From a phage: DNA of 64,000 nt. Positions 1 to 64,000 of the stretch are shown piece after piece. The DNA lies in the NCBI GenBank assembly GCA_024614665.1, contig GCA_024614665.1_4861.1; one strand, given 5' to 3'. The translations under genes and the position numbers were made by a program. How positions within the stretch are numbered: the first letter of the stretch is position 1; the number at the start of each line of letters is the position of its first letter. A model generated the notes under the pieces. It had not been told where the DNA came from. It searched no databases and saw only the letters and a program-made list of their open reading frames with translations.

Positions 1-55
1 TTTCGACGTTAACTTCCGCGATAATAATCTTTTCAGCTGTGGCTAAAAGTGGCAT
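1..55 (-). CDS. hypothetical protein, 5' fragment (gene continues beyond window start)
   Basis: ATG at 53-55 (minus) preceded by AAGGA that overlaps the stop of the upstream gene; open frame runs to window edge (MPLLATAEKIIIAEVNVE...). Confidence 0.4.
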   Translation of the reverse strand, partial: MPLLATAEKIIIAEVNVE

Positions 56-65
56 GTCAAAATCC

Positions 66-908
66 TTATATCGGGAGATAATGAAGGATGAGATTACCGG
101 CGTAGTTGCTGTCCGCAGCTAGCTTGATAATCGCCACACGCTGATAATCGGGGTTGTAACTATCGTTCGGTGTGACTGAAGTTATCCCCATAAATCGTGC
201 ACCTTGGAGTGCAATTTGTTCAGGTTGCGCATTCGCCCCCGTCACATATGCAAACTTTAATGGCACCACTTCATTCAACAACTCAACATCCGCTGCAGTG
301 ATTGCACGGTTGTAAACCCAATCGGTAGTGAACTGTTTTTGCAGTTCAGTCCAATCGTAACCATACGCCACATACTCGGCCTGTGGTTTACTAGCAACCA
401 CGAACGGTGCGATTATTGCGCTGAGGTCAACATCCGCCACCACATCCGCCAAGTTCGGGAAGAACTTCGCAAAGCGTAAACGGAAACCACCTTGCCAGGC
501 CAAGCAACCGGGCTTAATAGTCACATCGATTAACCAGCTTTCTCCCAAATCTTTTACTGACTGGTCAACGATATCATCGGCAACTAAAGACAAGCCGTAT
601 TTCGCATTCAGAAACGGCAACAACTCAGAGAGTTTATTTACCGGGTCGGCAACGACTACCGGTATTACGTTCCTGAACAGAATTTCCATTTCGATACGGT
701 CGTATTCGAGCGTAACGTTGCCTTTGTAGCCCTTGCCGTTCAACCCGTATAAGAGCACACGTGTATTCCGGTCAGCGCCAGGCGTTTGGACAGACTCAGG
801 GAAGCCAGTTGCAACCTGCTCCCATGTGAGTGGATTGGCCGTTAATCCGTTCTGTCGGTTAATAGCATCTAACAACATCTCTTTCGAGGGCTTATCGTAA
901 ATAGACAC
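66..908 (-). CDS. hypothetical protein, 280 aa; paralog of 919..1716 (fiber/structural-like family)
   Basis: ORF track; N-terminal similarity to the neighbouring ORF (K..LL..IN..N...P.T...V..G.PE.V); shared L..L..FN..YGLSL motif. Confidence 0.6.
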   Translation of the reverse strand: MSIYDKPSKEMLLDAINRQNGLTANPLTWEQVATGFPESVQTPGADRNTRVLLYGLNGKGYKGNVTLEYDRIEMEILFRNVIPVVVADPVNKLSELLPFLNAKYGLSLVADDIVDQSVKDLGESWLIDVTIKPGCLAWQGGFRLRFAKFFPNLADVVADVDLSAIIAPFVVASKPQAEYVAYGYDWTELQKQFTTDWVYNRAITAADVELLNEVVPLKFAYVTGANAQPEQIALQGARFMGITSVTPNDSYNPDYQRVAIIKLAADSNYAGNLILHYLPI

Positions 909-918
909 CTATACCCTC

Positions 919-1716
919 CTAGTTGTTAAAGTGTAAGTTGAGGCTACCCTGGAAGTTCGTACATTTATCGGTCAGTTGCACTGACACGACTTTCGCGAAC
1001 GCCGTATTTGCTCCCGGTAAGTCTGCAGGTACGCCGTCGAATACGACAGTGGCACCACGCAAGTTATACGGGGATGGGGTATCTTCAGCCACCCAAATCT
1101 CAGGAACACATTTGTTGAGTTCGATTGCTAACGCCGTGTCATCTACTTCGATACCGACCGCTAAGAGGCTCAGGAAACGAGAGATGTGGCTACAATCGAT
1201 GTCGCGCGAATAGATATACGCCTGACCCAACTGGATGTCCTGGTGATCCGGGTACAGAAGACCGCTCAACTCTGTATTGGTTATTACTTCTGCCAGAGGT
1301 GTAGCAGGTTTCAGCTCGATGACCGCTTGACTTCGCCACTCGTGGGAAGTTTCAACAGCAACGACTGTGTGAGTCTGTCCATCAATGGGGTTATCTTCGA
1401 TATCCTCAGGTAAGATAGACAGATTAAAACGCTCGTTAATCGCCGCTAGTAAGTCGTGCGTGGTATGCACATCTTCATCGCCAAAGGCAACATCGCCTGT
1501 AAGGTAGTCCTCTAATGGACGACGATGATAGTCCACAATCACTTGCGTACCTTCATCACCGCGCATTTTCGAGGTTAGTACCACCTCCGAATCACGACCG
1601 TCTACTGACACAACCTCCGGCAGTCCGATATCAACATCGTCAAAGGTAAGCGGTGGGCTTATCTTATTCTCTTCGTTGATGAGTTTTAGCAGATTCTGTT
1701 TTGAAGTAAAAGACAT
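919..1716 (-). CDS. hypothetical protein, 265 aa; paralog of 66..908
   Basis: ORF track; tandem paralog; palindrome TTAACTCGAGTTAA directly upstream of the ATG. Confidence 0.6.
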   Translation of the reverse strand: MSFTSKQNLLKLINEENKISPPLTFDDVDIGLPEVVSVDGRDSEVVLTSKMRGDEGTQVIVDYHRRPLEDYLTGDVAFGDEDVHTTHDLLAAINERFNLSILPEDIEDNPIDGQTHTVVAVETSHEWRSQAVIELKPATPLAEVITNTELSGLLYPDHQDIQLGQAYIYSRDIDCSHISRFLSLLAVGIEVDDTALAIELNKCVPEIWVAEDTPSPYNLRGATVVFDGVPADLPGANTAFAKVVSVQLTDKCTNFQGSLNLHFNN

Positions 1717-1846
1717 CGCGTTAACTCGAGTTAAGGGATTATTGAGGTCGTAAGATTTTTAGACCTCCTGCCAGCATATTAAAAGCGTAGCGCGTACCAG
1801 AATTTGAACAAGAGCAAACAAAAAAGAAAAGGAAACAAAAAAAGAA

Positions 1847-1872
1847 GGGGAGCCGAAGCTCCCTTTTCTTCA
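1847..1872. terminator. GC hairpin (GGGAGC-CGAA-GCTCCC) with flanking U/A tracts
   Basis: Downstream of gene 1895..2113; T-run on both sides. Confidence 0.5.
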
Positions 1873-1894
1873 CGACTTTATCCTCAATCGCCGA

Positions 1895-2113
1895 TTAACA
1901 GACCCACACAAGGTCGTTATTCTTTGGGCGGTCTTTAACACCGTAGGTTACTTCAACATTATCAATCGTTTTCTCGCCGTCTTTCATTGTCTTCATGAAA
2001 GCTTTGGCTTCTGCTGCAGACATTTTCAGCAGCAGGTCAATCATGTCTGGCTTACGTTTGGCTGCGGTTTCAACAACAGGTTTGATTTCAGATTTGGAGA
2101 ACAGGTTGCGCAT
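1895..2113 (-). CDS. hypothetical small protein, 72 aa
   Basis: ORF with AAGGAAT SD upstream of ATG at 2113; followed by hairpin terminator. Confidence 0.5.
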   Translation of the reverse strand: MRNLFSKSEIKPVVETAAKRKPDMIDLLLKMSAAEAKAFMKTMKDGEKTIDNVEVTYGVKDRPKNNDLVWVC

Positions 2114-2148
2114 GGGATATTCCTTTTTTGTAGATTGTAGGTGAATTG

Positions 2149-2166
2149 GCGGGACTTTGCCCGCCG
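2149..2166. terminator. hairpin GGCGGG-ACTTTG-CCCGCC
   Basis: Between 1895..2113 and 2175..2621; U-tract weak. Confidence 0.3.
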
Positions 2167-2174
2167 GGTTATTA

Positions 2175-2621
2175 TTAGTGTACTTCTTTTTCTAAACGCA
2201 GGCGATGTGTTGCTAAGGCAACCGCACGGTTTTCGAATTCAAGACTGAATGGGCTGATTTGTGCCATGTATTTCTTTACGACATCGTCAGAGACAACTTG
2301 ACGACGATAATCACGAATCATTTCAGCAAAGCTGCTAGTAGGAAGTTCGTCGTATTCGATTTCCATACCACGTTTATTGATGTAGTACGAAGCAATCATG
2401 TCGTTAAACATTACATCGCCGGCTTCACCTAGAGGGAACTCGTCGCGAGTAGGTTCTGTGGTCTGGAACGTGGCTTCTTTGGCGTTGGCGATAATCTCTT
2501 CGAAGTCCTCAGTAGTGAATTCGCTAGGGTCTTGTTTGTTGGCCGCCATCACGATTAGGAAAGAAATCATAATCGGGTTTTTGCTAGCGTACTTAGTAAG
2601 TTCGTTATTCAGAATGTACAT
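2175..2621 (-). CDS. hypothetical acidic protein, 148 aa
   Basis: ORF immediately downstream of class-1 promoter motif and conserved leader with TTAAGGAG SD. Confidence 0.65.
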   Translation of the reverse strand: MYILNNELTKYASKNPIMISFLIVMAANKQDPSEFTTEDFEEIIANAKEATFQTTEPTRDEFPLGEAGDVMFNDMIASYYINKRGMEIEYDELPTSSFAEMIRDYRRQVVSDDVVKKYMAQISPFSLEFENRAVALATHRLRLEKEVH

Positions 2622-2672
2622 GTTAAAACTCCTTAAGATAATGGTCGATTAGATAAGAGTTAATGGTTAACT

Positions 2673-2698
2673 CTCACCTAAGTAATATATATCTGAAA
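2673..2698 (-). promoter_or_regulatory. class-1 promoter-like motif (mRNA sense TTTCAGATATATATTACTTAGGTGAG)
   Basis: One of at least 5 near-identical copies, each about 50-70 nt upstream of a gene start and followed by the conserved leader. Confidence 0.55.
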
Positions 2699-2733
2699 AT
2701 AATTGTAATCGGACTAGACAAAAAAAGAAGAAA

Positions 2734-2757
2734 CCCTACTCCCGAAGGAGTAGGGTG
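2734..2757 (-). terminator. UUCG-loop hairpin terminator
   Basis: CCCTACTCC-CGAA-GGAGTAGGG followed on the minus strand by a U-run; downstream of 2797..3237. Confidence 0.6.
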
Positions 2758-2796
2758 CTGCTTTATTGACCGCTTTTGGGATAAGTGCCTCTCAAG

Positions 2797-3237
2797 TCAA
2801 TCGGCCACGTAATCGCGTAAGAGTTTCCGGGCTGCTACTGTAGCAGAAACTTGCTCTTTATTAGCGTTAATACCGATGCCATTAAAACGTTTTAGTTTGT
2901 CTAAGAAAACGCTAATGTTTTCTTTCGGCATAGGGCGTGGGAACTTACGCAGAAAATAAAGTTGTTCGCGGCCAGGCACCCAACTGAGTACCCAGCACGC
3001 TTTCAGTGTACGGAAGATATCACGGTAGGGTTTCTTCTCTTGAAAGAAGTCCCCTTTTAACTGACAACGGTCTTCAACCATTGCCTGGAGTTGGGTGGCT
3101 ACGTTGGCCATTGCCGACCAGCTGATAAGACGACTACGGTGTTTACCCACGTAGAGACGTCCACCTGTAACACGACGGGACTCCGGATGTACTATTTTGA
3201 CAAACTGTAATCTTTTCTGTTTGCGTGGCTTTAACAT
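2797..3237 (-). CDS. hypothetical basic protein, 146 aa
   Basis: ORF with CTTAAGGAG SD before ATG at 3237; Lys/Arg-rich. Confidence 0.5.
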   Translation of the reverse strand: MLKPRKQKRLQFVKIVHPESRRVTGGRLYVGKHRSRLISWSAMANVATQLQAMVEDRCQLKGDFFQEKKPYRDIFRTLKACWVLSWVPGREQLYFLRKFPRPMPKENISVFLDKLKRFNGIGINANKEQVSATVAARKLLRDYVAD

Positions 3238-3264
3238 TTAAATACTCCTTAAGGGGCTATGACA

Positions 3265-3597
3265 CTACGGCCGTACAGTTAACATTTCTCTCAGATCGGT
3301 CACATCGAGCTTAGCAATCATGGGTGACGTCGTGATGTGTGCGCAACGAGGCTGTACTCGGTACGCCTCAAGTGGAAAAGGTTTGTTAAATGCTTTTATC
3401 TGGTCGCGGCGGAGCTTCTCCATCGCACGTTTGGCTAATGTCCTTTTTAAAGGTGACCACTTCGCTGCTAAACCGAGAATGATAACATCGACGATTAGCT
3501 GGTTCTCTTGATACTCGAATGTACCAATGAGTTTCTTACCTTTATAGAGTCGCGCACGTCCCTGCTGGAACACGACTGACGTTCGTTTCGTTTTCAT
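3265..3597 (-). CDS. hypothetical basic protein, 110 aa
   Basis: ORF track; same strand and spacing as neighbours. Confidence 0.5.
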   Translation of the reverse strand: MKTKRTSVVFQQGRARLYKGKKLIGTFEYQENQLIVDVIILGLAAKWSPLKRTLAKRAMEKLRRDQIKAFNKPFPLEAYRVQPRCAHITTSPMIAKLDVTDLREMLTVRP

Positions 3598-3640
3598 TGC
3601 TTGTGGTTTCCATGGTTAAAGGGAAAACAAACTGTTATTT

Positions 3641-4042
3641 TTACTCATCTTTTACCTCGAAACCGTGACTACGAAAATACTCGATGGCCGCAGAACGTTT
3701 ACCTACGCAGGAGAGTTTTTCATAGAGTAACTCAAGGAGTGTCTTTGGTTCCCAACGCTGCTCTATGAAATAGATTAGGGCACCCAGGTTCCATCCCAAC
3801 ATCTTATCACGCAGATCCGCATCTCGTCGGGCATCTCGTAGCTCGTCTTCGAGTTTCCGGTTCTTAGACTGTTCCTCAGAAAGTAATCGTGTAAGCTTAC
3901 GGCGTTCTTCGAAAGATTCATCGAGATTTCTCTTCCACGCTTCTTTCGAAATTTCCAACTCAGTCTTTGAGAGGCTGAGTTCCAATTCCAGTATTTCTAA
4001 TTGGCGGCGCAACTGTTTTTTCTCCTGAAACAGGCCGAACAT
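3641..4042 (-). CDS. hypothetical coiled-coil protein, about 133 aa
   Basis: ORF; preferred start ATG at 4040-4042 with AAGGAG 6 nt upstream; charged heptad-like sequence. Confidence 0.55.
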   Translation of the reverse strand: MFGLFQEKKQLRRQLEILELELSLSKTELEISKEAWKRNLDESFEERRKLTRLLSEEQSKNRKLEDELRDARRDADLRDKMLGWNLGALIYFIEQRWEPKTLLELLYEKLSCVGKRSAAIEYFRSHGFEVKDE

Positions 4043-4107
4043 GTTTTCTCCTTGCAATAGCTCTATCGATTCTGTTACGAACTTCTGCTAACGATAATGG
4101 TTCCCAC

Positions 4108-4428
4108 TTAAAATCCATTGCGACCTCCCTGTGCGATGTATAACGCACATTTCGCATTGAGTGCTTCGATATTAGCGATAAGTATCATCACCCCGCCGAG
4201 TGTGCGCGGTACGCGAACTGCTTCGTATTCACGCCCTTGCGTCCGGACACAATATTCATCGCCCAGGAACGCGATTTCGTAATACTCAGCACGTAACGGT
4301 ACAAATGACTGTAGCAACATATCTGCGGTTTGATAGTCGTCAGTCAGTTTCCCGCCCTCGAGTAAATATTTCTGAATCTCGTGAATAGTCAGTCCCCGTA
4401 ATGAAATAGACACCGGCTTCTCCTTCAT
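4108..4428 (-). CDS. hypothetical protein, about 100-106 aa
   Basis: ORF; conserved leader element AATCGACCAT and AAGGAG lie at the start region (ATG 4428 or in-frame GTG 4410), inside the 3' end of the upstream gene. Confidence 0.5.
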   Translation of the reverse strand: MKEKPVSISLRGLTIHEIQKYLLEGGKLTDDYQTADMLLQSFVPLRAEYYEIAFLGDEYCVRTQGREYEAVRVPRTLGGVMILIANIEALNAKCALYIAQGGRNGF

Positions 4429-4765
4429 GGTCGATTAATAACAGTTCAGGTGGTACGTCGTAGTCGATGGGTGCGGACTCCTCCATCGCGCCATACAATC
4501 GCTGATAGAACTCTCTGGAAGTTTCCAGGTGCCCTCTTGACACATGTTCGACATGCGGTACATTAGGATGATAAAACTCGCCATAAGTTATCGCTAACTC
4601 AACAAACCATAGACATAGTTCTCTTGGCCCGTATCGGTTATAAAACTTTATCACCCCAACATCAAACATCTTGTTGTAATGCGGTAAATCACGATAACGA
4701 AGTTTTAGTGTACTTACACCGATGCGTTGAAGCTCGATAGAGATAGCTACGTCTATGGTTACCAT
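4340..4765 (-). CDS. hypothetical protein, 141 aa
   Basis: ORF track; 3' end overlaps start of 4108..4428 in another frame. Confidence 0.55.
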   Translation of the reverse strand: MVTIDVAISIELQRIGVSTLKLRYRDLPHYNKMFDVGVIKFYNRYGPRELCLWFVELAITYGEFYHPNVPHVEHVSRGHLETSREFYQRLYGAMEESAPIDYDVPPELLLIDHEGEAGVYFITGTDYSRDSEIFTRGRETD

Positions 4766-4788
4766 TCACAATCACCCTTATCCGCCGA

Positions 4789-5172
4789 TCAGTTAAATCC
4801 GCTGTATTCGTCAATGGTGCCGTCTTTGATGTACACGCCCGGCGTCAGTGCGACTTTACGCGGATCTTTATCAGCACGCTCGCCGTTACACTGGACATTC
4901 CATTCGTTGGTTAAACGTTCCATTTCACGACTTGCATACAGCCGTACATTCGTAACTAACTCGCTGGCTTCGCCCAGGTGCGACGCATGGAGCACGCTGT
5001 TTTCCAGCCCGTAAAGTTTAGCGAGTAGAATCTTGTTAAGTTCTAACGCTGCTTTTGCAACGAGCGCATACCCTTGACGTTGCCCTTCTGTGCTTGCATT
5101 CAGTAACGTCAGCTGATGGTTTTTCATGTGTTCGATTGCCAGTGCTAAGTCGGTGTTCGTTGGCATTTCCAT
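4789..5172 (-). CDS. hypothetical protein, 127 aa
   Basis: ORF track; tightly packed with neighbours. Confidence 0.55.
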   Translation of the reverse strand: MEMPTNTDLALAIEHMKNHQLTLLNASTEGQRQGYALVAKAALELNKILLAKLYGLENSVLHASHLGEASELVTNVRLYASREMERLTNEWNVQCNGERADKDPRKVALTPGVYIKDGTIDEYSGFN

Positions 5173-5492
5173 TAGTATTTATCCTCACGTTTGCTAAACT
5201 CTTCTAACATCTCGTCGTACACATTCCTGGTATCTTTCAATCCCTGGACGGCCGCGTCATAGACGCGACGCGCAGGAGACGTAAGATGGTAGTGTCCAAT
5301 ACGTTCGATGATATCGTGGCACCGGCTAATGTGCGTACAAAGCCTACTCGCGTTAACACCCAGTTTCGCGAGGTCGTGTCTTAACTGCAAGTTATCGGCC
5401 TGTACACGACGGATAGCGGCAGCTAATTCTCGGTTTTCTTCGTACAGTTGTTTTTGTCGCTTGTTAATCAGCGCAAGTAACCAGTTCAACAT
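5172..5492 (-). CDS. hypothetical protein, 106 aa
   Basis: ORF track; start overlaps stop of upstream gene. Confidence 0.55.
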   Translation of the reverse strand: MLNWLLALINKRQKQLYEENRELAAAIRRVQADNLQLRHDLAKLGVNASRLCTHISRCHDIIERIGHYHLTSPARRVYDAAVQGLKDTRNVYDEMLEEFSKREDKY

Positions 5493-5502
5493 CCTGTCCC
5501 CC

Positions 5503-6021
5503 TTAACGCTTCAGATAGATAACGTTATGGTTTTCGTATTTCGCATCTACCCAGGAAAATTCCCAGTAGTGGCGAGGCCGATCAGCAATTTTCATGTCCA
5601 GTTCCAGGATACCATCTAAAGGTACCTGTCTGAGCACTTCTACGATGCTTTGCAGCTCGTTACGAGGACGGTCGTGGATTAACCCCAGATAACGCTCCAA
5701 ACGCTCAGGCGTCGCTACAGTGCGAATATGAGTACGTTTATCGTCATCGTGTAAGTAGAGGAAGTTCGGGGTGCGAGGGACGTACCAGTGCCAGGTACCG
5801 ATGTACGGGCCAGGCTGATAATCAGACAGTTGTTTGATTGCATTCAATACCGACGAACAACGGAAATACCAGATGTCCCATTCATCACGAGGGAACAGTT
5901 CCGCGACTTTCACTTTCAGTGGGTCGATACTAATATCCCCCGCAGCCAATACTTCTGGGGCAACGCCAGATTCTAAAACGTTACGTTCCCGTTTGGTGTA
6001 CAGGTTCATGGTAATATTCAC
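5503..6021 (-). CDS. hypothetical protein, 172 aa
   Basis: ORF; GTG start at 6019-6021 with TAAGGAG 8 nt upstream (alternative ATG at 6009). Confidence 0.55.
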   Translation of the reverse strand: MNITMNLYTKRERNVLESGVAPEVLAAGDISIDPLKVKVAELFPRDEWDIWYFRCSSVLNAIKQLSDYQPGPYIGTWHWYVPRTPNFLYLHDDDKRTHIRTVATPERLERYLGLIHDRPRNELQSIVEVLRQVPLDGILELDMKIADRPRHYWEFSWVDAKYENHNVIYLKR

Positions 6022-6048
6022 TTAATGCTCCTTAGGATTTAAAATAGC

Positions 6049-6333
6049 TTATTGTTTAGCCCAGTATTCGGCCAACGTTTGGTCACCTTTACCGATGCGA
6101 GCGTGAATGCCCATTTTACGCAGGCGGTACAGCTCATGGGACATGGTGTTTAGTTTGATAAGATTTACGTCCGTTGGGCTCTTAAGGCAATCGTCTAATA
6201 CATTAACGAATTTATCCAGCGCCTCTTGCGGAACTTTGCCTTCTGGGTAGTCGTACAGTGTTATCACTTTAAAGGTGTAACCGTCGATATTCGACAACAG
6301 TTTTACAGCTTCACTGATATCGCGATTTATCAT
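6049..6333 (-). CDS. hypothetical protein, about 94-117 aa (start uncertain)
   Basis: ORF track 6049..6402; ATG at 6333 has AGGA upstream and avoids overlap with the upstream gene. Confidence 0.45.
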   Translation of the reverse strand: MINRDISEAVKLLSNIDGYTFKVITLYDYPEGKVPQEALDKFVNVLDDCLKSPTDVNLIKLNTMSHELYRLRKMGIHARIGKGDQTLAEYWAKQ

Positions 6334-6376
6334 CGGCGTCCTATTGAGACGCATTGGTCTGGCAACACGGATTACT

Positions 6377-6709
6377 CTACCCATTAACCACCCCCAAACC
6401 ATTTACAATGGATGTTGCGGGGGCATCCAGGTTATTCATCCATAACGACAGTTTGTTCATCTTCGTCGCGGTTTCAGGACTAGGGTTATTGCGCAAGTCA
6501 CTTAAAGCCATCGCAAACTGGGTTGCCAGGATTTGACTGCCGTAGAAAGCGTTACGGCTTACAGGCAGCGCCTCGAAGCGTGCATCGAAATTGTTTGCTT
6601 GGTTAAGTTCTTTAACGGTGCTCAGAATGGCTTCCTGCATTCGAAGTTCGCCGTCGCCTTCAAGGTCAGTTGCCTGACGCAATACCGCAATGTGATAGAC
6701 TTTGGACAT
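6377..6709 (-). CDS. hypothetical protein, 110 aa
   Basis: ORF downstream of class-2 promoter-like motif; TTAAGGAG SD. Confidence 0.6.
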   Translation of the reverse strand: MSKVYHIAVLRQATDLEGDGELRMQEAILSTVKELNQANNFDARFEALPVSRNAFYGSQILATQFAMALSDLRNNPSPETATKMNKLSLWMNNLDAPATSIVNGLGVVNG

Positions 6710-6782
6710 TTTAATTGCTCCTTAATACATGACATAAGCTCTGATTGAAACGTAAATTTCAGAGGTTCACTGAGATAACATC

Positions 6783-6800
6783 TATCTGAAATAAAATAAA
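6783..6800 (-). promoter_or_regulatory. class-2 promoter-like motif (mRNA sense TTTCAGATAGATGTTATC)
   Basis: Related to class 1 (AGATA.AT.TTA.C) but without the conserved leader; upstream of 6377..6709. Confidence 0.45.
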
Positions 6801-6814
6801 GCGTACCAGCCACC

Positions 6815-6838
6815 CCGAAGGATAGCTGGTATACACTT
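6815..6838 (-). terminator. UUCG-loop hairpin terminator
   Basis: Hairpin after the stop of the 1005-aa gene, followed by U-rich tract and a class-2 promoter. Confidence 0.55.
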
Positions 6839-9800
6839 AATTAGTTTCGAGCGGATCGTCTGGGATAGTAAACGTTATATCGAGTGAAGCTGTCGTGTGG
6901 TCGGGTATTGCCAAGTCACGATAAATATCATGTCCTGGGCCGTGTTCTTTATAGAGGAGATACAACCCGATTGCACGCATCGCTTCTCCAGTATAAAACC
7001 CAAAAGCCTGACCGTTATCCGTAGTAGGGTTTGCCCACGGAGACCAGGCACCGTTAATGGCTTTTCCTGGAATGTCGGTGACGGTGAAGTTGTCACCCAT
7101 CTCCTTCATCCCCATATCCATAATACGGCTCAACCCTTCCACTGTACAGCCAGCCATTGCCGCATAAGCGCTGCCTGCTATCCAGAGCGCACACATATGT
7201 GCTGTGAAATCATTCTCTACCCATACCGGTTTATTTGGTGCCGTAGGGAATTCATTCGGAGTGTGGTTGTCAAAGCGGTCTAAGAACCCTACGAGCCACT
7301 TAGCCCAATTTTCAACGTACTCTACTAGCTCTGGTGGAACCTCTTTACCACGCACAACTAATTCGTACCAACAACGCGCAGCGGCGTTATACGCGCGTGG
7401 CTGATAACCTGCCCACGGATGTCCATCTCCCCAATGGAACGTTGTCCACGTATCTGCCGGTCCGTAAGTGTAGTTATCCCAACGGTTCCAAATATACGCC
7501 GCACAACCTGGACCCAACTCACCTAACTGCGCCTGGTAGTTGGTTTGTGAATCGTGCATAAACCGAATCTGATTTAAGAGCCAGACTTTGTAGCGATCAT
7601 CGGTGTGTATGGTGTACATAAACGGATACTGATAGCCAGGATACGGCATCCCGTGCCATGCACCTAGCTGATACGTTCCTTCCGAATAAATGTTCGAGAA
7701 CGGTATCGTTCCTGGACAATACGCGAGCGAGTCAAGACGGTAATCTTTTATCGTACAATCGCCCACTTTACCCGTAAATGCAGAACCTCCCCGAATTGCG
7801 ATGCGAAACGTTAATGTCCAGCCATCATCTGCATTAAACAGTGGCGGAACATCGTTTACGCAATACCAGCTAAAGTGCGCATTCTCCACAGCCGAATCGG
7901 GCAGTATGGTTACCTGATCGATAGTTGTGTAGTTTGGCGCAGACGGTTTTGTTTCGACATCGGTATCGTGGTCAGGTTGATAGCCCGAGAGTGTTGCGTC
8001 TTCAGGGCGAATAATAACCTGTTTCCATTCCCCGTTAGTCGCGGGCAACATCCACCACCAACGCCACTTGTTGGTATCTTCGAAACGGAAGTTGAAATCG
8101 GCATCAGCACGATAGACAATTGACTGTGGGGGCGCAACTCCAGCATCGGTTAACCAGAAACCGATAATGAAGCCCGCATCGTCGTTCGGGAATAACGCTT
8201 CTACGATTGTGCCTGAACGACCATCGTAGATGTTACTCTCAAACTTCTCCTGCCACGTACACCCACCGTAATCTGAACATGCTCGCGCATCGGCAATGAT
8301 GTAATCTTCACCGTTGACCGGATTAGTCATTCTGGCCAGATGCCCTAAACCGATGTCATGCTGTTCTACCTCCATCGATGTTGATCCCGGAAGCGTACAG
8401 CCGTACCAGTTTACTTCTTCAGTATCCGCTTTAACGGGGTTAATATCCACCATCACTTTACACGCAAGTGCATCACCGTTGTCGCAAACACCGCCATACG
8501 TCACACGTAACTTCGATTGACTGTTTATCCTGAAACGCACGGCTTGCTGTTCCATAAAGTTCTGCACAGCTTTCTCAGAACGGAACACAATATCACCATT
8601 TTCATCACGACTGTAAGCGACCTCAACGGTGCTGGGGTATTTATAGTCGTACGAGATACCATCTGTAAATGGTGTTTCGGCTAACTTAGAGCGACGGAAA
8701 AACTTGTCCTTCGCATCGATATACGTGTATTCGTGCGCTGTATAGAACACCGAGTCTAGTGCGGTTTTATAGCGCGGTTCACCTGTGATACGCCAGAGGA
8801 GATAACAGGCATCAATAAACCACACTTCTGCATCTGCCGCGTTACCCATCTGGTTAACAGACCCTTTTAACGGGGTATGAACCGGACGGTTGTGCCACGG
8901 CTCATTGCGGTCAAACAAATATCCGCCGTGCTCTACAGGTACCTGGGAAGCGTAGTTAATCAAATATACACCGTTAATACTGGTGTCCTTTAATTGTACG
9001 GTTCCTTTCTGGGCATCAGGTAAACCGGATTCGATGACTTCGCCGTCTTGAACCTTCTCACCCGTCCACACAACAAACCAGTCAGGTTCGTACCGCGGAC
9101 CTTTCGAGGTAGAACCACCCCATATTGGGGTATATCCGGTTGGGTCGTTTAACATCCTGTTCCAGTCCACCCACGCTTTTACATCGTAAGGTTTCTCTGG
9201 ATTGGTGATTAAGTAATCAGGGACTTTAGACCAGTCAATTAACCCGTCTTCCGATTCCTTAATTTTCTGTACGTCAGCATTAACCGCGCCCCAGGTAGGA
9301 TGGCCACGATGCGCAGAAAAGAAATTGTTCAGATATTCACCAAAGAACGGTGCGCCTTGGGGTATCTGACAACGCCCGTTCGTAAACGTTACCGGTACAC
9401 ACTTGTAACCACCGTGGGTTGGCTCGGTCGGATGCACCGGATAGTCTGACAGCACCGGTTCTTTACCGTTAACTAGCCAGTTACAAATCCAACGTTGCGG
9501 TGACTCAGGAATGGCCTGACCTGCGTAATAGTAGGTAGCGTACGCTTCCCATGCACGAATCGCCGCATCTAACCACATCTGGTTTTTGGTAGCAATGTAC
9601 ATGTGACAGTAGCCAATAATCAGCAACGATTGGCCTTCTGTGGTGGCGTCACCGTTAGGTTGATACACAGCCATGGAGTCAGCAATGAAATGCCGGTTAT
9701 TAGATAGCACCCCTTCTGGGTTAATCAGATAATGGTCATTGTGGGCGTCGTTTGTGAGACCGGTATTGCGGCGAACAAAGTCCTGATGTCCGTAAGCCAG

Positions 9801-9854
9801 CGACATCGCATAGTTCAACGCATGTCGTTTAGCAGAGATTTTAAATTTGCGCAT
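6837..9854 (-). CDS. large Trp/Tyr/Gly-rich protein, 1005 aa; possibly alpha/alpha-toroid glycoside hydrolase or lyase-like
   Basis: 1005-aa ORF; composition and helix-rich N- and C-terminal segments suggest a carbohydrate-active enzyme; follows small fiber-like paralogs; hairpin terminator downstream. Confidence 0.6.
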   Translation of the reverse strand: MRKFKISAKRHALNYAMSLAYGHQDFVRRNTGLTNDAHNDHYLINPEGVLSNNRHFIADSMAVYQPNGDATTEGQSLLIIGYCHMYIATKNQMWLDAAIRAWEAYATYYYAGQAIPESPQRWICNWLVNGKEPVLSDYPVHPTEPTHGGYKCVPVTFTNGRCQIPQGAPFFGEYLNNFFSAHRGHPTWGAVNADVQKIKESEDGLIDWSKVPDYLITNPEKPYDVKAWVDWNRMLNDPTGYTPIWGGSTSKGPRYEPDWFVVWTGEKVQDGEVIESGLPDAQKGTVQLKDTSINGVYLINYASQVPVEHGGYLFDRNEPWHNRPVHTPLKGSVNQMGNAADAEVWFIDACYLLWRITGEPRYKTALDSVFYTAHEYTYIDAKDKFFRRSKLAETPFTDGISYDYKYPSTVEVAYSRDENGDIVFRSEKAVQNFMEQQAVRFRINSQSKLRVTYGGVCDNGDALACKVMVDINPVKADTEEVNWYGCTLPGSTSMEVEQHDIGLGHLARMTNPVNGEDYIIADARACSDYGGCTWQEKFESNIYDGRSGTIVEALFPNDDAGFIIGFWLTDAGVAPPQSIVYRADADFNFRFEDTNKWRWWWMLPATNGEWKQVIIRPEDATLSGYQPDHDTDVETKPSAPNYTTIDQVTILPDSAVENAHFSWYCVNDVPPLFNADDGWTLTFRIAIRGGSAFTGKVGDCTIKDYRLDSLAYCPGTIPFSNIYSEGTYQLGAWHGMPYPGYQYPFMYTIHTDDRYKVWLLNQIRFMHDSQTNYQAQLGELGPGCAAYIWNRWDNYTYGPADTWTTFHWGDGHPWAGYQPRAYNAAARCWYELVVRGKEVPPELVEYVENWAKWLVGFLDRFDNHTPNEFPTAPNKPVWVENDFTAHMCALWIAGSAYAAMAGCTVEGLSRIMDMGMKEMGDNFTVTDIPGKAINGAWSPWANPTTDNGQAFGFYTGEAMRAIGLYLLYKEHGPGHDIYRDLAIPDHTTASLDITFTIPDDPLETN

Positions 9855-9857
9855 GGC

Positions 9858-10328
9858 TTAGTATCCTGTTCCGCAAATGGCCCCTTTCCAGGTTGTACCG
9901 CCATCCGTAGATGACAAAGACAACACATCCTCGGCGTCTAGCGTGTACGATAACGGAGGTTCTGCACCGTTAGGCCATTTAACCGAAGCCGGCCAGGTGA
10001 TTTTGTTTGCACCGGTACCCTGACGTAGCGTCAGTAATAACTCATATCGCGTACCCGGAACAGGGTCGGTAATAGGTGTGATAGAAAGCGCAGTGGTGGG
10101 GTCACCTAAACGGATAATGAAGTCGTCCGCAATATTGGGATCTATTTCAACGATACCGTCAGCACCGGATAAGTTTTGGATAGGGTTTGCATCTGCCCCG
10201 CCGCCGATTTCACTGAGAGGAAGTTTGTACTCCTTTTCATCAACGCTAATAAGCGCTACTGCGCTCGACTTATCACCGTCGTAAGAATCGAGTTCATGCA
10301 AACGTTTCTTTTTGACTACAGTTGCCAT
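9858..10328 (-). CDS. hypothetical beta-rich structural-like protein, 156 aa
   Basis: ORF track; stop 3 nt before start of the 1005-aa gene. Confidence 0.55.
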   Translation of the reverse strand: MATVVKKKRLHELDSYDGDKSSAVALISVDEKEYKLPLSEIGGGADANPIQNLSGADGIVEIDPNIADDFIIRLGDPTTALSITPITDPVPGTRYELLLTLRQGTGANKITWPASVKWPNGAEPPLSYTLDAEDVLSLSSTDGGTTWKGAICGTGY

Positions 10329-10861
10329 TATGCATCGTCTCCGTAGGTTAACACTGCATCATCACCGATGCATAAAACAGTTTCTTCATCCAGACTTGCC
10401 ACAGCTTCTTTTTCATTAAACGCCGTGAATGTAAAGGTAGCCGTCCAAGCCGGTGAATCGTCACTCATCGGTGCAATCAACGGCTCGTTTGTTGGTGTAA
10501 TAACCCCAGTCGAGATGTCTTCACGTGACAAGTTTAAACCGCACAACTGGTTTACAACCGTCGCTAAATCAGCATAGGTGTCGCCGGGAGCTACAGTAAC
10601 CAGTATCGGTCCTTGCGGGTCGATAATCTTATTAGCGACTAGACGGTCGTAATAGACGGTAACTTTCTTGCCGTTAGGTTTACGTGCTTTCGCAATGTAC
10701 GCTTGCGAGGTACGGGCACTTTCAACACCTAAGTCGATTGGCCCTACTCCGCTTATCACAATCTCGTCAGGCGATAATGACAAGCCGTTATCGTGATTAA
10801 TTAACGCCACGACAAGCGCTTTCGACGAGAGTGTTAGGTCGGGCTGATAGCGGTCTGCCAT
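10328..10861 (-). CDS. hypothetical structural-like protein, about 177 aa; shares ..LAT.VN.L.GLNLS..DI motif with 66..908 and 919..1716
   Basis: ORF; ATG at 10859-10861 with GGAGG 7 nt upstream. Confidence 0.55.
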   Translation of the reverse strand: MADRYQPDLTLSSKALVVALINHDNGLSLSPDEIVISGVGPIDLGVESARTSQAYIAKARKPNGKKVTVYYDRLVANKIIDPQGPILVTVAPGDTYADLATVVNQLCGLNLSREDISTGVITPTNEPLIAPMSDDSPAWTATFTFTAFNEKEAVASLDEETVLCIGDDAVLTYGDDA

Positions 10862-10897
10862 TAACGCCTCCAGAAACAAAAAAATAAGCTACCACAC

Positions 10898-10925
10898 ATA
10901 TGATCGTGTGGTAGCCTACTCGTAC
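10898..10925 (-). terminator. hairpin terminator
   Basis: CTACCACAC-loop-GTGTGGTAG followed by a U7 run on the minus strand. Confidence 0.55.
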
Positions 10926-10929
10926 GCCG

Positions 10930-11325
10930 TTAGTGTAGTGTAGCGCTGTGCACCACAGTTAACCCGCGACGTTTGATCTCATCCGCGATGGATTGCAACA
11001 GCTTATCGTAACCCACCTTTACAAATTCAGGTAAGCCACGGTCAACCATCTCCATCTCGGTGATTTCTTCACGGAAAACTTGACAACAGCCTTCTAAATA
11101 ACGTTTAGCTTCTGTCACGTCATCGACATACCGCGCATAACTCAGGGCGATCGCGTAACCTTCTGCAATAAACGCATACTTCATGAAGACTTCTGGGTCG
11201 AGTTCTTCAACTGCCACGTCTAGACGTGAAGCGGTCTGACGTACAGAGTTACGTAATGATTCAGAAAACAGTGTAGTCGTAACCATATCCTGATTGGGAA
11301 CGGTTTTAGGCATAATCAATTTCAC
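10930..11325 (-). CDS. hypothetical protein, 131 aa
   Basis: ORF track; hairpin terminator at 10898..10925 downstream. Confidence 0.55.
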   Translation of the reverse strand: MKLIMPKTVPNQDMVTTTLFSESLRNSVRQTASRLDVAVEELDPEVFMKYAFIAEGYAIALSYARYVDDVTEAKRYLEGCCQVFREEITEMEMVDRGLPEFVKVGYDKLLQSIADEIKRRGLTVVHSATLH

Positions 11326-11336
11326 GATGACTCTCC

Positions 11337-11720
11337 TTACGATAACTCGCCCATGTAAATTACTTCATAACCGAACCACTCACCGATATCAATAAGGTAA
11401 GAAACTAGCAAGTGGCGATGACAGAATTTCCCCGGTGGGCAATAGCACATTAGTACGACCTCGCCCTGGCGGAGAATCTCTATCAACTTATCAGTGTCTT
11501 CATCAAACAACCGACTAAGTTTCTGCAGGTAGCGTTTGGTATACGCAGCTTCTGCGTCGGGGCCTTTGTCAGACTTCTTGTAGTCCATCAGAAAGTCCCA
11601 GTCAGGTGCCAAATATTTCAGCCCCGACTTAACCGTTATATCCAGCTTTGGCAAATTCCGTTTTTCAGCTATCCGCCACTTCGCCAGTTGGAGCGTCCAC
11701 AGCTTTACATGCTTTGGCAT
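11337..11720 (-). CDS. small protein with C-x-C-x5-C-H-R motif, tentatively DUF488/YeaO-like
   Basis: Pattern K.LAP..(gap)RY..L..(gap)VVLMCYCPPGKFCHRHLL parallels the DUF488 family as I recall it; start ATG at 11720 overlaps the 3' end of the PP-loop gene. Confidence 0.45.
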   Translation of the reverse strand: MPKHVKLWTLQLAKWRIAEKRNLPKLDITVKSGLKYLAPDWDFLMDYKKSDKGPDAEAAYTKRYLQKLSRLFDEDTDKLIEILRQGEVVLMCYCPPGKFCHRHLLVSYLIDIGEWFGYEVIYMGELS

Positions 11721-12672
11721 TATTCGCTCTCTCTTTTTCTTTCTCCTGAAGCGCTTTAAAATGCGGTGCATATTCGCACCACTCTTCTGCTGTAAATGAC
11801 GTGATAAACAGTCTTTCGGTATCTTCGGTTACCGTAAAGGTTGTGTGATTTCTTTTCGGGTCCTTAAAGTTAGCAAAAGTCGGTACGTCCAAACCCATAG
11901 CAGAAATAGCACCACCAAGAGCAGAGCACCATACCCGTCTGTAAGCATCGTTGATTTTAATCTCCCATCCCACAGACGGTGTAATACCAAGACTACGATA
12001 ATTCTGCGACTTTGCCGACGGATGGGCATAAACGATGAGCATGTTATTCTCACGGTCTATCGCGAATTCGTAGTTGTTGTAGTTACTGACCTGCACCAAT
12101 CTACGAATGTCTTCCGGCAACTCCTGCCACATTTCCAGTTTCTCTTTATCCCACGCAGGTGTTAGAAGCGGTGGAACGCGGCCGGCATGATCTTGGAAAT
12201 ACATCAGTTCGCTATAAAGGTTCTTTAAGCGAGCGTACTCGTCTAATGTCCAATCTCCCAGCTCTAGACTATTCTCCAACGCATCTAGCTTATTCCAGCC
12301 AACAACTGCATAGGCGTGGTGCTGTTTGCGTGTAATGTCGCACATCAGTTTAGCGAGGCCGTTAACAACATTGCCTTGCTGAACCAGAGGCGACCAGCCG
12401 TTAGCGTAGCCGGCGCTAACGACAGGCGGAAAGTTCTCTTCCCCGAGCACCGCCCATGTAACACGATCGGTTTGTGCGTGGTATCTGTCCATTAACCGTT
12501 CAACAATGGCCACACTACAAAGAATTTCCATGAAGTTCGCGTTACCTCCATTCCACATGGAGAAATATGCAGGACGGACATGTCGCGCTTCATTGGCCGG
12601 TGCTTTGCACAACAGCTGATACATTATCCAGGTGGAATCCAACCCTGCTGAAAACGAAACAAGCTTTGTCAT
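11665..12672 (-). CDS. PP-loop ATP pyrophosphatase superfamily protein (PAPS reductase / QueC-like), about 335 aa
   Basis: N-terminal SFSAGLDST matches the SGGxDS PP-loop motif; ATG at 12670-12672 overlaps stop of upstream gene (ATGA). Confidence 0.6.
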   Translation of the reverse strand: MTKLVSFSAGLDSTWIMYQLLCKAPANEARHVRPAYFSMWNGGNANFMEILCSVAIVERLMDRYHAQTDRVTWAVLGEENFPPVVSAGYANGWSPLVQQGNVVNGLAKLMCDITRKQHHAYAVVGWNKLDALENSLELGDWTLDEYARLKNLYSELMYFQDHAGRVPPLLTPAWDKEKLEMWQELPEDIRRLVQVSNYNNYEFAIDRENNMLIVYAHPSAKSQNYRSLGITPSVGWEIKINDAYRRVWCSALGGAISAMGLDVPTFANFKDPKRNHTTFTVTEDTERLFITSFTAEEWCEYAPHFKALQEKEKERANNAKACKAVDAPTGEVADS

Positions 12673-13154
12673 TGTTTCACCGTATGTAGAAATTGATAAC
12701 GTGGGGTTTCTTCTGCCACAACATCGAAAGATGGGATGCAAACAATCTTCCCATATCCATCGAGTTCTATACGTGGAGAAATCGTGATGGTGCCTGCACG
12801 CATCACTTCAATCGCTAACGCTTTGAGTGGGCCGTGTGGTGTGAATTCACCGCGGAGTTGAAAGTAACCATCGACAACGCCATAGCAGACGTTCGATACA
12901 TAACCGCAAACGCGTACGAGTTCAATACAACGTATCCGATCAATGGCGGCCTTTACTTCCCCGAACGATTGACACGGTTTAATCACAGGCGCGTCGAATT
13001 CACAGAAAACGTGTCCGCGACGTAATGCTAACGATATCGTTTCGTCGGGACGGGCCGAGTCTTTAAATTCGTCGCACGGTATAGACAGTATCAGTCCACT
13101 CGCGGATGCCACGGTTTGTGCGGGTATTTCCTTAACCTCGGTTTGTAGTTTCAT
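12669..13154 (-). CDS. hypothetical Cys-containing protein, 161 aa
   Basis: ORF track; translationally coupled to the PP-loop gene. Confidence 0.55.
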   Translation of the reverse strand: MKLQTEVKEIPAQTVASASGLILSIPCDEFKDSARPDETISLALRRGHVFCEFDAPVIKPCQSFGEVKAAIDRIRCIELVRVCGYVSNVCYGVVDGYFQLRGEFTPHGPLKALAIEVMRAGTITISPRIELDGYGKIVCIPSFDVVAEETPRYQFLHTVKQ

Positions 13155-13158
13155 TTAT

Positions 13159-13245
13159 TCACTCGATAATTAATGGGGTTAAAATCAAATCCATGTAACC
13201 TAGGGTCAATAGCGCCACTATCTCAATCGGCGTTAAATTCTCCAT
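13159..13245 (-). CDS. possible 28-aa hydrophobic micro-protein (MENLTPIEIVALLTLGYMDLILTPLIIE)
   Basis: ATG overlaps stop of upstream gene (TAATG); AGAGGA SD 6-8 nt upstream; not in ORF track (under 60 aa). Confidence 0.25.
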   Translation of the reverse strand: MENLTPIEIVALLTLGYMDLILTPLIIE

Positions 13246-13454
13246 TAATTTTCCTCTTTGAGTATCATGGCAACCGCTTTACGACACGCATCCACCGCAT
13301 CAGGATAAGTGTCACTGTTCGGGTCTACTCGATCAATGCACATCCTAAACGTGCTGGTTGCGGCCTCTCGACGTTCTGCAGTACGAGTGCTGGTACTGAT
13401 TGCGATATAAATACAAAACAGCACCGCCGCGGCGATAGGCCAACGTAAGTTCAT
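13245..13454 (-). CDS. small membrane protein, 69 aa (one predicted TM helix)
   Basis: ORF track; hydrophobic stretch PIAAAVLFCIYIAI. Confidence 0.45.
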   Translation of the reverse strand: MNLRWPIAAAVLFCIYIAISTSTRTAERREAATSTFRMCIDRVDPNSDTYPDAVDACRKAVAMILKEEN

Positions 13455-14152
13455 CAGTAATCCCCCGTTGCCCCTATCGCAGTCGCTACTTTACTGGCAA
13501 CCTCGTCAACCGGAAGCACCACCTCGTCTTTCTTGCTCACAATCTCTGGTACTTCTTTGACATGTTCAACGGTCACGTCAAACTTCCGAGTATAACCGAC
13601 AAGTAACTTTGCCATATCTGCACGACTAACGAACTGTTGTTCTTCCGACAGATGTAACGACGTATCAAGTAGTCCAGAATGCATGAAGTTTTCAATGAGC
13701 TGGTCTTCTTCCGCTTTGAAGTCGTATCGCTCGTTCGGTGCAGCCACAAATGCATAACCGAAATACTTCCCCTCTTCCTGTTCAGGGCGTAACGATTTAA
13801 CTAACTCCTCAGCGTGTTCGCAGAAGTCCGCCAAAGTATAATCGTCAAGTGTGGCAACTGCGGTTTCTGTTACAATTTCACCGGTGTCGAGTTCAGTGAG
13901 GTGCATCACCCAAAGATGCCATGGTCGCGGTTGGTCGAACAGCCCACCGACTAACATATCTGTGGCGATAGCACGAATACGAGGACTTGCCGTAAAGTGA
14001 AAACCACGGCCCGCGTACGGCCCGAGGCGACGAATCGAACTGCCGATAAACGTGATACGATTCAGAGCGTTTTCAGCGACGGTGTGTGCCGTACGTTCTG
14101 TGGCAACTTTCGGGTTATACTTTTTGTTACGGGGTTTCTTTTGCTTAGCCAT
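13454..14152 (-). CDS. hypothetical protein, 232 aa
   Basis: ORF track; start overlaps upstream stop. Confidence 0.55.
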   Translation of the reverse strand: MAKQKKPRNKKYNPKVATERTAHTVAENALNRITFIGSSIRRLGPYAGRGFHFTASPRIRAIATDMLVGGLFDQPRPWHLWVMHLTELDTGEIVTETAVATLDDYTLADFCEHAEELVKSLRPEQEEGKYFGYAFVAAPNERYDFKAEEDQLIENFMHSGLLDTSLHLSEEQQFVSRADMAKLLVGYTRKFDVTVEHVKEVPEIVSKKDEVVLPVDEVASKVATAIGATGDY

Positions 14153-14622
14153 TAGTTAAAAACCTTTTTGCAAACTGTGTGGAATACTTTACGAATTTCA
14201 CGAAGGGATTGTTCGGTGTGCAGATAACGATACGTTATCTTCCACGCGTTATACGTGTTTTTCAGGGTGATTTCGCTGAGGTCATAAACGAAATCATCAT
14301 CAGGGTACATGAGTCTCGCCATGGATAAATCCCACAATGGTGGAATATCCGCTTTCATTAACTCAGCAACTAGCTCATGCGCTTTGTGCTCAAAGCCAAC
14401 ACCAAGAACAAACACTACATGGAATTCCCCTGGCGAGTTCTTTTTAGAATATGGTCCGTGTCCATGACATGACCACATTGTCGTCGCGCCGGGGTAACGG
14501 CAAATAACTTCACACGCATCCCGTACCCCACGCTCGACCCAACCGTTTACGAGCGCTTCGGATGCCCGTAGTTTAAACCGATCCAAAACTTTCAGATCCA
14601 CGCCACCGTATAAAACTGGCAT
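14152..14622 (-). CDS. hypothetical protein, 156 aa (contains CHGHG)
   Basis: ORF with CTTAAGGAG SD before ATG. Confidence 0.55.
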   Translation of the reverse strand: MPVLYGGVDLKVLDRFKLRASEALVNGWVERGVRDACEVICRYPGATTMWSCHGHGPYSKKNSPGEFHVVFVLGVGFEHKAHELVAELMKADIPPLWDLSMARLMYPDDDFVYDLSEITLKNTYNAWKITYRYLHTEQSLREIRKVFHTVCKKVFN

Positions 14623-14650
14623 CTTTAATTCTCCTTAAGGGTGTCTTCAT

Positions 14651-15103
14651 TTAATGGTTGTGTTCTGTAAAAATTGCGAGTGCGAGCCAGTGCTCCATCA
14701 CGCTTTCCATCACATCTGGGTCAGGCCGATAGTTGAGTCTAAACGTCCAGCTCGGATAACAGAGATTTGCATTGCCTTCGTGACGCAGCCAACTAAAGTT
14801 TAACTGAAAACGTTTCCCGTATTCATGCGGCTGCCATCCTTCTAATAAACGATTAATGTCTTTAAGACCCGCTTCGGTGGCCACAAATGTTAAGCTGTGG
14901 TGTCTACGTGTACGTAGCTTGTCTCCATCTTTGCGAACTTCTCCCGTAAATGCCCAAACAGTTGCGATATTCGGCCATTCGCTAAATGCCCTAATAATTG
15001 CACGCGTTTTAACATCGACTGGTTTTTCAGCATCCAGCGCCCGGATTGTGCGCTGCTTGTACGCGGCCAATTCCGCATCATTGACGACTGAACATTGAAA
15101 CAT
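14651..15103 (-). CDS. hypothetical protein, 150 aa
   Basis: ORF track. Confidence 0.55.
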   Translation of the reverse strand: MFQCSVVNDAELAAYKQRTIRALDAEKPVDVKTRAIIRAFSEWPNIATVWAFTGEVRKDGDKLRTRRHHSLTFVATEAGLKDINRLLEGWQPHEYGKRFQLNFSWLRHEGNANLCYPSWTFRLNYRPDPDVMESVMEHWLALAIFTEHNH

Positions 15104-15136
15104 GGTATACCCCCAAAGGGTTAAAAATAAAAAGAA

Positions 15137-15163
15137 CCCTACCTAACCGAAGTTAGGTAGGGG
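15137..15163 (-). terminator. UUCG-loop hairpin terminator
   Basis: CCCTACCTAAC-CGAA-GTTAGGTAGGG then U-rich tract; downstream of 15169..15474. Confidence 0.65.
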
Positions 15164-15168
15164 ACTAT

Positions 15169-15474
15169 TTAAGCGACAACGCGTTTGCGTTTATCGACGA
15201 CTTTCTTGGTTGCTTTCGCTACCTTCTTAGCGGCAGGGATGGTATCAACCGGGGTGTCGGCTACCAAGGCACGTTCTACGCCGTCTGCGCGTAGAACACG
15301 CAGATTCTTCGCCTGTGGTAAACCTTTGAAAGTGATGGTCAAACCCGCGCGGAGACCTTGATACAGAAACCCTTGCAGGTTCAGTTTCTTGGCGGTTGTG
15401 GTGTCCTCACAACCTTTCTCCACGTACAGCAGAGTTGTACCTGCACGTTTAACAATAGTGTATTGCTTAGCCAT
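15169..15474 (-). CDS. small basic protein, 101 aa, possible nucleic-acid-binding
   Basis: Stand-alone gene between class-2 promoter motif and strong hairpin/U-tract terminator; Lys-rich C-terminus. Confidence 0.6.
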   Translation of the reverse strand: MAKQYTIVKRAGTTLLYVEKGCEDTTTAKKLNLQGFLYQGLRAGLTITFKGLPQAKNLRVLRADGVERALVADTPVDTIPAAKKVAKATKKVVDKRKRVVA

Positions 15475-15509
15475 CTACTTTTTCCTTTCTTTACAGTTAG
15501 GTTCAGTAA

Positions 15510-15528
15510 AATAACATCTATCTGAAAA
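15510..15528 (-). promoter_or_regulatory. class-2 promoter-like motif
   Basis: mRNA sense TTTTCAGATAGATGTTATT; upstream of small basic protein gene. Confidence 0.45.
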
Positions 15529-15566
15529 GTCGTGCGTTAAACCACCAACTCTAAGCGCACATACTA

Positions 15567-15884
15567 TCAGTGGGGTTTAGGCTCGACGTGAAGCTGCCCT
15601 GGGGTATACGCGGTACCTTTTTCATTGGTTGTGTTAGCAACGCACCACATCCACTGTTTAGTTTCTTTGTCTTGCCAAGAAAACAAGATAGAACCCTCGC
15701 GGATTTCAGACGCATCAACTTCGGGATGGAATAACATGAATTCGTTTTCATCGTTGTCCACCACGACATACTGTCCTTCTTCCATACGGTCGAAGTTAGC
15801 GACACCAACGGTAATCGGTTCCGCATCGACAGAAAGAGTCACTTCACGTTTTGGCAGGTCACGATGAATAGCACTTAACCACAT
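15567..15884 (-). CDS. hypothetical acidic protein, 105 aa
   Basis: ORF track. Confidence 0.5.
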   Translation of the reverse strand: MWLSAIHRDLPKREVTLSVDAEPITVGVANFDRMEEGQYVVVDNDENEFMLFHPEVDASEIREGSILFSWQDKETKQWMWCVANTTNEKGTAYTPGQLHVEPKPH

Positions 15885-15954
15885 TCTCTTAATTCCTCAT
15901 TACGTGGGTTGTTTCACATAAGTTAGTGGACTGATGTAAATAAAAAGGGACCCC

Positions 15955-15972
15955 CTTACCCATGGGCAAGGA
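15955..15972 (-). terminator. hairpin terminator
   Basis: Imperfect stem CCTTACCC/GGCAAGG followed by U-rich tract; downstream of 15981..16463. Confidence 0.4.
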
Positions 15973-15980
15973 GGTAGACC

Positions 15981-16463
15981 TTACAGTTGGTTTTCTTCGC
16001 GGTCGTCTGTCAGGACAGCAGCACAGATAAAGCGTGCGAGTTTCAATTTCGCAGCTGCAGTCTCCTCTGCAGATGGATTCGGGTCAACCGGCGCAGCCAA
16101 ATCGACGTCTGCCAGCTCTTCCGCGTATTTCTCAGCAGCTTCATCGAAGCCTGCACGGATACCTGCCAAAAGGTCTTGTACTTCATCGCTTGGCACAGGA
16201 CCATCGATAAGAATCTTCTGAGCGTCAGACGGTTCCACATCAGCAAAGTTCATTTCGTTTAACATGCCAATGCGTTCTGCGTTAGAGGTGATGAGTTGTG
16301 CCAACAGTTTTTCAAAACGGTTGATATGTTCATCGTCCAACGGTTGACCGGTCAGTAGCTCGTAGTAGCGGGCCATAAGTGTGTTCGCGTCGGCCCCTTC
16401 CTCATGACGCACGCCTAAATCAAAATCGTGCTGAGGGAGCTGACCTAATTCGATCATATCCAT
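15981..16463 (-). CDS. strongly acidic protein, about 160 aa
   Basis: ORF; ATG at 16461-16463 with GAGG SD; very high Asp/Glu content. Confidence 0.55.
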   Translation of the reverse strand: MDMIELGQLPQHDFDLGVRHEEGADANTLMARYYELLTGQPLDDEHINRFEKLLAQLITSNAERIGMLNEMNFADVEPSDAQKILIDGPVPSDEVQDLLAGIRAGFDEAAEKYAEELADVDLAAPVDPNPSAEETAAAKLKLARFICAAVLTDDREENQL

Positions 16464-16503
16464 AGTTAACCTCAACGGTGTTTAAGGGTCATACAATGGC
16501 GAA

Positions 16504-16782
16504 TTACGCCGTTACCGGAACAGGGGTGATTAACAGCTCCCCTTCCACCTCACGTAACTGATAACCGTGCATAACGTTGTAGGATTTAATGCCGTCGCGT
16601 TGTTTGGCTTTCGCGACGAGTTTTTCCAACACGCGACTATGTGCACGCGTCATCTCTTCTTTCGAATAAACAACTTGGAGTACGTGCTGTTCGTCAATAA
16701 CGGCACGGAACTGCATTACATCACCGTCTTCAACGTTGTAAACGACTTCTTTAGACTTCGACACTGTACGATTAATTTGCAT
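16504..16782 (-). CDS. hypothetical protein, about 92 aa
   Basis: ORF; ATG at 16780-16782 with GGAG SD. Confidence 0.5.
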   Translation of the reverse strand: MQINRTVSKSKEVVYNVEDGDVMQFRAVIDEQHVLQVVYSKEEMTRAHSRVLEKLVAKAKQRDGIKSYNVMHGYQLREVEGELLITPVPVTA

Positions 16783-17584
16783 TATTTTCTCCATTAGTAG
16801 TTTTCAGGGCACGTCCGTACACATAACTTTCGGGTAGCCAACCGTTTTCTAATAACCACATTGCGGCTGGCCCCCCAGTATATTGGTGGTAAGTGTAAAC
16901 TAATTCATCCCCCACCGGTAATTCAGACTGGATACAGTGCATCAACAGTCCGAACTCCTCTCGAGTTAGAGCAACCACCCCTTCTGCGGTAAACCATCCA
17001 CCAATAACCCATCGATGCCCACGGTGCGAAAGCACTGTCAACTTGTAGCTATCAGCGTTTCGCCACGACATCAGCCTCCCGCCCGTAACGAGCGTTGAGT
17101 AGATAGAGCTTGTACCGTAAAGCATCCTAACCCAATCCAAGAACGCTTTCTTACTATCGAACAACGAACTGACATCCCCACAGAAATCCTCATCGTGGCT
17201 AGGCACCGATGAATTAATTTTGCGATAGTTTACCGTTTCGCAACAAAAGCCCATGCGTCCATATTCGTCCCCCTCCGAACGAGTAAAATGCATCGCGTAG
17301 TTACACCCCGCTGAACGGAGTAAAGCATCCGCAAGCGAGGTTAACTGGGCGTCTAAAGCACGAACCATGTTGATAACTTCTAACATGTATCCGTGGTCCA
17401 GACAGAGCACGATCGCGTCTGGCGCAACTGTGTCCCGACTGAACACTTCAAAGATTCGGTAATAAAGACGACGTTCATCTTGTAACGTGGAAGGATCGAT
17501 ATCATTTAACAACGATAACGCCTTACGGTCTTCCAACCACGTTCGGTCCAGAATCCTCTCCGTGCGTTCGATAACTCTCAGCAT
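16772..17584 (-). CDS. hypothetical protein, 270 aa
   Basis: ORF track. Confidence 0.55.
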   Translation of the reverse strand: MLRVIERTERILDRTWLEDRKALSLLNDIDPSTLQDERRLYYRIFEVFSRDTVAPDAIVLCLDHGYMLEVINMVRALDAQLTSLADALLRSAGCNYAMHFTRSEGDEYGRMGFCCETVNYRKINSSVPSHDEDFCGDVSSLFDSKKAFLDWVRMLYGTSSIYSTLVTGGRLMSWRNADSYKLTVLSHRGHRWVIGGWFTAEGVVALTREEFGLLMHCIQSELPVGDELVYTYHQYTGGPAAMWLLENGWLPESYVYGRALKTTNGENNAN

Positions 17585-17593
17585 ATTCTCTCC

Positions 17594-18397
17594 TTACGCA
17601 AGGGTGTAATGATGCGTGATTACACGATACTCCAACCCTTCGATAGAAGGAAGCTCGTGCTCTATCGCAACACCCATGTTGACCTTTTTACCTTTCTGTC
17701 CCGCCAAATGCAAAATAGCGTGGTAGTGTTTTAGAAACTCTACCGAGTAAGCAACCGGGTCAAAAGTTTGGCAGCAGAATTGCTCAGTAATGATACTCTT
17801 CGGGAATTCCTTATAAAGCATTAATGAGAACGGTTTCTGGCCGTGCAGCCCCACAAACGCAGAGACAAAACCATTTGCTAACTCGCCCAACATCTCTCGC
17901 GTTCCTGCGTCTTTTAGCGTAGGTCGCATCAGATAGCAAATATCTTGGGTTTGTTCTAATGACAATGTCTCCAACGGGACAACTGATGGGTCTGACGTAA
18001 AACCGTATTTCGGACTAACAGTAATCTCCACACGTTTCGTTACAGCTTCGAACCCCAGACGCTGGTATAGTGCTGCGTGTTCGGTGTCGTGCGGGAAACA
18101 GGTAATATCAAGCATCTGCACTTCCAGGAGTCGCGTTAAACGCTTCCACTCGTGGAACAGGGGCTCGGAGAGCACGTGCAGCTCGTAGATGTAGTAAACA
18201 ATACCTGAACGACATCCACGAAAATACATTTGCGCACGACCGCTATTGCTCAACACTAACCAATGATCGTCTTCTTGGTCTGCGACGGGTCGCAAATCTT
18301 GAATCCGTTCGCGGAGTTGCCCCAAGGTGGTCAATCGACCACTAAACTCTACGGTCAGGTCATTTTTGTCCATACCGTATAGATTAAATAGTTGCAT
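17594..18397 (-). CDS. hypothetical protein, 267 aa; weak GNAT-like C-terminal motif
   Basis: ORF track; HAALYQRLGFEAV resembles a GNAT motif but the match is weak. Confidence 0.5.
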   Translation of the reverse strand: MQLFNLYGMDKNDLTVEFSGRLTTLGQLRERIQDLRPVADQEDDHWLVLSNSGRAQMYFRGCRSGIVYYIYELHVLSEPLFHEWKRLTRLLEVQMLDITCFPHDTEHAALYQRLGFEAVTKRVEITVSPKYGFTSDPSVVPLETLSLEQTQDICYLMRPTLKDAGTREMLGELANGFVSAFVGLHGQKPFSLMLYKEFPKSIITEQFCCQTFDPVAYSVEFLKHYHAILHLAGQKGKKVNMGVAIEHELPSIEGLEYRVITHHYTLA

Positions 18398-18406
18398 GTT
18401 GGTACC

Positions 18407-19225
18407 TTATAGGGTGCCGATTAGCTCTGTCACCGCTTTACGCTTATTCGCATCCGCAGACATATATCGACCTACCTGAACTTCGCGCCAAGTAAAGCCG
18501 TAATAAATATCGCGTGTGAGTAACGTATCTGCGTTTGACAGAACGACCTTATTGCCATCGGCAGCTTGTTGTTTTAAAAGTTTCGCTAACTCGCGGTGGT
18601 CAGCTTGTGAAAATTCTTTGCTGTGATACTGCGCGTGTTTAGCCGTATCCGAAAGTGGGATGTAAGGCGGGTCAGCGTATATCACAGCGTTAGATGGGCA
18701 CTTATTTAGGATGTCGCGGAAGTCCGCGCAGAGTAGTTCGACGTTGGTTTCCGAACAACGTTTTGCCCACGCCAGAATTTCCTCTTCAGGGAAATAGACA
18801 CCGTTCGGATGTTGACCATAGGGCACGTTAAACCCACCCGACTGATTGTATCTGCACAAACCATTGTAACCATGACGTGTAAGATACAGGAACATCGCGG
18901 CGCGCTGGAGATTAGGTTTCCCCGTGGTTGCTTCGCTGTTAAATCCCTCGCGTCGTTCCATGTAGAGACCGCGGTCCGTCCCATTTGCAAAGAGCGCCTT
19001 TGCTTCCAGAATCAGCGCTTCCGGACGATCGCGCGCCATGGTCAGTAACTCGATTAAGTCCGGGTTCGTGTCGCCGAGAATATAGTTCGGGTATTTAGTG
19101 TTTAAAAACACTGACCCTGCACCCACAAACGGTTCAACGAAATACTCAGCATCTGGAAGCACCTGTAGCAGCTCGGGAAGTACGCGACTCTTACCACCCA
19201 TCCATTTTAAAATTGGTCTTATCAC
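18407..19225 (-). CDS. dam: DNA N6-adenine methyltransferase, Dam family
   Basis: N-terminal KWMGGKSRVL and FVEPFVGAGSV (SAM-binding) plus DPPY catalytic motif. Confidence 0.85.
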   Translation of the reverse strand: MIRPILKWMGGKSRVLPELLQVLPDAEYFVEPFVGAGSVFLNTKYPNYILGDTNPDLIELLTMARDRPEALILEAKALFANGTDRGLYMERREGFNSEATTGKPNLQRAAMFLYLTRHGYNGLCRYNQSGGFNVPYGQHPNGVYFPEEEILAWAKRCSETNVELLCADFRDILNKCPSNAVIYADPPYIPLSDTAKHAQYHSKEFSQADHRELAKLLKQQAADGNKVVLSNADTLLTRDIYYGFTWREVQVGRYMSADANKRKAVTELIGTL

Positions 19226-19231
19226 CCGTTA

Positions 19232-20230
19232 TCATCCTCTCATGCCAGATTGAAACATATCACTAATAGTCAGCCTGGTTGTAGTCTCCACCGGAATGCT
19301 AGGTTCTTCTTTCAGCACACGATCGGCGCGGTTCCCATTCACCCGTTTCCAGCTAATAAGTTCAGGATCGCGTTTCAGCGTTAGTGTACGTAGTACCTGC
19401 TTGCAACGTAAGATGTTGCCATACAGGTGATTTGCTGGATCATTATCAGCAGCTGTTTCAATATAGACTTGGTCGGAATGACGTTGTGCGAAATCGAACA
19501 GCGCGCCCATTAGCCGGCGGCCAATGCCACGTTTACGGTGCGTGGGTGCAACGGTTAAACCAGAAAGTTCAACGACGCCTGGTGTAACCAAGCGCATCTG
19601 GGCAATACCGACGATATCATGACCGTCTCGCCAAATTGCAGTCTCCACATTAGCGTGCTGAATTCTTGCTATTACTGTTTCTGCTAACGGACCAATGTGT
19701 GTATAGTAGCCACGCATATCGTATTCTAGCTCTTCGCAAATTGCACCGCTAATCAAATTCAGGATAACGTCTTTATCATCCTTGGTAAGTTCTGCGTATG
19801 CATCACCAGAAATAATCTTGATTTCCGGTGCGGTTATTACTTTGTCAAACAGTTTGGAATGACATGCCCAAACGATATCTGAAAGAACAAACCCTTTTTC
19901 GACCAGTTTTTGTTCAACATCGTCAGTAGGTGCTGGACACGACATATATTCGAATCCGGTATGGTCGAGCACAAGGGCCAAACCAACTTTATCGAACGCC
20001 CCAGGTACAAACTCCTCAAAATAGTGACAGGTTAGTGTAGGGTCACCGTGTCGATAGGTGGCCACTAAATAACCCTCCCAGGTTTCTTTATTCTTCACCA
20101 CGTAAACAGAATAAGTCTCGTCCTTTAGAAACTCTTTTAGGCGGCGTGCTCGTACAGTATCGGTACCGACGTTATTTCGGAACTCGGCAGTGCGGATGCT
20201 GGTGCGAAACAATTTAGCCACAGTTTTCAT
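19232..20230 (-). CDS. protein with C-terminal GNAT N-acetyltransferase domain, about 333 aa
   Basis: GNAT motif A in RKRGIGRRLMGALFDFA; ATG at 20228-20230. Confidence 0.65.
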   Translation of the reverse strand: MKTVAKLFRTSIRTAEFRNNVGTDTVRARRLKEFLKDETYSVYVVKNKETWEGYLVATYRHGDPTLTCHYFEEFVPGAFDKVGLALVLDHTGFEYMSCPAPTDDVEQKLVEKGFVLSDIVWACHSKLFDKVITAPEIKIISGDAYAELTKDDKDVILNLISGAICEELEYDMRGYYTHIGPLAETVIARIQHANVETAIWRDGHDIVGIAQMRLVTPGVVELSGLTVAPTHRKRGIGRRLMGALFDFAQRHSDQVYIETAADNDPANHLYGNILRCKQVLRTLTLKRDPELISWKRVNGNRADRVLKEEPSIPVETTTRLTISDMFQSGMRG

Positions 20231-20292
20231 TGTAATGCCCTCAAAAGGTATTGCTGTCACAACATGAGGATAATGCGTAAAAAGACAAAAAA

Positions 20293-20316
20293 TTAAGGGG
20301 TCCGAAGACCCCTTAA
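20293..20316 (-). terminator. UUCG-loop hairpin terminator
   Basis: TTAAGGGGTC-CGAA-GACCCCTTAA immediately after the stop at 20320. Confidence 0.55.
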
Positions 20317-20319
20317 TGA

Positions 20320-20976
20320 TTACAGTTCCGGTTTGGAGGCAAGCGCCGTCCAAGTTTCGGAATGTTTGACACTGACGTGCGCTAAGCGATTCACCATGAA
20401 CGCAAATTTGTCCATATGTTTCTGCACTTCGTTATCAGTCAGATTGCCAGCGATAACTTTACCGTCTTTGGTCAGCACGATATAGCCGTGGTTGTTGTCT
20501 ACCGTAGTGAACGCCACATCAATCGTAACCGGGTACAGTTTCACCAGCGTCGGCAGAATATGACCAACACGATCGGCCATACCCGCAAGCTGGCCACAAA
20601 GGTCGGCTTTATCCTGCATGAACAAACGCAACATCGCTACTGCAAACACCGGATAGATGTTTTCGATTTGCGTGTCGTAACGAGACAGACCGATAACTTC
20701 ATCACCGCGGGTCAGCACCATGTTGTTCAGATGTGCGCCTTTATAGATGGTAAAGCGTACGTCGCTACCAAGGTTAACCGCAACGATTTCCTGACCAAGG
20801 TCAATCGGATATTCGCGCTCGATGTGAATTGTTTTCAGACGTTCACTGATTGGTACAATTACATCCGGCTTCGGAATGCTAGATGTATGCGTGGATTCAG
20901 TGGTACGCGTTTTTGTGGATTTAACCACGCTGCTTGCCGTTGAATCTTTTGCTACAGTTTTAGGGGCCTTCGCCAT
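20320..20976 (-). CDS. hypothetical protein with Ser/Thr-rich disordered N-terminus, about 218 aa
   Basis: ORF; ATG at 20974-20976 with TAAGGAGTAT SD; hairpin terminator at 20293..20316. Confidence 0.55.
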   Translation of the reverse strand: MAKAPKTVAKDSTASSVVKSTKTRTTESTHTSSIPKPDVIVPISERLKTIHIEREYPIDLGQEIVAVNLGSDVRFTIYKGAHLNNMVLTRGDEVIGLSRYDTQIENIYPVFAVAMLRLFMQDKADLCGQLAGMADRVGHILPTLVKLYPVTIDVAFTTVDNNHGYIVLTKDGKVIAGNLTDNEVQKHMDKFAFMVNRLAHVSVKHSETWTALASKPEL

Positions 20977-20998
20977 GATATACTCCTTATGGGTTATA

Positions 20999-21388
20999 TT
21001 AGTTATCCCAGAAAGCTGCTTCTGGAAAGTCGTGTTCAAATGCCCGACGGTCATTCTCTACACGGTTTAAATGTGTCGGTAAAGACACGCAGTTATTACA
21101 GATACAAAGTTCTTTATCTCCCTGACTGGGGTCAAAGTCGTACCATTTCCACTCAACAGTATCCCGTTTCGGGAAGGTACCTTTGCAATCGTCGCAGACC
21201 ACTTCCTCCGCTGCAATTTCAGCCTGCAGTTTTTCCCAGCAGTTCTCGCACATGTAATACGTTTCGCGGCCCCATGGGTCGCACTCTGCCGTATAACGTG
21301 GAGCTATAGAGCCCACTTTAAGATGTTTGCATCGTTCATCCTCTTCCGTCATCACGCGACGGGTGATACCATTTACAAACCAATTCAT
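20999..21388 (-). CDS. Cys-rich zinc-finger protein, 129 aa
   Basis: Multiple CxxC pairs (CENC, CDDC, CICNNC). Confidence 0.55.
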   Translation of the reverse strand: MNWFVNGITRRVMTEEDERCKHLKVGSIAPRYTAECDPWGRETYYMCENCWEKLQAEIAAEEVVCDDCKGTFPKRDTVEWKWYDFDPSQGDKELCICNNCVSLPTHLNRVENDRRAFEHDFPEAAFWDN

Positions 21389-21399
21389 ACGTTTGCTCC

Positions 21400-21765
21400 C
21401 TACATCACTGCAGAAGGTTTACGTGCCATGACTTTAAGTCCCGTATCTCGTACCCGGATAGGACAATTATTCATGTAATCAATGCAGGATTCTATTTTGA
21501 AGCTGTGTCGACATTTACCGTTGATGGAACGGTAAACGATTTCGTAATTCAGGCGCAGTGTGTCGGCAACACGCATCAGAGTTTCGATAGTTACGGCTTT
21601 CTCACGTTCATTTTTAATCGCAGAGATTTGTGACGGTGAGCAGCCTACTAATAACGCGATGTCTTTCTGCGTAACGTCCTTCGCAGTAACACGCGTAATA
21701 ATGTAAGAAAGACGAACCAAAAACGTTTTCTTTGCCAACACAACGGCTTGATGTTTAAAACGCAT
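21400..21765 (-). CDS. helix-turn-helix DNA-binding protein (XRE-like), 121 aa
   Basis: QKDIALLVGCSPSQISAIKN resembles an HTH; first gene after class-1 promoter and conserved leader. Confidence 0.55.
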   Translation of the reverse strand: MRFKHQAVVLAKKTFLVRLSYIITRVTAKDVTQKDIALLVGCSPSQISAIKNEREKAVTIETLMRVADTLRLNYEIVYRSINGKCRHSFKIESCIDYMNNCPIRVRDTGLKVMARKPSAVM

Positions 21766-21814
21766 TAGAATACTCCTTTAGATTAATAGTCGATTAGAGA
21801 GTTTAACGACAACT

Positions 21815-21840
21815 CTCACTAAGGTAATATATATCTGAAA
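21815..21840 (-). promoter_or_regulatory. class-1 promoter-like motif
   Basis: Plus-strand CTCACTAAGGTAATATATATCTGAAA; upstream of HTH gene. Confidence 0.55.
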
Positions 21841-21896
21841 TTTAGTGGACTGGAAGCAAAAAGCATAGGACTGTTCTGATCTGTAAAAAAGACAAT

Positions 21897-21922
21897 ACCC
21901 TCTTACCCGAAGGTAAGAGGGG
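21897..21922 (-). terminator. UUCG-loop hairpin terminator (identical copy at 49098..49123)
   Basis: CCCTCTTACC-CGAA-GGTAAGAGGG downstream of tmk. Confidence 0.6.
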
Positions 21923-21927
21923 TACAA

Positions 21928-22551
21928 CTAACCTGCCAGAATACGTTCAACGATACGCGCGGCTTGTAACGCTATATCGTCGTCAGCCGTAACGCGCATC
22001 AGCGGGAACTTATCGCCGCCATCTGTGGTGATGTGGAAAGCAAAACGGTAGTGGTCGCGTAACGCGTCCCAATCAGTCTGTGAGCGCAGATACTTCGCTG
22101 TCAGTACCTCATCATCCCAGTTCTTGCCCTGGGCTTCTGCGCGCTTCTTAAAGCGTTCTGTGGCGGTTTCGTAGGATACATCGGTTGCCACGTAAAGTTT
22201 CGGTGTGTTAATGTGGTCTAATACCCGTGAACGGAAAACTTCCCCTTTACCATCGACGCCTTGGTAGACAATAGTCGATTGACAAAAACGGTCAAAAATA
22301 ACGACATCGTGCTCTGGCACAACGAAATCCATCGTGTATTGGAAATCCAGACACATCGCTTTAGCAATGCGTTCGTTAGAAGCGTGCTGGATAACCAGAG
22401 AACGTGCACTAATACCGGCTTCAGTGGTATTCGTCGGGTGATTGACGATGATGACATTAACGCCAGCGGAGCGCAACATCGCTTGAATCATTTTCGCGAG
22501 TGTTGATTTGCCAGAAAAGTCCGGACCATCCAGCGCCACTGAGTTTAACAT
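21928..22551 (-). CDS. tmk: thymidylate kinase (dTMP kinase)
   Basis: P-loop LDGPDFSGKST near N-terminus and DRFCQSTIVYQG matching the Tmk DRxxxSTxAYQG motif; ATG at 22549-22551. Confidence 0.75.
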   Translation of the reverse strand: MLNSVALDGPDFSGKSTLAKMIQAMLRSAGVNVIIVNHPTNTTEAGISARSLVIQHASNERIAKAMCLDFQYTMDFVVPEHDVVIFDRFCQSTIVYQGVDGKGEVFRSRVLDHINTPKLYVATDVSYETATERFKKRAEAQGKNWDDEVLTAKYLRSQTDWDALRDHYRFAFHITTDGGDKFPLMRVTADDDIALQAARIVERILAG

Positions 22552-22627
22552 TTTATTCTTCCCCAAAAGTTTAATTAATTGTAGTGGTGTCACAATATAG
22601 CGACCATACGTAAAGAAAAAAATAATG

Positions 22628-22648
22628 GGCACTCCGAAGAGCGCCCAA
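22628..22648 (-). terminator. UUCG-loop hairpin
   Basis: GGGCACTC-CGAA-GAGCGCCC (imperfect stem) downstream of 22654..23268. Confidence 0.4.
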
Positions 22649-22653
22649 TAAAC

Positions 22654-23268
22654 TCACTTCACAAGCAGTATCTGCTTGCCAGCGATCCGTACCTCATCCC
22701 AGTTTAGATGTCTTGCAGCTGCACTAACTAAATCAACGCAGTTTGCCTCAGCAATCCAATCTTGACAAACACTCCGAATGAATTCAGGCTGCAGTAGAGC
22801 CATTGGCGTTGACTCTGAATAATCCTCTGGGGAGGGAATACGTGCAAAGTCCACCATCTGCTCCAGTTTACGAAGTTGTGTATGGAAGCGATAATAAAGA
22901 GTTTCTGTATGGCTTTCGCCGTTCTCTTCAACGAGAGTAATATTGATTGCGATACCAGTACGAGTATAGTCGTTTTTATCAACTTTGTACGTGGATGCGC
23001 TTAAGTTATAACCAAAGAACTTTATACCTACCTCGGCGTCAAACTCATCGTTGAGAATTTCGGTATACATATTGCTCAATTCGTGGGTACACGGACGAAC
23101 GTCGTAATAGTCGTCGCCTTCGAAAGGTGCGTATTGTGTATCTGGTAGAAGATTATTAAAAATCCAGTTTGGTAAACGTTGACGAAACTCTTCAGCAATC
23201 TTACGACGTTCGTCTGAATCGGTAGTGGTTGAGAGTGCAATGGCCGCGTCTACAATATTAGTAATCAT
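22654..23268 (-). CDS. hypothetical protein, 204 aa
   Basis: ORF downstream of class-1 promoter and conserved leader. Confidence 0.6.
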   Translation of the reverse strand: MITNIVDAAIALSTTTDSDERRKIAEEFRQRLPNWIFNNLLPDTQYAPFEGDDYYDVRPCTHELSNMYTEILNDEFDAEVGIKFFGYNLSASTYKVDKNDYTRTGIAINITLVEENGESHTETLYYRFHTQLRKLEQMVDFARIPSPEDYSESTPMALLQPEFIRSVCQDWIAEANCVDLVSAAARHLNWDEVRIAGKQILLVK

Positions 23269-23309
23269 AGTGAGTTCCTTAATGGTCGATTAAAAGAATA
23301 GGTCGTAGT

Positions 23310-23336
23310 CTCACTAAAGTAATATATATCTGAAAA
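23310..23336 (-). promoter_or_regulatory. class-1 promoter-like motif
   Basis: Plus-strand TCTCACTAAAGTAATATATATCTGAAA; directly after a terminator hairpin. Confidence 0.55.
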
Positions 23337-23348
23337 ATAATAGAGTCG

Positions 23349-23370
23349 ACCCACTCCCGAAGGAGTGGGT
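23349..23370 (-). terminator. UUCG-loop hairpin terminator
   Basis: ACCCACTCC-CGAA-GGAGTGGGT followed directly by a class-1 promoter. Confidence 0.6.
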
Positions 23371-23375
23371 ATAAC

Positions 23376-23972
23376 TCACTGATGATCAACTTTCGGTTCA
23401 GACCACTCGGGGACTGGCGGAAGTTTAATATCAGTTGCGTATTCTGAAGGCACTGCGAGTGTGGTAAAGCCACGACATGCTAAATAATGCTGCATTCGTG
23501 CTGCCTGATTCGGTGTATCGGTGATCACCAAATGGGTCTTACGCATAAGTGCGAGTACCGCCTGTCCTTCTTGCGGCGTAGGTGTACGTGGATGCTTACT
23601 GATAATGCTCATTAACCAGTCACGCGCAATACCACCTACATTACAACTGGCCTCACGCAAATCAACCACACCTTCACCTTCACCCACCACCTGTTTGGTG
23701 GAGTTAGGATAAAAGCGATACGGTGCACGACGACGCTTACGACGTACTTCTGAAATAGCACGTCCAAGTATCATCTGTGCGTGTTTAACACTACAACCGT
23801 CCACCGGTCTACGCATGTTCGTTACTAAACAGGCAATTTCTAACACCTTACCGATTTGATAGCGACGCTTAAAGCCATGACGACTTATGTCTACGTATTC
23901 TGGAAGATTGCCGTTTTTATTGATGTTTGCAACCGTAATCAAAAACAGCGAATCGAGAATCATCTCAGACAT
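23376..23972 (-). CDS. hypothetical protein, about 198 aa
   Basis: ORF; hairpin terminator at 23349..23370. Confidence 0.55.
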   Translation of the reverse strand: MSEMILDSLFLITVANINKNGNLPEYVDISRHGFKRRYQIGKVLEIACLVTNMRRPVDGCSVKHAQMILGRAISEVRRKRRRAPYRFYPNSTKQVVGEGEGVVDLREASCNVGGIARDWLMSIISKHPRTPTPQEGQAVLALMRKTHLVITDTPNQAARMQHYLACRGFTTLAVPSEYATDIKLPPVPEWSEPKVDHQ

Positions 23973-23984
23973 CACAGTTTCCCC

Positions 23985-24356
23985 TTAAAACCCCGCAACG
24001 ACTGCAGACATAAAGTCATGAACGACTTTACGTTGTTCTGCAAGCGGGTAGCCAAATTTAGTAATGTCGTGCATCCACCGAACCCGGTGAGTCCGACCAT
24101 CGTGACTGAATGTGGAGCGCAGTACCAGGAAATAATCCGCACTGACTCGAAAATGTAACGAGCAGCTGCCATGTTTGGCTCGCACGGTCAACTGAATACG
24201 CTTTACACCGCCGCCTAAATACTTAGCGTCGATGTCGACCTGGTCAACCTCCGACACAGCCCGTAAGGCTTGCGCGACGTCTTCCAGGTCCCCGTTCTTG
24301 CTCACATTAGCGCCATGGAGCGCTGCGGTACAGAGTTGAAGCTCTCGATAGAACAT
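23985..24356 (-). CDS. hypothetical protein, 123 aa
   Basis: ORF track; 5' region overlaps the upstream ORF. Confidence 0.45.
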   Translation of the reverse strand: MFYRELQLCTAALHGANVSKNGDLEDVAQALRAVSEVDQVDIDAKYLGGGVKRIQLTVRAKHGSCSLHFRVSADYFLVLRSTFSHDGRTHRVRWMHDITKFGYPLAEQRKVVHDFMSAVVAGF

Positions 24357-24910
24357 CCTTCTAGTCTCCTGTCCCTCCCATAGTTCAAGGGATTTTTATA
24401 ATACCAATCTTCATGCACAGGAGTCACGCGGATATACCGGCTGTAAAACAACAAGTATTTGTAAAAGGTATCAATACTGACGTCTTTGTCCACTGATAAG
24501 AGGTAGTTTAAAGACGGGTCGTCTGGGAACGACACAAAGATACCGGTGAAGTGCGCATCGGCGTAGGGACCATTAAACGGTGTCACTTCACACTTCAGGC
24601 AAGGTAAGCCAACCTGAAACGCGTTCTGTCCTGTCCAGTAGATTCCACGAGTGGTTGCATCGCGTGTTTTCCCATCGGGACGACAAACAATCCCTGCCAT
24701 AAAACTGGAGCGTTGACTTGGGTCAGCCGCGTTTAAGAACCGGATTATTCTGTCTACTGAAAAATATTTTAACGTGCCGGGTGGTATTTGCCAGAACTGT
24801 CCCATCGCACGTACCACCTTCCAACCAGGGCGATTTCTTGCCCCAAAACGCTTTACACAAAAAGTATATCGCGAGCCAGTCTGATGCGGCACGCTGCGGA
24901 CAGCTACCAT
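24302..24910 (-). CDS. hypothetical protein, 202 aa
   Basis: ORF track; abuts stop of the GNAT gene. Confidence 0.5.
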   Translation of the reverse strand: MVAVRSVPHQTGSRYTFCVKRFGARNRPGWKVVRAMGQFWQIPPGTLKYFSVDRIIRFLNAADPSQRSSFMAGIVCRPDGKTRDATTRGIYWTGQNAFQVGLPCLKCEVTPFNGPYADAHFTGIFVSFPDDPSLNYLLSVDKDVSIDTFYKYLLFYSRYIRVTPVHEDWYYKNPLNYGRDRRLEGCSIESFNSVPQRSMALM

Positions 24911-24911
24911 G

Positions 24912-25379
24912 TTAAAGCTCCTTTACCATATCCTGGTATTCAGTTCGAAAACCGAAACGTTCATAAAACGCAATAGCACGGTCGTTATTACCGAGCACGT
25001 TAAGCTGCATCCATGCGCAGCCTTTTGATTTGCCGTAATTTTCTACGGCTTCAATTAACTCATGACCGACGCCTTGAGAGCGAACTGATTCATCTACAAA
25101 GAAGTTATATACCCAGAGGAAACGTTGTCCCTTTTTGGTGTAGCCAAAGGTGATGAAACCAACAGCCACACCACGGTCATCAACGGCGCAAGCGCACAGC
25201 GTACCTTCACCCCAAACCTCCTCCAGTTTTGAGATTTGATTAAACCCTTCACGACCGTTTAAGTCGGCAAGTTTTATTTTCTGATCGTCGTATAACTTGT
25301 TGTGTAGTCCTAACAAGTCCGCGTAGTATTTCTTTCCATACGGAGAGTTGGGCTTGGTGACAAAAACAATTTTCATCAT
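24912..25379 (-). CDS. GNAT family N-acetyltransferase, 155 aa
   Basis: VDESVRSQGVGHELIEAV (motif A) and AIAFYERFGF (motif B). Confidence 0.75.
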   Translation of the reverse strand: MMKIVFVTKPNSPYGKKYYADLLGLHNKLYDDQKIKLADLNGREGFNQISKLEEVWGEGTLCACAVDDRGVAVGFITFGYTKKGQRFLWVYNFFVDESVRSQGVGHELIEAVENYGKSKGCAWMQLNVLGNNDRAIAFYERFGFRTEYQDMVKEL

Positions 25380-26509
25380 TTCACCTCAGCCAACGACTGT
25401 TTTGTCCATTCCATTAGACCCTCCGCCACACGTACCAATGCTGTGGTAAATGCGTCTTCCATCGCCATTGCATTGCGGTAGCGCAAAGTGGCTTCTTTCA
25501 GCTCATCCCCTTCCAGGTTCTTAAGCTCGGACTTCATCGCTTCCACTTCTTCGTAGATACCAGTGTAGCCTACAACACGGTTCTTTGTTCCGCGCGCAGC
25601 AATAGATTTGATAAGTGCTTCCACAGCCTCTATTGCTTTCCCACACTGATGCATATCCAGCGATTTAATGGTTTCACCATAATCGCCATCACGCGCAATT
25701 GCCCAACTGATCTTACCATTATGGTGCTCAACCACAACGATATTTCCAGGAACAGGAAAAGCTTCCACCTTTTTAAAGGGATCGATGATGCCAAGCAGTC
25801 CAGCGGCACGCTTAACTGCCCAGTTTGTGGACTTGCTGATTTGTTTTAAGCCCGGCCCTTCGAATGCTTTGCTTTTCTTCAGAGCAGTGCGTGTGTAAAC
25901 CGTGTACTTTTGCACGACGCCTTCGTACGCATTTGTTTGTTTAGAGAACTGAACACACGCTTCAAAATCGGGTCTATCTTCAAAACAAATTTTAGACGTC
26001 CAGCTGCTCGTGTGAACGTCAACTGCAGCGAGTGTTTTGTGGTCATCTAGCAGCGACATTCGCGTTTTAAGCTTATTGAGCTTACGTTCCATGAAAGCAG
26101 CTTTCGAAGTTATTTCTTTCAAATGGTCGGCTTGTTCTTTCGCTAGCGCTTCCGCGAAATCGTAAAAGCGTAATGCGAGCTTTTTCGAAAGTTTACCCGC
26201 GCCCTTTGCGGTTGCACCTAGTCCAGCACCCACTAGCTTTCCAGCGCCTTTAACAGCTTTCGCAGTAATGCGCCCTGCTGCGCGATGGATGCCAGCCCGC
26301 GGGTCGGTATCAGTCATAAACTGAGCACGCTCCATCGCTTCACGCGATTCACGAGCAACCAACATATCTTCACCGTCGTCGGTTAAGCACCAACGCTGAC
26401 GAATCGCGCAAACCGCAGGGAAGTCGGGCTTAACTCCCAGACCTTCGAGTGCGACCAGGCGATCGTAGTCGTCAGTCAGGACTTCTAAATCTAAATCGAG
26501 CGTCGACAT
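25376..26509 (-). CDS. hypothetical protein, 377 aa
   Basis: ORF track; ATGA overlap with the GNAT gene. Confidence 0.55.
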   Translation of the reverse strand: MSTLDLDLEVLTDDYDRLVALEGLGVKPDFPAVCAIRQRWCLTDDGEDMLVARESREAMERAQFMTDTDPRAGIHRAAGRITAKAVKGAGKLVGAGLGATAKGAGKLSKKLALRFYDFAEALAKEQADHLKEITSKAAFMERKLNKLKTRMSLLDDHKTLAAVDVHTSSWTSKICFEDRPDFEACVQFSKQTNAYEGVVQKYTVYTRTALKKSKAFEGPGLKQISKSTNWAVKRAAGLLGIIDPFKKVEAFPVPGNIVVVEHHNGKISWAIARDGDYGETIKSLDMHQCGKAIEAVEALIKSIAARGTKNRVVGYTGIYEEVEAMKSELKNLEGDELKEATLRYRNAMAMEDAFTTALVRVAEGLMEWTKQSLAEVK

Positions 26510-26519
26510 CCCCTGCTCC

Positions 26520-26792
26520 TTATATCTGCGTCAAAGTATAGTAATAGTTGCGATGTGGCCAGCGAACACACAAGGCAAATATCTCTCCCGTATCCGGTGT
26601 GGTGTAGACCGTCTGAATTGGGTCATTTTCTTGTGGCGCGACTTTCGAATCAAAACCGTGACGTTCCAGGTAATCGAAAAACTCATCTTCGGTGCCTGGG
26701 AACAGACGAAGGCTGGTCACCTTCTTAATGGGTTTTGACGGCGTAGGGAAGAGCGCTTCCCACAAACGACGTGCTAAACTGGTAGTTTGCAT
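26520..26792 (-). CDS. hypothetical protein, 90 aa
   Basis: ORF track. Confidence 0.45.
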   Translation of the reverse strand: MQTTSLARRLWEALFPTPSKPIKKVTSLRLFPGTEDEFFDYLERHGFDSKVAPQENDPIQTVYTTPDTGEIFALCVRWPHRNYYYTLTQI

Positions 26793-26822
26793 AATAGCGA
26801 CCTCTGATTAAAGGCAACGTGG

Positions 26823-27422
26823 TCATAATAAGCACAAGCTCTCAAGCCACAGATGTCCTTCAAGCGCATGGTGGTAACAAGGAATACCACACTGCTTAGC
26901 GTATTTCACGCCCATGGCAGTACCGCCGGTCGGATTACCTTGTTTATCTAAAGGCGCAGAGTAATAGACTGCGTCTACAGGCGTTGCTAAATCATCGCCC
27001 ATAATTATATTCAGATTACGCCCGTGAAGCGCCCAGGCGAACTCCTGGAGCTTTTCTGGCGCGGGATGAAGCTTACCCACTATCTCACGATAGCGGTCGT
27101 CCTGAGGGATTACACGGAACTCTACGTTGGGGTTCTGTTTCTTGAGCCAAAGCTTTTTCTCATCGGGTAAATAGCAGATGAACTCGTCATCCCACACCAC
27201 TTTCTTGCCAGTGTTCTGGTCTATTGTATTCGCCCACTGTCGGGCAAATCGGAATTGCAATTGGTCTGGGCCACACCAGCAGCCGCCAGAAGAAAAATGA
27301 ATCGTGTAGCCTTTGGCGTGCAGCGCATTAAACCCACGTAACAATCGCATGTACATTTCAGACATGGTATCTTCATCAGTCTTCCGAGAACCGATTACCG
27401 CAATTTTATAAATCTTTTTCAT
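26823..27422 (-). CDS. DprA/Smf-like (SLOG superfamily) Rossmann-fold protein, 199 aa
   Basis: IAVIGSR ... SSGG ... GPDQ arrangement resembles the DprA/LOG nucleotide-binding core. Confidence 0.45.
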   Translation of the reverse strand: MKKIYKIAVIGSRKTDEDTMSEMYMRLLRGFNALHAKGYTIHFSSGGCWCGPDQLQFRFARQWANTIDQNTGKKVVWDDEFICYLPDEKKLWLKKQNPNVEFRVIPQDDRYREIVGKLHPAPEKLQEFAWALHGRNLNIIMGDDLATPVDAVYYSAPLDKQGNPTGGTAMGVKYAKQCGIPCYHHALEGHLWLESLCLL

Positions 27423-27462
27423 GGACTTACCTCCTATACGGAGTGGACGATTCGTAAGAAAA

Positions 27463-27489
27463 AATAAATACCTACCCTCGCTAAACGGG
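27463..27489 (-). terminator. hairpin terminator
   Basis: CTACCCTCGC-TAAACG-GGCGAGGGTAG then U-run; downstream of 27503..28120. Confidence 0.55.
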
Positions 27490-27502
27490 CGAGGGTAGTG
27501 TC

Positions 27503-28120
27503 TTAAACAAACTCACGATAACGAAAACCGTTAAGCTTCGAGATAGTCACTTCTTCTAACAGCTTACGCCCCCAGAAACCAGCCAGGTCGTATTCCAGAC
27601 CAGGCAGCGTTGTCTTGGTTAAGTCTTGGCCGATATGGTACGGTAGCGTAATGCGTGTGCGTGATTCGTAAACAAATGATTCGCATTCATAGACGAGGAC
27701 GTATCGATCGGTCGGGATGTCATACTCCACGTGGCATTGCGCGGGGTTTTCCCACGCCTTACTTACAACGATGCCGCGTTCTGCACACGCCGATTCAAAA
27801 CTAGCCATTGCAGGTTCAGACCATACGCGCAAATCGGCCGGTTTACCTTTCGACAAATCAAACCATGTGAGATGTTCAGGCTTCAACGTGATGATATCAT
27901 TGAGGCTCAATTTGCGGTAACGCACAACCACATAGTCGTCCGGCTTACTCTTATTAGTCAGCAAAGCACTTACACGACCGTCTGGTTCCGGCGGACCATA
28001 ACTCTCCACACGGATACGTTCTGTGGTCAGGGGCGTATAAACGGTTTCGGCATTAAAAGCATTGACTAAATCGAGCAAGGTTTGACTGTGATGGTGGTTA
28101 AAGTCAATAACAAAAGACAT
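27503..28120 (-). CDS. hypothetical protein, 205 aa
   Basis: ORF track; hairpin terminator downstream. Confidence 0.55.
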   Translation of the reverse strand: MSFVIDFNHHHSQTLLDLVNAFNAETVYTPLTTERIRVESYGPPEPDGRVSALLTNKSKPDDYVVVRYRKLSLNDIITLKPEHLTWFDLSKGKPADLRVWSEPAMASFESACAERGIVVSKAWENPAQCHVEYDIPTDRYVLVYECESFVYESRTRITLPYHIGQDLTKTTLPGLEYDLAGFWGRKLLEEVTISKLNGFRYREFV

Positions 28121-28181
28121 GCCTCGCTCCTGGTATTTGATTAAGGGGGGTCATAATACTTCACAGGAAAATAATAAACAG

Positions 28182-28203
28182 TATAGGGGCCGAAGCCCCT
28201 ATA
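28182..28203 (-). terminator. UUCG-loop hairpin terminator
   Basis: TATAGGGGC-CGAA-GCCCCTATA downstream of the secreted protein gene. Confidence 0.55.
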
Positions 28204-28211
28204 CGCTGTGT

Positions 28212-28601
28212 TTAGTAATCGTACAAAGGATACCGCGCGGAAATTTCTTTACCTACCCAAAAAGTTAACCGTAGGTTATTAACTCTGCAGTGTGTTCGTA
28301 CTGACGGGGCAATTGTCGCTTTAACTTTCGACGAACACGTACCCGCATCTATTGGCTGGTACGTCTTGCGCTTTGTGTTAACGAGATAAAAGCCACCACC
28401 TGGACACAGTTCAGAACGTCCGTAGTTAACCACGGCAAACTCACCATTTTCCACCGTCACGACTGGTTCATCTTTGTCGCTGAATTTCACAGGTGCGTCA
28501 GTTTCCCACATTGGTTTGTATTGCGGGAAGTCCTGAACAGTAAACGCGTATACTGACGTAGTAACGCAAATTATAAACACAGCTAATACAGCACGCATCA
28601 T
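28212..28601 (-). CDS. secreted/periplasmic protein with N-terminal signal peptide, 129 aa
   Basis: MMRAVLAVFIICVTTSVYA hydrophobic leader with A-x-A-like cleavage context; four Cys in the mature part. Confidence 0.55.
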   Translation of the reverse strand: MMRAVLAVFIICVTTSVYAFTVQDFPQYKPMWETDAPVKFSDKDEPVVTVENGEFAVVNYGRSELCPGGGFYLVNTKRKTYQPIDAGTCSSKVKATIAPSVRTHCRVNNLRLTFWVGKEISARYPLYDY

Positions 28602-28603
28602 AT

Positions 28604-29080
28604 CTAGTCCTCTTCCAGATAGGGTAGAAGCCAGTCCATTTTCTCCAAACGGTGAATCATGTTGCGAGTGTTTGGCGATACCTGTAAGGCATCGTGGAAC
28701 TGTTTTTTGAAGTGATGCCAGTGATAAGAGAAAGGTTTAGTTGGATAGCCCGCTTCCTTGAGAACCTCTTCCCATTCCAACTTCTGGATAAGGTGTTCGT
28801 CAACCAAAACCACAACTAAAGCCTTCCAGGCACTCCGACGAAAATGCCGGGACAACCGATGTTTTAAATCGGCATAACTTTTTCTTTTACTGGACCGTAT
28901 TGCTGGTGAAGTCTTACTGTGATGAAAAGAACGTCTCGTAAGATTCAGAATCTTAACAGGAGTACCCCTAAGCGAACTGTCTGCAATATTCAGTTCATGC
29001 TGAGGAACAAGCTCCACACGGCGGATGACGTTTATACGGGTTCCATCCGTATCTCGTGTTTCGTAAGCAACACGTATCAT
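28604..29080 (-). CDS. hypothetical basic protein, 158 aa
   Basis: ORF track. Confidence 0.5.
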   Translation of the reverse strand: MIRVAYETRDTDGTRINVIRRVELVPQHELNIADSSLRGTPVKILNLTRRSFHHSKTSPAIRSSKRKSYADLKHRLSRHFRRSAWKALVVVLVDEHLIQKLEWEEVLKEAGYPTKPFSYHWHHFKKQFHDALQVSPNTRNMIHRLEKMDWLLPYLEED

Positions 29081-29097
29081 TATACACTCTCGCTCGT

Positions 29098-29583
29098 TTA
29101 GACGAATTGACCTTCTGCCATCGAAAGAAAAATGGGAACGCTTTCAGCGTAATGAGTTAAAAGCTTTTCCTCCGGTGGCGTGTGTGACGAAATAACATTG
29201 TAGTTCGTCATACGAAAATACCGTTGGCCGTCAGCAGCAATATACCATCGGTCAATCTGGAAGCCTTGTTGGTGAAAGAATCCCAGCGCAGGAATATTAG
29301 TCGGGTGAACACGACAGCTGATGTGTTTACGATCGGAGTTCTGTTGAAGGTACTTAAGCATAAATCTACCGACGCCGCCGCGTCGCGATTCCTCGGGCAC
29401 AACCATATAGACCAAATGGCCAGGTTCCCATGCCATGATTCCCCGCACGATATCATCCTCAACAAACATCGTGAGTTTAATAGGCTCCTCACGAATACTG
29501 TTTAAGTCGCGTACCCATTCAACCAGTTCAGGATAAACGTTCGCAGGAATCTTATCCTCGACCACATTAATAACAAGCATCAC
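29098..29583 (-). CDS. GNAT family N-acetyltransferase, 161 aa
   Basis: VPEESRRGGVGRFMLKYL (motif A) and ALGFFHQQGF. Confidence 0.7.
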   Translation of the reverse strand: MMLVINVVEDKIPANVYPELVEWVRDLNSIREEPIKLTMFVEDDIVRGIMAWEPGHLVYMVVPEESRRGGVGRFMLKYLQQNSDRKHISCRVHPTNIPALGFFHQQGFQIDRWYIAADGQRYFRMTNYNVISSHTPPEEKLLTHYAESVPIFLSMAEGQFV

Positions 29584-30218
29584 TTCTCTCCACTAAGCAG
29601 GTATCTGGCTTCTGCCAATGATAGGGACGGTTTTAACAGCATGTGCAGCGGCAGGATTGTTGAACGGTGAAACTGTGCCGGTGTTTTTGCCAGGTATTCC
29701 AGATAGCGATTGACCGACATTTCTTGCCAATCGATAGTAGGACGAACCCAACTTATCTGTAACCATTTCCCCAATGAGACGTCACGCTTACCGCGTGGCA
29801 TAATTATACTTAACTTGTACCCGTGGTCAAACTGACGCGGCGGATGACCTGGCTCCCAAGGAACCTCGGGACCTGGCGCATCTGTGAGAAATCCTTCTTT
29901 AATTAACACATTTCTGATGGTAGCGAATATCCGTCCTCGTTGCGCGGTGATCTCTTTGACGTGTGCCATGGCATTTAGTTTACGTTTGGTAATCGCGGTA
30001 GAAAGAGCACTAACAAATTGCCCCTCGACATACGGCGCATTCAAACAGCTACGAAACGGCACGACGTAAAACGCTTCCCACAACACTTCTTCAGCTGCCG
30101 ACAATAACAACGCTTCTTTCTCAGCAGCAGTAAAATCCACAGATAACATTTTAGTAAATGAGCCTAATATAGCGCTAAACGGTAGTAGTACAGACCGTTG
30201 ACGAAACTGTAATTGCAT
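29580..30218 (-). CDS. hypothetical protein, 212 aa
   Basis: ORF track; overlaps the GNAT start by 4 nt. Confidence 0.5.
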   Translation of the reverse strand: MQLQFRQRSVLLPFSAILGSFTKMLSVDFTAAEKEALLLSAAEEVLWEAFYVVPFRSCLNAPYVEGQFVSALSTAITKRKLNAMAHVKEITAQRGRIFATIRNVLIKEGFLTDAPGPEVPWEPGHPPRQFDHGYKLSIIMPRGKRDVSLGKWLQISWVRPTIDWQEMSVNRYLEYLAKTPAQFHRSTILPLHMLLKPSLSLAEARYLLSGEK

Positions 30219-30282
30219 TTTTTATATTCCTTTTGGTCTTGCTTACACAGTAATTTACATAGACGTAATAAAAAAATAAGAA

Positions 30283-30310
30283 GCCTCTTCTCCCAAAGGA
30301 GAAGAGGGCT
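30283..30310 (-). terminator. hairpin terminator
   Basis: GCCTCTTCTCC-CAAA-GGAGAAGAGGGC with U-run; downstream of 30314..30886. Confidence 0.6.
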
Positions 30311-30313
30311 TAA

Positions 30314-30886
30314 TTACACTTTAGATGCGGTAGTCTGTTGCTTCGCGTTGCTCTTGTTCAGCTTATACTCAACGACTTTGGCACCAATGGCCATCGAATT
30401 GTAAGCAAGCGTCTTAATCGGCCATGTGAAGAACACGGCCTGAGCAAACAAAGGTAAGAGCGCCACAATCAACACATCCGTCAATTCTTGCGGATAGTGC
30501 AGGTGTGTATCCCAGGCCATTGCTGCGGAGACCAGTACGGTGGTAAGCACCAGTAAAGCGATAAGGACTTTCTGAGGACCTTTTAAATTCGGCCACAGGG
30601 TCAATAACGTTTCTTTGGCAAGTTTTTCATTCATACTCTCCACAGCTGCTTTCGCCTGTGATTCAAACGTCTTCGCCATATTCCCAACCTGTTCAAGAAT
30701 CAGGGGGCGTAGTGACGTAAGAATCACGTTAGCAGGTTTAGTGACATCAATTACAACATCACTTCCCAAAGCGGTCTGAGCGGCTGTTTTTAGTCGGGCG
30801 CTCTCTTCCAGGCTTAATTTATTGGTGCCCGCCTGGATAAGAACATCCAACACATCCGTCGAAGCTTCTTGCAAAGACTGCGACAT
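30314..30886 (-). CDS. membrane protein with two C-terminal TM helices, 190 aa
   Basis: Hydrophobic segments VLIALLVLTTVLVSAAMAW and VLIVALLPLFAQAVFFTW. Confidence 0.55.
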   Translation of the reverse strand: MSQSLQEASTDVLDVLIQAGTNKLSLEESARLKTAAQTALGSDVVIDVTKPANVILTSLRPLILEQVGNMAKTFESQAKAAVESMNEKLAKETLLTLWPNLKGPQKVLIALLVLTTVLVSAAMAWDTHLHYPQELTDVLIVALLPLFAQAVFFTWPIKTLAYNSMAIGAKVVEYKLNKSNAKQQTTASKV

Positions 30887-30888
30887 CG

Positions 30889-31539
30889 CTATTTCCTCCG
30901 GCGTCTTCCTTTCCGCTTACCGGCCTTAGCTTTAGGAACCTTAACCTTGGGCGGAAGGAGACTATTTAGGTTTAATAAGTTGACCCTGACGAAGATATTA
31001 CCCACCGCCACGGCATCGATACTGTGTTCATCCAATACCGATAAGTCGCACCTGGTATGGTTCGCGTAGAGTTTGGTCACCGCTTGTTGCATATGCGATT
31101 TATCTGTACCCTTTGCTTCCACACCAACGTACGACTTCACAATAATAGGATTAAACCCATGGAGATATTTTTCGGGAAACACGTCCCAAAGCGTTCGCCG
31201 CAACATCAGTTGCAACTCCACCCCAGACTCGTACGCTGAGAGCTTAGCTCTTCGCATGAATGGAGTTTCGGTAGCGACAAAAGTCGGCCTTGCCAGTTTT
31301 AAAAACTCGCGAAAGCGTTCTTCTAATTCCACCAAACGCGCATCACGTTTCCCTACGCACTCGCCAAAGGCGCTATTGTGCGTAGGGTCCGCAACATGAG
31401 CCGTTCCCGCCCAGACAACTTCACCTTGAGGTTGGCCAAATTCCCAGTCGATAACCGCCATCCCAAGATGGGCGGTACCGGGGTCAACAGCCGCAATCCT
31501 CACCATACTGTCGGGTAACCTCGGCTCAGGAATCAGCAT
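30889..31539 (-). CDS. RuvC-like Holliday junction resolvase with polybasic C-terminal tail
   Basis: IAAVDPGT (Asp 1), FVATETPF (Glu) and EHSIDAVAVG (Asp 3/4 region) in RuvC order; tail KAKAGKRKGRRRRK; TGATG coupling to upstream gene. Confidence 0.6.
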   Translation of the reverse strand: MLIPEPRLPDSMVRIAAVDPGTAHLGMAVIDWEFGQPQGEVVWAGTAHVADPTHNSAFGECVGKRDARLVELEERFREFLKLARPTFVATETPFMRRAKLSAYESGVELQLMLRRTLWDVFPEKYLHGFNPIIVKSYVGVEAKGTDKSHMQQAVTKLYANHTRCDLSVLDEHSIDAVAVGNIFVRVNLLNLNSLLPPKVKVPKAKAGKRKGRRRRK

Positions 31540-32426
31540 CAGTTAGCTGTCCCTAAGAACCACGGTGCTGGCTGGCCGATACGGATGGTCAGTGACAGAC
31601 GATCGTTGGTCTGTGCCAGGTTAGTGAACAGTGAGATGTAGTACAACGCTTGCACACCGATAGCTTCGTCGTAGCTGAACTGCGAACCGGTAGCCGACTC
31701 ACCCGTTTCAGGGGTATCAACGCCAGAGCACAGCGCAATTTCAGAGATAATCGAACTACGTGGTGTGCCACGTAGAATCGCCGTCACGTTCATGTATTCC
31801 TGAACATCAAACTCAGTCCATGGAATCACCAGGTCTGCGCCCGATTCAACATAACGACCGTCGGGGATCTCTACAGTGCCGTCATCGTCGTAATCGTAGT
31901 CTGGGAGTTCTTTCGGTACCGGGTTCAGTTCCGCATCGGTATAGACGAAATCTTTGACGGTTTCAACACCGTTTTCGCGAGTGATATCCAGGTCAGTGGT
32001 CTTCACTGCGCGCATATCGATACGTTTCAGATAGTACGCCCAGTAATCCCGCGCGCCGATAGTTTCACGAGTACGGAAAGCGTACTGTTTACGTTGCTCA
32101 TCAGATAAGTCATTATCCAATGTACGCAGTACCAATGGAACGCGCGAGAACATCCCTGACGTAATCGGGGATTTCGCGACAGGAACAACGTCTGCCACAA
32201 CATCAGACTGATCAACAATGTGTCCGCGATTGCCTACGCACATGTATCCTAAATGCGGGCGTGTAGCGCCATCGGGCACTTTCGAGGTCATGAGTTTATA
32301 AAACTCGTTCATCGTGGATTTCTGTGGGTACTGCACGTCAGCGCCTGTCAATAACGCGGTCGTAAGTCGCATCGCGTTAAGAGTCACTGTTGACAGTTTA
32401 CCATCGTAAACTTTGGTGTTAGCCAT
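31539..32426 (-). CDS. hypothetical protein, 295 aa
   Basis: ORF track. Confidence 0.55.
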   Translation of the reverse strand: MANTKVYDGKLSTVTLNAMRLTTALLTGADVQYPQKSTMNEFYKLMTSKVPDGATRPHLGYMCVGNRGHIVDQSDVVADVVPVAKSPITSGMFSRVPLVLRTLDNDLSDEQRKQYAFRTRETIGARDYWAYYLKRIDMRAVKTTDLDITRENGVETVKDFVYTDAELNPVPKELPDYDYDDDGTVEIPDGRYVESGADLVIPWTEFDVQEYMNVTAILRGTPRSSIISEIALCSGVDTPETGESATGSQFSYDEAIGVQALYYISLFTNLAQTNDRLSLTIRIGQPAPWFLGTAN

Positions 32427-32946
32427 TTAAAAATTCTCCTGGGCGAAACCCGTCGAGTGCCCGTTTAGTTACCAGCTGCGCCAGCTTACGGGGAGTTGGG
32501 TCAACAAAAGTAATCGCAATCGTGCCTTTGAAAGATAGATGGTGCGGGATTAAGCGCGCCTCATACGATTCCATTTCTGGGGTAATCGGTTCAACCATGA
32601 TATCGTAGGTGTCGAGCTGGAGACCCAGCTCATCGACAATATACGGAACTAATTCATGGCTCCATTCCACCGCACCTTTCGGGACTTCAACCGTTACGTC
32701 TTTAAGTAACTTGTTTAAGTCCGCACGAGTCAGGTAAAACTCTTGGGTGCCGTGTACTCCATTTACAAAGCGCGCCGCAACTTTAGACTCCACGCCTTTA
32801 GCGCGTCGCTCTGCTTGGGTCAGCGGCCACACCCCACGTGGGTTAAACTCGTAGTTATTTTCACTATACGATAACTTAAAAACGTAATTGATTCTCTCAA
32901 CCAGAATCTGTTTCGGGGTTTTTGATAAATCTATACGGTATCCCAT
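32419..32946 (-). CDS. hypothetical protein, 175 aa
   Basis: ORF track. Confidence 0.55.
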   Translation of the reverse strand: MGYRIDLSKTPKQILVERINYVFKLSYSENNYEFNPRGVWPLTQAERRAKGVESKVAARFVNGVHGTQEFYLTRADLNKLLKDVTVEVPKGAVEWSHELVPYIVDELGLQLDTYDIMVEPITPEMESYEARLIPHHLSFKGTIAITFVDPTPRKLAQLVTKRALDGFRPGEFLNG

Positions 32947-32953
32947 AAGTCAC

Positions 32954-35137
32954 TCACTTTGGTAATTGGTCTAGCCGGAAGCCATCCATGTCACGGTCGG
33001 CCACGCGCTCGGCAAGCGTCCACTCCTCAAATGACGTCCGCACACGGACAACGTCGATAGGCGGCTGTACCATATCGACCACAACATCCTGCTCGACCTT
33101 CACACGGATACCAGGGTAGACATTCATCCGCAACTTAATACGTTGCGGGATTGCCATTTCCTTTATCACGGGAGCGACAGGGATGGGCTTATCCGTCGTC
33201 ATGAATGAACTACGGCTCACACGCTGCACGTCTGTCAGAGGGTAAATGATATTTGTTGTATCGGCAGCCTCTGTGAGAATATCATCCAGAATCGGGATGA
33301 CTGGGTCGGTGACATCGTAGGTGTCAGAACCCATACGTGCGGCAAAATGGACAGTATACGACGAGAGTTTCGTCATTAACCGCACCATCGCGCGTTGTAT
33401 TTCAGCTTGTGAGACAGACGCACGTGTTTCCAGATTAGTGGCCACGTTTAGAGCGTCGGTGGCGATGTCCTGCCAGGTTTCCGCGGAGACTAACTCGTAA
33501 TCAAAACCAAACGTTTTAAAGAACTCGTCGTAATCGCGGTAAGGTAGGTCAAGATCGCACTTATAGTCACGGTAATGGTAGGTAAACAGCATTGTGCCGG
33601 CAGCACGGTCGGCTAGCTTGTGTCGATTATACGAGTAACGGTAACGACGACGCTTCTGCACCATGATTTCGCTAATTTCATCGTACAACTCATCTGCAGA
33701 CATCAAATTACCGATAACTTCATGATGCGTGTCCGTGTAATAGTTAATCAACGCATTAAAACGGCCGGGCCATGAACTTGGCAGATGCTGTTCCATCTCA
33801 TCAAAACCAACCCAGCGTTTGATTAGCACACCAAACACATTCCACACCGGGATTTTATCCAGTGCTACGCCAGAATAACCTTTGAAGCTCGCATACAAGA
33901 ACAGTGCCAGCAGCTCTTTTGAAGTGAGCTTTAGCGTGTCCCCGTTCGTTGGGTTAAGAATTTCGTGGTAAATGTTGTACTGTCCACGTGCCACGATATG
34001 CATCCACTCGTTGAACAAGCCATGCATAAATTCCCAACGTTCGATGGCCTCTGGGTCAATCGCCGTTACCTCAACTAACTTCGTTGGCAGGTTCGGATAC
34101 TGCGTCAAGCTCAAACGCCGATCGAGGTCTTCCTGATAGTCAGGTTCGTGCACTGGGTTATTGTACGCCAGATTGATTTCTTTCTGGATGATGTCAGTTG
34201 TGCTAACAATGTCCAGGTCACGGCCCGAGTCACGTTCAGTATAGTTAAGCGACGACTGGTAGCCGATCGGGAGTGGTGTCAGGTCATCGTCGCTGCCCGT
34301 CGTCGGGTCGTGAATCTGCTGGGCGACCTTATATCCAACAGCAGGCATACCCCAACCTGTCAGCAGGGTGTCAATCATCCAAGTAAAGATTTCTTCCTTA
34401 CCAGAGTTACGTTCCCAGTAACGGATATTGCGATACAGTGTGAATTTCTGCTTGAGGGTCAGGTACGGCATGAACTCGTGCAGTTCTTGGTGCGAAGCCA
34501 AGAACTCGGTCACGTAGTAGGAGTGCGTTTCGGTCGTAAACTGTAATCGTTTGCGGATGTACATGATAAGCCCCGGCCACACCGGGTACTGCTGCATGTA
34601 AAAGGCCAGTACGAAACAGTCGTTGTGAACTTTCCAGCCATCGGCCATGAAACGTACATGTGCCGCACGAATAAAGTTCTCAATATGTGTAATTAACGAC
34701 GTCTCCTGCGGTTCAACTAAAGCAGGATCGTAATACAAAATTGAGCAGTCATCGACACGTATCGCGTATGCAACATCAATCGGATTGAAAGTGCCGCGAA
34801 TGTATACTGCGTAGTCCGGATACTCGGCGATTAAGTCATCGATATACTCCGGGTTAGAACGATATACGTTTGAGGTCTTTTTATGACGGGAGAGGTTCTG
34901 CGTCGTTAACTCTATCTGCTCTTGCGTGTCGAGTGACGTAATGTATATCGGCTTGTCGATTGCATGTCGTTTACCTGCTAAGTGTAGGTAATACCGCCAC
35001 GTCTCACGGTTCTCGGAAACGAAACCGCCGTTTTTGGTTATTGCCAGGTTCATCTGTTGGGCGATGCTCTCTGATTTGACAATCAGGGATTTCGCTAACT
35101 GGATAGCCTGGTCACGAAAAATGTTAAATCTCTGCAT
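32954..35137 (-). CDS. large hypothetical protein, about 727 aa
   Basis: Long ORF; ATG at 35135-35137 (track uses TTG at 35149); diverges head-to-head from the 913-aa plus-strand gene. Confidence 0.6.
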   Translation of the reverse strand: MQRFNIFRDQAIQLAKSLIVKSESIAQQMNLAITKNGGFVSENRETWRYYLHLAGKRHAIDKPIYITSLDTQEQIELTTQNLSRHKKTSNVYRSNPEYIDDLIAEYPDYAVYIRGTFNPIDVAYAIRVDDCSILYYDPALVEPQETSLITHIENFIRAAHVRFMADGWKVHNDCFVLAFYMQQYPVWPGLIMYIRKRLQFTTETHSYYVTEFLASHQELHEFMPYLTLKQKFTLYRNIRYWERNSGKEEIFTWMIDTLLTGWGMPAVGYKVAQQIHDPTTGSDDDLTPLPIGYQSSLNYTERDSGRDLDIVSTTDIIQKEINLAYNNPVHEPDYQEDLDRRLSLTQYPNLPTKLVEVTAIDPEAIERWEFMHGLFNEWMHIVARGQYNIYHEILNPTNGDTLKLTSKELLALFLYASFKGYSGVALDKIPVWNVFGVLIKRWVGFDEMEQHLPSSWPGRFNALINYYTDTHHEVIGNLMSADELYDEISEIMVQKRRRYRYSYNRHKLADRAAGTMLFTYHYRDYKCDLDLPYRDYDEFFKTFGFDYELVSAETWQDIATDALNVATNLETRASVSQAEIQRAMVRLMTKLSSYTVHFAARMGSDTYDVTDPVIPILDDILTEAADTTNIIYPLTDVQRVSRSSFMTTDKPIPVAPVIKEMAIPQRIKLRMNVYPGIRVKVEQDVVVDMVQPPIDVVRVRTSFEEWTLAERVADRDMDGFRLDQLPK

Positions 35138-35148
35138 CGGAGACCCCA

Positions 35149-37890
35149 ATGGAAGATATTAGTAAATTAACGGGCGACCCCGCGGTAGCTGCCATACTGC
35201 GTAAGTCCACGAGCCCGTCGGCTCAGCAGCAACGCGGTAAGCGTGAAGATGGCGGTGTTACACCAACCCGTACAGAACTCACAGGTATCGCGAGTAGCCG
35301 CATTCGCACCGTTAAAAATGCCGAACGTATCTTTGATGCGCTCCCTGAGTTAGAGGTCATTGTTACCATCGCGACCTCCTCGCTCCTGTCCACAAAAGAT
35401 TTGATTAACACCACGCTGATTTACGACAACGTGGCGGATATCCCGATCGACCTGCGTCAACAGTTGTTAGAACCCGTGCGTGATTTCCATGACCACACGC
35501 GCCAGTTGCCCAACAAACTGTATCAGTGGATTTACGATGCACTGAAATCCAAAGGTGCGAGCCCAGTGTTGCTGATTTCAGATACCGGATTCGATGAACT
35601 CTTCGGCTTAAAGCCGTCTGTTGCAACCGAATCACTGCGCCGGAGCCAATCTGACTTCTTTGAACGTCAGTTGGGTATTCTAGGCAAGATTGGCGGTGAG
35701 AACAAACCGAAGGTTGGTGTAGAAAGTATTCTGGGCCGTGCACGTGGCGCTGACAAGCCCACCAAGCCACAAACCATTAAACTTAACTTTGCATCAGCCC
35801 CTAACAGTCCGTTTAAAGCAGACGGTATGTTAGCTTCCCTGGATATCGTTATCACCGACAACCCGCGTATTACCCTGTTACCAGAGGCTTATCGCCGTGT
35901 GGCACAGGAGAATGCTCGTACCGGCCTGTTCGGGCAGTTAGAGCAGTACGCATATGAACAACCTTCTACACCGACAGGTGCGTCAGCGTATAACGCTGAC
36001 CAGTTCACCGACAGCGAACAAGAGAAGGCAAAACTCGGTTTAATCAACATTGGCGACCTCAACGAAGCGTACCAGAAAACGCCTGAGCAAAAGCTTTACG
36101 GCGAAGTACCGAAGATGAGTTTCTCCGATGCTAACAAAATCGAATACACGGAACGATTACTGCCAGCAGAGTCCACACTCCCGCTCGTTATCGGCGACGA
36201 TGTTCGTAACCCCATAGGTTATCTGGCCATCGTTGACGAAATGGGTAACTTCATTAACTCGCGCTCCACACTTTACGGTGATGCGAACTTCATGAACTAC
36301 CTGAACAACGACGGTATGGTGGATTCAACAATCAACCGTGCAAATCTGGGGATGGGCAACACAACCCGAATCACACCAGACATTGCTAACCGCTTAACAG
36401 CGCGTTATGGTGAGATTGCTGAAGATCAGCTGACAAAAGCGTTGGGTGAGGCGTTGGGGGGTGCTGAGATTAGCATGACGGTAACCGAAACGTTCAGCCG
36501 TATCATGTTAGCGCGCCATCTGGCAAAACGTCATACGCAGGTTATTTATATTCCTGCGGAAAACCTTTGCTACTTCGCCACGGACTTTGATGAAGATGGC
36601 ATCGGTGTATCTATTACCGAACGTTCGTTCGTTATCTCTACTGTCCGTATGGCACTGTTGTTCGCTACCATGAACTCTGCGGTGTTAAACTCTGCGCGTC
36701 ACATGCAGTACGACATTGAGTTGGCACCAGATGACATGAACGGTCAGAAAACAATTGACCAGTTGAAAACAGACATCATGAACTCCTATAACCGTCGTCA
36801 ACCGATGTGGGGGGACATGAACGACACCTGGGCAATGACGACAAACGCAGGTATTGCGTTCAACGTTATCGGTAACGACTACTACGGTAGTACCAAAGTG
36901 TCTGTGTCGGATACCACGCCGGATTATAAATATCCGGATAAGGATTTCGACGAAGGTCTGTTACGCCGTACTTGCCATATCGCTGGTGTTGACCCTGACC
37001 TGGTAATGACCCCGGAGAACATCGAATTCGCTTCACAGATTTTCTCTAAATCGTTGCTGGTCACGCAACAAGTTGTTAAGAAGCAAGAGATTCTCTCTAA
37101 GCCACTGACGCGTTATGTAGTCAATGGGATGTTGGCCTCCCCGTCGTTACAATCAGCGATGATTAAAATCATTGCAGAGTATATCAATGCTAACGGCAAT
37201 GGGATGACTACTGACCAGGTTACGAAAAAGGTCTCTGAGTATCTGGCTGCCTTCATCAACGGTATGAAAGTAACCTTACCACCACCAGACACCTCAGCAG
37301 CAGCTTCGCAGATGGAGTTGTTCGATAAACGTACTGAGTTCTTTGAGAAGCTGGCTGATCTGGTTGTAACGGATGACATTGCTGCGCAACTTCAGCAGGA
37401 AGGCATCTCGATGGACCCGAACGATCTGAAGACGATGATCAAATCCTTCTATACGCGCAACTGGCTGCGTAAACAAGGCATTGAAACCGACTTCTTCGAT
37501 CTGGTTTACGACGATAAATCTCGTCAAGACAACATTACCATGATGACTGATGAAGCGATGGCTGCTTCGAAGACGCTGATTCAACTGGCGAAACGCTTTA
37601 CAGGTCGTCTGGAAACGTTGGCGAAAAATGCTGACCTTGACCCTAACGAATCTGCTGGCGGATTCAGTGGTGGTTTTGATGCGGGCGGTGACACCGGTGG
37701 CGGTGAAGGAGATCTCGGTGGTGGGGGTGACGATGATTTAGACCTCGATCTCGATACGGATGACGGAACCGACGGGGATAGTACAGGGGAAACGACTGAG
37801 TCGACCGAAACCACGGATACAACCACCGAGGGAACGGAAGGCACAGAAGACGAAGGGACTACCGACGACAACCCAGACAACGTCCTCTAA
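35149..37890 (+). CDS. large hypothetical protein, 913 aa, with acidic low-complexity C-terminal tail
   Basis: Long plus-strand ORF; GGAG SD 6 nt before ATG; C-terminal Gly/Asp/Thr/Glu-rich tail; UUCG hairpin plus U-tract terminator at 37918..37956. Confidence 0.65.
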   Translation: MEDISKLTGDPAVAAILRKSTSPSAQQQRGKREDGGVTPTRTELTGIASSRIRTVKNAERIFDALPELEVIVTIATSSLLSTKDLINTTLIYDNVADIPIDLRQQLLEPVRDFHDHTRQLPNKLYQWIYDALKSKGASPVLLISDTGFDELFGLKPSVATESLRRSQSDFFERQLGILGKIGGENKPKVGVESILGRARGADKPTKPQTIKLNFASAPNSPFKADGMLASLDIVITDNPRITLLPEAYRRVAQENARTGLFGQLEQYAYEQPSTPTGASAYNADQFTDSEQEKAKLGLINIGDLNEAYQKTPEQKLYGEVPKMSFSDANKIEYTERLLPAESTLPLVIGDDVRNPIGYLAIVDEMGNFINSRSTLYGDANFMNYLNNDGMVDSTINRANLGMGNTTRITPDIANRLTARYGEIAEDQLTKALGEALGGAEISMTVTETFSRIMLARHLAKRHTQVIYIPAENLCYFATDFDEDGIGVSITERSFVISTVRMALLFATMNSAVLNSARHMQYDIELAPDDMNGQKTIDQLKTDIMNSYNRRQPMWGDMNDTWAMTTNAGIAFNVIGNDYYGSTKVSVSDTTPDYKYPDKDFDEGLLRRTCHIAGVDPDLVMTPENIEFASQIFSKSLLVTQQVVKKQEILSKPLTRYVVNGMLASPSLQSAMIKIIAEYINANGNGMTTDQVTKKVSEYLAAFINGMKVTLPPPDTSAAASQMELFDKRTEFFEKLADLVVTDDIAAQLQQEGISMDPNDLKTMIKSFYTRNWLRKQGIETDFFDLVYDDKSRQDNITMMTDEAMAASKTLIQLAKRFTGRLETLAKNADLDPNESAGGFSGGFDAGGDTGGGEGDLGGGGDDDLDLDLDTDDGTDGDSTGETTESTETTDTTTEGTEGTEDEGTTDDNPDNVL

Positions 37891-37917
37891 ACAAAAAAAA
37901 GAAAAAGAAATAAGGTT

Positions 37918-37956
37918 TACCTCTCCCTTCGGGGAGAGGTACCTTTTCTTTTTTTA
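37918..37956. terminator. bidirectional UUCG hairpin terminator with U-tracts on both strands
   Basis: ACCTCTCCC-TTCG-GGGAGAGGT then TTTTCTTTTTTT on plus; A-run before it serves the convergent minus gene. Confidence 0.65.
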
Positions 37957-38256
37957 ATCTTCTGTAGCAGCTTTAGGTTTATTAACCAGTTCGTCGAGCA
38001 TGATACCAATCGCCAGAGGGTCGTTCTGGAAAGGTTCTAGCTTTTCCAATACCTTTGTATCCTTTGCTGCTTTTAACGCCTTCAGGAGGCCTTTACGGGC
38101 GTTATAGAAGATTTGCCAGCGACGCCCATGACTGATCGCGGTTTTGGCTTTGTGGAAGTCGGCTAAGAAAGCTTCAGTCGCTTTGTTTTCAGGTAACTCA
38201 AAGCGAAAACGCACACTACGCTCAAAATCCATGTTGACAACAATGAACTTTACCAT
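37954..38256 (-). CDS. hypothetical protein, 100 aa
   Basis: ORF track. Confidence 0.5.
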   Translation of the reverse strand: MVKFIVVNMDFERSVRFRFELPENKATEAFLADFHKAKTAISHGRRWQIFYNARKGLLKALKAAKDTKVLEKLEPFQNDPLAIGIMLDELVNKPKAATED

Positions 38257-38290
38257 GCTCGAACCTCATTATAGAGCTACTCTATAATAA

Positions 38291-38557
38291 TTACGCCAGT
38301 GTAATGTGGTACTTATCAATGTCAGGGAATCGCTCTTTGATCATCCCGCAGAACATATCTAGCACCGGATCAGTTTTTGCGGCCTTCTCCATCTCAGGAA
38401 AAACGCTACGCAGTGGCACGCCAGGGTTCTGCCCTGCCGTTTTCTTAAGCTCTTCTTTATACTTTGCCAACAGAGATTTAACCCCAGCTGTCTTCGGGAA
38501 GCCACACCCTGCGACCCCATCGTTTTCAAAATAGATTACTGCTTCAACACTAGACAT
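38291..38557 (-). CDS. hypothetical protein, about 88 aa
   Basis: ATG at 38555-38557 with AAGGAG SD. Confidence 0.5.
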   Translation of the reverse strand: MSSVEAVIYFENDGVAGCGFPKTAGVKSLLAKYKEELKKTAGQNPGVPLRSVFPEMEKAAKTDPVLDMFCGMIKERFPDIDKYHITLA

Positions 38558-38596
38558 TTTAATACTCCTTTTCATGATAAAATAAAAAATAATAAT

Positions 38597-38615
38597 AGGA
38601 GACCCGAAGGTCTCC
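38597..38615 (-). terminator. UUCG-loop hairpin terminator
   Basis: GGAGACC-CGAA-GGTCTCC with U-rich tract; downstream of 38623..40299. Confidence 0.55.
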
Positions 38616-38622
38616 GTATTAC

Positions 38623-40299
38623 TTAGTACAACACTGGTGCAGTTTTCTCACCATTGCTCAGAAGCAAGTAAGTGTGCTGCGGCAGCTGCATCAATACAAT
38701 TGCATGTGGCACGTTTTCCTGTACTGCTTCGTAGATAGACACAACCGGGTCTGCGGTATTGCCCAGAGACGCTACCGTAACTACGTCGTGTTTATCAACA
38801 GAATGGTACATGCCTGGAATCACGATGGTGAACTGGCTCTGAATCAGATTAACCACCTTGCCAGAATCGCTCAGCTTGATAGTCAGTTTGCGCAGAGAGT
38901 TTGCTACCATCAGGAACAGGTCACGGAACCAGTCTTCATATTCACTTACGCCGTTGTCGCCAGCGGTTGCTGTGAACAGATCTTTTACGAAGAAATCAAT
39001 ATCGCTGATTTTCCGTTCGAAATCGATAGCTTTGAACTTCGGCACATCTTTACCACGCTTAGTGCCCAGCGACAGCGCGTTGTGTACCAGGAAAGTGATA
39101 TTCGCCAGGTACGCATTAGCAAAGCGAGAAATTTCACTGATAACCACTTCTGCTTCGCTGCTGTTCGCAATCGCATATTCGTGCAGTTCTTTCGTGTTCT
39201 TACGCAGTTCATCGATCGTGCGTTTCACCTTAGCCATGATAGTTTCAACATCTTCTACCAACGCCAAGTTGTCGAGATCGGATTTCAGTGCGTCGTGCTT
39301 AGCAACGAATTGTTTCATGCGTTCGCACATGTCAGTGTTAACACCGACCAGATACGCGCGATAGCTATCCCGTGCACGCACAATCAGGTCAGCCCCGTCG
39401 TAGAAAACAACCTCTTCATTACCGTTAAAGATATCTTGCAACGGTGTAGCCCAATCACGCGTTTCCGCGTAAACAGATTGCTTAATGCGACTGTTAGCTT
39501 CCTTCGCTGGAATCGACATTTTAAGCTCGGGGGTTTTCAGCTCGTGAAGTGCGTAGTCTTCCATCAAATCAATCTCCTGCAGAATGTTGTTAATTGGGCC
39601 ATTGGTAGTGTCCTTCTCGGTTTCTTCTGTTGCGCCGAGTGGGGAAAGCACTGGGTTATTAACTGTAGCGTTAGACACCGGCATTGGTTGTACAGGCACC
39701 TGTGCTGGTTCAGGCTGGGGCTGTTGTGCTGTGGCTGGGACTACTTGCGCCGGTTGTGGGTTCAGGATAGGATCACTAACCAGGTTAAGACCTGCACCGC
39801 CAGCAATCACGGTTAGTGCCGCATCTGTGTTACCAATCTTAACACCGCCGGATGGCGCAGAAGACATGGTCAGGCCATCAGTAACACGGACACCGCCAGA
39901 ACTGTTACCGCCCAGTAACCCGCCTGCGTTGCTACCACCACCTAAACCACCACTGCCACCCAAACCGCCGGACTGCTGAGAACGAATTTCGGCAAGAATC
40001 TTACCGACTTGTTCCCAAGCATTAACCAGTTTGGTGTGACGATCGTCGTTATACGCGTCGCCCGCGTTATGCACCTGCTGATAGGCAGCTGCTTTATACG
40101 CGTCGACCGCATATGCGATAACCTGTGCTTCACTACCCCCTTTGGATGCTGCCCATGCCGCAACATACGTCGCAATCTTTAACGCCTGATCTGGCGGAAT
40201 GCTACGACTACGCATCACGTTATTCAACTGCGACAGTACCGCGTCCTGATCGAGGTGTTTAACGATGACGTTTTTGATTTGTTCAACAGTAATGCTCAT
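38623..40299 (-). CDS. hypothetical protein with internal Gly-rich and Pro/Gln-rich linker, 558 aa
   Basis: Long ORF; CTTAAGGAGTATT SD context; two folded regions joined by low-complexity linker. Confidence 0.6.
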   Translation of the reverse strand: MSITVEQIKNVIVKHLDQDAVLSQLNNVMRSRSIPPDQALKIATYVAAWAASKGGSEAQVIAYAVDAYKAAAYQQVHNAGDAYNDDRHTKLVNAWEQVGKILAEIRSQQSGGLGGSGGLGGGSNAGGLLGGNSSGGVRVTDGLTMSSAPSGGVKIGNTDAALTVIAGGAGLNLVSDPILNPQPAQVVPATAQQPQPEPAQVPVQPMPVSNATVNNPVLSPLGATEETEKDTTNGPINNILQEIDLMEDYALHELKTPELKMSIPAKEANSRIKQSVYAETRDWATPLQDIFNGNEEVVFYDGADLIVRARDSYRAYLVGVNTDMCERMKQFVAKHDALKSDLDNLALVEDVETIMAKVKRTIDELRKNTKELHEYAIANSSEAEVVISEISRFANAYLANITFLVHNALSLGTKRGKDVPKFKAIDFERKISDIDFFVKDLFTATAGDNGVSEYEDWFRDLFLMVANSLRKLTIKLSDSGKVVNLIQSQFTIVIPGMYHSVDKHDVVTVASLGNTADPVVSIYEAVQENVPHAIVLMQLPQHTYLLLSNGEKTAPVLY

Positions 40300-40330
40300 T
40301 GTAAATAATACTCCTTAAGAGATGTAATAA

Positions 40331-42109
40331 TTAGCGGCCGATTTTAGCAATGTCTTCTTCGGTCGGTCTGATGTACGGGTCCAGTTTAGGATTCCGCATC
40401 ATTACCAAACTTGGGTTGGTCTTCATGTACGGGTTGAGGATGTTTGCCTTAAACGGTGCCGACTTAGGAATATAGTAGACGTTACCGCATTCCAGATGCG
40501 ACGCGGATGCGTGCTTAGTACGGTCGTTCAAGTTAACGGTCTTGCCTCCTTTCTTCGAACGCTTAGCATCGGTTTCGGTTTGACCGATGGCGTGCGTAGA
40601 CACTGCCAATACCATTGATTCTGTAGAGGCATTGAAGAAACTGATACCGCCGTTGCTCGTAATGGTGCGCATCACCAGATTGAGCACGATCTGTTTGTTC
40701 AGTGCGTCTCGAATAGACTTCGCCGCTGTCTCTGGAGTCCGATGTTCCAACTGCCCCAGCTTCCAACGTATTTTCGAGATCGTTGTGGTAAAGCCACGTT
40801 GACCCAACAGTAGGTAATCGGTTACCGTGAGACGTTTTCCGTACATAGACGGAATATCATCTTGCTTGGTAAGTCGAGTGCGTACCATCAGCTGCGTGGT
40901 ATACCAGAGGAAATCAAACATATCCAAATCATCAGGGATGGACGGATCGTTTGCCATCAGCTCACCACGGAAGGTGCTGTTGACATAGCGTTCACATTCC
41001 TGGAAGTGGCTGTCCATACTGCGACTCAGTTCGATATCCGAAGGCTTCAGTCCGCGAATACTGCGGCCCAACACTTCACGCCAAGACGCTGCAGAGTTGA
41101 GGTTTGCAATATCTTCGTCCATTGCCATTTCATTAATCTGTGTAAACAGCCCCGGTAGTGTTGGTGCACGACCGTTCTTACTGTTCTGTTTACCTGCGTA
41201 GTAGTGCGCTGCTTTGAAGAACGCAGCAGTCGCTACCAGCAACAGATGTTCGTTTTGATCCCAACGCCCTGCATCGGTGTTAGGCATATCTTCACGTTTA
41301 ACCAACAATACGTACTGGATGGTCTTCGCGAGTTGTGGCTCACCAGATTGAATCACCACATACTTCGTTAAGTCCACATCACGCACTTTAATCGCTGGCC
41401 AAATCGCCACATCAACGCCCGCATAACGCTTCACGGCTTGTTTAAAGCCATAACGCCCAAAGAGCCAATACATCAGTGGCTTCTCATCTGTGTCGTGTCC
41501 AATCTGTCCAGTGGAGACAAACAGATTCGATGTACCCGGCAAGAACAGCTGCTCAGGGCGACCATTCACCAGAATCTTCGTTGGTTTCTTACAGAACTTG
41601 ATAGACACCTTGCGAGTGAAGTCAAAGTTAATAAAGATACCGCCGTGCTCACGACATATACCAGGTTGATGGATTACAGGTGCTACGTGGTACGTTGTAC
41701 CATAGTAGTTCATTAAGCCGCCACGACGAATAAACGGCAGGCTCATTGGTCGTTGCACCGGGCGAGGATCACCTGGAACTCGGAACGAGGCCATTACCAT
41801 ATACGTGTCAGTGGATGAGATGTTAATAATTGACCGGCCACGATTATTTCGTGAATTGTTATCCGACTTCGATAACTTAAAGATAAAAGCTTCAAACGGC
41901 GACATTTGGCGACAACCTAATACCGTTAACCCTTCTGGTAATTTCGGGTTATCGATTTCATCATACGTCAACTCACGACGTAGAATGGTTGCCACACGAT
42001 CATGTATCCCATCTTTAGCTTGTGTGTACCCAACTCCTTCTGCAATTGCACGATTAAAAGGCACTATTTCGCCTGCCTCTTTAATCTTCCTAATCGCATC
42101 TTTAAACAC
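40331..42109 (-). CDS. large hypothetical protein, 592 aa
   Basis: Long ORF track. Confidence 0.6.
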   Translation of the reverse strand: MFKDAIRKIKEAGEIVPFNRAIAEGVGYTQAKDGIHDRVATILRRELTYDEIDNPKLPEGLTVLGCRQMSPFEAFIFKLSKSDNNSRNNRGRSIINISSTDTYMVMASFRVPGDPRPVQRPMSLPFIRRGGLMNYYGTTYHVAPVIHQPGICREHGGIFINFDFTRKVSIKFCKKPTKILVNGRPEQLFLPGTSNLFVSTGQIGHDTDEKPLMYWLFGRYGFKQAVKRYAGVDVAIWPAIKVRDVDLTKYVVIQSGEPQLAKTIQYVLLVKREDMPNTDAGRWDQNEHLLLVATAAFFKAAHYYAGKQNSKNGRAPTLPGLFTQINEMAMDEDIANLNSAASWREVLGRSIRGLKPSDIELSRSMDSHFQECERYVNSTFRGELMANDPSIPDDLDMFDFLWYTTQLMVRTRLTKQDDIPSMYGKRLTVTDYLLLGQRGFTTTISKIRWKLGQLEHRTPETAAKSIRDALNKQIVLNLVMRTITSNGGISFFNASTESMVLAVSTHAIGQTETDAKRSKKGGKTVNLNDRTKHASASHLECGNVYYIPKSAPFKANILNPYMKTNPSLVMMRNPKLDPYIRPTEEDIAKIGR

Positions 42110-42120
42110 ACCGGCCTCCC

Positions 42121-43125
42121 TCAGAGAATCATCCCAACGAGTGCTACCCCTGCAGCCAAATACGCGGGAATGGATTTCAAGAACTCCGAGCTATCTTTTC
42201 GCTGATAAGCTCGGGACTCGTATTGGTCTTTACGAACATCGGAACGCAACTTAAGCTCATTCGTCTGGATTGCGTTAAGGGTGTTAATCCTCTCCTTCTC
42301 CAGCGCCAGATTATTAAGTTGCGTACGATAATCGAGGTCTTGCCGATTCTTTTTCTCATCGAGATCTTGCAACTTGGCCTGATACGTGGCTTCCAGCTTC
42401 GCACGAACATCTCGCAACTCTGGAATGTTATCGAGCCACCGATAACGCCTCGCTTCTTCTTCAGATGCAAACGCCCGGAACGGGGACATCGGGTCATCGA
42501 AAGCGTACATTATCATTTTACCCCCTTCGACACACTCCGCACCACCGATTACCATGTAAATACCCTCGTCGTAATACTTCGATCGAATCGGTTCGACTTC
42601 CAACATCGTTGTATAGAACCTCAGCCACTTTAAAGGTGCTGGGTCTTCGTACTTCTGCACAACTACCACGCCCAAGGCAAATTCTTTACGATCCCCTCCT
42701 GGCTTACCAATAACCTCAGAATCGAGTTTTACTGGTTGAGTAGAGAAAGCCATTCCTAGCTTTTTCAACACCACCAAGTCGCCTCGCATTAACGCACCGA
42801 TATCATCAACTACATACATCAGCGTTGTTTCGCCGTTCGTAGTTAATTCCTTACATATCTGCGCATACTGCTTTGGCGAATGTGCGTCGCGCAAACCAGA
42901 TAGGTTAGCACCGTTCGCAAACACCGTATAGGTCACGTAAATCACAATCCCAAATTCCGCCGCTGTGGTGGACGACGGGGCTAAAACAAAATGCCCGCCA
43001 CTGAGTTCAGTGACGTAAATGGGAAACCCGGTATTATTTTCGTACGTGATAGTCTTCGACACGGCACCACGGTGCATGGGCCGCTGGGTTAGCGTTGGCT
43101 GAACGTCTAAATCATAACGGTTCAT
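42121..43125 (-). CDS. protein with coiled-coil region and C-terminal TM anchor, about 335 aa
   Basis: ATG at 43123-43125; C-terminal IPAYLAAGVALVGMIL; downstream of class-2 promoter motif. Confidence 0.55.
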   Translation of the reverse strand: MNRYDLDVQPTLTQRPMHRGAVSKTITYENNTGFPIYVTELSGGHFVLAPSSTTAAEFGIVIYVTYTVFANGANLSGLRDAHSPKQYAQICKELTTNGETTLMYVVDDIGALMRGDLVVLKKLGMAFSTQPVKLDSEVIGKPGGDRKEFALGVVVVQKYEDPAPLKWLRFYTTMLEVEPIRSKYYDEGIYMVIGGAECVEGGKMIMYAFDDPMSPFRAFASEEEARRYRWLDNIPELRDVRAKLEATYQAKLQDLDEKKNRQDLDYRTQLNNLALEKERINTLNAIQTNELKLRSDVRKDQYESRAYQRKDSSEFLKSIPAYLAAGVALVGMIL

Positions 43126-43166
43126 TGAGCATCCCAGTAATAATACCAAAAGAATTATTCACGTAG

Positions 43167-43183
43167 ATAATATCTATCTCAGA
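43167..43183 (-). promoter_or_regulatory. class-2 promoter-like motif
   Basis: mRNA sense CTGAGATAGATATTATC; upstream of 42121..43125. Confidence 0.4.
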
Positions 43184-43191
43184 TTACTTTG

Positions 43192-43216
43192 GGCACGGGT
43201 TCATACCCAGTGCCCG
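43192..43216 (-). terminator. hairpin (imperfect)
   Basis: GGGCACGGGT...ACCCAGTGCCC downstream of 43231..43929. Confidence 0.35.
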
Positions 43217-43230
43217 TAACGTAAAAAACT

Positions 43231-43929
43231 TTAGGGTATTAGGCGTTGGGCTATTTCGCGGAGTTGGTCGCGGGTTAAATCAGCCAACTTCTGGTCGCCG
43301 AAGCCCAACTTCAGACCCAGCTCGTACCCAGCTTGCGGATACGTGTTCGTGTTTGCTACTGAGAGGAGTGCATCGGCTATCTTTACCATCGTTAACTCGA
43401 GAGACGCATACGGGGCGGGGATCGGCTGATTCACGATTTGGTAATTATAACGCACTGCGGCGTTATCGTAGTCAAACTCCATCCTTCTGCCGAGAACGTT
43501 AAACGACTCCGCAGAATAACTACCAAATGGGTGATTGGCTTTTTCCCACAAATCTTTCCGTTCAGTAAACCCAGTCGCGAAGTTCTGACGTATGGTGTCG
43601 AATATTTGCGTTGCCTGGCTAGGGTGTATATTTTTCAGCTCATTGTAGTCGTAGTCGGCGATGGAATATAGAGTGAACACAACACCGTTTATATTTAACT
43701 GCGGATAATCCATCCGCAGACTGTCATCACCTTGTAAATGAAGTTCCCACATCCTTACCCACTGCAATATCGCGCTTACCGCATCGTGACTGAGATAAAA
43801 ATTAGTAGGTTCTTCAGGATTTTCACGGAAGGGAACAGAGCATTCCGATACAAAAAAGCCGGCTGCCATAAATCCTCTGCCGTCGAACATAGGCGCAACT
43901 AATCTTGATTTTTCTAAATTGATTACCAT
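43231..43929 (-). CDS. hypothetical protein, 232 aa
   Basis: ORF with TTAAGGAG SD; downstream of class-2 promoter motif. Confidence 0.6.
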   Translation of the reverse strand: MVINLEKSRLVAPMFDGRGFMAAGFFVSECSVPFRENPEEPTNFYLSHDAVSAILQWVRMWELHLQGDDSLRMDYPQLNINGVVFTLYSIADYDYNELKNIHPSQATQIFDTIRQNFATGFTERKDLWEKANHPFGSYSAESFNVLGRRMEFDYDNAAVRYNYQIVNQPIPAPYASLELTMVKIADALLSVANTNTYPQAGYELGLKLGFGDQKLADLTRDQLREIAQRLIP

Positions 43930-43970
43930 TACTGTCTCCTTAAGTTAAAACCGAACGACTCTCTCCCTAA

Positions 43971-43989
43971 GATAATATCTATCTATAAA
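43971..43989 (-). promoter_or_regulatory. class-2 promoter-like motif
   Basis: mRNA sense TTTATAGATAGATATTATC; upstream of 43231..43929. Confidence 0.4.
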
Positions 43990-44006
43990 TTTTTAGAAAA
44001 AAAGAA

Positions 44007-44030
44007 AAAGCTTACTCCCCGAAGGGAGTA
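44007..44030 (-). terminator. UUCG-loop hairpin terminator
   Basis: GCTTACTCCC-CGAA-GGGAGTAAGC with U-run; downstream of the 766-aa gene. Confidence 0.65.
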
Positions 44031-44064
44031 AGCTAATCTTAGGCAACGTAATCCTTACGGATTA

Positions 44065-46365
44065 TTAGCCGCCAGCGCCTTCACCGCCAGTACCTGGCTG
44101 GGTAGCACCGCCGCCAACATCACCAGCATTACCACCGTCAGTACCGCCGGTGCCGTTGGAAGTAGTAGTGACGTTGAACGCCAGTTTCTCTTCCACGAAC
44201 TTGGTGATACCTTTAATCCAGATCAGACCAGTGATCGGGCAGTGGCAGATGTGCGCGTTACGAGGCTGTACTGCCAGCTCTTTGCTGGTAGCGCCGTTAC
44301 GCTGGATGTTGATGTTGGTTACCATGATCGGAGACCAGAAGTGGTTACCCCAGTTCAGAACACAGTAAGAACCATCATCAGCGGTTGGAACTTTCAGAAC
44401 CCACTGCAGGCGGCGAGTCCAGCTGCCGTCAGCTTCGTTCTTCACACGCCAGCGGTCATCGTTGGTGGTGATAACTTCGTACTCGTAGCGATCGCCCAGC
44501 AGACGCTGGTCGCCCTGAACCAGCAGCAGCATTGCAGCAGTCGGTTCGTCAGTTGCGATAACAACTTTCGGCAGTGCGTTCGGGTCCGCAGTCAGCAGGC
44601 GCAGAGCCGGCATGAAGCGAGAGTCCTGGATAGCACGAGTTACCTGGTCACCGATACGCTGTACCAGACCCTGACGGGCGTTGATGAGCGCATCTTTGGT
44701 ATCCAGAGACTGGATCACTTTGTCCACTTCGTAGTCGCTTTCGCTGTACCACGGAGCAACCCAGTGACGGCCCAGGCCGCGGATAGCAGGTTTGTCCCAC
44801 GGAGTGATCATGGACGCAGCTGCGTTCTTAACCGCTTCGGTGTAAGACAGAGTCTGAGTGATAGCCAGCATTTCGTTACGGATGTTAACCGCAGAAACGA
44901 GGTCGTCCAGACGTTCGGTGTCGTCGTATTCAACGCCAACCGGAGATTTGGTCATGATCGGAGAACCGTACTGCAGTTTGTAGTTCTCTTGTTCCCAAAT
45001 CGGGTCGAGCAGAAGGCCCTGGGTTCTCCGGTTCTCGTTGGTACGAGTACCGTCGAAGCGCCAGCCCAGCAGCTCCAGTTTCAGGTTGTCGATGATGACT
45101 TTGCCGGTGCCGCTTTCGATATCAACAGCAGTACCAGTTGCATCGTACAGACCTTCGATTTCCAGAGACGGTGCAGTCACGTCAACACGACCAGAGAACT
45201 GACCGTTGGTGAACAGAGACATGCTGATGTTCATGGAATAACGAATGGTGTAATCGTTCTGTGCCAGAGCGGCCAGTGCCGGGATTTCAGCACCTTTCCA
45301 GTCCAGAGACTTGGCGTTCAGGGAGAACACAGTGCGACGGAACTGCAGGACCAGCTCACGACCATCACCTTCAGGAGGACGCTGGAAGGTAGCGAACTGC
45401 ATGTCGCGTACGTTCAGTTTGATCAGCGCACCATCTTTCGCTTCTTCGCTCGGCTTACGCACAGACAGCAGCAGGCTACCCAGCGCTGCACCCGGTGCGA
45501 TTTCGTCGGTTTCATCGTAACCTTCCTGCACGATACCCGGATGGGCAGACAGCTGGAACAGGTTCAGACGACGCTCAGAGAAGCTCAGGTAGTTGGTCGG
45601 ATACGCCGGCACACGACCCAGCTGAACGTTTTCGTTTTCGATGATGTCTTCGGATACGAAGAACTTCGCGTTCTCACCGGTTTCCATCACGTAAGGTACG
45701 ATACGGATAGCATCGTCCTGCAGGACTTTGTGGTTAGACAGCGCGTTATGCAGCGGCTGACGGTTGTCTTCAACCACGTCTTTGGTCAGCAGGGCGTTCA
45801 GGATACCACGAGTTACAGTAGTAACTTTGGTACGAACGGTGATGCCGACGTCGTTGGTGTCCACAGTGATGGTCGGGAACAGGGTTTCTGCAAACTTGGA
45901 TTGAGTTTCCAGAGCACGCACGTTCAGCGTCCAGGTCAGACCCAGGTTTTTGTCCAGGTCTTTGTTGGTGTAGTATTCGGTTGCGACCAGCGGAGTTTTA
46001 CCGTAGTCAGCAGCCAGGGATGCTGCACCAGAAATAGCGATCGGCATATAGCTGGCGTATTCCGGCTTCGCGCTCTCAGCAGCAACACGGGTCATGAAGT
46101 CATCTTCGTGACCGGCAGCAGCCAGAATCATCGCAGAAGCAACCTGAGCAGCGTGGCTCATGGTTTTGCCAGGGTTTACAGCTTCGTAGTGCTGCTGAGC
46201 AGTGTCACGCAGGTTGGTGAAGCCGGCAGCATTTTTACGTACAGATTCGCCAACGGCTACGGTTTGCCATACGTCATTAGCGGAAGAGCCTGCCTTGGCA
46301 GCAGCGACCAGAGCATTGCCCTGCTGAACCAGCTGGTCCAGACTAGCGATACGGGTATCTTTCAT
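44065..46365 (-). CDS. highly expressed large structural-like protein (candidate major capsid or tail sheath), 766 aa, Gly-rich C-terminus
   Basis: Strong codon bias (few stops on the opposite strand, giving a 715-aa shadow ORF); flanked by promoter motif and hairpin terminator. Confidence 0.65.
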   Translation of the reverse strand: MKDTRIASLDQLVQQGNALVAAAKAGSSANDVWQTVAVGESVRKNAAGFTNLRDTAQQHYEAVNPGKTMSHAAQVASAMILAAAGHEDDFMTRVAAESAKPEYASYMPIAISGAASLAADYGKTPLVATEYYTNKDLDKNLGLTWTLNVRALETQSKFAETLFPTITVDTNDVGITVRTKVTTVTRGILNALLTKDVVEDNRQPLHNALSNHKVLQDDAIRIVPYVMETGENAKFFVSEDIIENENVQLGRVPAYPTNYLSFSERRLNLFQLSAHPGIVQEGYDETDEIAPGAALGSLLLSVRKPSEEAKDGALIKLNVRDMQFATFQRPPEGDGRELVLQFRRTVFSLNAKSLDWKGAEIPALAALAQNDYTIRYSMNISMSLFTNGQFSGRVDVTAPSLEIEGLYDATGTAVDIESGTGKVIIDNLKLELLGWRFDGTRTNENRRTQGLLLDPIWEQENYKLQYGSPIMTKSPVGVEYDDTERLDDLVSAVNIRNEMLAITQTLSYTEAVKNAAASMITPWDKPAIRGLGRHWVAPWYSESDYEVDKVIQSLDTKDALINARQGLVQRIGDQVTRAIQDSRFMPALRLLTADPNALPKVVIATDEPTAAMLLLVQGDQRLLGDRYEYEVITTNDDRWRVKNEADGSWTRRLQWVLKVPTADDGSYCVLNWGNHFWSPIMVTNINIQRNGATSKELAVQPRNAHICHCPITGLIWIKGITKFVEEKLAFNVTTTSNGTGGTDGGNAGDVGGGATQPGTGGEGAGG

Positions 46366-46377
46366 TTCAAGTTTACC

Positions 46378-46902
46378 TTATTTAGATAAATGACATGCGT
46401 ACAACTGCGTCAGCACTTCGTGCGCAGCAAACTGCGTCGACGTACTGAACGTATCATCCACGACACGAGTCTTGGGACGCATATATTTAAAAAGTTCTGC
46501 GCAGAACATCTTTTTCGCAGCGTGGTCTTCACTTAAAGAAAAACCCGGTCCGGATTTAGCTTCTGCAAAAGACGCCACAACAACATCGCCACGTTGTGAG
46601 AACACCCAACGTAAACGACCGTCGAATGATTCCCCATATAAATCAGCAAGGGTTTCATTCGTACCTTTCTCAACCAGGTTTAAGACCTGGTCATAATAAA
46701 GAGTCGGAAGTGCAGGTGGTGCCATAATCGATTTATAAATCGAAATAGGGTCACTCACTGGCAGTATGATGGAACTAAAGCCCGACGAGCAGTCATATAA
46801 CCAGTTAAAGAAGCTTGCTTGGAGTTCCTCCAACTTTTTAACGCCAGCCCCTTTATCTATGTTAGATTGAACTTCCCACGGTGGACTAAAACGAATTTGC
46901 AT
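46378..46902 (-). CDS. hypothetical protein, about 174 aa
   Basis: ATG at 46900-46902; start only 14 nt from the ATG of the divergent plus-strand gene. Confidence 0.5.
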   Translation of the reverse strand: MQIRFSPPWEVQSNIDKGAGVKKLEELQASFFNWLYDCSSGFSSIILPVSDPISIYKSIMAPPALPTLYYDQVLNLVEKGTNETLADLYGESFDGRLRWVFSQRGDVVVASFAEAKSGPGFSLSEDHAAKKMFCAELFKYMRPKTRVVDDTFSTSTQFAAHEVLTQLYACHLSK

Positions 46903-46916
46903 TTTAAGGATGCTCC

Positions 46917-48479
46917 ATGAATAGTAAAATGATGTTGATAACCGCCTTAGCCGCACTGTATACAGAATCTATGCTGACGGACCCTAGCAAGGATCATGAT
47001 GTCATAAGAAAAGTTCTGATGCAGATCAAGCTTCCGGAATATGCGGAAGATGGCGAAGAGCGCTTTGCACTCATCGAGATCAAGGACATTATCACATCTA
47101 TCATAGACGGCGGCATGGAATACGACCACGCGAGCGTTATGAAGCGCTTGAAGCTGGCCACCACTCAAGTACGTCCTCTATACGATACGATTACCAAATT
47201 CCTCGAAGACGATTTGCCCGAGGAAGAAGACAAACGTACCGAGCATCTTAATCGACAACTGTCTCAATATTATTTCCAATTACGTCAATGTTTACAGAGC
47301 GTCGAACTCAAAACAAAAATGGGTCGCGCGTTCGGAGCATTGAATGGAACTGAGACACGTGTTGATCTGAACACCGCAGTGCTCGAACTCAAAGAGGCGC
47401 TATCTACGTTCGGTGAACGCTCTCATAATAAGATTCCATCACTGGTCGGTGAGCTGGTTACAGATAATCGGGCTCCGTTTGTTAAAGTGTTCGACTCGAT
47501 TAACAAGAAAGCAGCAGGTAATGGTTTGCAGACGGGCTGGAAAGCCATTAACCAAATGCTCGGTTGTAACAAAGGGATTACCGAAGAACTGTGGCTAATG
47601 CCGGCGTTACCTTTTAACTGTAAGTCTTTGTTCAGTCTCTTGCTGAGCTTATCGATTCCTATCTTCAACACGCCTGAGAAAGTAATGGCGGATGTGAAGG
47701 GCACACTGCAACCAATTATTCTTGACTTGAGTTTAGAAAACGAACTCGACGTTAACTTAGCTTACGGCTATCAAGCTCTGTACGGTCATTTTGAAGGACA
47801 AGTTCCACAGATGACCATTTCACAGGATGCAACCGCTGAAGAGAAGTTAGCACACACAACAGCAATGTCTGATTACCTCTGTGGTAAGATTCGCGCAAAC
47901 GGTTGGGACTACGTTTTCCAAAAGCACACCAACTCCGATTTTAAAGTGCACTACATCAACGACCTTATTCTCGACTTACGTCGTCGCGGTTATCATGTTG
48001 TTGGCATTCGCGCAGACTACTTAGGCACAATCAGCAAAGCAGGACACGGCAACGGTATTGCCGGGAGTGATATCAAAGAAATTTATCGTATTGCTCGTAA
48101 CATTCAAGTGGTGCGCAACCGTGGGTTCTTAATTGCCCCACACCAGATTTCCCCAGAAGGTAAGCGCTTAAAAGCGTTAGACCCGGTAGGTTTCTGTAAG
48201 AACTTACCTGGTCGTGGTCTTTACGATAGTTGTTCGAGCCTTGATAACGAGGCCGATGGTGAAATGTATTTTAACAAGCGTGTGGTCAACGGCCATAGCT
48301 TCTTAGAAGTTCAACGCGGTAAGCACCGCACCATTATCGATACTAAAGAATCTTATCACTACACAGTGATACCTTTCCAGGATGTTGGCATCCTGCCTTG
48401 GGATTGTGATAAAGAAGAAACCGTAACAGCGTCGTCTATCAACTTCTTCACCGGTGGAATGGGTGATGATTTGTTCTAA
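46917..48479 (+). CDS. large hypothetical protein, 520 aa
   Basis: Long plus-strand ORF; AAGGA SD 6 nt before ATG; hairpin 48489..48508 after stop. Confidence 0.6.
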   Translation: MNSKMMLITALAALYTESMLTDPSKDHDVIRKVLMQIKLPEYAEDGEERFALIEIKDIITSIIDGGMEYDHASVMKRLKLATTQVRPLYDTITKFLEDDLPEEEDKRTEHLNRQLSQYYFQLRQCLQSVELKTKMGRAFGALNGTETRVDLNTAVLELKEALSTFGERSHNKIPSLVGELVTDNRAPFVKVFDSINKKAAGNGLQTGWKAINQMLGCNKGITEELWLMPALPFNCKSLFSLLLSLSIPIFNTPEKVMADVKGTLQPIILDLSLENELDVNLAYGYQALYGHFEGQVPQMTISQDATAEEKLAHTTAMSDYLCGKIRANGWDYVFQKHTNSDFKVHYINDLILDLRRRGYHVVGIRADYLGTISKAGHGNGIAGSDIKEIYRIARNIQVVRNRGFLIAPHQISPEGKRLKALDPVGFCKNLPGRGLYDSCSSLDNEADGEMYFNKRVVNGHSFLEVQRGKHRTIIDTKESYHYTVIPFQDVGILPWDCDKEETVTASSINFFTGGMGDDLF

Positions 48480-48488
48480 CGAACACTG

Positions 48489-48508
48489 GGGAGCTTAGGC
48501 TCCCCTAC
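48489..48508 (+). terminator. hairpin after plus-strand gene (weak U-tract)
   Basis: GGGGAGC-TTAG-GCTCCCC 10 nt after stop of 46917..48479; no U-run, so possibly leaky. Confidence 0.35.
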
Positions 48509-48571
48509 GGGCAGTTTATGCGTCCTGCCAAGATCAAAAAAAAAATACGACGAACTATTTATATGCATGGA

Positions 48572-48598
48572 ATTACCCGAGTGTTCCAGCACTCGGGT
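48572..48598. terminator. hairpin ACCCGAGTG-TTCCAG-CACTCGGGT
   Basis: Perfect 9-bp stem between the plus gene end and small ORF B; A10 run at 48538..48547. Confidence 0.4.
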
Positions 48599-48613
48599 AA
48601 GAGTTATTTCATG

Positions 48614-48760
48614 TTAACTTTTGTTTAGTAGTATTTCACCTCCTAAACCCTTGATACGACGAACAGTGTTCTGCTTGGGCGCAGTCAACTGTTGTACACG
48701 TTGGTTGAATTGGGTTTGCTTAACGTAATAGTTAAGTATTTGCGAACGTAGTTGTTCCAT
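48614..48760 (-). CDS. small Gln-rich protein, 48 aa (MEQLRSQILNYYVKQTQFNQRVQQLTAPKQNTVRRIKGLGGEILLNKS); paralog of 48873..49019
   Basis: AAGGAGG SD 7 nt before ATG; conserved C-terminal IKGLGG(D/E)I..NK shared with tandem neighbour; absent from ORF track at full-length start. Confidence 0.5.
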   Translation of the reverse strand: MEQLRSQILNYYVKQTQFNQRVQQLTAPKQNTVRRIKGLGGEILLNKS

Positions 48761-48845
48761 GTAGTGCCTCCTTAGGCAGGTTGTTAATATATCGCTGCGC
48801 TGTGGTGGTACACAATGCACCGATATACTGTCACGGGAGTTAAAA

Positions 48846-48866
48846 GGGGTGCTCGAACACCCCTGG
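48846..48866 (-). terminator. hairpin between the two small paralogous ORFs
   Basis: GGGGTG-CTCGAA-CACCCC directly downstream of small ORF A. Confidence 0.45.
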
Positions 48867-48872
48867 TTAGTG

Positions 48873-49019
48873 TTACTTCTTATTGAAGATGATGTCACCT
48901 CCTAGTCCTTTAATGGTACGGGTGGAAGTCTGCGGTTGGCGGGTAACCTCTTGCAGACGTTGTTGAAAAGCGACATGTTTCAGCTGTTGCTGACGCAGTT
49001 GTTGCATAAAGGTATTCAT
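48873..49019 (-). CDS. small Gln-rich protein, 48 aa (MNTFMQQLRQQQLKHVAFQQRLQEVTRQPQTSTRTIKGLGGDIIFNKK); paralog of 48614..48760
   Basis: GAGG SD before ATG at 49017-49019; tandem paralog; not in ORF track (under 60 aa). Confidence 0.5.
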   Translation of the reverse strand: MNTFMQQLRQQQLKHVAFQQRLQEVTRQPQTSTRTIKGLGGDIIFNKK

Positions 49020-49044
49020 GTTAACCTCTAAGTGGATGTGAATA

Positions 49045-49080
49045 AGCTCTCTCCTTCGGGAGAGAGCGCCTTTTATTTTC
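49045..49080 (+). terminator. plus-oriented UUCG hairpin terminator
   Basis: GCTCTCTCC-TTCG-GGAGAGAGC followed on the plus strand by GCCTTTTATTTTCTTTTCGG; faces the minus terminator at 49098..49123. Confidence 0.5.
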
Positions 49081-49097
49081 TTTTCGGAAAATAAATA

Positions 49098-49123
49098 TAA
49101 AACCCTCTTACCCGAAGGTAAGA
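49098..49123 (-). terminator. UUCG-loop hairpin terminator (identical to 21897..21922)
   Basis: CCCTCTTACC-CGAA-GGTAAGAGGG with U-run on the minus strand; downstream of 49133..49993. Confidence 0.6.
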
Positions 49124-49132
49124 GGGATACTA

Positions 49133-49993
49133 CTACGGTTTATAATCAACTTCGTTGATCTTACCGCAAGCCGGACAAGCAATGTTCATTGTCTGCGAAG
49201 TGTAGCGATGTGTTCTCGGTACCGTTGCGACATGATTGCGGTTACAGCCGGAACACGTCCAACCGACCACTGGTGCCTTCGATTGTTTCGGGGCAGGAGT
49301 GTCTTCTTTTAACAATGCGACTACCGCGTGAAATTTACGAAGTTCTGCGTTAACATGCGCTTCCCAGTCGGCGTCCAAACGCGCCGTGAACCAACGTTGA
49401 ATCTTCTGGCCAAGGCCGTCTTGATTTTCTTCTTCATGGGACATCACAAACTTGAGATTTGCGCGACCCCACTGCACAACGTTCTCTACTTTAATCCCGT
49501 CTACGGTGTCGCTGATTGGCGTATAGTTAAAAGTTGGATAGGTGAGATAACAAGCTTCAGCTGTTGCAAAGACCGTATTGCCTTCAAACAGCGCCATGGC
49601 CTCATCGCCCTTAGCATCCTTCTGTGCGGCTTCCAATCGTGGGCAATGGAAACCTTCAAGTTGCTGGATTTTGGTCGTTAGCGCATTGATACCCTGCAGC
49701 ACAGCGATACGCTTTTTGCTGTCTGTAATGGTTGCCATTACCTTGCACAACGCGCGCGAGATAGCGCTATACATTGACGTTTTGCGGTTTTCATCGAGGA
49801 AACGCTCTTGCTGCTCCAGGTCGTAAGAAGACAGGCCGTAGCTCTGCCCTTCGACCAACACGACGTAAGTACGACGTTTGTCGCGGTCCAGCTGGACAAT
49901 GGCCGCATCGGTTAACGGATCGCTAGCCAATACTTCGTGGTCGGGAGGTAGGGGGAAATCTGAACTTTTGATGAAATCAGTAATGCTGTACAT
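49133..49993 (-). CDS. hypothetical protein with C-terminal zinc ribbon, 286 aa
   Basis: CSGCNRNH ... CPACG near C-terminus; hairpin terminator 49098..49123. Confidence 0.55.
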   Translation of the reverse strand: MYSITDFIKSSDFPLPPDHEVLASDPLTDAAIVQLDRDKRRTYVVLVEGQSYGLSSYDLEQQERFLDENRKTSMYSAISRALCKVMATITDSKKRIAVLQGINALTTKIQQLEGFHCPRLEAAQKDAKGDEAMALFEGNTVFATAEACYLTYPTFNYTPISDTVDGIKVENVVQWGRANLKFVMSHEEENQDGLGQKIQRWFTARLDADWEAHVNAELRKFHAVVALLKEDTPAPKQSKAPVVGWTCSGCNRNHVATVPRTHRYTSQTMNIACPACGKINEVDYKP

Positions 49994-49995
49994 TT

Positions 49996-50418
49996 TTAGT
50001 CCTTAAGAGAGTTAATAAAGTCATCTAAACTAATATCACGGAATGGGAAGTAAACACCTTCAAGCGGAATCGTGTAGTGTTCACTAATGGCACGTTGCCA
50101 ATCCAGAACAGTTGCAGGGTAGTTCACAACCTCAAAGTTAGGATGCGTAATTGGCGGAATTGCGTTGTAAACATAGCCGTTAATATTTTTCGATGGGAAC
50201 GCTGCACGGAACTTCGGCTCCATGTAGAACATTTCCTCTTTTACTTCCTGGCCTTCCCAGAAACGATAACCGCCCTTACCGTCAGGAATATAAATCGCCT
50301 TGTCACGGGGTATAGGGGAATCCTTGGATAGCGGAACAAATCGTCCGTACTGGTCAAGGACCATCCAGTCGGTGTCATTCTTTAAATACTTTTGGAGCTT
50401 CTCATTAATCATTTTCAT
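49996..50418 (-). CDS. hypothetical protein, about 140 aa
   Basis: ATG at 50416-50418 with AAGGAA SD. Confidence 0.5.
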   Translation of the reverse strand: MKMINEKLQKYLKNDTDWMVLDQYGRFVPLSKDSPIPRDKAIYIPDGKGGYRFWEGQEVKEEMFYMEPKFRAAFPSKNINGYVYNAIPPITHPNFEVVNYPATVLDWQRAISEHYTIPLEGVYFPFRDISLDDFINSLKD

Positions 50419-50440
50419 GTTCCTTAGGCAAAAAATAATA

Positions 50441-50459
50441 CCACCCGTAGGTGGTATTA
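50441..50459 (-). terminator. hairpin terminator
   Basis: ATACCACC-CGTAG-GTGGTAT downstream of 50471..50659. Confidence 0.5.
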
Positions 50460-50470
50460 AATTAGCTATA

Positions 50471-50659
50471 CTACTTCTTCCCGAGTTCCCCACGGAACTT
50501 CGCCAGCTCTTCTTTCCAGTCCGGCTTCGGTAGTGCGCTTTTCGGCCCCACGATAAACGTACGTTCTGAGGTTTGCGGATTCACCTCTACCGTTTCGTTA
50601 TCTTCCACTTCGCGAAGCATGATTCCGTTTTTACCATCGTAATTAACTAAAACACCCAT
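50471..50659 (-). CDS. hypothetical small protein, 62 aa
   Basis: TAATG overlap with upstream gene; hairpin terminator downstream. Confidence 0.45.
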   Translation of the reverse strand: MGVLVNYDGKNGIMLREVEDNETVEVNPQTSERTFIVGPKSALPKPDWKEELAKFRGELGKK

Positions 50660-50841
50660 TAGTAAATCTCCTGCTGCATTGGAAATACATTACCTGTCGG
50701 TGAGACAAGTAAAACTTGCGCGGTAACGTGAACGATTTCTTCTTCGTCCTGACGACGAACACTGTTAGTGAGATTATCCCACTCACGTTTAACACGCGGG
50801 TGAGATAAGAACTCGGCAAACTGCGCATCAGAAAAGTCCAT
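50659..50841 (-). CDS. hypothetical small protein, 60 aa
   Basis: ATG overlaps stop of the upstream membrane micro-protein (TAATG). Confidence 0.45.
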   Translation of the reverse strand: MDFSDAQFAEFLSHPRVKREWDNLTNSVRRQDEEEIVHVTAQVLLVSPTGNVFPMQQEIY

Positions 50842-50984
50842 TAGCCGCGACCTGTACACATGGCAACAGAGTTACCGTTATCGATGCACTTATTGTAATC
50901 TTGAGTTACAGTGATAGACAGTACCGCGAAAGCAACAACAGCAACGATGGCAAAGATGGCACGTTTATGGTTACGAGTTAACAT
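50841..50984 (-). CDS. small membrane protein, 47 aa (MLTRNHKRAIFAIVAVVAFAVLSITVTQDYNKCIDNGNSVAMCTGRG)
   Basis: First gene after class-1 promoter and conserved leader (AAAGGAGTATTGCC before ATG); one TM helix; not in ORF track. Confidence 0.5.
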   Translation of the reverse strand: MLTRNHKRAIFAIVAVVAFAVLSITVTQDYNKCIDNGNSVAMCTGRG

Positions 50985-51034
50985 GGCAATACTCCTTTAG
51001 ATTAATAGTCGATTGAGTTGATAGATTGTCTTCT

Positions 51035-51060
51035 ATCACCTAGGTAATATATATCTGAAA
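51035..51060 (-). promoter_or_regulatory. class-1 promoter-like motif
   Basis: Plus-strand ATCACCTAGGTAATATATATCTGAAA; upstream of small membrane gene. Confidence 0.55.
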
Positions 51061-51078
51061 TTATTTTTATTCAGAGTA

Positions 51079-51196
51079 CACCCTCTATAACGCTCTCAAA
51101 CGCGTTTTGAGAGCTTTTATCACTATAGAGGGTCGTTCTACCGTTAGAGTGGCTTTAGAAGGTTGTGAGTGCGTTTAGAGGGCTAAAATAAAGAGA
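51079..51196. promoter_or_regulatory. structured non-coding element: nested 9-bp inverted repeats followed by four TTAGAG(G)G-like direct repeats
   Basis: CCCTCTATA (51082-51090) pairs with TATAGAGGG (51124-51132); inner GCTCTCAAA (51092-51100) pairs with TTTGAGAGC (51106-51114); TAGAG repeats at about 51126, 51145, 51156, 51176. Confidence 0.45.
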
Positions 51197-51222
51197 CCTG
51201 GTCTCACAAGGAGACCAGGCAC
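51197..51222 (-). terminator. hairpin terminator
   Basis: CCTGGTCTC-ACAAG-GAGACCAGG then U-rich tract; downstream of 51227..52024. Confidence 0.55.
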
Positions 51223-51226
51223 ACAT

Positions 51227-52024
51227 TTACATCAAATCCAGGCTCTGTGAGACCGCAACTTCCGGTTCACTGATGCCGCTGGTCACTGACAATGTAAAGC
51301 GACGATCGTTAATCACTTCAACTGCTTCGCTCGCACGCAGTGAATACTTGTCGGCGATTGGCAGTACACTGTTATCGTTCTGCGGCGGCAGAATCTGTGC
51401 CGGGAACGGAATGTACGAGTTGAAAGTGATATACGGACCGACTTGCATCATCGGGAACACTTCGTTCACGTTATTCGACATCCCTTCATCCGAAGAGATA
51501 ACGGAGTGACGCAGACAGGCACGCAGGCCAACGGTGTACTCCGGATCGCGCGATTCGCCGATCAGTGCGAAACGGAACACATTGAAATCGTAGTCGTCTG
51601 CAGCGAAGTGCTCTGGCAGGATACGCTGTACGTATTCAGGGTAAGTGGTCACGTCACCCGGAATAACATTCACGGCGAGTTTCTGTGCCAGGAAATACGC
51701 ATTCGCGAAACCGTACTGACCCGCCAGCGCAGCTGAAATCGGTGCAGTGGTTACGCAGTGCAGGAACAAGTGATAACCCAGCCCGCCTTTATCTTCGATT
51801 GCCAGGTCCTTCTTACTCTGCACACCGTCAGCAGTATAAATAACTGCCACTGTCTTATCCAACGTCGATGCCATGACAAAATCCAACTGCACCTCACCGC
51901 TCTGCGGTAGTACCTTAACCAGGCGATCCCAGAGCTTGGTCGGTTTGGTGAAGTTAGCGGCTTCGTACGCATCAATGTCGAGAACAGTTTGGCCGGTCAT
52001 GCGAAAGGTGTGAATCGCTTTCAT
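51227..52024 (-). CDS. hypothetical protein, 265 aa
   Basis: ORF with CTTAAGGAA SD; hairpin terminator 51197..51222. Confidence 0.55.
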   Translation of the reverse strand: MKAIHTFRMTGQTVLDIDAYEAANFTKPTKLWDRLVKVLPQSGEVQLDFVMASTLDKTVAVIYTADGVQSKKDLAIEDKGGLGYHLFLHCVTTAPISAALAGQYGFANAYFLAQKLAVNVIPGDVTTYPEYVQRILPEHFAADDYDFNVFRFALIGESRDPEYTVGLRACLRHSVISSDEGMSNNVNEVFPMMQVGPYITFNSYIPFPAQILPPQNDNSVLPIADKYSLRASEAVEVINDRRFTLSVTSGISEPEVAVSQSLDLM

Positions 52025-52067
52025 TGCAATATTTTCCTTAAGGTTACTTACGGGTCATACTAGATGA

Positions 52068-53381
52068 CTAAGCTGTAAATTTTTCATCTTTGAGCCAAAG
52101 ACTCAGTTGTGATTGGGTGTTATAGCGTCCTGATGCCATCGTTTGACCGTCGACAGCGGACTGGAACACTTCACCCACCAACGTGCCGTAGCGGGTATAG
52201 ACCCCATACTCGTTGGCAAAAACGTATTTTACTGGCATACCGGGATATAGGATGCCGTGCGTTGAACGGTTCCAGGTTGTTTGCACAATCGTACCCAGAC
52301 CCATCTCCAGTTTAGACCGCTGCGGTTTATCAGTATCACTAAAGTGTTTATCAGGATCGATTGGTGCGTTAACCACGCCGCCTGGATACGCAGCAGGGTC
52401 GGCCTGCGCCACAAACTTATCAGGTGTGGTCATACTGATGTCGCCAGGCGTAAATGAACTACTACGCCCATCCAACACACGTACAGACCCTACCCGGTAA
52501 CCCGTACCGTGGTTAAGCGCGGCCTGGTCACGGTATTCCAAACTACTGGTGTCGCCGCCACAAATCAGATAGATAACATTACCCGCAATATCGGTGGTGC
52601 GGTCAATGTGAGCAGCCTGTTCACGAGGCAGATTATAGATGACCAGTTTAGGCTTCGTTGTGTTATTAAACTTCAACGAGTCCCAAGGTCGATACAGATA
52701 CCATCGTTGTAGGTATTGGAAGACCCCAATACCTTTGCTGTAAACACCGTAATGGTTCTGCAGATAATCAAACACGCTTAAGAAGTCTTCGGAGTCTGGT
52801 ATAACGATGTCCCGATATGCCTGCTGTTCTTCTTCATCGTATTCAATCCCTTTCAACTGCCCCTCTGCAGCCACCCCTTCCGGCAACGTATCCGCCAGTA
52901 TCGAGCGTGCCACTGTTAACCCATCTGTTTCGTGGTAGATGCCGCCCACTTGACGATTACGCAGGAACCACATCGACTCATCCATCAGCTCCAATGTTAC
53001 CAAAGCGATAGATTTCTCATCAGACTGACTCAAGAACATCGTCGGTGTTTCCGCGTTGTGGTCGCGGTTATTTATCACGATGCCGCGGTAGTTAAAGACC
53101 CCCGCGATTTTCTGTCCACGACGCAATAACAGCTTTACCTTCAAATCCCCTTCTGCGGACGACGTGATCATTCGCATGTGGCTGTAGGGTATAGCCAAGG
53201 TGAGATGTGTCAATAAACAGATATCACGCGTAAAGTGACCGGTGTGAATGATAGACAGCATCTTCAACACCGTCACTGGGGCACCGTGTACCGTGAGGAA
53301 TATCCCGTAGTCGATAGCCGGTAACCCCCGAGCATTAGCGATGTGACCGTTCGCCATCTGTTGTAACCGACCAAACGACAT
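52068..53381 (-). CDS. hypothetical protein, 437 aa (possible structural module)
   Basis: ORF track; part of four tightly coupled genes 52068..56755. Confidence 0.55.
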   Translation of the reverse strand: MSFGRLQQMANGHIANARGLPAIDYGIFLTVHGAPVTVLKMLSIIHTGHFTRDICLLTHLTLAIPYSHMRMITSSAEGDLKVKLLLRRGQKIAGVFNYRGIVINNRDHNAETPTMFLSQSDEKSIALVTLELMDESMWFLRNRQVGGIYHETDGLTVARSILADTLPEGVAAEGQLKGIEYDEEEQQAYRDIVIPDSEDFLSVFDYLQNHYGVYSKGIGVFQYLQRWYLYRPWDSLKFNNTTKPKLVIYNLPREQAAHIDRTTDIAGNVIYLICGGDTSSLEYRDQAALNHGTGYRVGSVRVLDGRSSSFTPGDISMTTPDKFVAQADPAAYPGGVVNAPIDPDKHFSDTDKPQRSKLEMGLGTIVQTTWNRSTHGILYPGMPVKYVFANEYGVYTRYGTLVGEVFQSAVDGQTMASGRYNTQSQLSLWLKDEKFTA

Positions 53382-53920
53382 TAGCGACCTCCTCGGGCTC
53401 TATAAGCGTACTCAATACGTTTCATAATCGTATCATTAAAACGGTGGAGTTTAGACTCCAGGCGGACCTGCCCAAATAACGACTGAACACAGTCCGCCAT
53501 CGTTGCCGTGGGTTTCTTGAAATACCCGTAGCGGTTAGCCACAGGAAACAGTTTCGAAGCCAGCACATTGAACTGACGCAACCCTTCGATAGGGACTTCC
53601 CGGTAAATCAGCGTCGGGTTCTCCAGATAGTTCAGCCAGTCCGCAAGGTGTTCCATAATCCACCCGTACACTTTAATCCCGTCATGCGGGTCGTGTACAT
53701 CTAACGCACCACCGGTCGCTAAATACTCAGCAGCTTCTGAGGGGTGCAGATAGATAGGCTTCATGTTCAGTAACAACGCTTGTCGTTTCTTCGGGTCTTC
53801 TGGCAAGAACAATCCGTGTTCCTGACTGGCGTAGGTTGTGATGGTTGCGTATTCCGGTACCCGGAAGAACACCCACGCTTTAAACAGCATAAATGCTGCA
53901 CTGCGCTTCTTCTCCGACAT
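53381..53920 (-). CDS. hypothetical protein, 179 aa
   Basis: ORF track; overlapping start/stop with neighbours. Confidence 0.55.
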   Translation of the reverse strand: MSEKKRSAAFMLFKAWVFFRVPEYATITTYASQEHGLFLPEDPKKRQALLLNMKPIYLHPSEAAEYLATGGALDVHDPHDGIKVYGWIMEHLADWLNYLENPTLIYREVPIEGLRQFNVLASKLFPVANRYGYFKKPTATMADCVQSLFGQVRLESKLHRFNDTIMKRIEYAYRARGGR

Positions 53921-53922
53921 TA

Positions 53923-55278
53923 CTACCTCGCGTATTTCAAAATCACGTAGACCATCGGGACGTAATAGAACTGACTGTCCTTCGGTAAAGCCAGCACCAA
54001 TTCTGCTAAACGCGCAGCCACTTCACTAGGTACCGGTTGTTTGTTCAGATACAGGTACAAACAATGCTCCAGAACCGAGCTGTACGAGCCGCTATAGAAC
54101 GTTTCGCTTAACAGGTAGGGTTTATACGTCAACGGCAGAAAAGCCACCATATCCTCGCCTGCGTTGCCCTGATACTCAGGGAACATAACCGGTTCAAATG
54201 CTTCGAACTCTGGCCATTCCCCATCGTACGTTGCCAACTGACGAATCTGTGATGTAAAGAAGCGCGTTGAACTGAACTGTGACCACGCGATGGTGTTGCG
54301 GGTCTGCATCGTTCTGAAAGTGCGCGGGTTAACTGCGCTGCATTCTTTCTCGACGTACGGTAGTAGTCCTGGCTGTTGATTTAACAACACCGTGAACAGC
54401 GTTTCGATATCTTGCACAGGTTTCGGCGGGTGTGGGTAAATACGGATATCTTTACCAACGGTTCGAAGGCCGATAGCCTTCACAAACATCGCCAAGAAGA
54501 CGTCGTAGTAGCCGCCTGCCTTTAACCCGTCGAGTTTCCAGTCGTGTGGATAAGCAAGAGTTTCTAAACTGGTATCGTAGAAGCGACGGACAAACGTCGT
54601 CTCAATGTCCTTAATGCGGTCTCCCAGCTCCAGGAACGTACGATACTCGTTGGGGGTCAGTAAGGTATCACCACCGGTCCACGCACGCTCACGGACGTAA
54701 TGGAGCGTTCTGACGGTACACAGACGAATCGTCTCTGCAATCTGCGGTGTAATCTCGTACAACATCGTGTAACGTATCTGGTACGTTGCAATTTTGTTGT
54801 TCGACATTCGGGTAACGGCAGTGATGTTAAACAGTCCGTGTCGATGGTCGCCTATCGGCGCAACAAAGAAGTCACCCTCGTTCGGTGTAATCGATGCTAC
54901 CAGGGTCGACGTCCCGGTCAGTTCGAAAGTCTTACGTTGTTCGTCCTGCGTACGGTCGAGCGGTGCGTTAACACGTAATGACAGATTAACAATCTTAAGC
55001 AGCTGTTGCGTAGGGCTGTCATTCTGAGTATCGAACATCGTCTTCGGATCGTTGCGACCCGACAACGCGTGATAAAAATCAACCGGCCATTCAGAACCTT
55101 CGTTGTATTGCAGGAGATACTGTTTCGGAATCCTGTCGAAGTCCGTTACCGTGGTGCGGGTTGGAATCGTTACCAAGTTGCTGGCTTCTTTTACCCCGTC
55201 CTGCGGTTTATTGATAATCGGAATCTCAGGTTCAACAGGAACGAATTTAGTATCACCCCTCTTGTTCGCCTTGAGCAT
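53923..55278 (-). CDS. hypothetical protein, 451 aa
   Basis: ORF track. Confidence 0.55.
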   Translation of the reverse strand: MLKANKRGDTKFVPVEPEIPIINKPQDGVKEASNLVTIPTRTTVTDFDRIPKQYLLQYNEGSEWPVDFYHALSGRNDPKTMFDTQNDSPTQQLLKIVNLSLRVNAPLDRTQDEQRKTFELTGTSTLVASITPNEGDFFVAPIGDHRHGLFNITAVTRMSNNKIATYQIRYTMLYEITPQIAETIRLCTVRTLHYVRERAWTGGDTLLTPNEYRTFLELGDRIKDIETTFVRRFYDTSLETLAYPHDWKLDGLKAGGYYDVFLAMFVKAIGLRTVGKDIRIYPHPPKPVQDIETLFTVLLNQQPGLLPYVEKECSAVNPRTFRTMQTRNTIAWSQFSSTRFFTSQIRQLATYDGEWPEFEAFEPVMFPEYQGNAGEDMVAFLPLTYKPYLLSETFYSGSYSSVLEHCLYLYLNKQPVPSEVAARLAELVLALPKDSQFYYVPMVYVILKYAR

Positions 55279-56755
55279 TATCGGCTCCTCTGATGGCTAT
55301 AATCGTGGTATTAAATTGCGTCAACAGGACACGGCGATAGAACTTCGTGATTTCATCAATCACACTTGGTGGTAACACAGGTTTATCCCACCACCAATCC
55401 GGGCAATCCCAATCTGGGAATAACCACTCAATAAGCACTTTTGCCGCTTTTGGATAAAGATGCAGTGGCCATAAGTCCAGATTACGCCAGTCGTGTATTG
55501 CCGACTCTGTTAAGTAGTACGCTTTCTCGACATGAACTTCACGGTTACGTAGCGAGAAAACACCGTTCTCCCAATGATAGAAACGCGGTTCAATAATTTG
55601 ACCGTTCTCGAACAATTCCATACGGATAATGCCCGTCTGACCTGTCGGGTCTATCGTGCGACAGTGCTCGATATAAGGAACCACGTCGGCATTCCAGACA
55701 TACGGTAAATCATCGATACTACAAACCTCAGGGTCGATCATGTTTTCTTCACCGAAGGCTACATCGGTGCCGAACACATGCAGAAGCTTTGCTTTTAGCG
55801 GCGAGTGTGTACGTTCGAACTGTTCTGTCGGTGACAGCAGATACGGTAGGCGTAAGAACTGGCGAGATTCATTAATCCACCAAGTGCCGTCGAGGTTCTT
55901 TTGCTGTTGGTGACGTTGCACACCCTCTTCATTACTCACAAACGGTGGGTCTATCTCAGGCCACCATTCATCAGGCAACGGTGTTTGGTTGATGATGTAC
56001 GGGTAGGTAATCACCACCTCTTCGGGTCGCTGATACGAGAAGCGTATAACGAAGCTGGTCTCGTAATGGTTTTCGTCGTTATCCCAGGTAGGAGAGATAA
56101 CATCGTAAACCGTCTCGATACGGGTTGGTGCATAACGCACCGCTAAGACATTCTGGCCACCGGCGACATTGCCTGTGGTGAAAACGTCGGGTGTGAAATG
56201 TGCCTTTAGATAGGCTTTAAAGTCATCGTATTTCGGCACACGGGTCCCTGCGGCAATATAGCATTCGTTCAATAGCTTAAGCGCAGGTTTTGGAATCAAG
56301 TAATACGCTTCGGATTCCGTCATGGTCGAATAGCGACCCATGTCGATAAGTGAATCCAGGCGGTTCGCCCAACGTAACAATTCGTCGCGTGATGGGCCGA
56401 CACGCCGGAGCGTGATGGTCACGTTATACATTACGCGGACAGGAGCAGCGCGTACTTGGTCTTCGGGGTTATGGAAGAATGGAATCTCTGCCGCTAACCC
56501 AACTTGACGGTTAATGCGTGCACGTTCATCACGTTCTTCTTCCACTTCGACGTAGACACGGTTCGGTGCTGAATAGTCCACCGGTGTCTCATCGCCGAGC
56601 GTAGAGCCTGGCTGATGGGCGGTGTTGAAGCTATCCGTGAAAACAACACTGGCACGTTCAATACCAGATTCGTTTAGCACACGTTCTACGACGCCGTCGA
56701 CCACAGCTTTGCGCATGGTCTTGTCCAACGATGGAATTTCAAAATACTGTTGCAT
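55253..56755 (-). CDS. hypothetical Trp-rich protein, 500 aa
   Basis: ORF track. Confidence 0.55.
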   Translation of the reverse strand: MQQYFEIPSLDKTMRKAVVDGVVERVLNESGIERASVVFTDSFNTAHQPGSTLGDETPVDYSAPNRVYVEVEEERDERARINRQVGLAAEIPFFHNPEDQVRAAPVRVMYNVTITLRRVGPSRDELLRWANRLDSLIDMGRYSTMTESEAYYLIPKPALKLLNECYIAAGTRVPKYDDFKAYLKAHFTPDVFTTGNVAGGQNVLAVRYAPTRIETVYDVISPTWDNDENHYETSFVIRFSYQRPEEVVITYPYIINQTPLPDEWWPEIDPPFVSNEEGVQRHQQQKNLDGTWWINESRQFLRLPYLLSPTEQFERTHSPLKAKLLHVFGTDVAFGEENMIDPEVCSIDDLPYVWNADVVPYIEHCRTIDPTGQTGIIRMELFENGQIIEPRFYHWENGVFSLRNREVHVEKAYYLTESAIHDWRNLDLWPLHLYPKAAKVLIEWLFPDWDCPDWWWDKPVLPPSVIDEITKFYRRVLLTQFNTTIIAIRGADNAQGEQEG

Positions 56756-56805
56756 TAGCTGTCCCTCGTTGTAGTCATATCACTGGCCTAAAACGCAAAA
56801 AAAAG

Positions 56806-56826
56806 AAAGGGAGCCGAAACTCCCTT
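56806..56826 (-). terminator. hairpin terminator
   Basis: AAGGGAG-CCGAAA-CTCCCTT then U8 on the minus strand; downstream of 56833..57162. Confidence 0.55.
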
Positions 56827-56832
56827 CGTGTT

Positions 56833-57162
56833 TTAGTGGGCCAGCCAAGCCAGCTGCCACTTCTTACATTTTATTCCGCTGTGTCCAACCGGATTGCGGA
56901 TAATGTCCATCGTTTGCCCGACAACGAATTCAATCATCTTGTCTGATAACCTTTTACCCATCGCGATAGAGAGGGCTGTAACTTGATCAGGGTCATCGAT
57001 GTTCGCATAGACCGGCTCATTACTGCCGAAGATAAGATAGAAGGAACCCTCGCACGCCACGATTGAGGTCAGTGGCACGATACACCCGGTATACTCTCTC
57101 GCCAGTTCAGCCGCATTTGGGGTTACTTCCATTACGTAACCTTTAACAGATTTCTTTTCCAC
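56833..57162 (-). CDS. hypothetical protein, 109 aa
   Basis: GTG start with GGAG SD directly after the DHFR stop (TAA-A-GTG); alternative ATG at 57130-57132. Confidence 0.45.
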   Translation of the reverse strand: MEKKSVKGYVMEVTPNAAELAREYTGCIVPLTSIVACEGSFYLIFGSNEPVYANIDDPDQVTALSIAMGKRLSDKMIEFVVGQTMDIIRNPVGHSGIKCKKWQLAWLAH

Positions 57163-57163
57163 T

Positions 57164-57715
57164 TTAAACTCCAGCGATACGATTTAAAATTTGATACGTC
57201 CAACGGTGCGTGTGTTTCTGGCCGTCGGGTAAATGAGTCATGGTGTAGTCGACTTGAAAAACATCTCTGTCGATTTCTGGGAAGAATGCATCTGCACCTT
57301 CAACAGCAATGTCAATACGCGATAGATAAATACGATCCGCACGAGCGAGGGTTTGTTGATAAACTGATGCGCCGCCAATAATCATCACCTCTTGCTCTTT
57401 TCCGGTATCTTTCTCGATACGTTCCAGAGCTTTGATGGCTAAATCAATACTCGTGTGAAACGTCACCAAACGCATGTCGGTGTGTTCTTCCCGGCCATTG
57501 ATGTACCCTTCTGGGTTACGAGTAACAATTAAGTTACCGCGGTTAGGCAAAGGACGACAACCTAACGATTCCCAGGTCTTACTACCCATGATAACGTTCT
57601 TCCCTGTGGTAATTGCCTTAAAGTTAGCCAGGTCGGCAGGCAGACGCCACGGCAGTTCATTGTTTTTACCGATGGCGTTGTTGCGGTCCATCGCGACGAT
57701 AATAGAGAGTTTCAC
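57164..57715 (-). CDS. frd: dihydrofolate reductase
   Basis: MKLSIIVAMDRNNAIGKNNELPWRLPADL and IMGSKTW match the DHFR N-terminal NADPH/folate-binding signature; size 183 aa. Confidence 0.85.
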   Translation of the reverse strand: MKLSIIVAMDRNNAIGKNNELPWRLPADLANFKAITTGKNVIMGSKTWESLGCRPLPNRGNLIVTRNPEGYINGREEHTDMRLVTFHTSIDLAIKALERIEKDTGKEQEVMIIGGASVYQQTLARADRIYLSRIDIAVEGADAFFPEIDRDVFQVDYTMTHLPDGQKHTHRWTYQILNRIAGV

Positions 57716-58086
57716 GGTTTGCTCCTACGGGCTTTAGATAATTCTTTCATTGCGTGGCGTAAATGGCGACTAAATTCAAGACGGCTATACGAGAATGTCA
57801 CCGGATAGTCCAGAATCACCGACAGTGATACCGTTCTGGCATCCACTTCGACCAACAGACTGTTCGTACAGCAACCTGCAAACATCCCACTACCAACCAA
57901 CGGCCTCTTAAGCCTAATAGTTAGCGTACCAAGCCATTCCCTGTCGCCGAGCAGCAACAAGGCCTCTGCCAGGTCTTCTTCAACTACCGCTAGACAGTAT
58001 TCGACATCTCGTACACGGAGGCGAATCTGCGGTTCTACGTTTGCGATTTCTGGCGTCATCTCAAATTTAAATTTATCGGTCATCAA
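57712..58086 (-). CDS. hypothetical protein, 124 aa
   Basis: ORF track; ATGA overlap with DHFR start. Confidence 0.5.
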   Translation of the reverse strand: MMTDKFKFEMTPEIANVEPQIRLRVRDVEYCLAVVEEDLAEALLLLGDREWLGTLTIRLKRPLVGSGMFAGCCTNSLLVEVDARTVSLSVILDYPVTFSYSRLEFSRHLRHAMKELSKARRSKP

Positions 58087-58101
58087 ACAATCCCAAAAAA
58101 G

Positions 58102-58124
58102 AAGGTGGCATGTTAGGCCACCTT
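58102..58124 (-). terminator. hairpin terminator
   Basis: AAGGTGGC-ATGTTAG-GCCACCTT then U-run; downstream of 58131..58676. Confidence 0.55.
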
Positions 58125-58130
58125 ATTAAA

Positions 58131-58676
58131 TCATTGAACCATACGCTGCGCGTCGTAAGACGGTGCGAGGTTCACAACACGACCATGTAGAGTTTGCTCT
58201 GCTTCGTCTAACAGGTCATCGCGTACGAGCGTCTGGCGAATGTAAAGCGTTGCACGTATCCCCTCAGCGCTGTAAGGCGCGGTGACCATTTTGGTCTGGT
58301 AACCATCAATCGTCACCGGAACACGCTCACCGTTACGACGAACAAAATGCTCCAACTTACCGTAATCGTGACTACAGACTTTAGACATGTCGGACAATCC
58401 CGCATCGATTAAGTATTTCCAAAGACCGATGATGCTCTCCGAGCAATGTTTGTTAAGTTCACCTTCGACGACAAACTCGTACCCACCGTACGTTAGAATG
58501 TGCGTGCCTGCTGCACGACGATCACATTCTAAAATGAATACGCCCAGACCAATCATAACTGGACGCGGGATTGTCATGACACTGGTACTAAATTGCAGCG
58601 TAGTAACCTCATCCCAAAGGGGCGATGATTTATCGTTACTTACGCTAATAATATCTTTAAGATTGACACGTTTCAT
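58131..58676 (-). CDS. hypothetical protein, 181 aa
   Basis: Preceded by conserved leader TAATCGACCATTAATCTTAAGGAGTATTTATA and AAATATTAC promoter variant. Confidence 0.6.
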   Translation of the reverse strand: MKRVNLKDIISVSNDKSSPLWDEVTTLQFSTSVMTIPRPVMIGLGVFILECDRRAAGTHILTYGGYEFVVEGELNKHCSESIIGLWKYLIDAGLSDMSKVCSHDYGKLEHFVRRNGERVPVTIDGYQTKMVTAPYSAEGIRATLYIRQTLVRDDLLDEAEQTLHGRVVNLAPSYDAQRMVQ

Positions 58677-58726
58677 TATAAATACTCCTTAAGATTAATG
58701 GTCGATTACATACGGTTTCAGGCTAA

Positions 58727-58739
58727 CGTAATATTTACG
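58727..58739 (-). promoter_or_regulatory. class-1 variant (AAATATTAC) overlapping the stop codon of the upstream gene
   Basis: Followed by the full conserved leader before gene 58131..58676. Confidence 0.35.
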
Positions 58740-59496
58740 CTGCTGGTTCTTCAGCGGTTTTCACTTCAACTGGTTTCATCAGCGAGTTCGCACAGTCGAA
58801 GATAGCATCCAGGAAACCACGGAACGGCTTCATGGCTTCACGCTGGGCGTTCTGACGTTCTTCTTCAATTGCTTCTTCTTGCGCCTGAATTTCTTCAGCA
58901 GTCAGCTCCGGGTGTTCCGTCATGCTTTCTGCCAGGGTCATCACTTTCGGCTGCGCATTCCGAATCGGAATACGGCGGATGACCTTGGTGATATTCCCGA
59001 GCTTCATGCCACCCAGCGCGGTTTCGAACAGCGTACCGAAATCTTGCAGTGGGTCTTCGCTGATTTCCAGTACCGCCGGAGTCGCAACCAGACCAAAGGC
59101 AATGACCAATTCAACAGCAGTGTCAGTGACGTGCACAGCGAACGGGGTGTCTTCCATCTGCAGGTAATTGTTACCATTATAGGTCACCGGAATGAATTTG
59201 ATTTCTTCCCCTTTCTTCAGGCGCAGTGTGTCGACTGCGGCTTTGTACTGAACTTCGTACAGTTCCGGTTTAACACCGTCAACGTTATCCAGTGTAAAGA
59301 GCAGGTCGCCAACCGCCATACGGCGCGGCAGTTTGCGTTTGTTGATTTCGCGCAGCCAGACTTGTAAGCCGGTGAATTGAATTGGGGACAGTATAATTTT
59401 AAAGCCGTTGGTTGCTTGCAGGATAGCACCGTCGTCTTCGCTACGTTCGATAGAGCCATTAGCCAGAGTAAGCAGATTGATAGTTTTCATTTTCAT
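58735..59496 (-). CDS. hypothetical protein, 253 aa
   Basis: Downstream of class-1 promoter motif and leader. Confidence 0.6.
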   Translation of the reverse strand: MKMKTINLLTLANGSIERSEDDGAILQATNGFKIILSPIQFTGLQVWLREINKRKLPRRMAVGDLLFTLDNVDGVKPELYEVQYKAAVDTLRLKKGEEIKFIPVTYNGNNYLQMEDTPFAVHVTDTAVELVIAFGLVATPAVLEISEDPLQDFGTLFETALGGMKLGNITKVIRRIPIRNAQPKVMTLAESMTEHPELTAEEIQAQEEAIEEERQNAQREAMKPFRGFLDAIFDCANSLMKPVEVKTAEEPAA

Positions 59497-59537
59497 ATTC
59501 CTTAAGTGATAGTCGGTTAAAAGATTACCAATGCAAT

Positions 59538-59563
59538 CTCACCTAGGTAATATATATCTGAAA
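59538..59563 (-). promoter_or_regulatory. class-1 promoter-like motif
   Basis: Plus-strand CTCACCTAGGTAATATATATCTGAAA; upstream of 58735..59496. Confidence 0.55.
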
Positions 59564-59598
59564 TCTTTTCTAATCTGAGACAAAAAAAGAAAGGGTAA

Positions 59599-59620
59599 AT
59601 CCCCCACCGAAGTGGGGGAT
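59599..59620 (-). terminator. UUCG-loop hairpin terminator
   Basis: ATCCCCCAC-CGAA-GTGGGGGAT then U-rich tract; downstream of paralog B, followed by class-1 promoter. Confidence 0.6.
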
Positions 59621-59632
59621 TCGCCAGTCTAA

Positions 59633-60892
59633 TTACTTAGACTTTTCGTACGCACCGATACCGGCGCTGATGTAGCCGTTAACGCCGGCGATCAGGTTTT
59701 TCTGGCCAGTTGCAACGCAACGTTCGGTCCAGGAGATGTACTGGTTCGCAACGGTGATTGCACGACGTGCAACACGGACGTTGGAAGTCAGTTCAGCGTT
59801 GTCGTCGATCTTCACGCCGTCGATACGTTTCAGCAGCGCCTCAATAGCCCGCTCGTACGATTCTTGAGCCTGGTTATTTTTGTGGTACGCTTTCACGTTC
59901 TCTTCGACTGCTTTACCCAGCTGGTTGAAGAACGCAACCAGAGAAGACAGCGTCTGAGCAGACGGAGTAGAAACAGATTTTTCTACGCTGCCTTCAGCAT
60001 CGATAACGGTGAAGGAAGCTTCCAGGTCATCCCCGTTCACTTTCACGTCAGCTTTACCGATCTGGTTACCCAGCAGTTGAACTTCGCCCGCTTTGCCTGC
60101 AGTGGCTTTGTTAACCGCTGCTGCGAAGCCGCTGTTCAGTTTCCCGCCTTCAACTGCGCTGACCATGCTGGTTGCAGCTTTGACCACTGCATCCTGCTCG
60201 CCGTAGATGCTGCCGATAGTAGACAGAACACCTTTCAGGACGTTGATGTCGTTACCGACGAACTTACCACCGGTGGTCAGGTTCTTAATGAACCCACCGC
60301 TAACGGTGTCTTTCTTCTGCTTGCCCAGGCCACGCAGAGCCGCGTCATATTTCTTAGCGCGCGCCTGAATGGATTTACCCTGGTTGCTGAACTTGAGCCA
60401 GCGATCTTTGATTTTACGGCCTTGTTCTTTCAGCCAGTCGAAGATACGCTGCAGGAACGCTTTGATGTCGTCCCACAGTGATTCACGAGCAACCTGACGG
60501 CGTTTACGTGCGCCGTAAGATTCCTGCGCAACGCTTACGCGGTGATCGAATGCCCAACGTTTACGGATAGATTCCTGCGCAACGTCCAGCTGCTCAGCAG
60601 CTTCGTCAGGCATATCTTCTTCCACTTCCATTGGCTCTTCGCCATCTTCGCCTTCGCCGTCAGCAGCGGCTTCAGCAGCATCAACTGCATCCAGCTGTGC
60701 ATCAGTTTCGTCACCGTCTTCTGCCAGCACGTCTGCTTCTGCGTCCAGCTGGTCGATCGGTTTGGTGTCATGCTCGATGTCGGCCAGGGTACCTTCCACG
60801 GACTCAGCCGGCAGCTCGATGCCATCTGGAACGACAGTGCCTGCGCCTTCGACAGATTCACGAGCGAGTTTACTTTTTACAAAGTTAGCCAT
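59633..60892 (-). CDS. paralog B of tandem pair, 419 aa; acidic N-terminal third, Lys-rich middle; putative abundant virion or scaffold-like protein
   Basis: First 15 residues (MANFVKSKLARESVE) and C-terminal GIGAYEKSK identical to 60970..62247; strong codon bias. Confidence 0.6.
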   Translation of the reverse strand: MANFVKSKLARESVEGAGTVVPDGIELPAESVEGTLADIEHDTKPIDQLDAEADVLAEDGDETDAQLDAVDAAEAAADGEGEDGEEPMEVEEDMPDEAAEQLDVAQESIRKRWAFDHRVSVAQESYGARKRRQVARESLWDDIKAFLQRIFDWLKEQGRKIKDRWLKFSNQGKSIQARAKKYDAALRGLGKQKKDTVSGGFIKNLTTGGKFVGNDINVLKGVLSTIGSIYGEQDAVVKAATSMVSAVEGGKLNSGFAAAVNKATAGKAGEVQLLGNQIGKADVKVNGDDLEASFTVIDAEGSVEKSVSTPSAQTLSSLVAFFNQLGKAVEENVKAYHKNNQAQESYERAIEALLKRIDGVKIDDNAELTSNVRVARRAITVANQYISWTERCVATGQKNLIAGVNGYISAGIGAYEKSK

Positions 60893-60908
60893 CTTTTTCT
60901 ATCCTCTA

Positions 60909-60929
60909 GGCGGTACGCCGTGTACCGCC
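60909..60929 (-). terminator. hairpin between the tandem paralogs
   Basis: GGCGGTAC-GCCGT-GTACCGCC immediately upstream of the SD of 59633..60892; may attenuate or structure the inter-paralog region. Confidence 0.4.
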
Positions 60930-60969
60930 ATTAATGATTTGTCAACTGACGTTCAGTACGTAAAGCGGA

Positions 60970-62247
60970 TTAAGCTTTAGACTTTTCGTACGCGCCAATA
61001 CCAGCGCCGATGTAGCCGTTCAGGCCGCTGATAACAGTGTTACCAACGTGAGCCACAGCACGGTTCAGAGTCTGGTAGTTACGCACAGCCTGGTCAGCTG
61101 CAGTGCGTGCATTACGCAGCGCTTCCCACTCGCCTTCGTCGTTGGATTTTTTCAGAGCGGCAGCAGCTTTGGCAGCAGCCTCTTCCAGTTTCTCAACGTC
61201 AGCATCGTAGCTGCGGAAGTCTTGCAGGACTTTCTCGAAGCCTTTACCGATAACGTCCAGGGCAGACGCAGCAGATGCCAGTGCAGAAATAGCCGGAGTA
61301 GCGATTTCTTTCGTTTCAGAAACGTCACCCGTCGACAGGAAGGCCACTGCGGTGAATTCCTGACCGCCTGCCAGAGTTTTGGTGCCGGTCTGTACATAGG
61401 CGTTGCCTGGCAGTGCCAGAACTTTCTGACCGCCTTCGCCGTCTTCGAATTGCGGCAGTGCGCGCAGTTTCTTCGCAGCGGTACCAAACAGGGCAACGTC
61501 AACAGCGCCTTTAGCAGCGGTTGCGGTACCGTCTGAAGTTTTGGTGATCGCTACAGCAGAGTCAGCCGCCTGAGAGGACAGCTTGTTGATAGCATCTTTC
61601 GCTTTACCGCCGGTCAGCTCTTTCGCGATAGCGATAGAGTTGGCCACATCGAATTCACCTTCGATAGACAGTTTGCTAATAAAGCCACCAGAAATGTTTT
61701 CTTTCTTCTGTTTGCCGAGCTTACGCAGCATCTCCTGGTAAGCTTTCGCACGTTTCTGCGCGGACTTACCAACGTTGATGTACTTCAGTTTCAGCTCTTT
61801 CGCTTTCGCGATAACTGCTTTACACAGTTCAACGAAGCGTTCGAACAGATCTTTCAGGGTTTCTTTCCAGCCTTCCTGAGCTGCTTTGGTCATGCCACGG
61901 CCACGGCGATAAGATTCGCGTGCCAGTTTGGTACGATCGATAGCCCAACGTTTACGGATAGATTCCTGCGCCACTTCGGTGTGAGCGATGGCTTCTTCAG
62001 GCATCTCTTCACCGTTTTCGATTTTTTCGTCAGCAGCGTCGATAGCAGCTTCGGTACGCTCGGTATCAGCAGCCAGAGTTTCCTGGTCACCATCGAGCTG
62101 TTCCAGCTGACCGTCGATAGACGCAACTTCTGCCAGCTGAACGTCGATGTTCTCTTCTGCCGGTTCAACGTTGCTCAGACCGTCGATTACGTCGCCGGTA
62201 GCTTCAACGGACTCGCGGGCGAGTTTACTTTTTACAAAGTTTGCCAT
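60970..62247 (-). CDS. paralog A of tandem pair, 425 aa
   Basis: Tandem duplicate of 59633..60892 with conserved termini and diverged middle. Confidence 0.6.
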   Translation of the reverse strand: MANFVKSKLARESVEATGDVIDGLSNVEPAEENIDVQLAEVASIDGQLEQLDGDQETLAADTERTEAAIDAADEKIENGEEMPEEAIAHTEVAQESIRKRWAIDRTKLARESYRRGRGMTKAAQEGWKETLKDLFERFVELCKAVIAKAKELKLKYINVGKSAQKRAKAYQEMLRKLGKQKKENISGGFISKLSIEGEFDVANSIAIAKELTGGKAKDAINKLSSQAADSAVAITKTSDGTATAAKGAVDVALFGTAAKKLRALPQFEDGEGGQKVLALPGNAYVQTGTKTLAGGQEFTAVAFLSTGDVSETKEIATPAISALASAASALDVIGKGFEKVLQDFRSYDADVEKLEEAAAKAAAALKKSNDEGEWEALRNARTAADQAVRNYQTLNRAVAHVGNTVISGLNGYIGAGIGAYEKSKA

Positions 62248-62303
62248 TTGTTTCGGTTCCTTTGGTTATAACCCAATTACACGCCCCTAGATAAGGGGCC
62301 CCC

Positions 62304-62861
62304 TTAGGGACGTGCGATTTTTAAAAACACTGCTAACGACGAGATCATATCGGATAACCCGTTCGGACGTGTCAACCAACGTGCCAGCAGTTCGTGGTCT
62401 GCATAAGATAATAGACGCCGGTCAGGCGTGTACGTCTGATGCGCAGTTCCCATTTGGCGAACTTGCCCACTACGGCCGTAAGCCGCAGCAAGAAGTCGTG
62501 AGCCCAGGGAACCGGTTCGCTCTACTTGCTTGGTAGAGTGGATATCGTTCATGTACGATACCAGAAGAACGGACCACTGTCCTGTTGACACTGTACGGCG
62601 TTTACCGTCAAGTATGAACGATGCAGTTTCGTTATAGAACGTATTAAACGTAAAACCGACCTGCGGATATTCGTCATATAATACTTGTTGGACAGAGTCA
62701 GCGCCCATCATGCGGAAATACGGCAGCACGACGGCTGCAGCTTCCAGGGTTTCATGTATCAGTTCGTCGTCATGAACCAGCACGGGGTTTTGGGTCAGTT
62801 TCGCCATGTAGTTTTTAATCAACTTCTCGGCGAGGTTAAAATTCTGGTCATTGTCAAACAT
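62304..62861 (-). CDS. hypothetical protein, 185 aa
   Basis: ORF track. Confidence 0.55.
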   Translation of the reverse strand: MFDNDQNFNLAEKLIKNYMAKLTQNPVLVHDDELIHETLEAAAVVLPYFRMMGADSVQQVLYDEYPQVGFTFNTFYNETASFILDGKRRTVSTGQWSVLLVSYMNDIHSTKQVERTGSLGSRLLAAAYGRSGQVRQMGTAHQTYTPDRRLLSYADHELLARWLTRPNGLSDMISSLAVFLKIARP

Positions 62862-62884
62862 GAGACTCTCCTGATAATACGGCC

Positions 62885-63817
62885 TTAAACCAGACCGTAT
62901 TTTTTCTCCAGACGTTCACGTTTGTACTTGAGTTCCATCAAGCGCTTTTCGTGCGCTTCGATGAGTTTCTCAATGTGCACGTCCCCTTCACCGGCAGCCA
63001 GTTGTTTCTTGTACAACAGAATACGCAGTTCAGTCGCTTTCGCGGCTTCCACGCACTCGTCATAACGATCCATTTGCCATTCTGCAATATTCAGACGCAC
63101 GCGGTAGACGATCGACAGCGGGAACGGGACGGAGGACATGCCCAGCGGGTCAGTGGTGTTCGAACCGAACTGCTGAACCAATTGGCTATATGTCTCTTCG
63201 TCAAACACCGCTTCGGGTATCTCAGCGTAGTCTGCTTTCAGTTTGGTAATGGGGGTTGCCAGGACGCGCACCGCAATACAGAAAGACGTCTTACGAGTTT
63301 GCAGATACTGAAGGTCTTTCGGACCGATTCCCTTCACTGCAATGTTCGAGTCTTGTACAGCGGCAATCTCTTCGGCCGTGATGTAGTTAATCAGGGTGCT
63401 AGCGTAACCGACGAAGAATTCGATCATATCCAGCAACTGCAACACGGTTTGTTTGTTGAACGTTAGAGATGATGTCACCAACGTCTTCCCGATGTCACGG
63501 TCGATACACTGCTCCAGGAAAGGTCGCAGCGCCTGTACGTTCTGCATAGACGCGATGACGTACTCCAGCATACTTGCGTTACGTAACCCTTTAACTTCCA
63601 AACCGGAGCTATGCAGGTACTTAACGATTTCAGTAGAAAGGTCTGCAACAGGCTTCGCTTTAAATGGCTTACCCTGGATACTTCCTACCAGTTCCTGGAG
63701 GTTCTGGAACTGTGGCTCTAACGCAGCAATCGAGTCGCAGTTAGATGACAGTTGATTTTTTAAGTTGGTGGCTTCGAAGCTCGGCAGCAACATCGCCAAC
63801 ATATTCGGAATCGGCAT
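62885..63817 (-). CDS. hypothetical protein, about 310 aa
   Basis: ATG at 63815-63817 with AAGGGGA SD (track start is further upstream). Confidence 0.55.
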   Translation of the reverse strand: MPIPNMLAMLLPSFEATNLKNQLSSNCDSIAALEPQFQNLQELVGSIQGKPFKAKPVADLSTEIVKYLHSSGLEVKGLRNASMLEYVIASMQNVQALRPFLEQCIDRDIGKTLVTSSLTFNKQTVLQLLDMIEFFVGYASTLINYITAEEIAAVQDSNIAVKGIGPKDLQYLQTRKTSFCIAVRVLATPITKLKADYAEIPEAVFDEETYSQLVQQFGSNTTDPLGMSSVPFPLSIVYRVRLNIAEWQMDRYDECVEAAKATELRILLYKKQLAAGEGDVHIEKLIEAHEKRLMELKYKRERLEKKYGLV

Positions 63818-63827
63818 TCTTTTCCCC

Positions 63828-64000
63828 TTACAGTACCGGATTCGCGCCAGCGCGATAGGCATCGATGATTTTGTTTACATCGCCGCTACCGGACTTCGCC
63901 TTGCTAAAGTCTGATTTGTCGAGTTCCTGAGACCCGGTCTGACCACGCGTATAAATGGTTACACGGTTCCAGGTCTGGTCGACAACCACGTAGTAAACAG
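63828..64000 (-). CDS. hypothetical protein, 3' fragment (gene starts beyond window end)
   Basis: Open minus-strand frame from window edge to TAA at 63828-63830 (...DVNKIIDAYRAGANPVL*). Confidence 0.4.
   Translation of the reverse strand, partial: VYYVVVDQTWNRVTIYTRGQTGSQELDKSDFSKAKSGSGDVNKIIDAYRAGANPVL

What the first reader, a model, noticed from the sequence alone, without database searches (positions are those of the whole stretch)
26823..27422. DprA/SLOG-like Rossmann protein in an early gene block
The IAVIGSR ... SSGG ... GPDQ arrangement matches the nucleotide-binding core of DprA/LOG-type proteins. In phages such domains could bind single-stranded DNA or sequester nucleotide-derived signalling molecules. 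Neighbours are unknowns and a GNAT.
Basis: partly seen in the sequence, partly recalled or inferred. Interest (0 to 1): 0.4.

Follow-up and report, generated by a model that had tools for sequence, protein, structure and literature searches.

The report
Phage DprA-like SLOG protein (SPN3US gp92)
This is a real gene for a small DprA-like nucleotide-binding protein that is common in large phages and already annotated; nobody has tested what it does, and it probably grips single-stranded DNA or RNA rather than soaking up immune signals.

The parts
26823..27422 (-). CDS, 199 aa: single-domain DprA-like SLOG Rossmannoid protein, orthologue of SPN3US gp92 (SPN3US_0092 / YP_009153386.1)
27384..27392 (-). 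Codons G11-S12-R13: loop after strand 1. R13 aligns with the first ssDNA-binding Arg of DprA (E. coli R116; H. pylori R52).
   Evidence: Conservation. Alignment to solved DprA chains and to the DprA profile. Arg triad taken from PMC12961424.
27264..27290 (-). Codons S45-G46-G47-C-W-C-G51-P52-D53: the SGG...GxD motif at strand 2 / helix 2, the SLOG ligand-binding signature (DprA 'SGLA.GID')
   Evidence: The GxD/E signature of the YpsA clade is described in PMC6459960.
27057..27068 (-). Codons H119-P-A-P122: family-specific 'HPAx' motif with no counterpart in DprA
   Evidence: H119 is at least 90% conserved in 79 standalone relatives and invariant in 52 fused relatives. In the hhalign alignment it falls at the edge of a segment where DprA carries extra residues.
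27015..27029 (-). Codons L132-H133-G-R135-N136: 'LHxRN' helix. R135-N136 are invariant, and R135 aligns with the second DprA triad Arg (E. coli R211). H133 aligns with a Pro in DprA.
26919..26927 (-). Codons G166-G167-T168: invariant 'GGT' loop (DprA 'SGS'; LOG 'PGGxGT')
26904..26906 (-). Codon K173: aligns with the third DprA triad Arg (E. coli R238) and, by motif register, with the catalytic-Glu position of the LOG motif. It is variable in the family.
27430..27435 (-). Shine-Dalgarno AGGAGG, 7 nt upstream of the ATG
   Evidence: Read directly from the sequence
27472..27498 (-). Intrinsic-terminator-like hairpin (10 bp stem, 7 G-C pairs, followed by a T-run) ending the upstream unit. The gene therefore heads a new unit.
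23376..26792 (-). Probable co-transcribed downstream genes (orthologues of SPN3US gp93-gp98). They include the head protein gp94 (25376-26509) and a GNAT (24912-25379). No strong terminator occurs before the hairpin at about 23350-23369.
   Evidence: gp94 peptides were found in virions (PMC10052503).

Best explanation
The gene encodes a stand-alone, single-domain member of the phage 'DprA-like' branch of the SLOG Rossmannoid superfamily (PHROG 768, Phi92_gp047-like). I propose that it is a non-catalytic binder of single-stranded nucleic acid. In this model the backbone phosphates of ssDNA, or possibly ssRNA, sit in the ancestral SLOG nucleotide pocket. That pocket is formed by the G11-S12-R13 loop, the S45-G46-G47...G51-x-D53 loop, the L-H133-x-R135-N136 helix and the G166-G167-T168 loop, the same arrangement DprA and ShosA use to hold ssDNA. 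As a free protein it would coat or mark ssDNA intermediates of phage replication, repair or recombination, and either protect them or hand them to other enzymes. In fused relatives the same module would deliver helicase, NADAR, Macro or AlkB-type domains to ssDNA. What is shown: the fold, homology to DprA, conservation of the pocket residues, and the set of fusion partners. What is inferred: that the ligand is a nucleic acid, that the protein is non-catalytic, and its role in infection.
Against: There are no experimental data for any member of the family. R13 and R135 would bind the phosphate of a mononucleotide or of ADP-ribose just as well, so the triad does not discriminate between ligands. 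The nearly invariant H119, H133 and D53 look more like a small-molecule or catalytic pocket than a DNA-binding surface, and H133 is Pro in DprA. The third triad position is not conserved. The protein lacks DprA's SAM and winged-helix domains. Net charge is unremarkable (pI 8.2; family median 7.8). Ligase proximity across 50 dereplicated loci is about what chance would give. NAD-salvage and ADPr genes are also occasional neighbours. Iyer et al. 2022 read the same fusions as evidence for ADPr-signal processing.
Confidence: 0.4

Rival explanations
1. Counter-defence small-ligand protein. The SLOG pocket binds, and perhaps cleaves at the ribosyl-base bond, a soluble NAD+/ADP-ribose-derived immune signal or toxin such as cADPR isomers or ADPr-1''P. 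The protein would then act as a sponge or degrading enzyme against Thoeris-like and related systems. This is the published prediction for viral SLOG domains and the first reader's second suggestion.
Against: Sequence and fold are closer to the ssDNA binders DprA and ShosA than to ThsA-SLOG, YpsA or YAcAr. NADAR and DarG-type Macro domains are now known to act on ADP-ribosylated ssDNA, so these fusions no longer point specifically to soluble signals. No known sponge family is homologous to it, and no experimental report exists. In this phage there is no NAD/ADPr gene nearby. If the gene is not early, it is poorly timed for intercepting immune signals.
Confidence: 0.3
2. A true functional DprA: a recombination mediator that dimerises, binds ssDNA and loads a RecA/UvsX-type recombinase, as the RefSeq and PHROG product name implies.
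For: DprA is the nearest family. Iyer et al. 2021 suggested that jumbo-phage DprA/Smf could be an additional ssDNA-binding protein in phages lacking UvsY (PMC7824862). SPN3US encodes SbcD- and SMC-like recombination nucleases.
Against: There is no Pfam PF02481 hit for this protein. It lacks the SAM and WH domains present in canonical DprA (PF25317 + PF02481 + PF17782). No recombinase is annotated in SPN3US. No recombination gene is a conserved neighbour in 50 dereplicated loci. The residues for dimerisation and RecA contact could not be mapped.
Confidence: 0.1
3. LOG-type enzyme: a nucleotide phosphoribohydrolase that releases a free base from AMP or a modified nucleotide.
Confidence: 0.05

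Closest known systems
Phage 'DprA-like' proteins (PHROG 768; Phi92_gp047-like; the viral SLOG domains of Iyer et al. 2021/2022)
   Same: Full-length HMM match, E=1.3e-47. The protein is 100% identical to SPLA5c's, and the region is 98% identical in DNA to SPN3US, whose gp92 carries this product name in RefSeq. It shares the motifs GSR / SGG.G.D / HPA / LH.RN / GGT and forms the same BFVD structural cluster (TM 0.65-0.75). The fusion repertoire matches the published one.
   Different: The jumbo-phage subgroup has 'SGGCW[K/C]GPDQ' in place of 'SGGA.GAD'. It also has a 20-30-residue insertion after helix 2, and 'YLPD[D/E]KK' in place of 'YLPW.GF' after strand 3.
Bacterial DprA/Smf (PF02481), the competence recombination mediator
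   Different: Identity is only 15-18%, and this protein has no direct Pfam hit. It has no SAM or winged-helix domain. It has a family-specific HPA motif, and His replaces DprA's Pro before the RN motif. A strand segment of DprA ('GALVSE') has no counterpart.
ShosA, the DprA-like antitoxin of the ShosTA defence system (PDB 8ZVA)
   Different: ShosA has an N-terminal SAM domain and an extra C-terminal helix, forms a dimer, binds RecA, and is paired with the toxin ShosT. No ShosT-like gene lies near this gene.
ThsA SLOG domain (Thoeris, 3'cADPR sensor), YpsA and YAcAr/DUF2493
   Different: Structural similarity to ThsA-SLOG is lower, and viral YAcAr proteins match only at TM about 0.4-0.47. Only 3 of 79 relatives touch the YAcAr model and none touches the YpsA model.

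Membership tests
SLOG (SMF/DprA-LOG) Rossmannoid superfamily | Three-layer alpha/beta Rossmannoid fold that superposes on solved SLOG members | tested here: met
SLOG (SMF/DprA-LOG) Rossmannoid superfamily | Conserved polar, Gly-rich loop after strand 1, plus the GxD/E motif at helix 2 and a GG[T/S] loop before the last helices | tested here: met
   G11-S12-R13, G51-P52-D53 and G166-G167-T168 are conserved at 90-100% in 79 relatives. The GxD/E signature is described in PMC6459960.
Phage DprA-like family (PHROG 768) | Full-length match to the family HMM | tested here: met
   E=1.3e-47, 162.8 bits, residues 4-189 against profile positions 3-170 of 191.
Canonical DprA/Smf | Match to Pfam PF02481 (DNA_processg_A) | tested here: not met
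   No Pfam family at E<=1 for this protein. The link is only transitive: 30 of 79 relatives hit PF02481 at E<=0.01, and hhalign to a DprA alignment gives 87.6%.
Canonical DprA/Smf | Flanking SAM (PF25317) and winged-helix (PF17782) domains | tested here: not met
   The protein is a 199-aa single domain. Enterobacterial DprA carries PF25317 + PF02481 + PF17782.
Canonical DprA/Smf | ssDNA-binding Arg triad (H. pylori R52/R143/R170; ShosA R139/R234/R261) | tested here: inconclusive
   R13 and R135 align to the first two triad Args and are conserved or invariant. The third position is K173 here and is variable in the family. The same residues could bind any phosphate.
Canonical DprA/Smf | Dimerisation, ssDNA binding and RecA loading | not testable with these tools
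   These need biochemistry. No recombinase is annotated in the SPN3US genome.
LOG phosphoribohydrolases | PGGxGTxxE motif with a catalytic Glu; Pfam Lysine_decarbox match | tested here: not met
   The loop reads T-G-G-T-A-M-G-V-K173, with no Glu, and the position varies in the family. No LOG Pfam hit in this protein or in 79 relatives. The motif definition is from established knowledge, recalled from memory.
YAcAr / DUF2493 (PF10686) and YpsA (PF06908) SLOG families | Match to the family HMM or a close structural cluster | tested here: not met
   No hit for this protein. YAcAr is hit by 3 of 79 relatives and YpsA by none. Viral YAcAr models match at TM 0.40-0.47, against 0.65-0.75 for phage DprA-like proteins.
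ThsA-type SLOG cADPR sensors / phage signal sponges | Binding of cADPR isomers or other immune nucleotides | not testable with these tools

The most novel reading that the evidence does not exclude
The phage DprA-like SLOG module might be a dedicated reader of damaged or ADP-ribosylated single-stranded DNA. As a free protein it would shield phage ssDNA from, or flag it for repair after, DarT-type ssDNA ADP-ribosylation and similar base-targeting defences. When fused, it would deliver NADAR, Macro, AlkB or helicase activities to the lesion. A variant of this idea is that it mimics the DprA-like antitoxin ShosA to keep ShosT silent. Either way it would be a new class of anti-defence factor acting on DNA lesions rather than on soluble signals.
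Probability: 0.12. Interest if true: 0.6.

Novelty: already known. Interest (0 to 1): 0.2.

Why it matters
As it stands this is an ordinary, already annotated accessory gene of SPN3US-like jumbo phages, and its family has been catalogued twice by comparative genomics. The open point is functional. The family is large (about 1,840 representative clusters at 50% identity, found across many groups of large phages) and nobody has tested any member. The product name 'recombination mediator' and the published prediction 'ADPr-signal processing' cannot both be right for the same pocket. A simple binding experiment would settle which is correct, fix a widely propagated annotation, and might reveal either a new ssDNA-protection factor or a new counter-defence factor.

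Tried and rejected
(1) Direct Pfam, NCBIfam and PADLOC scans and PDB sequence searches with the single protein or its close-relative profile found nothing. Only the broader 79-sequence profile reached DprA.

(2) Single-sequence hhalign to E. coli DprA aligned only the N-terminal 53 residues with any confidence. A 14-sequence DprA alignment was needed. The costly homologue search for DprA listed only enterobacterial sequences of at least 68% identity, so the DprA profile is shallow.

(3) I looked for a conserved gene partner. Ligase adjacency in T4-like and T5-like phages looked promising. Across 80 IMG/VR loci (50 dereplicated clusters), however, no neighbour family recurs in more than 4 clusters, and ligases occur at roughly the rate a 12-kb window would give by chance. 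I rejected it as a general association.

(4) Contigs encoding intermediate or fused relatives were too short to give context.

(5) A plasmid search found only 3 hits, so this is not a plasmid leading-region family.

(6) Charge and pI as a discriminator between a DNA and a small ligand were uninformative.

(7) The GTCCACT element upstream of the gene is at chance frequency. Sigma-70-like promoter hits are at background.

(8) I considered a virion-packaged or injected role, because of the neighbouring head-protein gene and the giant fused proteins. gp92 is not mentioned in the SPN3US virion proteome papers or in the one held supplement.

The first search for related loci attempt failed because the alignment was too diverse.

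(10) An Rfam scan of the window found nothing.

Full report
NUMBERING. Residues are numbered from Met1 of the 199-aa product. Alignments A1/A2 and the structure model were built without Met1, so their printed numbers are one lower (for example, their R12 is R13 here).

1. THE OBSERVATION. The ORF listing and translate show a 199-aa ORF at exactly 26823..27422, on the minus strand. It reads MKKIYKIAVIGSRKT...HFSSGGCWCGPDQLQF...LHPAPEKL...LHGRNLNIIMG...PTGGTAMGVKYA. The quoted motifs are therefore present and in the stated order. A strong AGGAGG ribosome-binding site lies 7 nt before the ATG (27430-27435). The overlapping plus-strand ORFs are short (40-48 aa) and were not examined further.

2. 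WHERE THE WINDOW COMES FROM. The 6.5 kb around the gene is 98% identical to Salmonella jumbo phage SPN3US (Seoulvirus, a phiKZ-like phage) and its relatives. The product is 100% identical to that of phage SPLA5c. The orthologue is SPN3US_0092 (gp92). GenBank calls it 'hypothetical protein', and RefSeq and PHROG-based annotations call it 'DprA-like DNA recombination-mediator protein'.

3. WHAT THE PROTEIN IS. Pfam, NCBIfam and PADLOC give no hit even at permissive thresholds. PDB sequence searches with the protein or its 23 close relatives also give nothing. PHROG 768 ('DprA-like') matches over the full length at E=1.3e-47. An AlphaFold2 model built on 23 homologues is confident (pLDDT 94, pTM 0.90) and is a Rossmann-type alpha/beta domain.

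An exhaustive HMM search of 1.84 billion cluster representatives finds 1,842 relatives at E<=1e-3 and 203 at E<=1e-10. A tblastn search finds the family in 718 phage records from many lineages of large virulent phages. Only 3 plasmid records have it.

The family motifs are GIGSR.T, LRSGGA.GAD.AF, HPA(W/P)..L, LH.RN..QILG and GGT.TAV..A...IP. R135, N136, G166, G167 and T168 are invariant. G11, S12, R13, S45, G46, G51, D53, H119 and H133 are at least 90% conserved in 79 standalone relatives.

4. RELATION TO DprA. Homology to DprA is real but remote. Thirty of 79 standalone relatives and 5 of 52 fused relatives hit Pfam DNA_processg_A, against 4 for LDcluster4, 3 for YAcAr and none for YpsA or LOG. 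The 79-sequence profile reaches solved DprA chains at E about 1e-4, although only over the first 50 or so residues.

I built a DprA alignment from enterobacterial sequences and compared profiles. hhalign gives 87.6% probability, E=3.5e-6, over 140 columns covering the whole Rossmann domain. In that alignment R13, R135 and K173 fall on E. coli DprA R116, R211 and R238. These residues are spaced 95 and 27 apart. That is exactly the spacing of the experimentally defined ssDNA-binding residues of ShosA (R139, R234, R261), and the second spacing matches H. pylori DprA (R52, R143, R170) (PMC12961424). The alignment to the H. pylori chain also confirms R13 = R52.

So two triad arginines are conserved and the third is a lysine here, but that position varies in the family. 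The differences from DprA are as follows. The protein has no SAM or winged-helix domain, whereas canonical DprA is PF25317 + PF02481 + PF17782. The HPA motif is family-specific. His133 stands where DprA has Pro. The jumbo-phage subgroup carries a 20-30-residue insertion after helix 2. By motif register, K173 also occupies the position of the catalytic Glu of the LOG 'PGGxGTxxE' motif (motif recalled from established knowledge). This argues against LOG-type hydrolysis.

5. WHAT IS ALREADY PUBLISHED. Iyer et al. [quoted passage not shown] Iyer et al. 2022 surveyed viral SLOG domains. They are present in 31% of jumbo phages and are typically stand-alone. Some are fused to Macro, NADAR or DUF4326, and sporadically to HTH, HNH, exonuclease, SF1 helicase or guanylate kinase. 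The authors proposed that these domains sense or degrade cADPR-like signals, and stated that they are experimentally uncharacterised (PMC9503650).

My own survey of 52 multi-domain relatives reproduces that repertoire: SF1/Pif1-type helicase 6, NADAR 5, AlkB-like 2OG-Fe(II) oxygenase 2, DUF7831 2, and DUF4326, Macro, HTH and FtsK-gamma 1 each. I found no experimental study of any phage member.

6. GENOMIC CONTEXT. In this phage the neighbours are uninformative. gp91 and gp93 are unknowns, gp94 is a phiKZ-type internal head protein, and gp88 and gp95 are GNATs. The SPN3US annotation lists no ligase, recombinase, NADAR or NAD-salvage gene. Its single Macro-domain gene is about 86 kb away.

In other lineages the homologue overlaps the end of RNA ligase 2 (T4-like Jiaodavirus and Gelderlandvirus). 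In T5-like My1 it overlaps the start of NAD-dependent DNA ligase. In PAK_P5 it lies between an ATP-dependent DNA ligase and a helicase. In Otagovirus VCM it lies beside a Macro protein and a nicotinate phosphoribosyltransferase.

To test generality I fetched 80 IMG/VR loci, called ORFs, dereplicated to 50 SLOG clusters and clustered the neighbours. No neighbour family recurs in more than 4 clusters. ATP-dependent ligase appears in 5 clusters, NAD-dependent ligase in 1, NAPRT in 3, Macro in 2 and NADAR in 2. A 12-kb window covers about a tenth of such genomes, so the ligase rate is near chance (my estimate). The NAD/ADPr genes may be mildly enriched, but the numbers are small. The protein therefore behaves as a free-standing module, and the fusions are the best functional clue.

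7. MECHANISM. The pocket residues say that a phosphate-bearing nucleotide moiety is bound. They cannot by themselves tell a polymer from a small molecule.

Two considerations tip me towards single-stranded nucleic acid. First, the nearest relatives by both sequence and structure are DprA and ShosA, which bind ssDNA through the same two arginines. Second, since the 2022 survey, NADAR has been shown to hydrolyse ADP-ribosyl-guanine on ssDNA, and DarG-type Macro does the same for thymidine (PMC11543638). AlkB-type dioxygenases and SF1 helicases also work on single strands (established knowledge). Every catalytic partner of this domain thus has a single-stranded nucleic-acid substrate, which an ssDNA-targeting module explains economically.

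Several points count against this. The conserved His119, His133 and Asp53 look like a small-ligand or catalytic site. The third triad residue is variable. NAD-related neighbours do occur.

I therefore give 0.4 to 'non-catalytic ss-nucleic-acid binder', 0.3 to 'binder or degrader of ADPr-derived small molecules', 0.1 to 'true recombinase-loading DprA' and 0.05 to 'LOG-type hydrolase'. The remainder is left open.

8. 'EARLY GENE BLOCK'. The window is one long co-directional block. It mixes virion genes (major head protein, internal head proteins, tail proteins) with polymerase, DnaB-like helicase, DHFR, thymidylate kinase and many unknowns. Position alone therefore says nothing about timing.

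I noticed a very conserved intergenic element, TTTCAGATA[T/G]AT[A/G]TTA[C/T]...GTGA. The core AGATAKATRTTAY occurs 9 times, always on the coding strand, against 0.44 expected. It usually sits just after a terminator hairpin. This fits the highly conserved AT-rich early-promoter class described for phiKZ and 201phi2-1 (PMC11512511). That it shares a 'TATATTAC' core with phiKZ is my recollection, not verified.

None of the nine copies lies between 23.3 and 43.2 kb. The nearest one upstream of this gene is 15.7 kb away, with three terminator-like hairpins in between (27498-27472, 28204-28181, 30307-30284). The gene follows the first of these hairpins directly. No strong terminator intervenes before the hairpin at about 23350-23369, so it heads a unit with the orthologues of gp93-gp98. 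That unit includes gp94, whose peptides are found in virions (PMC10052503). This points to middle or late rather than early expression, but no transcript data exist for this phage.

9. VERDICT. The finding is real and correctly classified at superfamily level. It is already annotated and already discussed in the comparative-genomics literature, and this copy is essentially identical to known phages. It is ordinary. The only unresolved and mildly interesting point is that the function of this very widespread phage family has never been tested, and the propagated product name may be wrong.

Noticed in passing
window minus strand: 2682, 6775, 15511, 21824, 23319, 43167, 43972, 51044, 59547 (13-mer starts): A highly conserved intergenic element, TTTCAGATA[T/G]AT[A/G]TTA[C/T]..GTGA, is present. 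Its core AGATAKATRTTAY occurs 9 times, all on the coding strand, against 0.44 expected. It usually sits just after a terminator hairpin and about 60-70 nt before a start codon. It is probably the AT-rich early (virion RNA polymerase) promoter class of phiKZ-like phages, and would define the early transcription units of this phage.
   Followed up: partly
window 27472-27498, 28181-28204, 30284-30307, about 23350-23369 (minus strand): A series of strong GC-rich hairpin terminators cuts the gp87-gp98 region into short units. The one at 28181-28204 is also scored on the plus strand, so it may work in both directions.
   Followed up: partly
L003 2500-4055; L005 2383-3932; L007 3546-5022: In T4-like Jiaodavirus and Gelderlandvirus phages the DprA-like gene overlaps the 3' end of RNA ligase 2 (rnlB). 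In T5-like phage My1 it overlaps the 5' end of the NAD-dependent DNA ligase A subunit. This suggests lineage-specific translational coupling to nick-sealing enzymes. It does not generalise across 50 dereplicated viral loci.
   Followed up: yes
L097 (56-20486) and L098 (2-13345), metagenome contigs: Relatives of this domain sit at the C-terminal end of giant proteins of 4,000-5,200 aa. These lie in arrays of back-to-back giant ORFs (947, 4296 and >1566 aa; >1009, 1145, 1136 and >1159 aa) whose stops and starts overlap by one base. The two giant proteins scanned (4,146 and 4,296 aa) have no Pfam hit at all. They may be polyvalent or injected proteins of huge phages or mobile elements.
   Followed up: partly
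public records matching window 26823-27422: Several SPFM-series Salmonella phage genomes carry this gene broken into frameshifted fragments (proteins P0026-P0032; SPFM14 matches in 5 pieces at 95% identity). This looks like assembly or sequencing error rather than biology.
   Followed up: no
NZ_CP134650.1 171198-171746 (hit H81); proteins P0003, P0031: A 222-kb Enterobacter ludwigii 'plasmid' encodes a 58%-identical homologue. Contigs of about 240 kb deposited as E. coli or Salmonella proteins carry near-identical copies. These are probably jumbo-phage genomes or pseudolysogens filed as bacterial replicons.
   Followed up: no
window 24912-25379, 29098-29583; also SPN3US 95846-96844 and 172536-173024: The phage carries at least four GNAT-family acetyltransferase genes, two of them within 3 kb of this gene. 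Their substrates are unknown.
   Followed up: no
L004 686-7501 (Pseudomonas phage VCM): In this Otagovirus the DprA-like gene lies in a cluster with nicotinate phosphoribosyltransferase, a Macro-domain protein, TelA, a vWA protein and TerC. This looks like an NAD/ADPr plus tellurite-resistance-like module.
   Followed up: no

Follow-up and report, generated by a model that had tools for sequence, protein, structure and literature searches.

The DNA analyzed here is a phage-derived window of 64 kb, and the interval 28212..28601 on its minus strand corresponds to exactly one open reading frame, stop codon included, that starts with ATG and encodes a preprotein of 129 amino acids. The product shares 100% identity with SPN3US_0090 (ACQ60_gp176) and SEGD1_094, both annotated in GenBank as "hypothetical protein", and is referred to hereafter as gp90. 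The coding sequence was assigned from the ORF list, this identity, the match to phrog_5248, and the dN/dS ratios. A preliminary description had called the protein phage-encoded, and this was borne out, as the 2.3 kb around gp90 showed 99.3% identity to Enterobacteria phage SEGD1 and 99.2% to Salmonella phage SPN3US. Both are members of the genus Seoulvirus, which groups 240-kb jumbo phages.

Organization and Conservation of the gp90 Gene

The Shine-Dalgarno sequence AAGAGGA, read directly from the DNA at 28608..28614 (minus strand), is placed 6 nt 5' of the gp90 ATG and lies inside the 3' end of gp89, the stop codon of which occupies 28604-28606. On the same strand, terminator scans detected a strong intrinsic terminator at 28181..28204, whose 10-bp stem is capped by a UUCG loop and followed by a U-rich tail; the hairpin starts 7 nt past the gp90 stop codon. 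A second hairpin, at 30284..30307 (minus strand), belongs to the preceding unit, and the position of these two terminators indicates that gp87, gp88, gp89, and gp90 form one transcription unit, bounded upstream by the second hairpin and closed by the first. The genes upstream of gp90 in this unit span 28604..30218 on the minus strand and were defined by their ORFs, Pfam and PHROG matches, and synteny: gp87 (29580-30218) and gp89, a basic protein (28604-29080), were taken from the ORF list, and gp88 (29098-29583) was identified as a GNAT acetyltransferase by Pfam and PHROG matches. The order acetyltransferase-gp89-gp90 is shared by ChrisDB, a Machinavirus that infects Erwinia, and by the Salmonella phage SPAsTU, a divergent Seoulvirus. 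Genes neighboring gp90 include some of the late type, such as those for an internal head protein and virion structural proteins, and the Pfam and PHROG annotation of the neighborhood revealed no lysis genes.

Next, the selective regime of the gene was estimated by the Nei-Gojobori method, which gave dN/dS values of 0.22 in the comparison with SPLA3, 0.41 with EC001, 0.19 with SPAsTU, and 0.16 with ChrisDB. Full-length orthologs were present in more than 60 phage records, and gp90 aligned with phrog_5248 at an E value of 5.6e-44, with residues 1-127 on profile positions 1-128 of 129. The gene is under purifying selection and is a real gene.

Sequence Features of the N-Terminal Region

The first 19 codons (28545..28601, minus strand) encode the peptide MMRAVLAVFIICVTTSVYA, which has the n/h/c layout of a signal peptide for the Sec pathway and signal peptidase I, with cleavage predicted between A19 and F20. 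The n-region is MMR, with a charge of +1; it is followed by the hydrophobic core AVLAVFIICV, whose mean Kyte-Doolittle value over 8 amino acids is 3.5, and by the polar c-region TTSVYA, after which the sequence continues with FTVQD, the predicted start of the mature protein. The predicted site has V at position -3 and A at position -1. The charged n-region, an h-region within 7-15 residues, and small residues at -3 and -1 are the features expected of a Sec/signal peptidase I substrate. In a crude scan of the approximately 84 ORFs of the window, gp90 had the strongest signal-like N-terminus, and no other ORF came near.

To place these features in the context of the family, we compared 25 sequences, i.e., 21 diverged homologs and four SPN3US paralogs. 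The tripartite layout was retained in 25/25 and fell in the same alignment column, despite drift of the N-terminal sequence. The n-region was positively charged in all but one of the 25, the uncharged stretch measured 9-19 residues, the residue at -1 was A in 24 of them and G in the other, and position -3 was occupied by A, V, or T. Across these relatives, the predicted cleavage column directly precedes the conserved mature domain. In agreement with the preliminary description, which had read the N-terminus as a clear signal peptide, the layout is canonical for signal peptidase I and common to the whole set of relatives. In addition, the AlphaFold model had pLDDT values of 48-62 over the signal peptide, followed by a confident beta domain.

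The lipobox [LVI][ASTVI][GAS]C was not found at the end of the gp90 signal peptide. The only cysteine of this segment, C12, follows F-I-I and is missing in the orthologs P0005 and P0006. The A-x-A site, together with the lack of a lipobox, indicates that gp90 should be soluble and not lipid-anchored. Collectively, the cleavage rules and the conservation within the family make it highly probable that gp90 is exported to the periplasm and processed.

Predicted Structure and Conserved Cysteines of the Mature Protein

The mature domain, encoded by codons 20-129 (28215..28544, minus strand) and delimited by the AlphaFold2 model and conservation, ends in ARYPLYDY and has 110 amino acids, with a computed mass of 12.5 kDa and pI of 8.5. 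The AlphaFold2 model, generated with a 9-sequence alignment as input, had a pLDDT of 82.9 and a pTM of 0.74, and it contained strands at residues 47-52, 55-61, 70-75, 80-84, 93-99, 110-116, and 119-126, plus a short helix. Mature gp90 is thus predicted to be a seven-stranded all-beta domain. The C-terminal sequence ARYPLY[DGS]Y is invariant within the jumbo-phage clade.

The preprotein contains four cysteines (C12, C66, C89, and C105). The codon of Cys66, read directly at 28404..28406 (minus strand), is part of the motif C-P-x-G-G, and that of Cys89, at 28335..28337 (minus strand), belongs to the motif G-T/S-C; both residues were invariant in 21 of the 21 diverged homologs aligned, and C12 and C105 were not conserved. 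In line with the description of a small Cys-containing domain, the mature part has only 110 residues and one invariant cysteine pair. Since C66 and C89 bracket the strands 70-75 and 80-84, with C66 placed a few residues ahead of strand 3 and C89 a few past strand 4, they are likely to form a disulfide that would staple this hairpin, as judged from their conservation and from the strand positions in the model.

No solved structure resembled the gp90 model, the best Foldseek E value against the PDB being 0.4, and a profile search of the PDB sequences with the gp90 family gave nothing better than an E value of 1. In the viral structure library, the sole matches were proteins from jumbo phages of Erwinia, all of them uncharacterized. 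For gp90 and 20 of its relatives, Pfam, NCBIfam, and PADLOC scans returned sub-threshold noise only, with the exception of the PF20494 lead described below.

The segment encoded by codons 90-111 (28269..28334, minus strand) was defined as a variable loop from substitution counts, the model, and the alignment; it is a hotspot of amino acid replacement and holds Cys105, which is restricted to the SPN3US/SEGD1 allele and its closest relatives. Alleles of the loop contain RTHCRVNNLRL or RTHRSVNTHQL. When compared with SPLA3/EC001, the loop accumulated 7.5 nonsynonymous and 0.5-1.5 synonymous differences (dN 0.175), whereas the core (residues 20-89 plus 112-129) had 3 nonsynonymous and 6-15 synonymous differences, with a dN of 0.015 and a dS of 0.11-0.32. 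A compensated frameshift was considered as the cause of the loop changes and rejected, as all of them are independent point substitutions. The confidence of the model was lowest in this loop, with a pLDDT of 66 for residues 101-110, and the bacterial members of the family lack it. The contrast between loop and core is compatible with diversifying selection, and with about 8 changes it is not statistically separable from relaxed constraint.

Distribution of the gp90 Family

An exhaustive profile search with the gp90 family retrieved 23 proteins at E <= 1e-3; this figure includes large proteins with Big_2 repeats, which were then removed as additive spurious matches. The remaining members have 108-195 amino acids, nearly all of them 110-135, carry signal peptides, and share the pattern G-x-x-C-P-x-G ... 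Y ... D-x-G-x-C ... L-x-F ... A-x-Y-P. Members at the position of gp90 were found in Seoulvirus and Machinavirus phages, and the family is also carried by Derbicusvirus jumbo phages, e.g., as gp205 of Cronobacter phage CR5 (CR5_205).

The genome of SPN3US encodes five paralogs, gp90 and the tandem array gp180-gp183, which is located about 80 kb away and outside the window. The signal peptide and the Cys pair were present in all four proteins of the array, and gp181, gp182, and gp183 have a second Cys pair. In the PHROG classification, phrog_5248 includes gp90, gp183, and CR5_205, and gp180, gp181, and gp182 correspond to phrog 9424, phrog 17072, and phrog 8968, respectively, with mutual sub-hits that link the paralogs. 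Within the 64-kb window, gp90 was the only member of the family detected by an HMM search; a weak tblastn match at 49718-49912 lies within a 286-amino acid cytoplasmic protein and was rejected as a chance hit.

Outside phages, homologs were found in bacterial chromosomes, namely in Serratia sp. DD3 and in a number of Yersinia species. Of the 56 loci matched by a degenerate DNA pattern encoding DAGTSCPAG, only two, both from Yersinia, were real. The metagenomic homologs, whose contexts are short contigs, showed no recurrent neighbor gene.

Analysis of a Putative Promoter Motif

On the minus strand of the window, CAGATATATATTAC has five exact copies, compared with 0.35 expected by chance. Each copy is intergenic and embedded in the longer consensus TTTCAGATATATATTACYT(A/T)(G/A)GTGA, and 25-35 nt past it there is an AATCGAC box, a ribosome-binding site, and the start of a gene. 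Early operons of jumbo phages have been described as preceded by a promoter motif that is AT-rich, conserved, and some 10 nt long (PMC7598289), and from the fit to this description, we infer that CAGATATATATTAC is an early-type promoter motif of SPN3US. An exact copy precedes the gp180-183 array, and none was found upstream of the gp87-90 unit. This difference raises the possibility that gp90 may belong to a temporal class other than that of its paralogs gp180-183.

Relationship of gp90 with Proteins of Cryptic Prophages

The Serratia and Yersinia homologs lie in islands similar to CP4-57. Their gene order is a member of the YagK/YfjJ family, alpA, a yfjR homolog, a 72-amino acid ORF in the case of Serratia, and the gp90-like gene, which in the Serratia island is followed by genes for antirestriction, RadC, CbeA, and CbtA proteins. 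BLASTP analysis of the flanking genes against their Escherichia coli counterparts confirmed the homology, with 38-40% identity for yfjR and, in Serratia, 64% for yfjX and 59% for yfjY. In Escherichia coli K-12, the slot after yfjR is occupied by ypjK and yfjS, the latter annotated as "inner membrane lipoprotein YfjS", so that the soluble gp90-like genes of the islands are positionally equivalent to yfjS. The neighbor of YfjS, YfjT, was also considered as a relative of the family and rejected, as it is unrelated.

Alignment of the gp90 family with YfjS by hhalign, signal peptides included, gave a probability of 90.9% and an E value of 1e-6 over 116 columns. When the signal peptides were left out and a 7-sequence YfjS/YafY alignment was used as the counterpart, the values were 79% and 1.6e-5 over 92 columns, which covered the whole domain. 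Moreover, YfjS matched phrog_5248 at an E value of 8.8e-6, and the Serratia protein did so at 4e-19. The relatedness is visible in the segment C-E-G-G-S-Y-Y-Y-L-V-D-M-E-E-K-T-V-Q-P-L-M-N-A-L-C of YfjS and its gp90 counterpart C-P-G-G-G-F-Y-L-V-N-T-K-R-K-T-Y-Q-P-I-D-A-G-T-C; both YfjS/YafY and gp90 have a Cys pair around strands 3-4 and the motif C-x-G-G-x-[FY]-Y-L-V-[ND]-x3-K-T-x-Q-P...C. The AlphaFold model of YfjS has low confidence, with a pLDDT of 66; its seven strands follow the order predicted for gp90, and the Cys pair flanks strands 3-4. The YfjS/YafY lipoprotein domain (PF20494), carried by CP4-57 and CP4-6, two cryptic prophages of E. coli, is like gp90 periplasm-facing, of about 110 amino acids, and built with this strand order, and both families are carried by mobile elements.

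At the level of single sequences, gp90 scored below the PF20494 threshold, with 12.4 bits (E 0.17) against a gathering cut-off of 27; the best score in the gp90 family was that of P0020, with 14.3 bits (E 0.044), and BLASTP found no match between gp90 and YfjS/YafY. There are also differences in architecture: YfjS has the lipobox L-S-A-C and gp90 a signal peptidase I A-x-A site with no lipobox, and gp90, unlike YfjS/YafY, has the extra variable loop, delimited in this comparison to residues 97-111, and the conserved C-terminus YPLYxY. The carriers differ as well, as gp90 is encoded by a strictly lytic, nucleus-forming jumbo phage, whereas YfjS and YafY belong to cryptic prophages. Remote homology thus probably places gp90 in a superfamily related to YfjS/YafY; given the sub-threshold PF20494 score and the missing lipobox, we filed it as a distant soluble relative and not as a member of PF20494.

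The literature on YfjS, YfjR, YpjK, and YfjT that we searched contained nothing functional. YafY is an inner membrane lipoprotein whose overproduction activates the Cpx response, which makes it one of only two E. coli lipoproteins with this effect, and deletion of yafY had no phenotype in the assays of the same study (PMC6538781).

Discussion

The protein had been described at the outset as secreted, and our analysis leans firmly to the same side: the signal is kept in all the homologs compared, the Cys pair is invariant, and there is no lipobox. In addition, the annotation of YfjS as an inner membrane lipoprotein implies that the same domain faces the periplasm in E. coli. The events that would follow expression can be outlined as a working model. 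The 129-amino acid precursor would be synthesized from a good ribosome-binding site and exported by Sec, and signal peptidase I would cut after Ala19, freeing a soluble, all-beta domain of 110 residues in the periplasmic space of the Salmonella host. There, C66 and C89 would be oxidized, and the resulting disulfide would staple the beta-hairpin. The mature protein would act as a small, non-enzymatic binding module of a mobile-element superfamily that comprises phrog_5248 and its relatives and, distantly, YfjS/YafY. Its ligand would be either a component of the envelope or some part of the incoming phage, with the loop 90-111 as its specificity-determining surface, and such binding would shield the infected cell from a secondary infection or from envelope damage. 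As a whole, an exported periplasmic binding module that protects the infected envelope is the best explanation we can offer, and it is a tentative one that falls somewhat short of being probable.

A binding module was preferred to an enzyme because gp90 has only 110 residues in its mature form, lacks a match to any catalytic family, and combines a conserved core with one hypervariable loop. Protection of the envelope was proposed because a single lytic phage carries five copies, four of them behind a putative early-type promoter, and because the family is common to jumbo phages and to defense-rich islands of cryptic prophages, with a replacement hotspot in addition. A functional model for such a role is Spackle (Sp) of phage T4, a small periplasmic superinfection-exclusion protein with a cleavable signal peptide. 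By analogy, both proteins would be small, phage-encoded, and periplasmic, and both have a signal peptide; they have no detectable sequence relation, and the fold of Spackle is helical, whereas that of gp90 is predicted to be all-beta. The PHROG matches of gp90 were confined to families with no functional annotation, and no match to superinfection-exclusion PHROGs or to PADLOC models was found, which is still compatible with an analogous function. Classical exclusion genes are early genes, and the gp87-90 unit has no early-type motif, which counts against exclusion; the Cpx phenotype of YafY, in turn, points to envelope stress and not to exclusion. A role of gp90 in exclusion or envelope protection, drawn from these arguments, is accordingly put forward as possible but doubtful. 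The preliminary description had noted in general terms that periplasmic phage proteins often act in superinfection exclusion or lysis modulation, and our results neither confirm nor refute either role for gp90.

Alternatively, gp90 could be a modulator of envelope stress or envelope physiology that engages a host sensor or quality-control factor, i.e., the Cpx pathway, the sigma-E pathway, or the PDZ proteases DegS/DegP, and so tunes the host envelope during the long cycle of a jumbo phage. DegS recognizes the aromatic C-termini of outer membrane proteins, which the C-terminus of gp90 may resemble: Y-P-L-Y-x-Y closes every sequence of the jumbo-phage clade, and Y-x-F or Y is the ending of several bacterial members. 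This likeness is not general, however, as YfjS and YafY have no aromatic terminal residue and in part of the family the last residue is N, P, or K. The activation of Cpx by overproduced YafY, from the distantly related PF20494 family, also speaks for this function (PMC6538781), but overproduction of a lipoprotein may have such an effect non-specifically, and loss of yafY had no consequence in that study. We regard a stress modulator as unlikely.

A similarly low probability was given to gp90 as a factor of lysis timing or of the cell wall, i.e., a periplasmic protein that inhibits or regulates a peptidoglycan hydrolase or a holin. Small size, a periplasmic location, and a probable disulfide are properties that gp90 would share with the T4 RI antiholin, Ivy, MliC, and PliC, and the inhibitors Ivy, MliC/PliC, PliG, and PliI are likewise small, periplasmic or lipid-anchored, and beta-rich, often with a disulfide. 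At high particle numbers, SPN3US causes lysis-from-without (PMC5105663), and a wall-protecting factor would be useful under such conditions. Against this option, no lysis genes were found near gp90, and comparison with the solved inhibitors Ivy, MliC/PliC, PliG, and PliI revealed neither fold nor sequence similarity. Spanins are encoded next to holin and endolysin genes and have either a lipobox (o- and u-spanins) or a membrane helix at the N-terminus followed by a coiled-coil periplasmic domain (i-spanins); all three types were rejected on account of the missing lipobox, the all-beta mature domain, and neighbors that are not lysis genes.

With regard to topology, the N-terminus could stay uncleaved and make gp90 a type-II inner membrane protein, tethered as the lipoproteins YfjS and YafY are. 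The uncharged run of 19 residues (A4-V22) in the allele of the window is long enough to invite this reading, and these two relatives work anchored to the inner membrane. In several orthologs, however, an N, H, or Q breaks the hydrophobic run immediately ahead of the A-x-A site (VNA/F, THA/F, and NQALA/F, the slash marking the predicted cut), a feature expected of a c-region but not of a membrane helix. The hydrophobic cores of the orthologs have just 9-13 residues and are too short and too polar-flanked for a typical anchor, and the small residues kept at -1 (A/G) and -3 (A/V/T) in a single column of 25 sequences are hard to explain without cleavage. We therefore consider an uncleaved anchor quite improbable and keep the cleaved, soluble form as the preferred reading. 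Finally, a chance ORF or a decaying gene with no function as a secreted protein, for which one could invoke the bare "hypothetical" annotation and the silence on gp90 in the SPN3US literature searched, including the text of the virion and essential-gene study, is effectively refuted by the dN/dS of 0.16-0.41 with its low core dN, the full-length presence in phage genomes, the conserved synteny, ribosome-binding site, and terminator, and the confident fold prediction.

The gp90 ORF is already present in GenBank, and our literature search found no paper that discusses it. What is new is the case for export, a predicted fold with no solved relative, a five-member exported family in SPN3US, its spread to CP4-57-like islands, and the remote homology with YfjS/YafY. 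Work on jumbo phages of the chimallivirus type has been centered on the cytoplasm, i.e., on the phage nucleus, tubulin, and injected proteins; in a 2026 review on jumbo phages, the words superinfection, periplasm, signal peptide, and secreted were all absent. A conserved, multi-copy exported family suggests that these phages invest in the cell envelope too, and gp90 and gp180-183 are now candidates for superinfection exclusion, resistance to lysis-from-without, or envelope remodeling. SPN3US-like phages are under development against Salmonella, and exclusion factors bear on the design of phage cocktails.

As long as no function is assigned, the finding is a modest annotation advance and a cheap experimental target. 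The link with YfjS/YafY joins two sets of "hypothetical" genes, so that one experiment could inform both. In its broadest and rather improbable form, the interpretation would see in this diversifying family of exported beta-domain proteins, deployed by nucleus-forming enterobacterial jumbo phages and carried as YfjS/YafY by islands of the CP4-57/CP4-6 type, a hitherto unrecognized periplasmic layer of phage-phage or phage-host conflict, with specificity set by the loop and with exclusion or the neutralization of envelope defenses as the outcome; if true, this would provide the first function for yfjS and yafY of E. coli.

Annotation of gp90 and its neighbours

We compared the gene for gp90 (window 28212-28601, minus strand), a predicted exported protein, across deposited relatives. 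In the Salmonella phage SPFM records (LR535903-LR535917), the region aligned solely as 5-33 short pieces in SPFM5, 6, 7, 8, 9, 12, 15 and 20, and the deposited gp90 homologues from this set were truncated or frameshifted (P0007, P0010, P0012-P0014). These records look like indel-rich assemblies rather than cases of true decay of the gene. Annotation differences were also observed within the predicted transcription unit gp87-gp90, where gp87 is 570 nt in the SEGD1 annotation versus 639 nt in SPN3US and in the window ORF (29580-30218), and gp89 is 210 nt versus 477 nt (window ORF 28604-29080). Because the full-length forms each match their own PHROG profile from end to end, the shorter SEGD1 calls look like under-annotation. 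Directly upstream of this unit lies gp86 (30314-30886, minus strand; 190 aa), a member of the functionally uncharacterised family phrog_8722. Two transmembrane segments are predicted in gp86, at about residues 101-119 and 134-152, and it is the one protein in the vicinity of gp90 that is clearly of the multi-pass membrane type.

The variable loop of gp90 covers codons 90-111 (28269-28334), where the SPN3US/SEGD1 allele reads RTHCRVNNLRL versus RTHRSVNTHQL in most relatives. This difference corresponds to seven clustered point changes, all nonsynonymous, and gives the predicted periplasmic protein an unpaired Cys105.

Promoter motif and terminator hairpins

Five exact copies of CAGATATATATTAC were detected on the minus strand of the window, against a chance expectation of 0.35, with 5' ends at 59560, 51057, 23332, 21837 and 2695. 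Every one of them was embedded in the longer consensus TTTCAGATATATATTACYT(A/T)(G/A)GTGA, and a conserved AATCGAC box was found 25-35 nt downstream of each copy, with a ribosome-binding site and then the start of a gene after the box. This arrangement is probably an early (virion RNA polymerase) promoter of the phage plus a conserved 5' leader element. The motif was not found ahead of the gp87-gp90 unit. Nearly all the strong terminator hairpins of the window shared a 9-11-bp GC-rich stem closed by CTTCGG (UUCG tetraloop), and several could be read as terminators in either strand. Examples from many intergenic sites are 59598-59621, 49103-49126, 44009-44034, 37918-37941, 28181-28204, 21898-21921, 20292-20317, 15137-15162 and 2733-2756, and the stems at 49103-49126 and 21898-21921 were identical in sequence (CCCTCTTACCTTCGGGTAAGAGGG).

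The gp180-gp183 paralogs

Outside the window, SPN3US carries four gp90 paralogs, gp180-gp183, small signal-peptide proteins arranged in tandem on the plus strand (JN641803, 165783-167492; positions 2067-3776 of locus L013, which holds the array). Three of the four, gp181, gp182 and gp183, contain a second Cys pair. A further exact copy of CAGATATATATTAC was located at L013 1970-1983, and between this motif and the gp180 start there is a terminator-like hairpin, GGCTACCTTCGGGTAGCC plus a T-run (L013 2013-2041; SPN3US 165729-165757). Possible readings of this hairpin are an attenuator, a structure within the leader and a short RNA. Collectively, gp90 and gp180-gp183 constitute a predicted exported family with five members within one lytic phage.

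Follow-up and report, generated by a model that had tools for sequence, protein, structure and literature searches.

Two pairs of head-to-head genes were found in the window, the 64,000-nt stretch of phage DNA analysed here, with start codons separated by only 11 and 14 nt. This arrangement is real and represents a compacted version of a known layout. It was largely expected, being annotated in GenBank, conserved family-wide, and already mapped for the portal gene of phage phiKZ. Taken as a whole, the explanation that we regard as very probable is that the portal gene and the gene of a DnaB-like helicase are two single genes inverted within a long co-directional array, each of them self-contained. 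The promoter of such a cassette, used by the phage's own RNA polymerase, would lie antisense within the coding sequence of the gene that diverges from it; the leader would cross the first codons of this neighbour and the Shine-Dalgarno sequence in the 11–14-nt spacer before reaching the gene, and the cassette would close with a hairpin terminator common to the convergent gene on the other side. The genes and spacers concerned are as follows:

32954..35137, minus strand: minus partner of pair 1, gene of a 727-aa virion protein named 'virion structural protein 9' in SPN3US, where its position is that of gp82
35138..35148, no strand: spacer of pair 1, CGGAGACCCCA, 11 nt, with two back-to-back ribosome-binding sites
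35149..37890, plus strand: portal gene, SPN3US gp81, 913 aa, plus partner of pair 1
44065..46365, minus strand: gp75, gene of the major capsid protein ('major head protein' in RefSeq), separated by 12 nt from the 174-aa gene upstream of it
46378..46902, minus strand: 174-aa gene (gp74 by position), heading the major-capsid operon, minus partner of pair 2
46903..46916, no strand: spacer of pair 2, TTTAAGGATGCTCC, 14 nt, with two back-to-back ribosome-binding sites
46917..48479, plus strand: plus partner of pair 2, gene of the DnaB-like replicative helicase (520 aa; position of gp73)

The window shares 99.2–99.4% nucleotide identity over 5 kb with SPN3US and SEGD1, in reverse-complemented orientation. 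This near-identical sequence and the same layout of coding sequences as in SPN3US place it, as a giant Salmonella phage, among the SPN3US-type (Seoulvirus) phiKZ-like jumbo phages. A single 606-bp difference from SPN3US adjoins the capsid gene. The starts of all four genes are identical to those in the RefSeq annotation of SPN3US. Counted from their ATGs, the open reading frames (ORFs) encode 913 and 520 aa on the plus strand and 727 and 174 aa on the minus strand, in agreement with the preliminary description of this DNA. The spacings given there could be read directly from the sequence: 11 nt separate the minus-strand ATG of the 727-aa gene at 35137 (CAT, 35135–35137) from the portal ATG at 35149 (35149–35151), and 14 nt separate the ATG of the 174-aa gene at 46902 (CAT, 46900–46902) from the helicase ATG at 46917 (46917–46919). 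Comparison with the SPN3US annotation over the whole corresponding region also bore out the claim that the window has no plus-strand genes other than those of the portal and the helicase.

The 727-aa protein is a homologue of PHIKZ128 (BLASTP, 29% identity over 640 aa, E = 1e-89, colinear from residue 4). Its gene matches phrog_3222, is annotated as the same coding sequence in RefSeq, and has a frame that is open in 11 genomes. The portal protein is 99.9% identical to that of SPN3US, matches phrog_3004 (1099 bits, residues 4–909), and shares 24% identity with its phiKZ orthologue. SPN3US gp81 is the portal, and its N-terminal propeptide was detected by mass spectrometry (PMC5694885). The helicase is 100% identical to the SPN3US protein and matches both phrog_3213 and the Pfam family PF20307 (divDNAB; E = 1.2e-124; 416 bits versus a cut-off of 26; residues 150–517). 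The 174-aa gene matches phrog_8266, corresponds to the same coding sequence in RefSeq, and is open in 17 genomes. It is only a positional analogue of phiKZ gp119, since homology to the latter was rejected (BLASTP E = 1.2; hhalign probability 0.2%). The next gene of this operon, gp75 in SPN3US, encodes the major capsid protein (MCP) (PMC5694885).

The matches to PHROG families were end-to-end for all four genes. A spurious ORF in each pair is a negligible possibility, which the conservation of the frames refutes. The window does contain long antisense ORFs, such as the 715-aa plus-strand ORF opposite the capsid gene; this and all the remaining plus-strand ORFs lie inside minus-strand genes. All four genes of the two pairs, however, have specific family matches and homologues across phiKZ-like phages at 22–29% identity, and their frames are uninterrupted in the genera sampled, whose synonymous divergence is about 50%. 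Also, mass spectrometry or annotation identifies as virion proteins both the portal protein and the homologues that the 727-aa protein has in phiKZ and 201phi2-1. Thus, the loss of frame conservation that the preliminary description had named as a sign of a spurious ORF was not seen in any of the four genes across 11–17 related genomes.

Each spacer contains two Shine-Dalgarno sequences. These are GGAG(A) on the plus strand for the portal gene and GGGG(T) on the minus strand for the 727-aa gene in pair 1, and AAGGA on the plus strand for the helicase gene and GGAG on the minus strand for the 174-aa gene in pair 2. The 11–15-nt spacing is kept in 11 portal-pair and 17 helicase-pair sequences of the SPN3US clade (window included) from at least six genera, while the synonymous sites of the flanking genes are only about 50% identical in the same set. 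The gap measures 11–15 nt in all portal pairs, with GGAGAC as an invariant core in the 11 genomes, and 11–14 nt in all helicase pairs, with the near-invariant core AAGG(A/T)TGCTCC. In the latter, AAGGATGCTCC is identical in 16 of 17 genomes and is replaced by AAGGTTGCTCC in CR5. The pair 1 spacers of CR5 and EarlPhillipIV carry GGAG in both directions (TGGAGACAACTCCGG). A divergent layout of the kind seen in both pairs is also present in phiKZ, 201phi2-1, PCH45, and RSL2. The spacing and spacer cores kept within the SPN3US clade indicate that the head-to-head layout is not due to chance.

If one partner in each pair started further downstream, the true spacer would fit ordinary divergent promoters. 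The helicase gene does possess in-frame ATGs at codons 5 and 6, and ORF lists as such cannot fix starts. This explanation is nevertheless very improbable: a Shine-Dalgarno sequence lies 6–10 nt upstream of each ATG, the first codons vary synonymously (for instance AAT/AAC and AAA/AAG) while the encoded residues are conserved, PHROG profiles align from residues 1–4, and the gp128 alignment is colinear from residue 4. For the portal, the N-terminal propeptide seen by mass spectrometry is a further argument (PMC5694885), and a helicase start at codon 6 would add just 15 nt. Longer minus-strand ORFs also exist, starting with TTG at 35149 and GTG at 46956. They are not conserved in frame, because the spacers of the relatives measure 11, 12, 13, 14, and 15 nt and are not multiples of three.

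It is close to a logical necessity that the promoters of the two plus-strand genes lie inside the coding sequences of their neighbours, because all upstream plus-strand sequence is minus-strand coding and the spacers are filled by the two Shine-Dalgarno sequences. A conventional divergent intergenic region with two sigma-70 promoters, each taking up tens of bases, does not fit into 11 or 14 nt. There is only a slight chance that the host sigma-70 RNA polymerase uses –35/–10 promoters overlapping the first codons of the partner. One 9-of-12 match across the helicase junction (minus strand, 46928–46901) speaks for it, but sigma-70-like matches between 34000 and 49500 number 14, which is below the 18.1 in shuffles. 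The development of phiKZ is independent of host RNA polymerase (PMC7598289). The phage examined here encodes RNA polymerase beta-type subunits, and promoters of the phiKZ early type are present in it as well. The latter were defined as an AT-rich motif of about 13–16 nt located upstream of a gene, on its strand, and served by the virion RNA polymerase. The early motif TTCAGATATATATTAC was matched seven times versus 0.56 expected, always on the minus strand, and its core AGATATATATTAC is identical to the core of the phiKZ early promoter P089. No early motif was detected on the plus strand of the window and, hence, none upstream of the portal or helicase genes, which are therefore not filed as early genes. 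Judging from these motifs, the promoter specificities of phiKZ carry over to this phage. The polymerase acting on the two pairs is probably the phage non-virion RNA polymerase (nvRNAP).

Late promoters of the phiKZ nvRNAP type were recognised by TATG (T–3 A T G+1) overlapping the start and by an A/T-rich upstream flank. All four TATG bases are required for in vitro initiation by phiKZ nvRNAP (PMC7598289). Since late and middle promoters of this type need little beyond TATG, they could be written into coding sequence on either strand. In the window, TATG is under sequence constraint beyond the need of the encoded protein. Among all 136 4-mers in the four genes, TATG/CATA displays the highest fully conserved fraction (7 of 27, or 26%, versus a background of 3.5%; p = 3e-5). 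TATG in intergenic gaps is found 16 times on the sense strand versus once on the antisense strand. In coding sequence it is depleted relative to synonymous shuffles, both in sense (170 observed, 262 expected) and antisense (53 observed, 104 expected) orientation, ranking third and sixth, respectively, of 256 4-mers. The argument rests on strand asymmetry and coding depletion, because the enrichment of TATG 20–60 nt upstream of starts is not significant (11 versus 7.5 expected in mononucleotide shuffles, p about 0.13). The hexamer TATGAC was rejected as an over-represented word (21 observed, 29 expected), and only its strand bias of 18 to 3 is informative. Being a 4-mer counts against the site specificity of TATG, and since about a fifth of the mapped phiKZ TSSs have no recognised motif, the true promoters of the window could lack one as well. 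The candidate cores pointing at the four genes are listed below:

34882..34885, plus strand: candidate nvRNAP promoter core for the portal gene, TTTTTATGAC, predicted transcription start site (TSS) near 34885, 264-nt leader
35951..35954, minus strand: candidate promoter core for the 727-aa gene, a TATG that is part of CATATG, located in the portal gene and 814 nt ahead of the 727-aa ATG
46635..46695, minus strand: two sense-strand TATG cores inside the 174-aa gene, GATTTATATGGG at 46638–46635 and TTATTATGAC at 46695–46692
46839..46861, plus strand: candidate middle-type helicase promoter, TAAC-N15-TATG, predicted TSS near 46861, 56-nt leader
47003..47006, minus strand: candidate core for the 174-aa gene and capsid operon, TTCTTATGAC, predicted TSS near 47003, 101-nt leader
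47424..47427, minus strand: a further conserved TATG within the helicase gene, GGAATCTTATTATGAG (TTATTATGAG), which precedes the 174-aa gene by 522 nt

The cores at 34882(+), 46858(+), 47006–47003(–), and 47427–47424(–) agree with the late-promoter definition. For the predicted start sites at 34885 and 46861, we put the chance that each is correctly placed at somewhat better than even, and lower for those on the minus strand. A literature search yielded no transcript-end or TSS data for SPN3US or close relatives. Phage phiKZ was mapped by ONT-cappable-seq (Putzeys et al., 2024; PMC10914365, supplement of bioRxiv 10.1101/2023.10.13.562163), and its portal gene PHIKZ129 forms the monocistronic unit TU100. 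The TSS of its late promoter P070, at 130258, is located 70 nt inside the coding sequence of the divergent PHIKZ128 (128154–130328); the core is TTTTATGA, within the sequence ...AAATTTTATGA (PMC10914365).

The candidate at 34882 is antisense to codons 84–85 of the 727-aa gene, 252 nt inside its coding sequence. It is the only plus-strand TATG kept in all 11 genomes in about 1.4 kb of aligned gp82 sequence upstream of the portal gene. TATGAC, as present here, occurs just three times on the plus strand in 64 kb, and the candidate shares TTTTATGA(C) with P070. The constraint involves a single synonymous site (CAT), and the flanks vary between genera. Together, these features lend moderate support to 34882 as the portal promoter core. 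The portal gene is predicted to be a monocistronic inverted cassette, as in phiKZ, where the orthologous genes PHIKZ128 and PHIKZ129 are likewise head-to-head, the portal is a single-gene unit, and the same core and a bidirectional hairpin at the convergent end are found. The phiKZ pair differs in its spacer, which is 35 nt long versus 11 nt in the window. The portal TSS is mapped to codons 24–25 of gp128 in phiKZ and predicted at codons 84–85 in the window, and these positions are not homologous. At the codon homologous to P070 (gp128 codons 24–25), no TATG is present in the SPN3US clade; the conserved peptide LI(V/F)KS accounts for a conserved inverted repeat at this position, GATTTnAnAATC. 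A TATG found 33 nt before the portal ATG in Asesino-type genomes was also dismissed as a general promoter, as it reads AATG in the window and is absent in other genera. In 201phi2-1, no plus-strand TATG occurs within 400 nt of the portal gene.

The only conserved candidate found pointing at the 727-aa gene is the one at 35951–35954, where CATA is kept in 11 of 11 genomes within an otherwise variable stretch of the portal protein. In view of the long distance and a possible constraint at the protein level, it is a weak candidate.

The putative helicase promoter at 46839..46861 is antisense to codons 14–22 of the 174-aa gene. Its TATG at 46858(+) (TTATCTATGT) is present in 16 of 16 genomes, together with the invariant 'AC ATA GAT AA'. 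Synonymous identity in the 174-aa gene amounts to 0.84–0.90 in codons 1–24 versus 0.40–0.52 in codons 37–59, and the peak covers the predicted helicase promoter and leader. Middle promoters of the phiKZ type have an AT-rich or TTAC element some 20–24 nt ahead of a TATG-like start. The motif TTAC-N14-16-TATG was matched 10 times in the window, always on the minus (transcribed) strand, versus 5.9 expected for both strands. The helicase-directed variant TAAC-N15-TATG taken alone is at chance frequency; both of its halves are conserved, and CR5 has a perfect TTAC at this site.

Expression of the capsid gene depends on promoters upstream of or inside the 174-aa gene. The core at 47006–47003(–), antisense to helicase codons 29–31, is kept in 16 of 16 genomes, and the rare codons ATA and AGA are invariant in it (GTC ATA AGA). 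At 47427–47424(–), also in 16 of 16 genomes, fourteen bases are invariant (CAT AAT AAG ATT CC), four synonymous sites among them, and local synonymous identity is 0.78–0.81. Lying 270 and 327 nt before the capsid ATG, the two cores inside the 174-aa gene are candidates for internal promoters of the capsid gene. Both are found in 16 of 16 genomes, and none of the four synonymous sites in GAT TTA TAT GGG varies.

The counterpart in phiKZ is the helicase gene (PHIKZ_p43), which is divergent from a gene of about 175 aa heading the capsid operon. Its gp119–gp120 unit starts at p119L (P063), the model late promoter, TSSs P064–P068 inside gp119 drive the capsid gene, and TSS P062 is located on the antisense strand inside the helicase coding sequence. 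As in this phiKZ operon, which is driven by TATG-type promoters, the promoters predicted in the window include extra sites within the small gene and antisense to the helicase. The spacers differ: 211 nt with back-to-back TATG cores inside in phiKZ, and 14 nt with none in the window, where the equivalents must therefore be embedded and face each other. In PCH45, the spacer is of intermediate length, so that the series runs from 211 nt with TATG in both directions (phiKZ) via 49 nt with one TATG (PCH45) to 14 nt with none in the clade.

Both cassettes end in hairpins before convergent genes:

37918..37941, both strands: intrinsic terminator predicted to act in both directions, TACCTCTCCC-TTCG-GGGAGAGGTA, preceded by an A-run and followed by a T-run
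48488–48505 and 48573–48600, no strand: terminator-like hairpins after the helicase stop, before convergent small minus-strand genes

The first was detected on both strands, flanked by the stop codons of the portal gene (37890) and the convergent 100-aa gene (37954), with predicted folding energies of –27.2 and –26.0 kcal/mol. An A-run, hairpin, and T-run follow the portal gene in all nine relatives checked, including phiKZ, in which they correspond to the mapped T059/T060; the phiKZ portal unit ends at T060, which overlaps T059 on the opposite strand (PMC10914365). Bidirectional terminators of this kind, 6 mapped in phiKZ and 15 in 201phi2-1, consist of a GC-rich hairpin with an A-run and a T-run, lie in the 41–63 nt between convergent stops, and terminate both strands. 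The copy in the window is predicted and displays no substantive difference from them. Strong hairpins and an A-run occupy the equivalent position after the helicase gene in Huxley, CR5, and PCH45. The tails of the post-helicase hairpins are less canonical than those of the portal terminator, with poor T-tails on the minus strand.

These terminators bear on the possibility that the 727-aa gene and the 174-aa and capsid genes lack promoters of their own and are read from long minus-strand transcripts, which leak through the terminators and cross the inverted gene. Several observations fit such read-through, namely the poor minus-strand T-tails after the helicase gene, an early promoter at 51044–51059 located upstream on the same strand, the 814-nt distance of the sole conserved candidate for the 727-aa gene, and the phiKZ map, which lists no TSS or transcription unit for PHIKZ128/127 (PMC10914365). 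We nevertheless consider read-through unlikely, given that the strong bidirectional terminator (–26 to –27 kcal/mol) is present in every relative checked and is a mapped pair in phiKZ, that the phiKZ capsid operon has its own late promoter p119L and internal TSSs, and that the capsid is the most abundantly needed late product, which terminator leakage is unlikely to supply. Furthermore, the antisense TATG cores in the helicase gene are made by invariant rare codons. For the two plus-strand genes, read-through is inapplicable, as no plus-strand gene lies upstream.

In the preferred explanation, that of self-contained cassettes, the terminator would cut the neighbour (the gp128-like gene in pair 1, the 174-aa gene with the capsid operon in pair 2) off from upstream transcription. 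The neighbour would therefore most likely be re-started from promoters antisense in the inverted gene. The preliminary description had left two options, promoters within the opposite coding sequence or translation of one partner from a read-through transcript; this reasoning is supported by the phiKZ precedent, the TATG cores directed toward each partner, and the portal terminator. The two promoters of each pair would face each other and yield mRNAs with complementary 5' ends, over a predicted 143 nt in the helicase pair.

A further and rather doubtful suggestion is that the collapse of the spacer to 11–15 nt in this clade turned the back-to-back promoters seen in phiKZ into embedded, face-to-face ones that act as a timing switch. 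The helicase (middle) and capsid-operon (late) promoters would then fire through each other over about 143 bp, and the complementary 5' leaders would cover both ribosome-binding sites, acting by transcriptional interference or antisense pairing. If so, rising late transcription of the capsid operon would shut off the helicase, and the portal and gp128-like genes could be coupled likewise. The pR and pL promoters of coliphage 186 are convergent, overlapping, and face-to-face, and act through transcriptional interference. They match the predicted geometry in firing against each other across about 140 bp and in the complementary 5' RNA ends. They differ in being host sigma-70 promoters within a dedicated regulatory region that controls lysis and lysogeny, whereas the promoters predicted in the window belong to a phage polymerase and lie inside coding sequence.

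An RNA polymerase with such minimal promoters would let the phage dispense with intergenic control regions, the gap shrinking to two ribosome-binding sites. The first 30–90 or so codons of the 174-aa gene, the gp128-like gene, and the helicase gene probably carry the promoters or leaders of the opposite genes, and silent recoding, amber mutations, or deletions in them may therefore be polar on the portal, helicase, or capsid genes. The depletion of TATG on both strands, combined with the small number of conserved sites, offers a practical prediction of late and middle promoters in a clade for which bioinformatic promoter prediction has been regarded as impossible. A third divergent pair of SPN3US, located outside the window, carries CTCCGGAG in a 25-nt spacer.

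The 5 kb around the two gene pairs share 99.4% nucleotide identity with Enterobacteria phage SEGD1 and 99.2% with Salmonella phage SPN3US, a phiKZ-like jumbo phage of the genus Seoulvirus; the window is oriented in reverse to both records. The same four CDSs, with identical start codons, are present in the RefSeq annotation of SPN3US. Gene identities were assigned by position and from the literature.

Genes of the two divergent pairs and the adjacent capsid gene
ATG 35149, plus strand: 913 aa, portal protein gp81 (PMC5694885)
ATG 35137, minus strand: 727 aa, phiKZ gp128 homologue (29% identical across 640 aa, E=1e-89; alignment colinear starting at the N-terminus)
ATG 46917, plus strand: 520 aa, DnaB-like helicase (Pfam PF20307, E=1.2e-124)
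ATG 46902, minus strand: 174 aa, immediately 5' of the capsid gene (RefSeq annotation)
44065-46365, minus strand: 766 aa, major capsid protein gp75 (RefSeq annotation; PMC5694885)

Each of the four paired genes has an end-to-end PHROG family match. Gp81 is present in 12 copies per virion, and its long N-terminal propeptide was detected by mass spectrometry (PMC5694885). Similarity between the 174-aa protein and phiKZ gp119 was undetectable; judging from sequence, the 174-aa gene is a positional counterpart only.

The start codons of the portal pair are separated by 11 nt (CGGAGACCCCA) and those of the helicase pair by 14 nt (TTTAAGGATGCTCC), as given in the preliminary description. Its further statement that the portal and helicase genes are the only plus-strand genes agrees with the SPN3US record, in which all other genes annotated across the corresponding region lie on the opposite strand. 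Two longer minus-strand ORFs from a mechanical ORF list, starting at TTG 35149 and GTG 46956, were rejected as real genes because the spacers of relatives measure 11, 12, 13, 14, and 15 nt and are thus not confined to multiples of three.

Both spacers consist essentially of two back-to-back Shine-Dalgarno elements, one per strand. The portal spacer carries GGAG(A) 6 nt 5' of the portal ATG and, on the minus strand, GGGG(T) 7 nt 5' of the 727-aa gene ATG; phages CR5 and EarlPhillipIV have GGAG on both strands. The helicase spacer carries AAGGA 7 nt 5' of the helicase ATG and GGAG 10 nt 5' of the 174-aa gene ATG. A third tight pair of SPN3US, located just beyond the window (50881/50907 in the SPN3US record; locus L003, 20882-20908), has a 25-nt spacer, CATTAACTCCGGAGTTTAGTTAAAA, in which the palindrome CTCCGGAG gives each strand a GGAG. 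The spacers of all three tight pairs are too short for either a promoter or a leader; for the two pairs in the window, the lack of space for a promoter had been pointed out in the preliminary description. A fourth head-to-head pair in SPN3US, that of the DNA polymerase (43008/43079), has a 70-nt spacer.

One partner of each pair might have been a spurious ORF lacking frame conservation. Both frames were found open in 11 portal-pair and 17 helicase-pair sequences (window counted in both), which covered Seoulvirus, Erskinevirus, Machinavirus, Wellingtonvirus, Derbicusvirus, and uncultivated relatives, with portal identity down to 53%. The gaps ranged from 11 to 15 nt in the portal pair and from 11 to 14 nt in the helicase pair. 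The spacer cores were nearly invariant (GGAGAC in 11 of 11 and AAGGATGCTCC in 16 of 17 sequences, respectively), whereas synonymous sites of the flanking genes were only about 50% identical. The divergent arrangement is real, selected, and family-wide. Comparison with other phages indicates that the head-to-head layout is much older than the SPN3US clade.

Gaps between divergent start codons in other phages
phiKZ: portal pair, 35 nt; helicase pair, 211 nt
201phi2-1: portal pair, 35 nt
PCH45: portal pair, 24 nt; helicase pair, 49 nt
RSL2: portal pair, overlap as annotated; helicase pair, 141 nt

The preliminary description placed the promoters inside the opposite coding sequences or, failing that, invoked read-through. 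The former was already demonstrated for the orthologous phiKZ portal gene by ONT-cappable-seq (tables in the supplement of bioRxiv 10.1101/2023.10.13.562163, published as PMC10914365). PHIKZ129 (CDS 130364-133054) forms the monocistronic unit TU100, which starts at P070 (130258, ...ATCAAATTTTATGA), classified as a late promoter, 106 nt 5' of the portal ATG and 70 nt within the divergent PHIKZ128 CDS (128154-130328); it ends at the intrinsic terminator T060 (133099), overlapped by the opposite-strand T059 (133067), which terminates the convergent gene (PMC10914365). In phiKZ, the unit comprising gp119 and the capsid gene is transcribed from p119L (P063, 117616), the model late promoter, within the 211-nt spacer; additional start sites lie inside gp119, and P062 (117303) is antisense inside the helicase CDS (PMC10914365). 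The sole requirement of phiKZ late promoters is T(-3)ATG(+1) (PMC7598289).

The hairpin TACCTCTCCC-TTCG-GGGAGAGGTA separates the portal stop (37890) from that of the convergent gene (37954). Flanked by a 5' A-run and a 3' T-run, it was detected on both strands (folding at -27.2/-26.0 kcal/mol), and this design is kept in all nine relatives checked, the mapped phiKZ T059/T060 among them. Hairpins with less canonical tails also occur 3' of the helicase stop (48488-48505 and 48573-48600). With hairpins beyond both, the inverted genes interrupt minus-strand transcription, so that expression of their minus-strand partners requires either separate promoters or read-through of the terminators.

The motif TTCAGATATATATTAC, whose core AGATATATATTAC exactly matches the phiKZ early (virion RNA polymerase) promoter P089, occurs seven times in the window against 0.56 copies expected (up to three mismatches), always on the minus strand (2682, 6775, 15511, 21824, 23319, 51044, and 59547). 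In the intergenic gaps inspected, it was located 3' of a terminator hairpin. None of the seven copies is directed toward the portal or helicase gene, so neither was classed as an early gene. Two further degenerate copies were seen near 43180 and 43990.

By three independent lines of evidence, TATG, the late-promoter core, behaves as a signal. When the four genes were aligned by codon, TATG/CATA had the highest fully conserved fraction among all 136 4-mers, with 7 of 27 sites kept in every genome against a background of 3.5% (p=3e-5); the next-ranked ATGA and TTAT both overlap it. Within 38 intergenic gaps, 16 copies were on the transcribed strand and one on the other. Relative to synonymous-codon shuffles of all 87 CDSs in the window, TATG was depleted on the sense (170 observed, 262 expected) and antisense (53 observed, 104 expected) strands, ranking 3rd and 6th, respectively, of 256 4-mers. 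A general TpA effect does not account for this, because ATAT was barely depleted (ratio 0.83). Other strongly depleted words were GATC (0.44), AATT (0.57), CTAG (0.66), and the Shine-Dalgarno-like GGAG/GAGG; GATC may be avoided under pressure from Dam or restriction in the enterobacterial host.

Candidate embedded promoters
34882-34885, plus strand: portal gene, TTTTTATGAC, 11/11 genomes; codons 84-85 of the 727-aa gene, predicted leader 264 nt
35954-35951, minus strand: 727-aa gene, TATG within CATATG, 11/11 genomes; inside the portal gene, 814 nt 5' of the 727-aa gene ATG
46858-46861, plus strand: helicase gene, TATG with TAAC 15 nt upstream, 16/16 genomes; codons 14-22 of the 174-aa gene, predicted leader 56 nt
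47006-47003, minus strand: 174-aa gene/capsid operon, TTCTTATGAC, 16/16 genomes; helicase codons 29-31, predicted leader 101 nt
47427-47424, minus strand: 174-aa gene/capsid operon, GGAATCTTATTATGAG, fourteen invariant bases, 16/16 genomes; inside the helicase gene, 522 nt 5' of the 174-aa gene
46638-46635, minus strand: capsid gene, GATTTATATGGG, 16/16 genomes; inside the 174-aa gene, 270 nt 5' of the capsid gene ATG
46695-46692, minus strand: capsid gene, TTATTATGAC, 16/16 genomes; inside the 174-aa gene, 327 nt 5' of the capsid gene ATG

The portal candidate shares its core with P070; plus-strand TATGAC occurs only three times in 64 kb, and this site is one of the three. Only one synonymous position backs it. 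For the 727-aa gene, the site at 35954-35951 is a weak candidate and the sole conserved one, and this gene may possibly be supplied by read-through instead of a promoter of its own.

The TAAC-to-TATG spacing of the helicase candidate agrees with a TTAC-N15-TATG architecture. TTAC-N14-16-TATG, which resembles the layout of phiKZ middle promoters, has ten matches in the window, all of them on the minus, transcribed strand (6733, 11136, 15917, 21864, 32562, 32944, 43202, 52056, 52431, and 58709), with 5.9 expected on both strands together. Several matches are just 5' of gene starts; at least that at 32944 is a mere start codon. Synonymous identity in the 174-aa gene is 0.84-0.90 over codons 1-24, the stretch coinciding with the predicted helicase promoter and leader, versus 0.40-0.52 over codons 37-59. 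At the 47006-47003 site, two rare codons, ATA and AGA, show no variation. The helicase and 174-aa gene candidates face each other; started from the predicted sites, the two mRNAs would be complementary over 143 nt at the 5' end.

The phiKZ helicase/gp119 spacer has TATG cores back to back in both directions; one TATG is present in the 49-nt spacer of PCH45 and none in the 14-nt spacer of the window. The simplest reading is that spacers were progressively compacted in the SPN3US clade and that promoter function would have passed to TATG cores in flanking codons. The embedded portal promoter lies at different positions in phiKZ (codons 24-25, mapped) and in the SPN3US clade (codons 84-85, predicted), a difference that fits low-information promoters that are easily turned over.

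Overall, the two closely spaced pairs are confirmed, and promoters inside the opposite coding sequence, or read-through, are the supported reading, with the start sites in the window being predicted. Novelty is limited, since the arrangement was already annotated and the phiKZ portal gene mapped experimentally. New are the recognition of each spacer as a pair of ribosome-binding sites, the spacers' extreme compaction, which is conserved within the SPN3US clade, the statistics on how TATG is conserved and avoided, and the specific, testable start-site predictions.

A 715-aa plus-strand ORF (44242-46389) runs antisense to the major capsid gene. The latter has zero TTA, CTA, and TCA codons, and its antisense frame is therefore stop-free over the whole gene. 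These codons number zero in the capsid genes of CR5 and RSL2 and one each in those of Huxley and PCH45; the phiKZ gene differs in having 43 CTA codons. The ORF is most likely a shadow of extreme codon bias and not a third plus-strand gene. Another plus-strand ORF of 380 aa (38674-39816), antisense within a 558-aa gene (38623-40299), is probably also a shadow ORF. A 232-aa minus-strand ORF (43231-43929) is intact in the window, where it separates the capsid gene from the one that follows; it belongs to phrog_15414 (function unknown), has no Pfam match, and carries a degenerate early-promoter-like element on its 5' side. In SPN3US, a deletion of about 606 bp has left only its first 35 or so codons (locus L001, 26128-26459).
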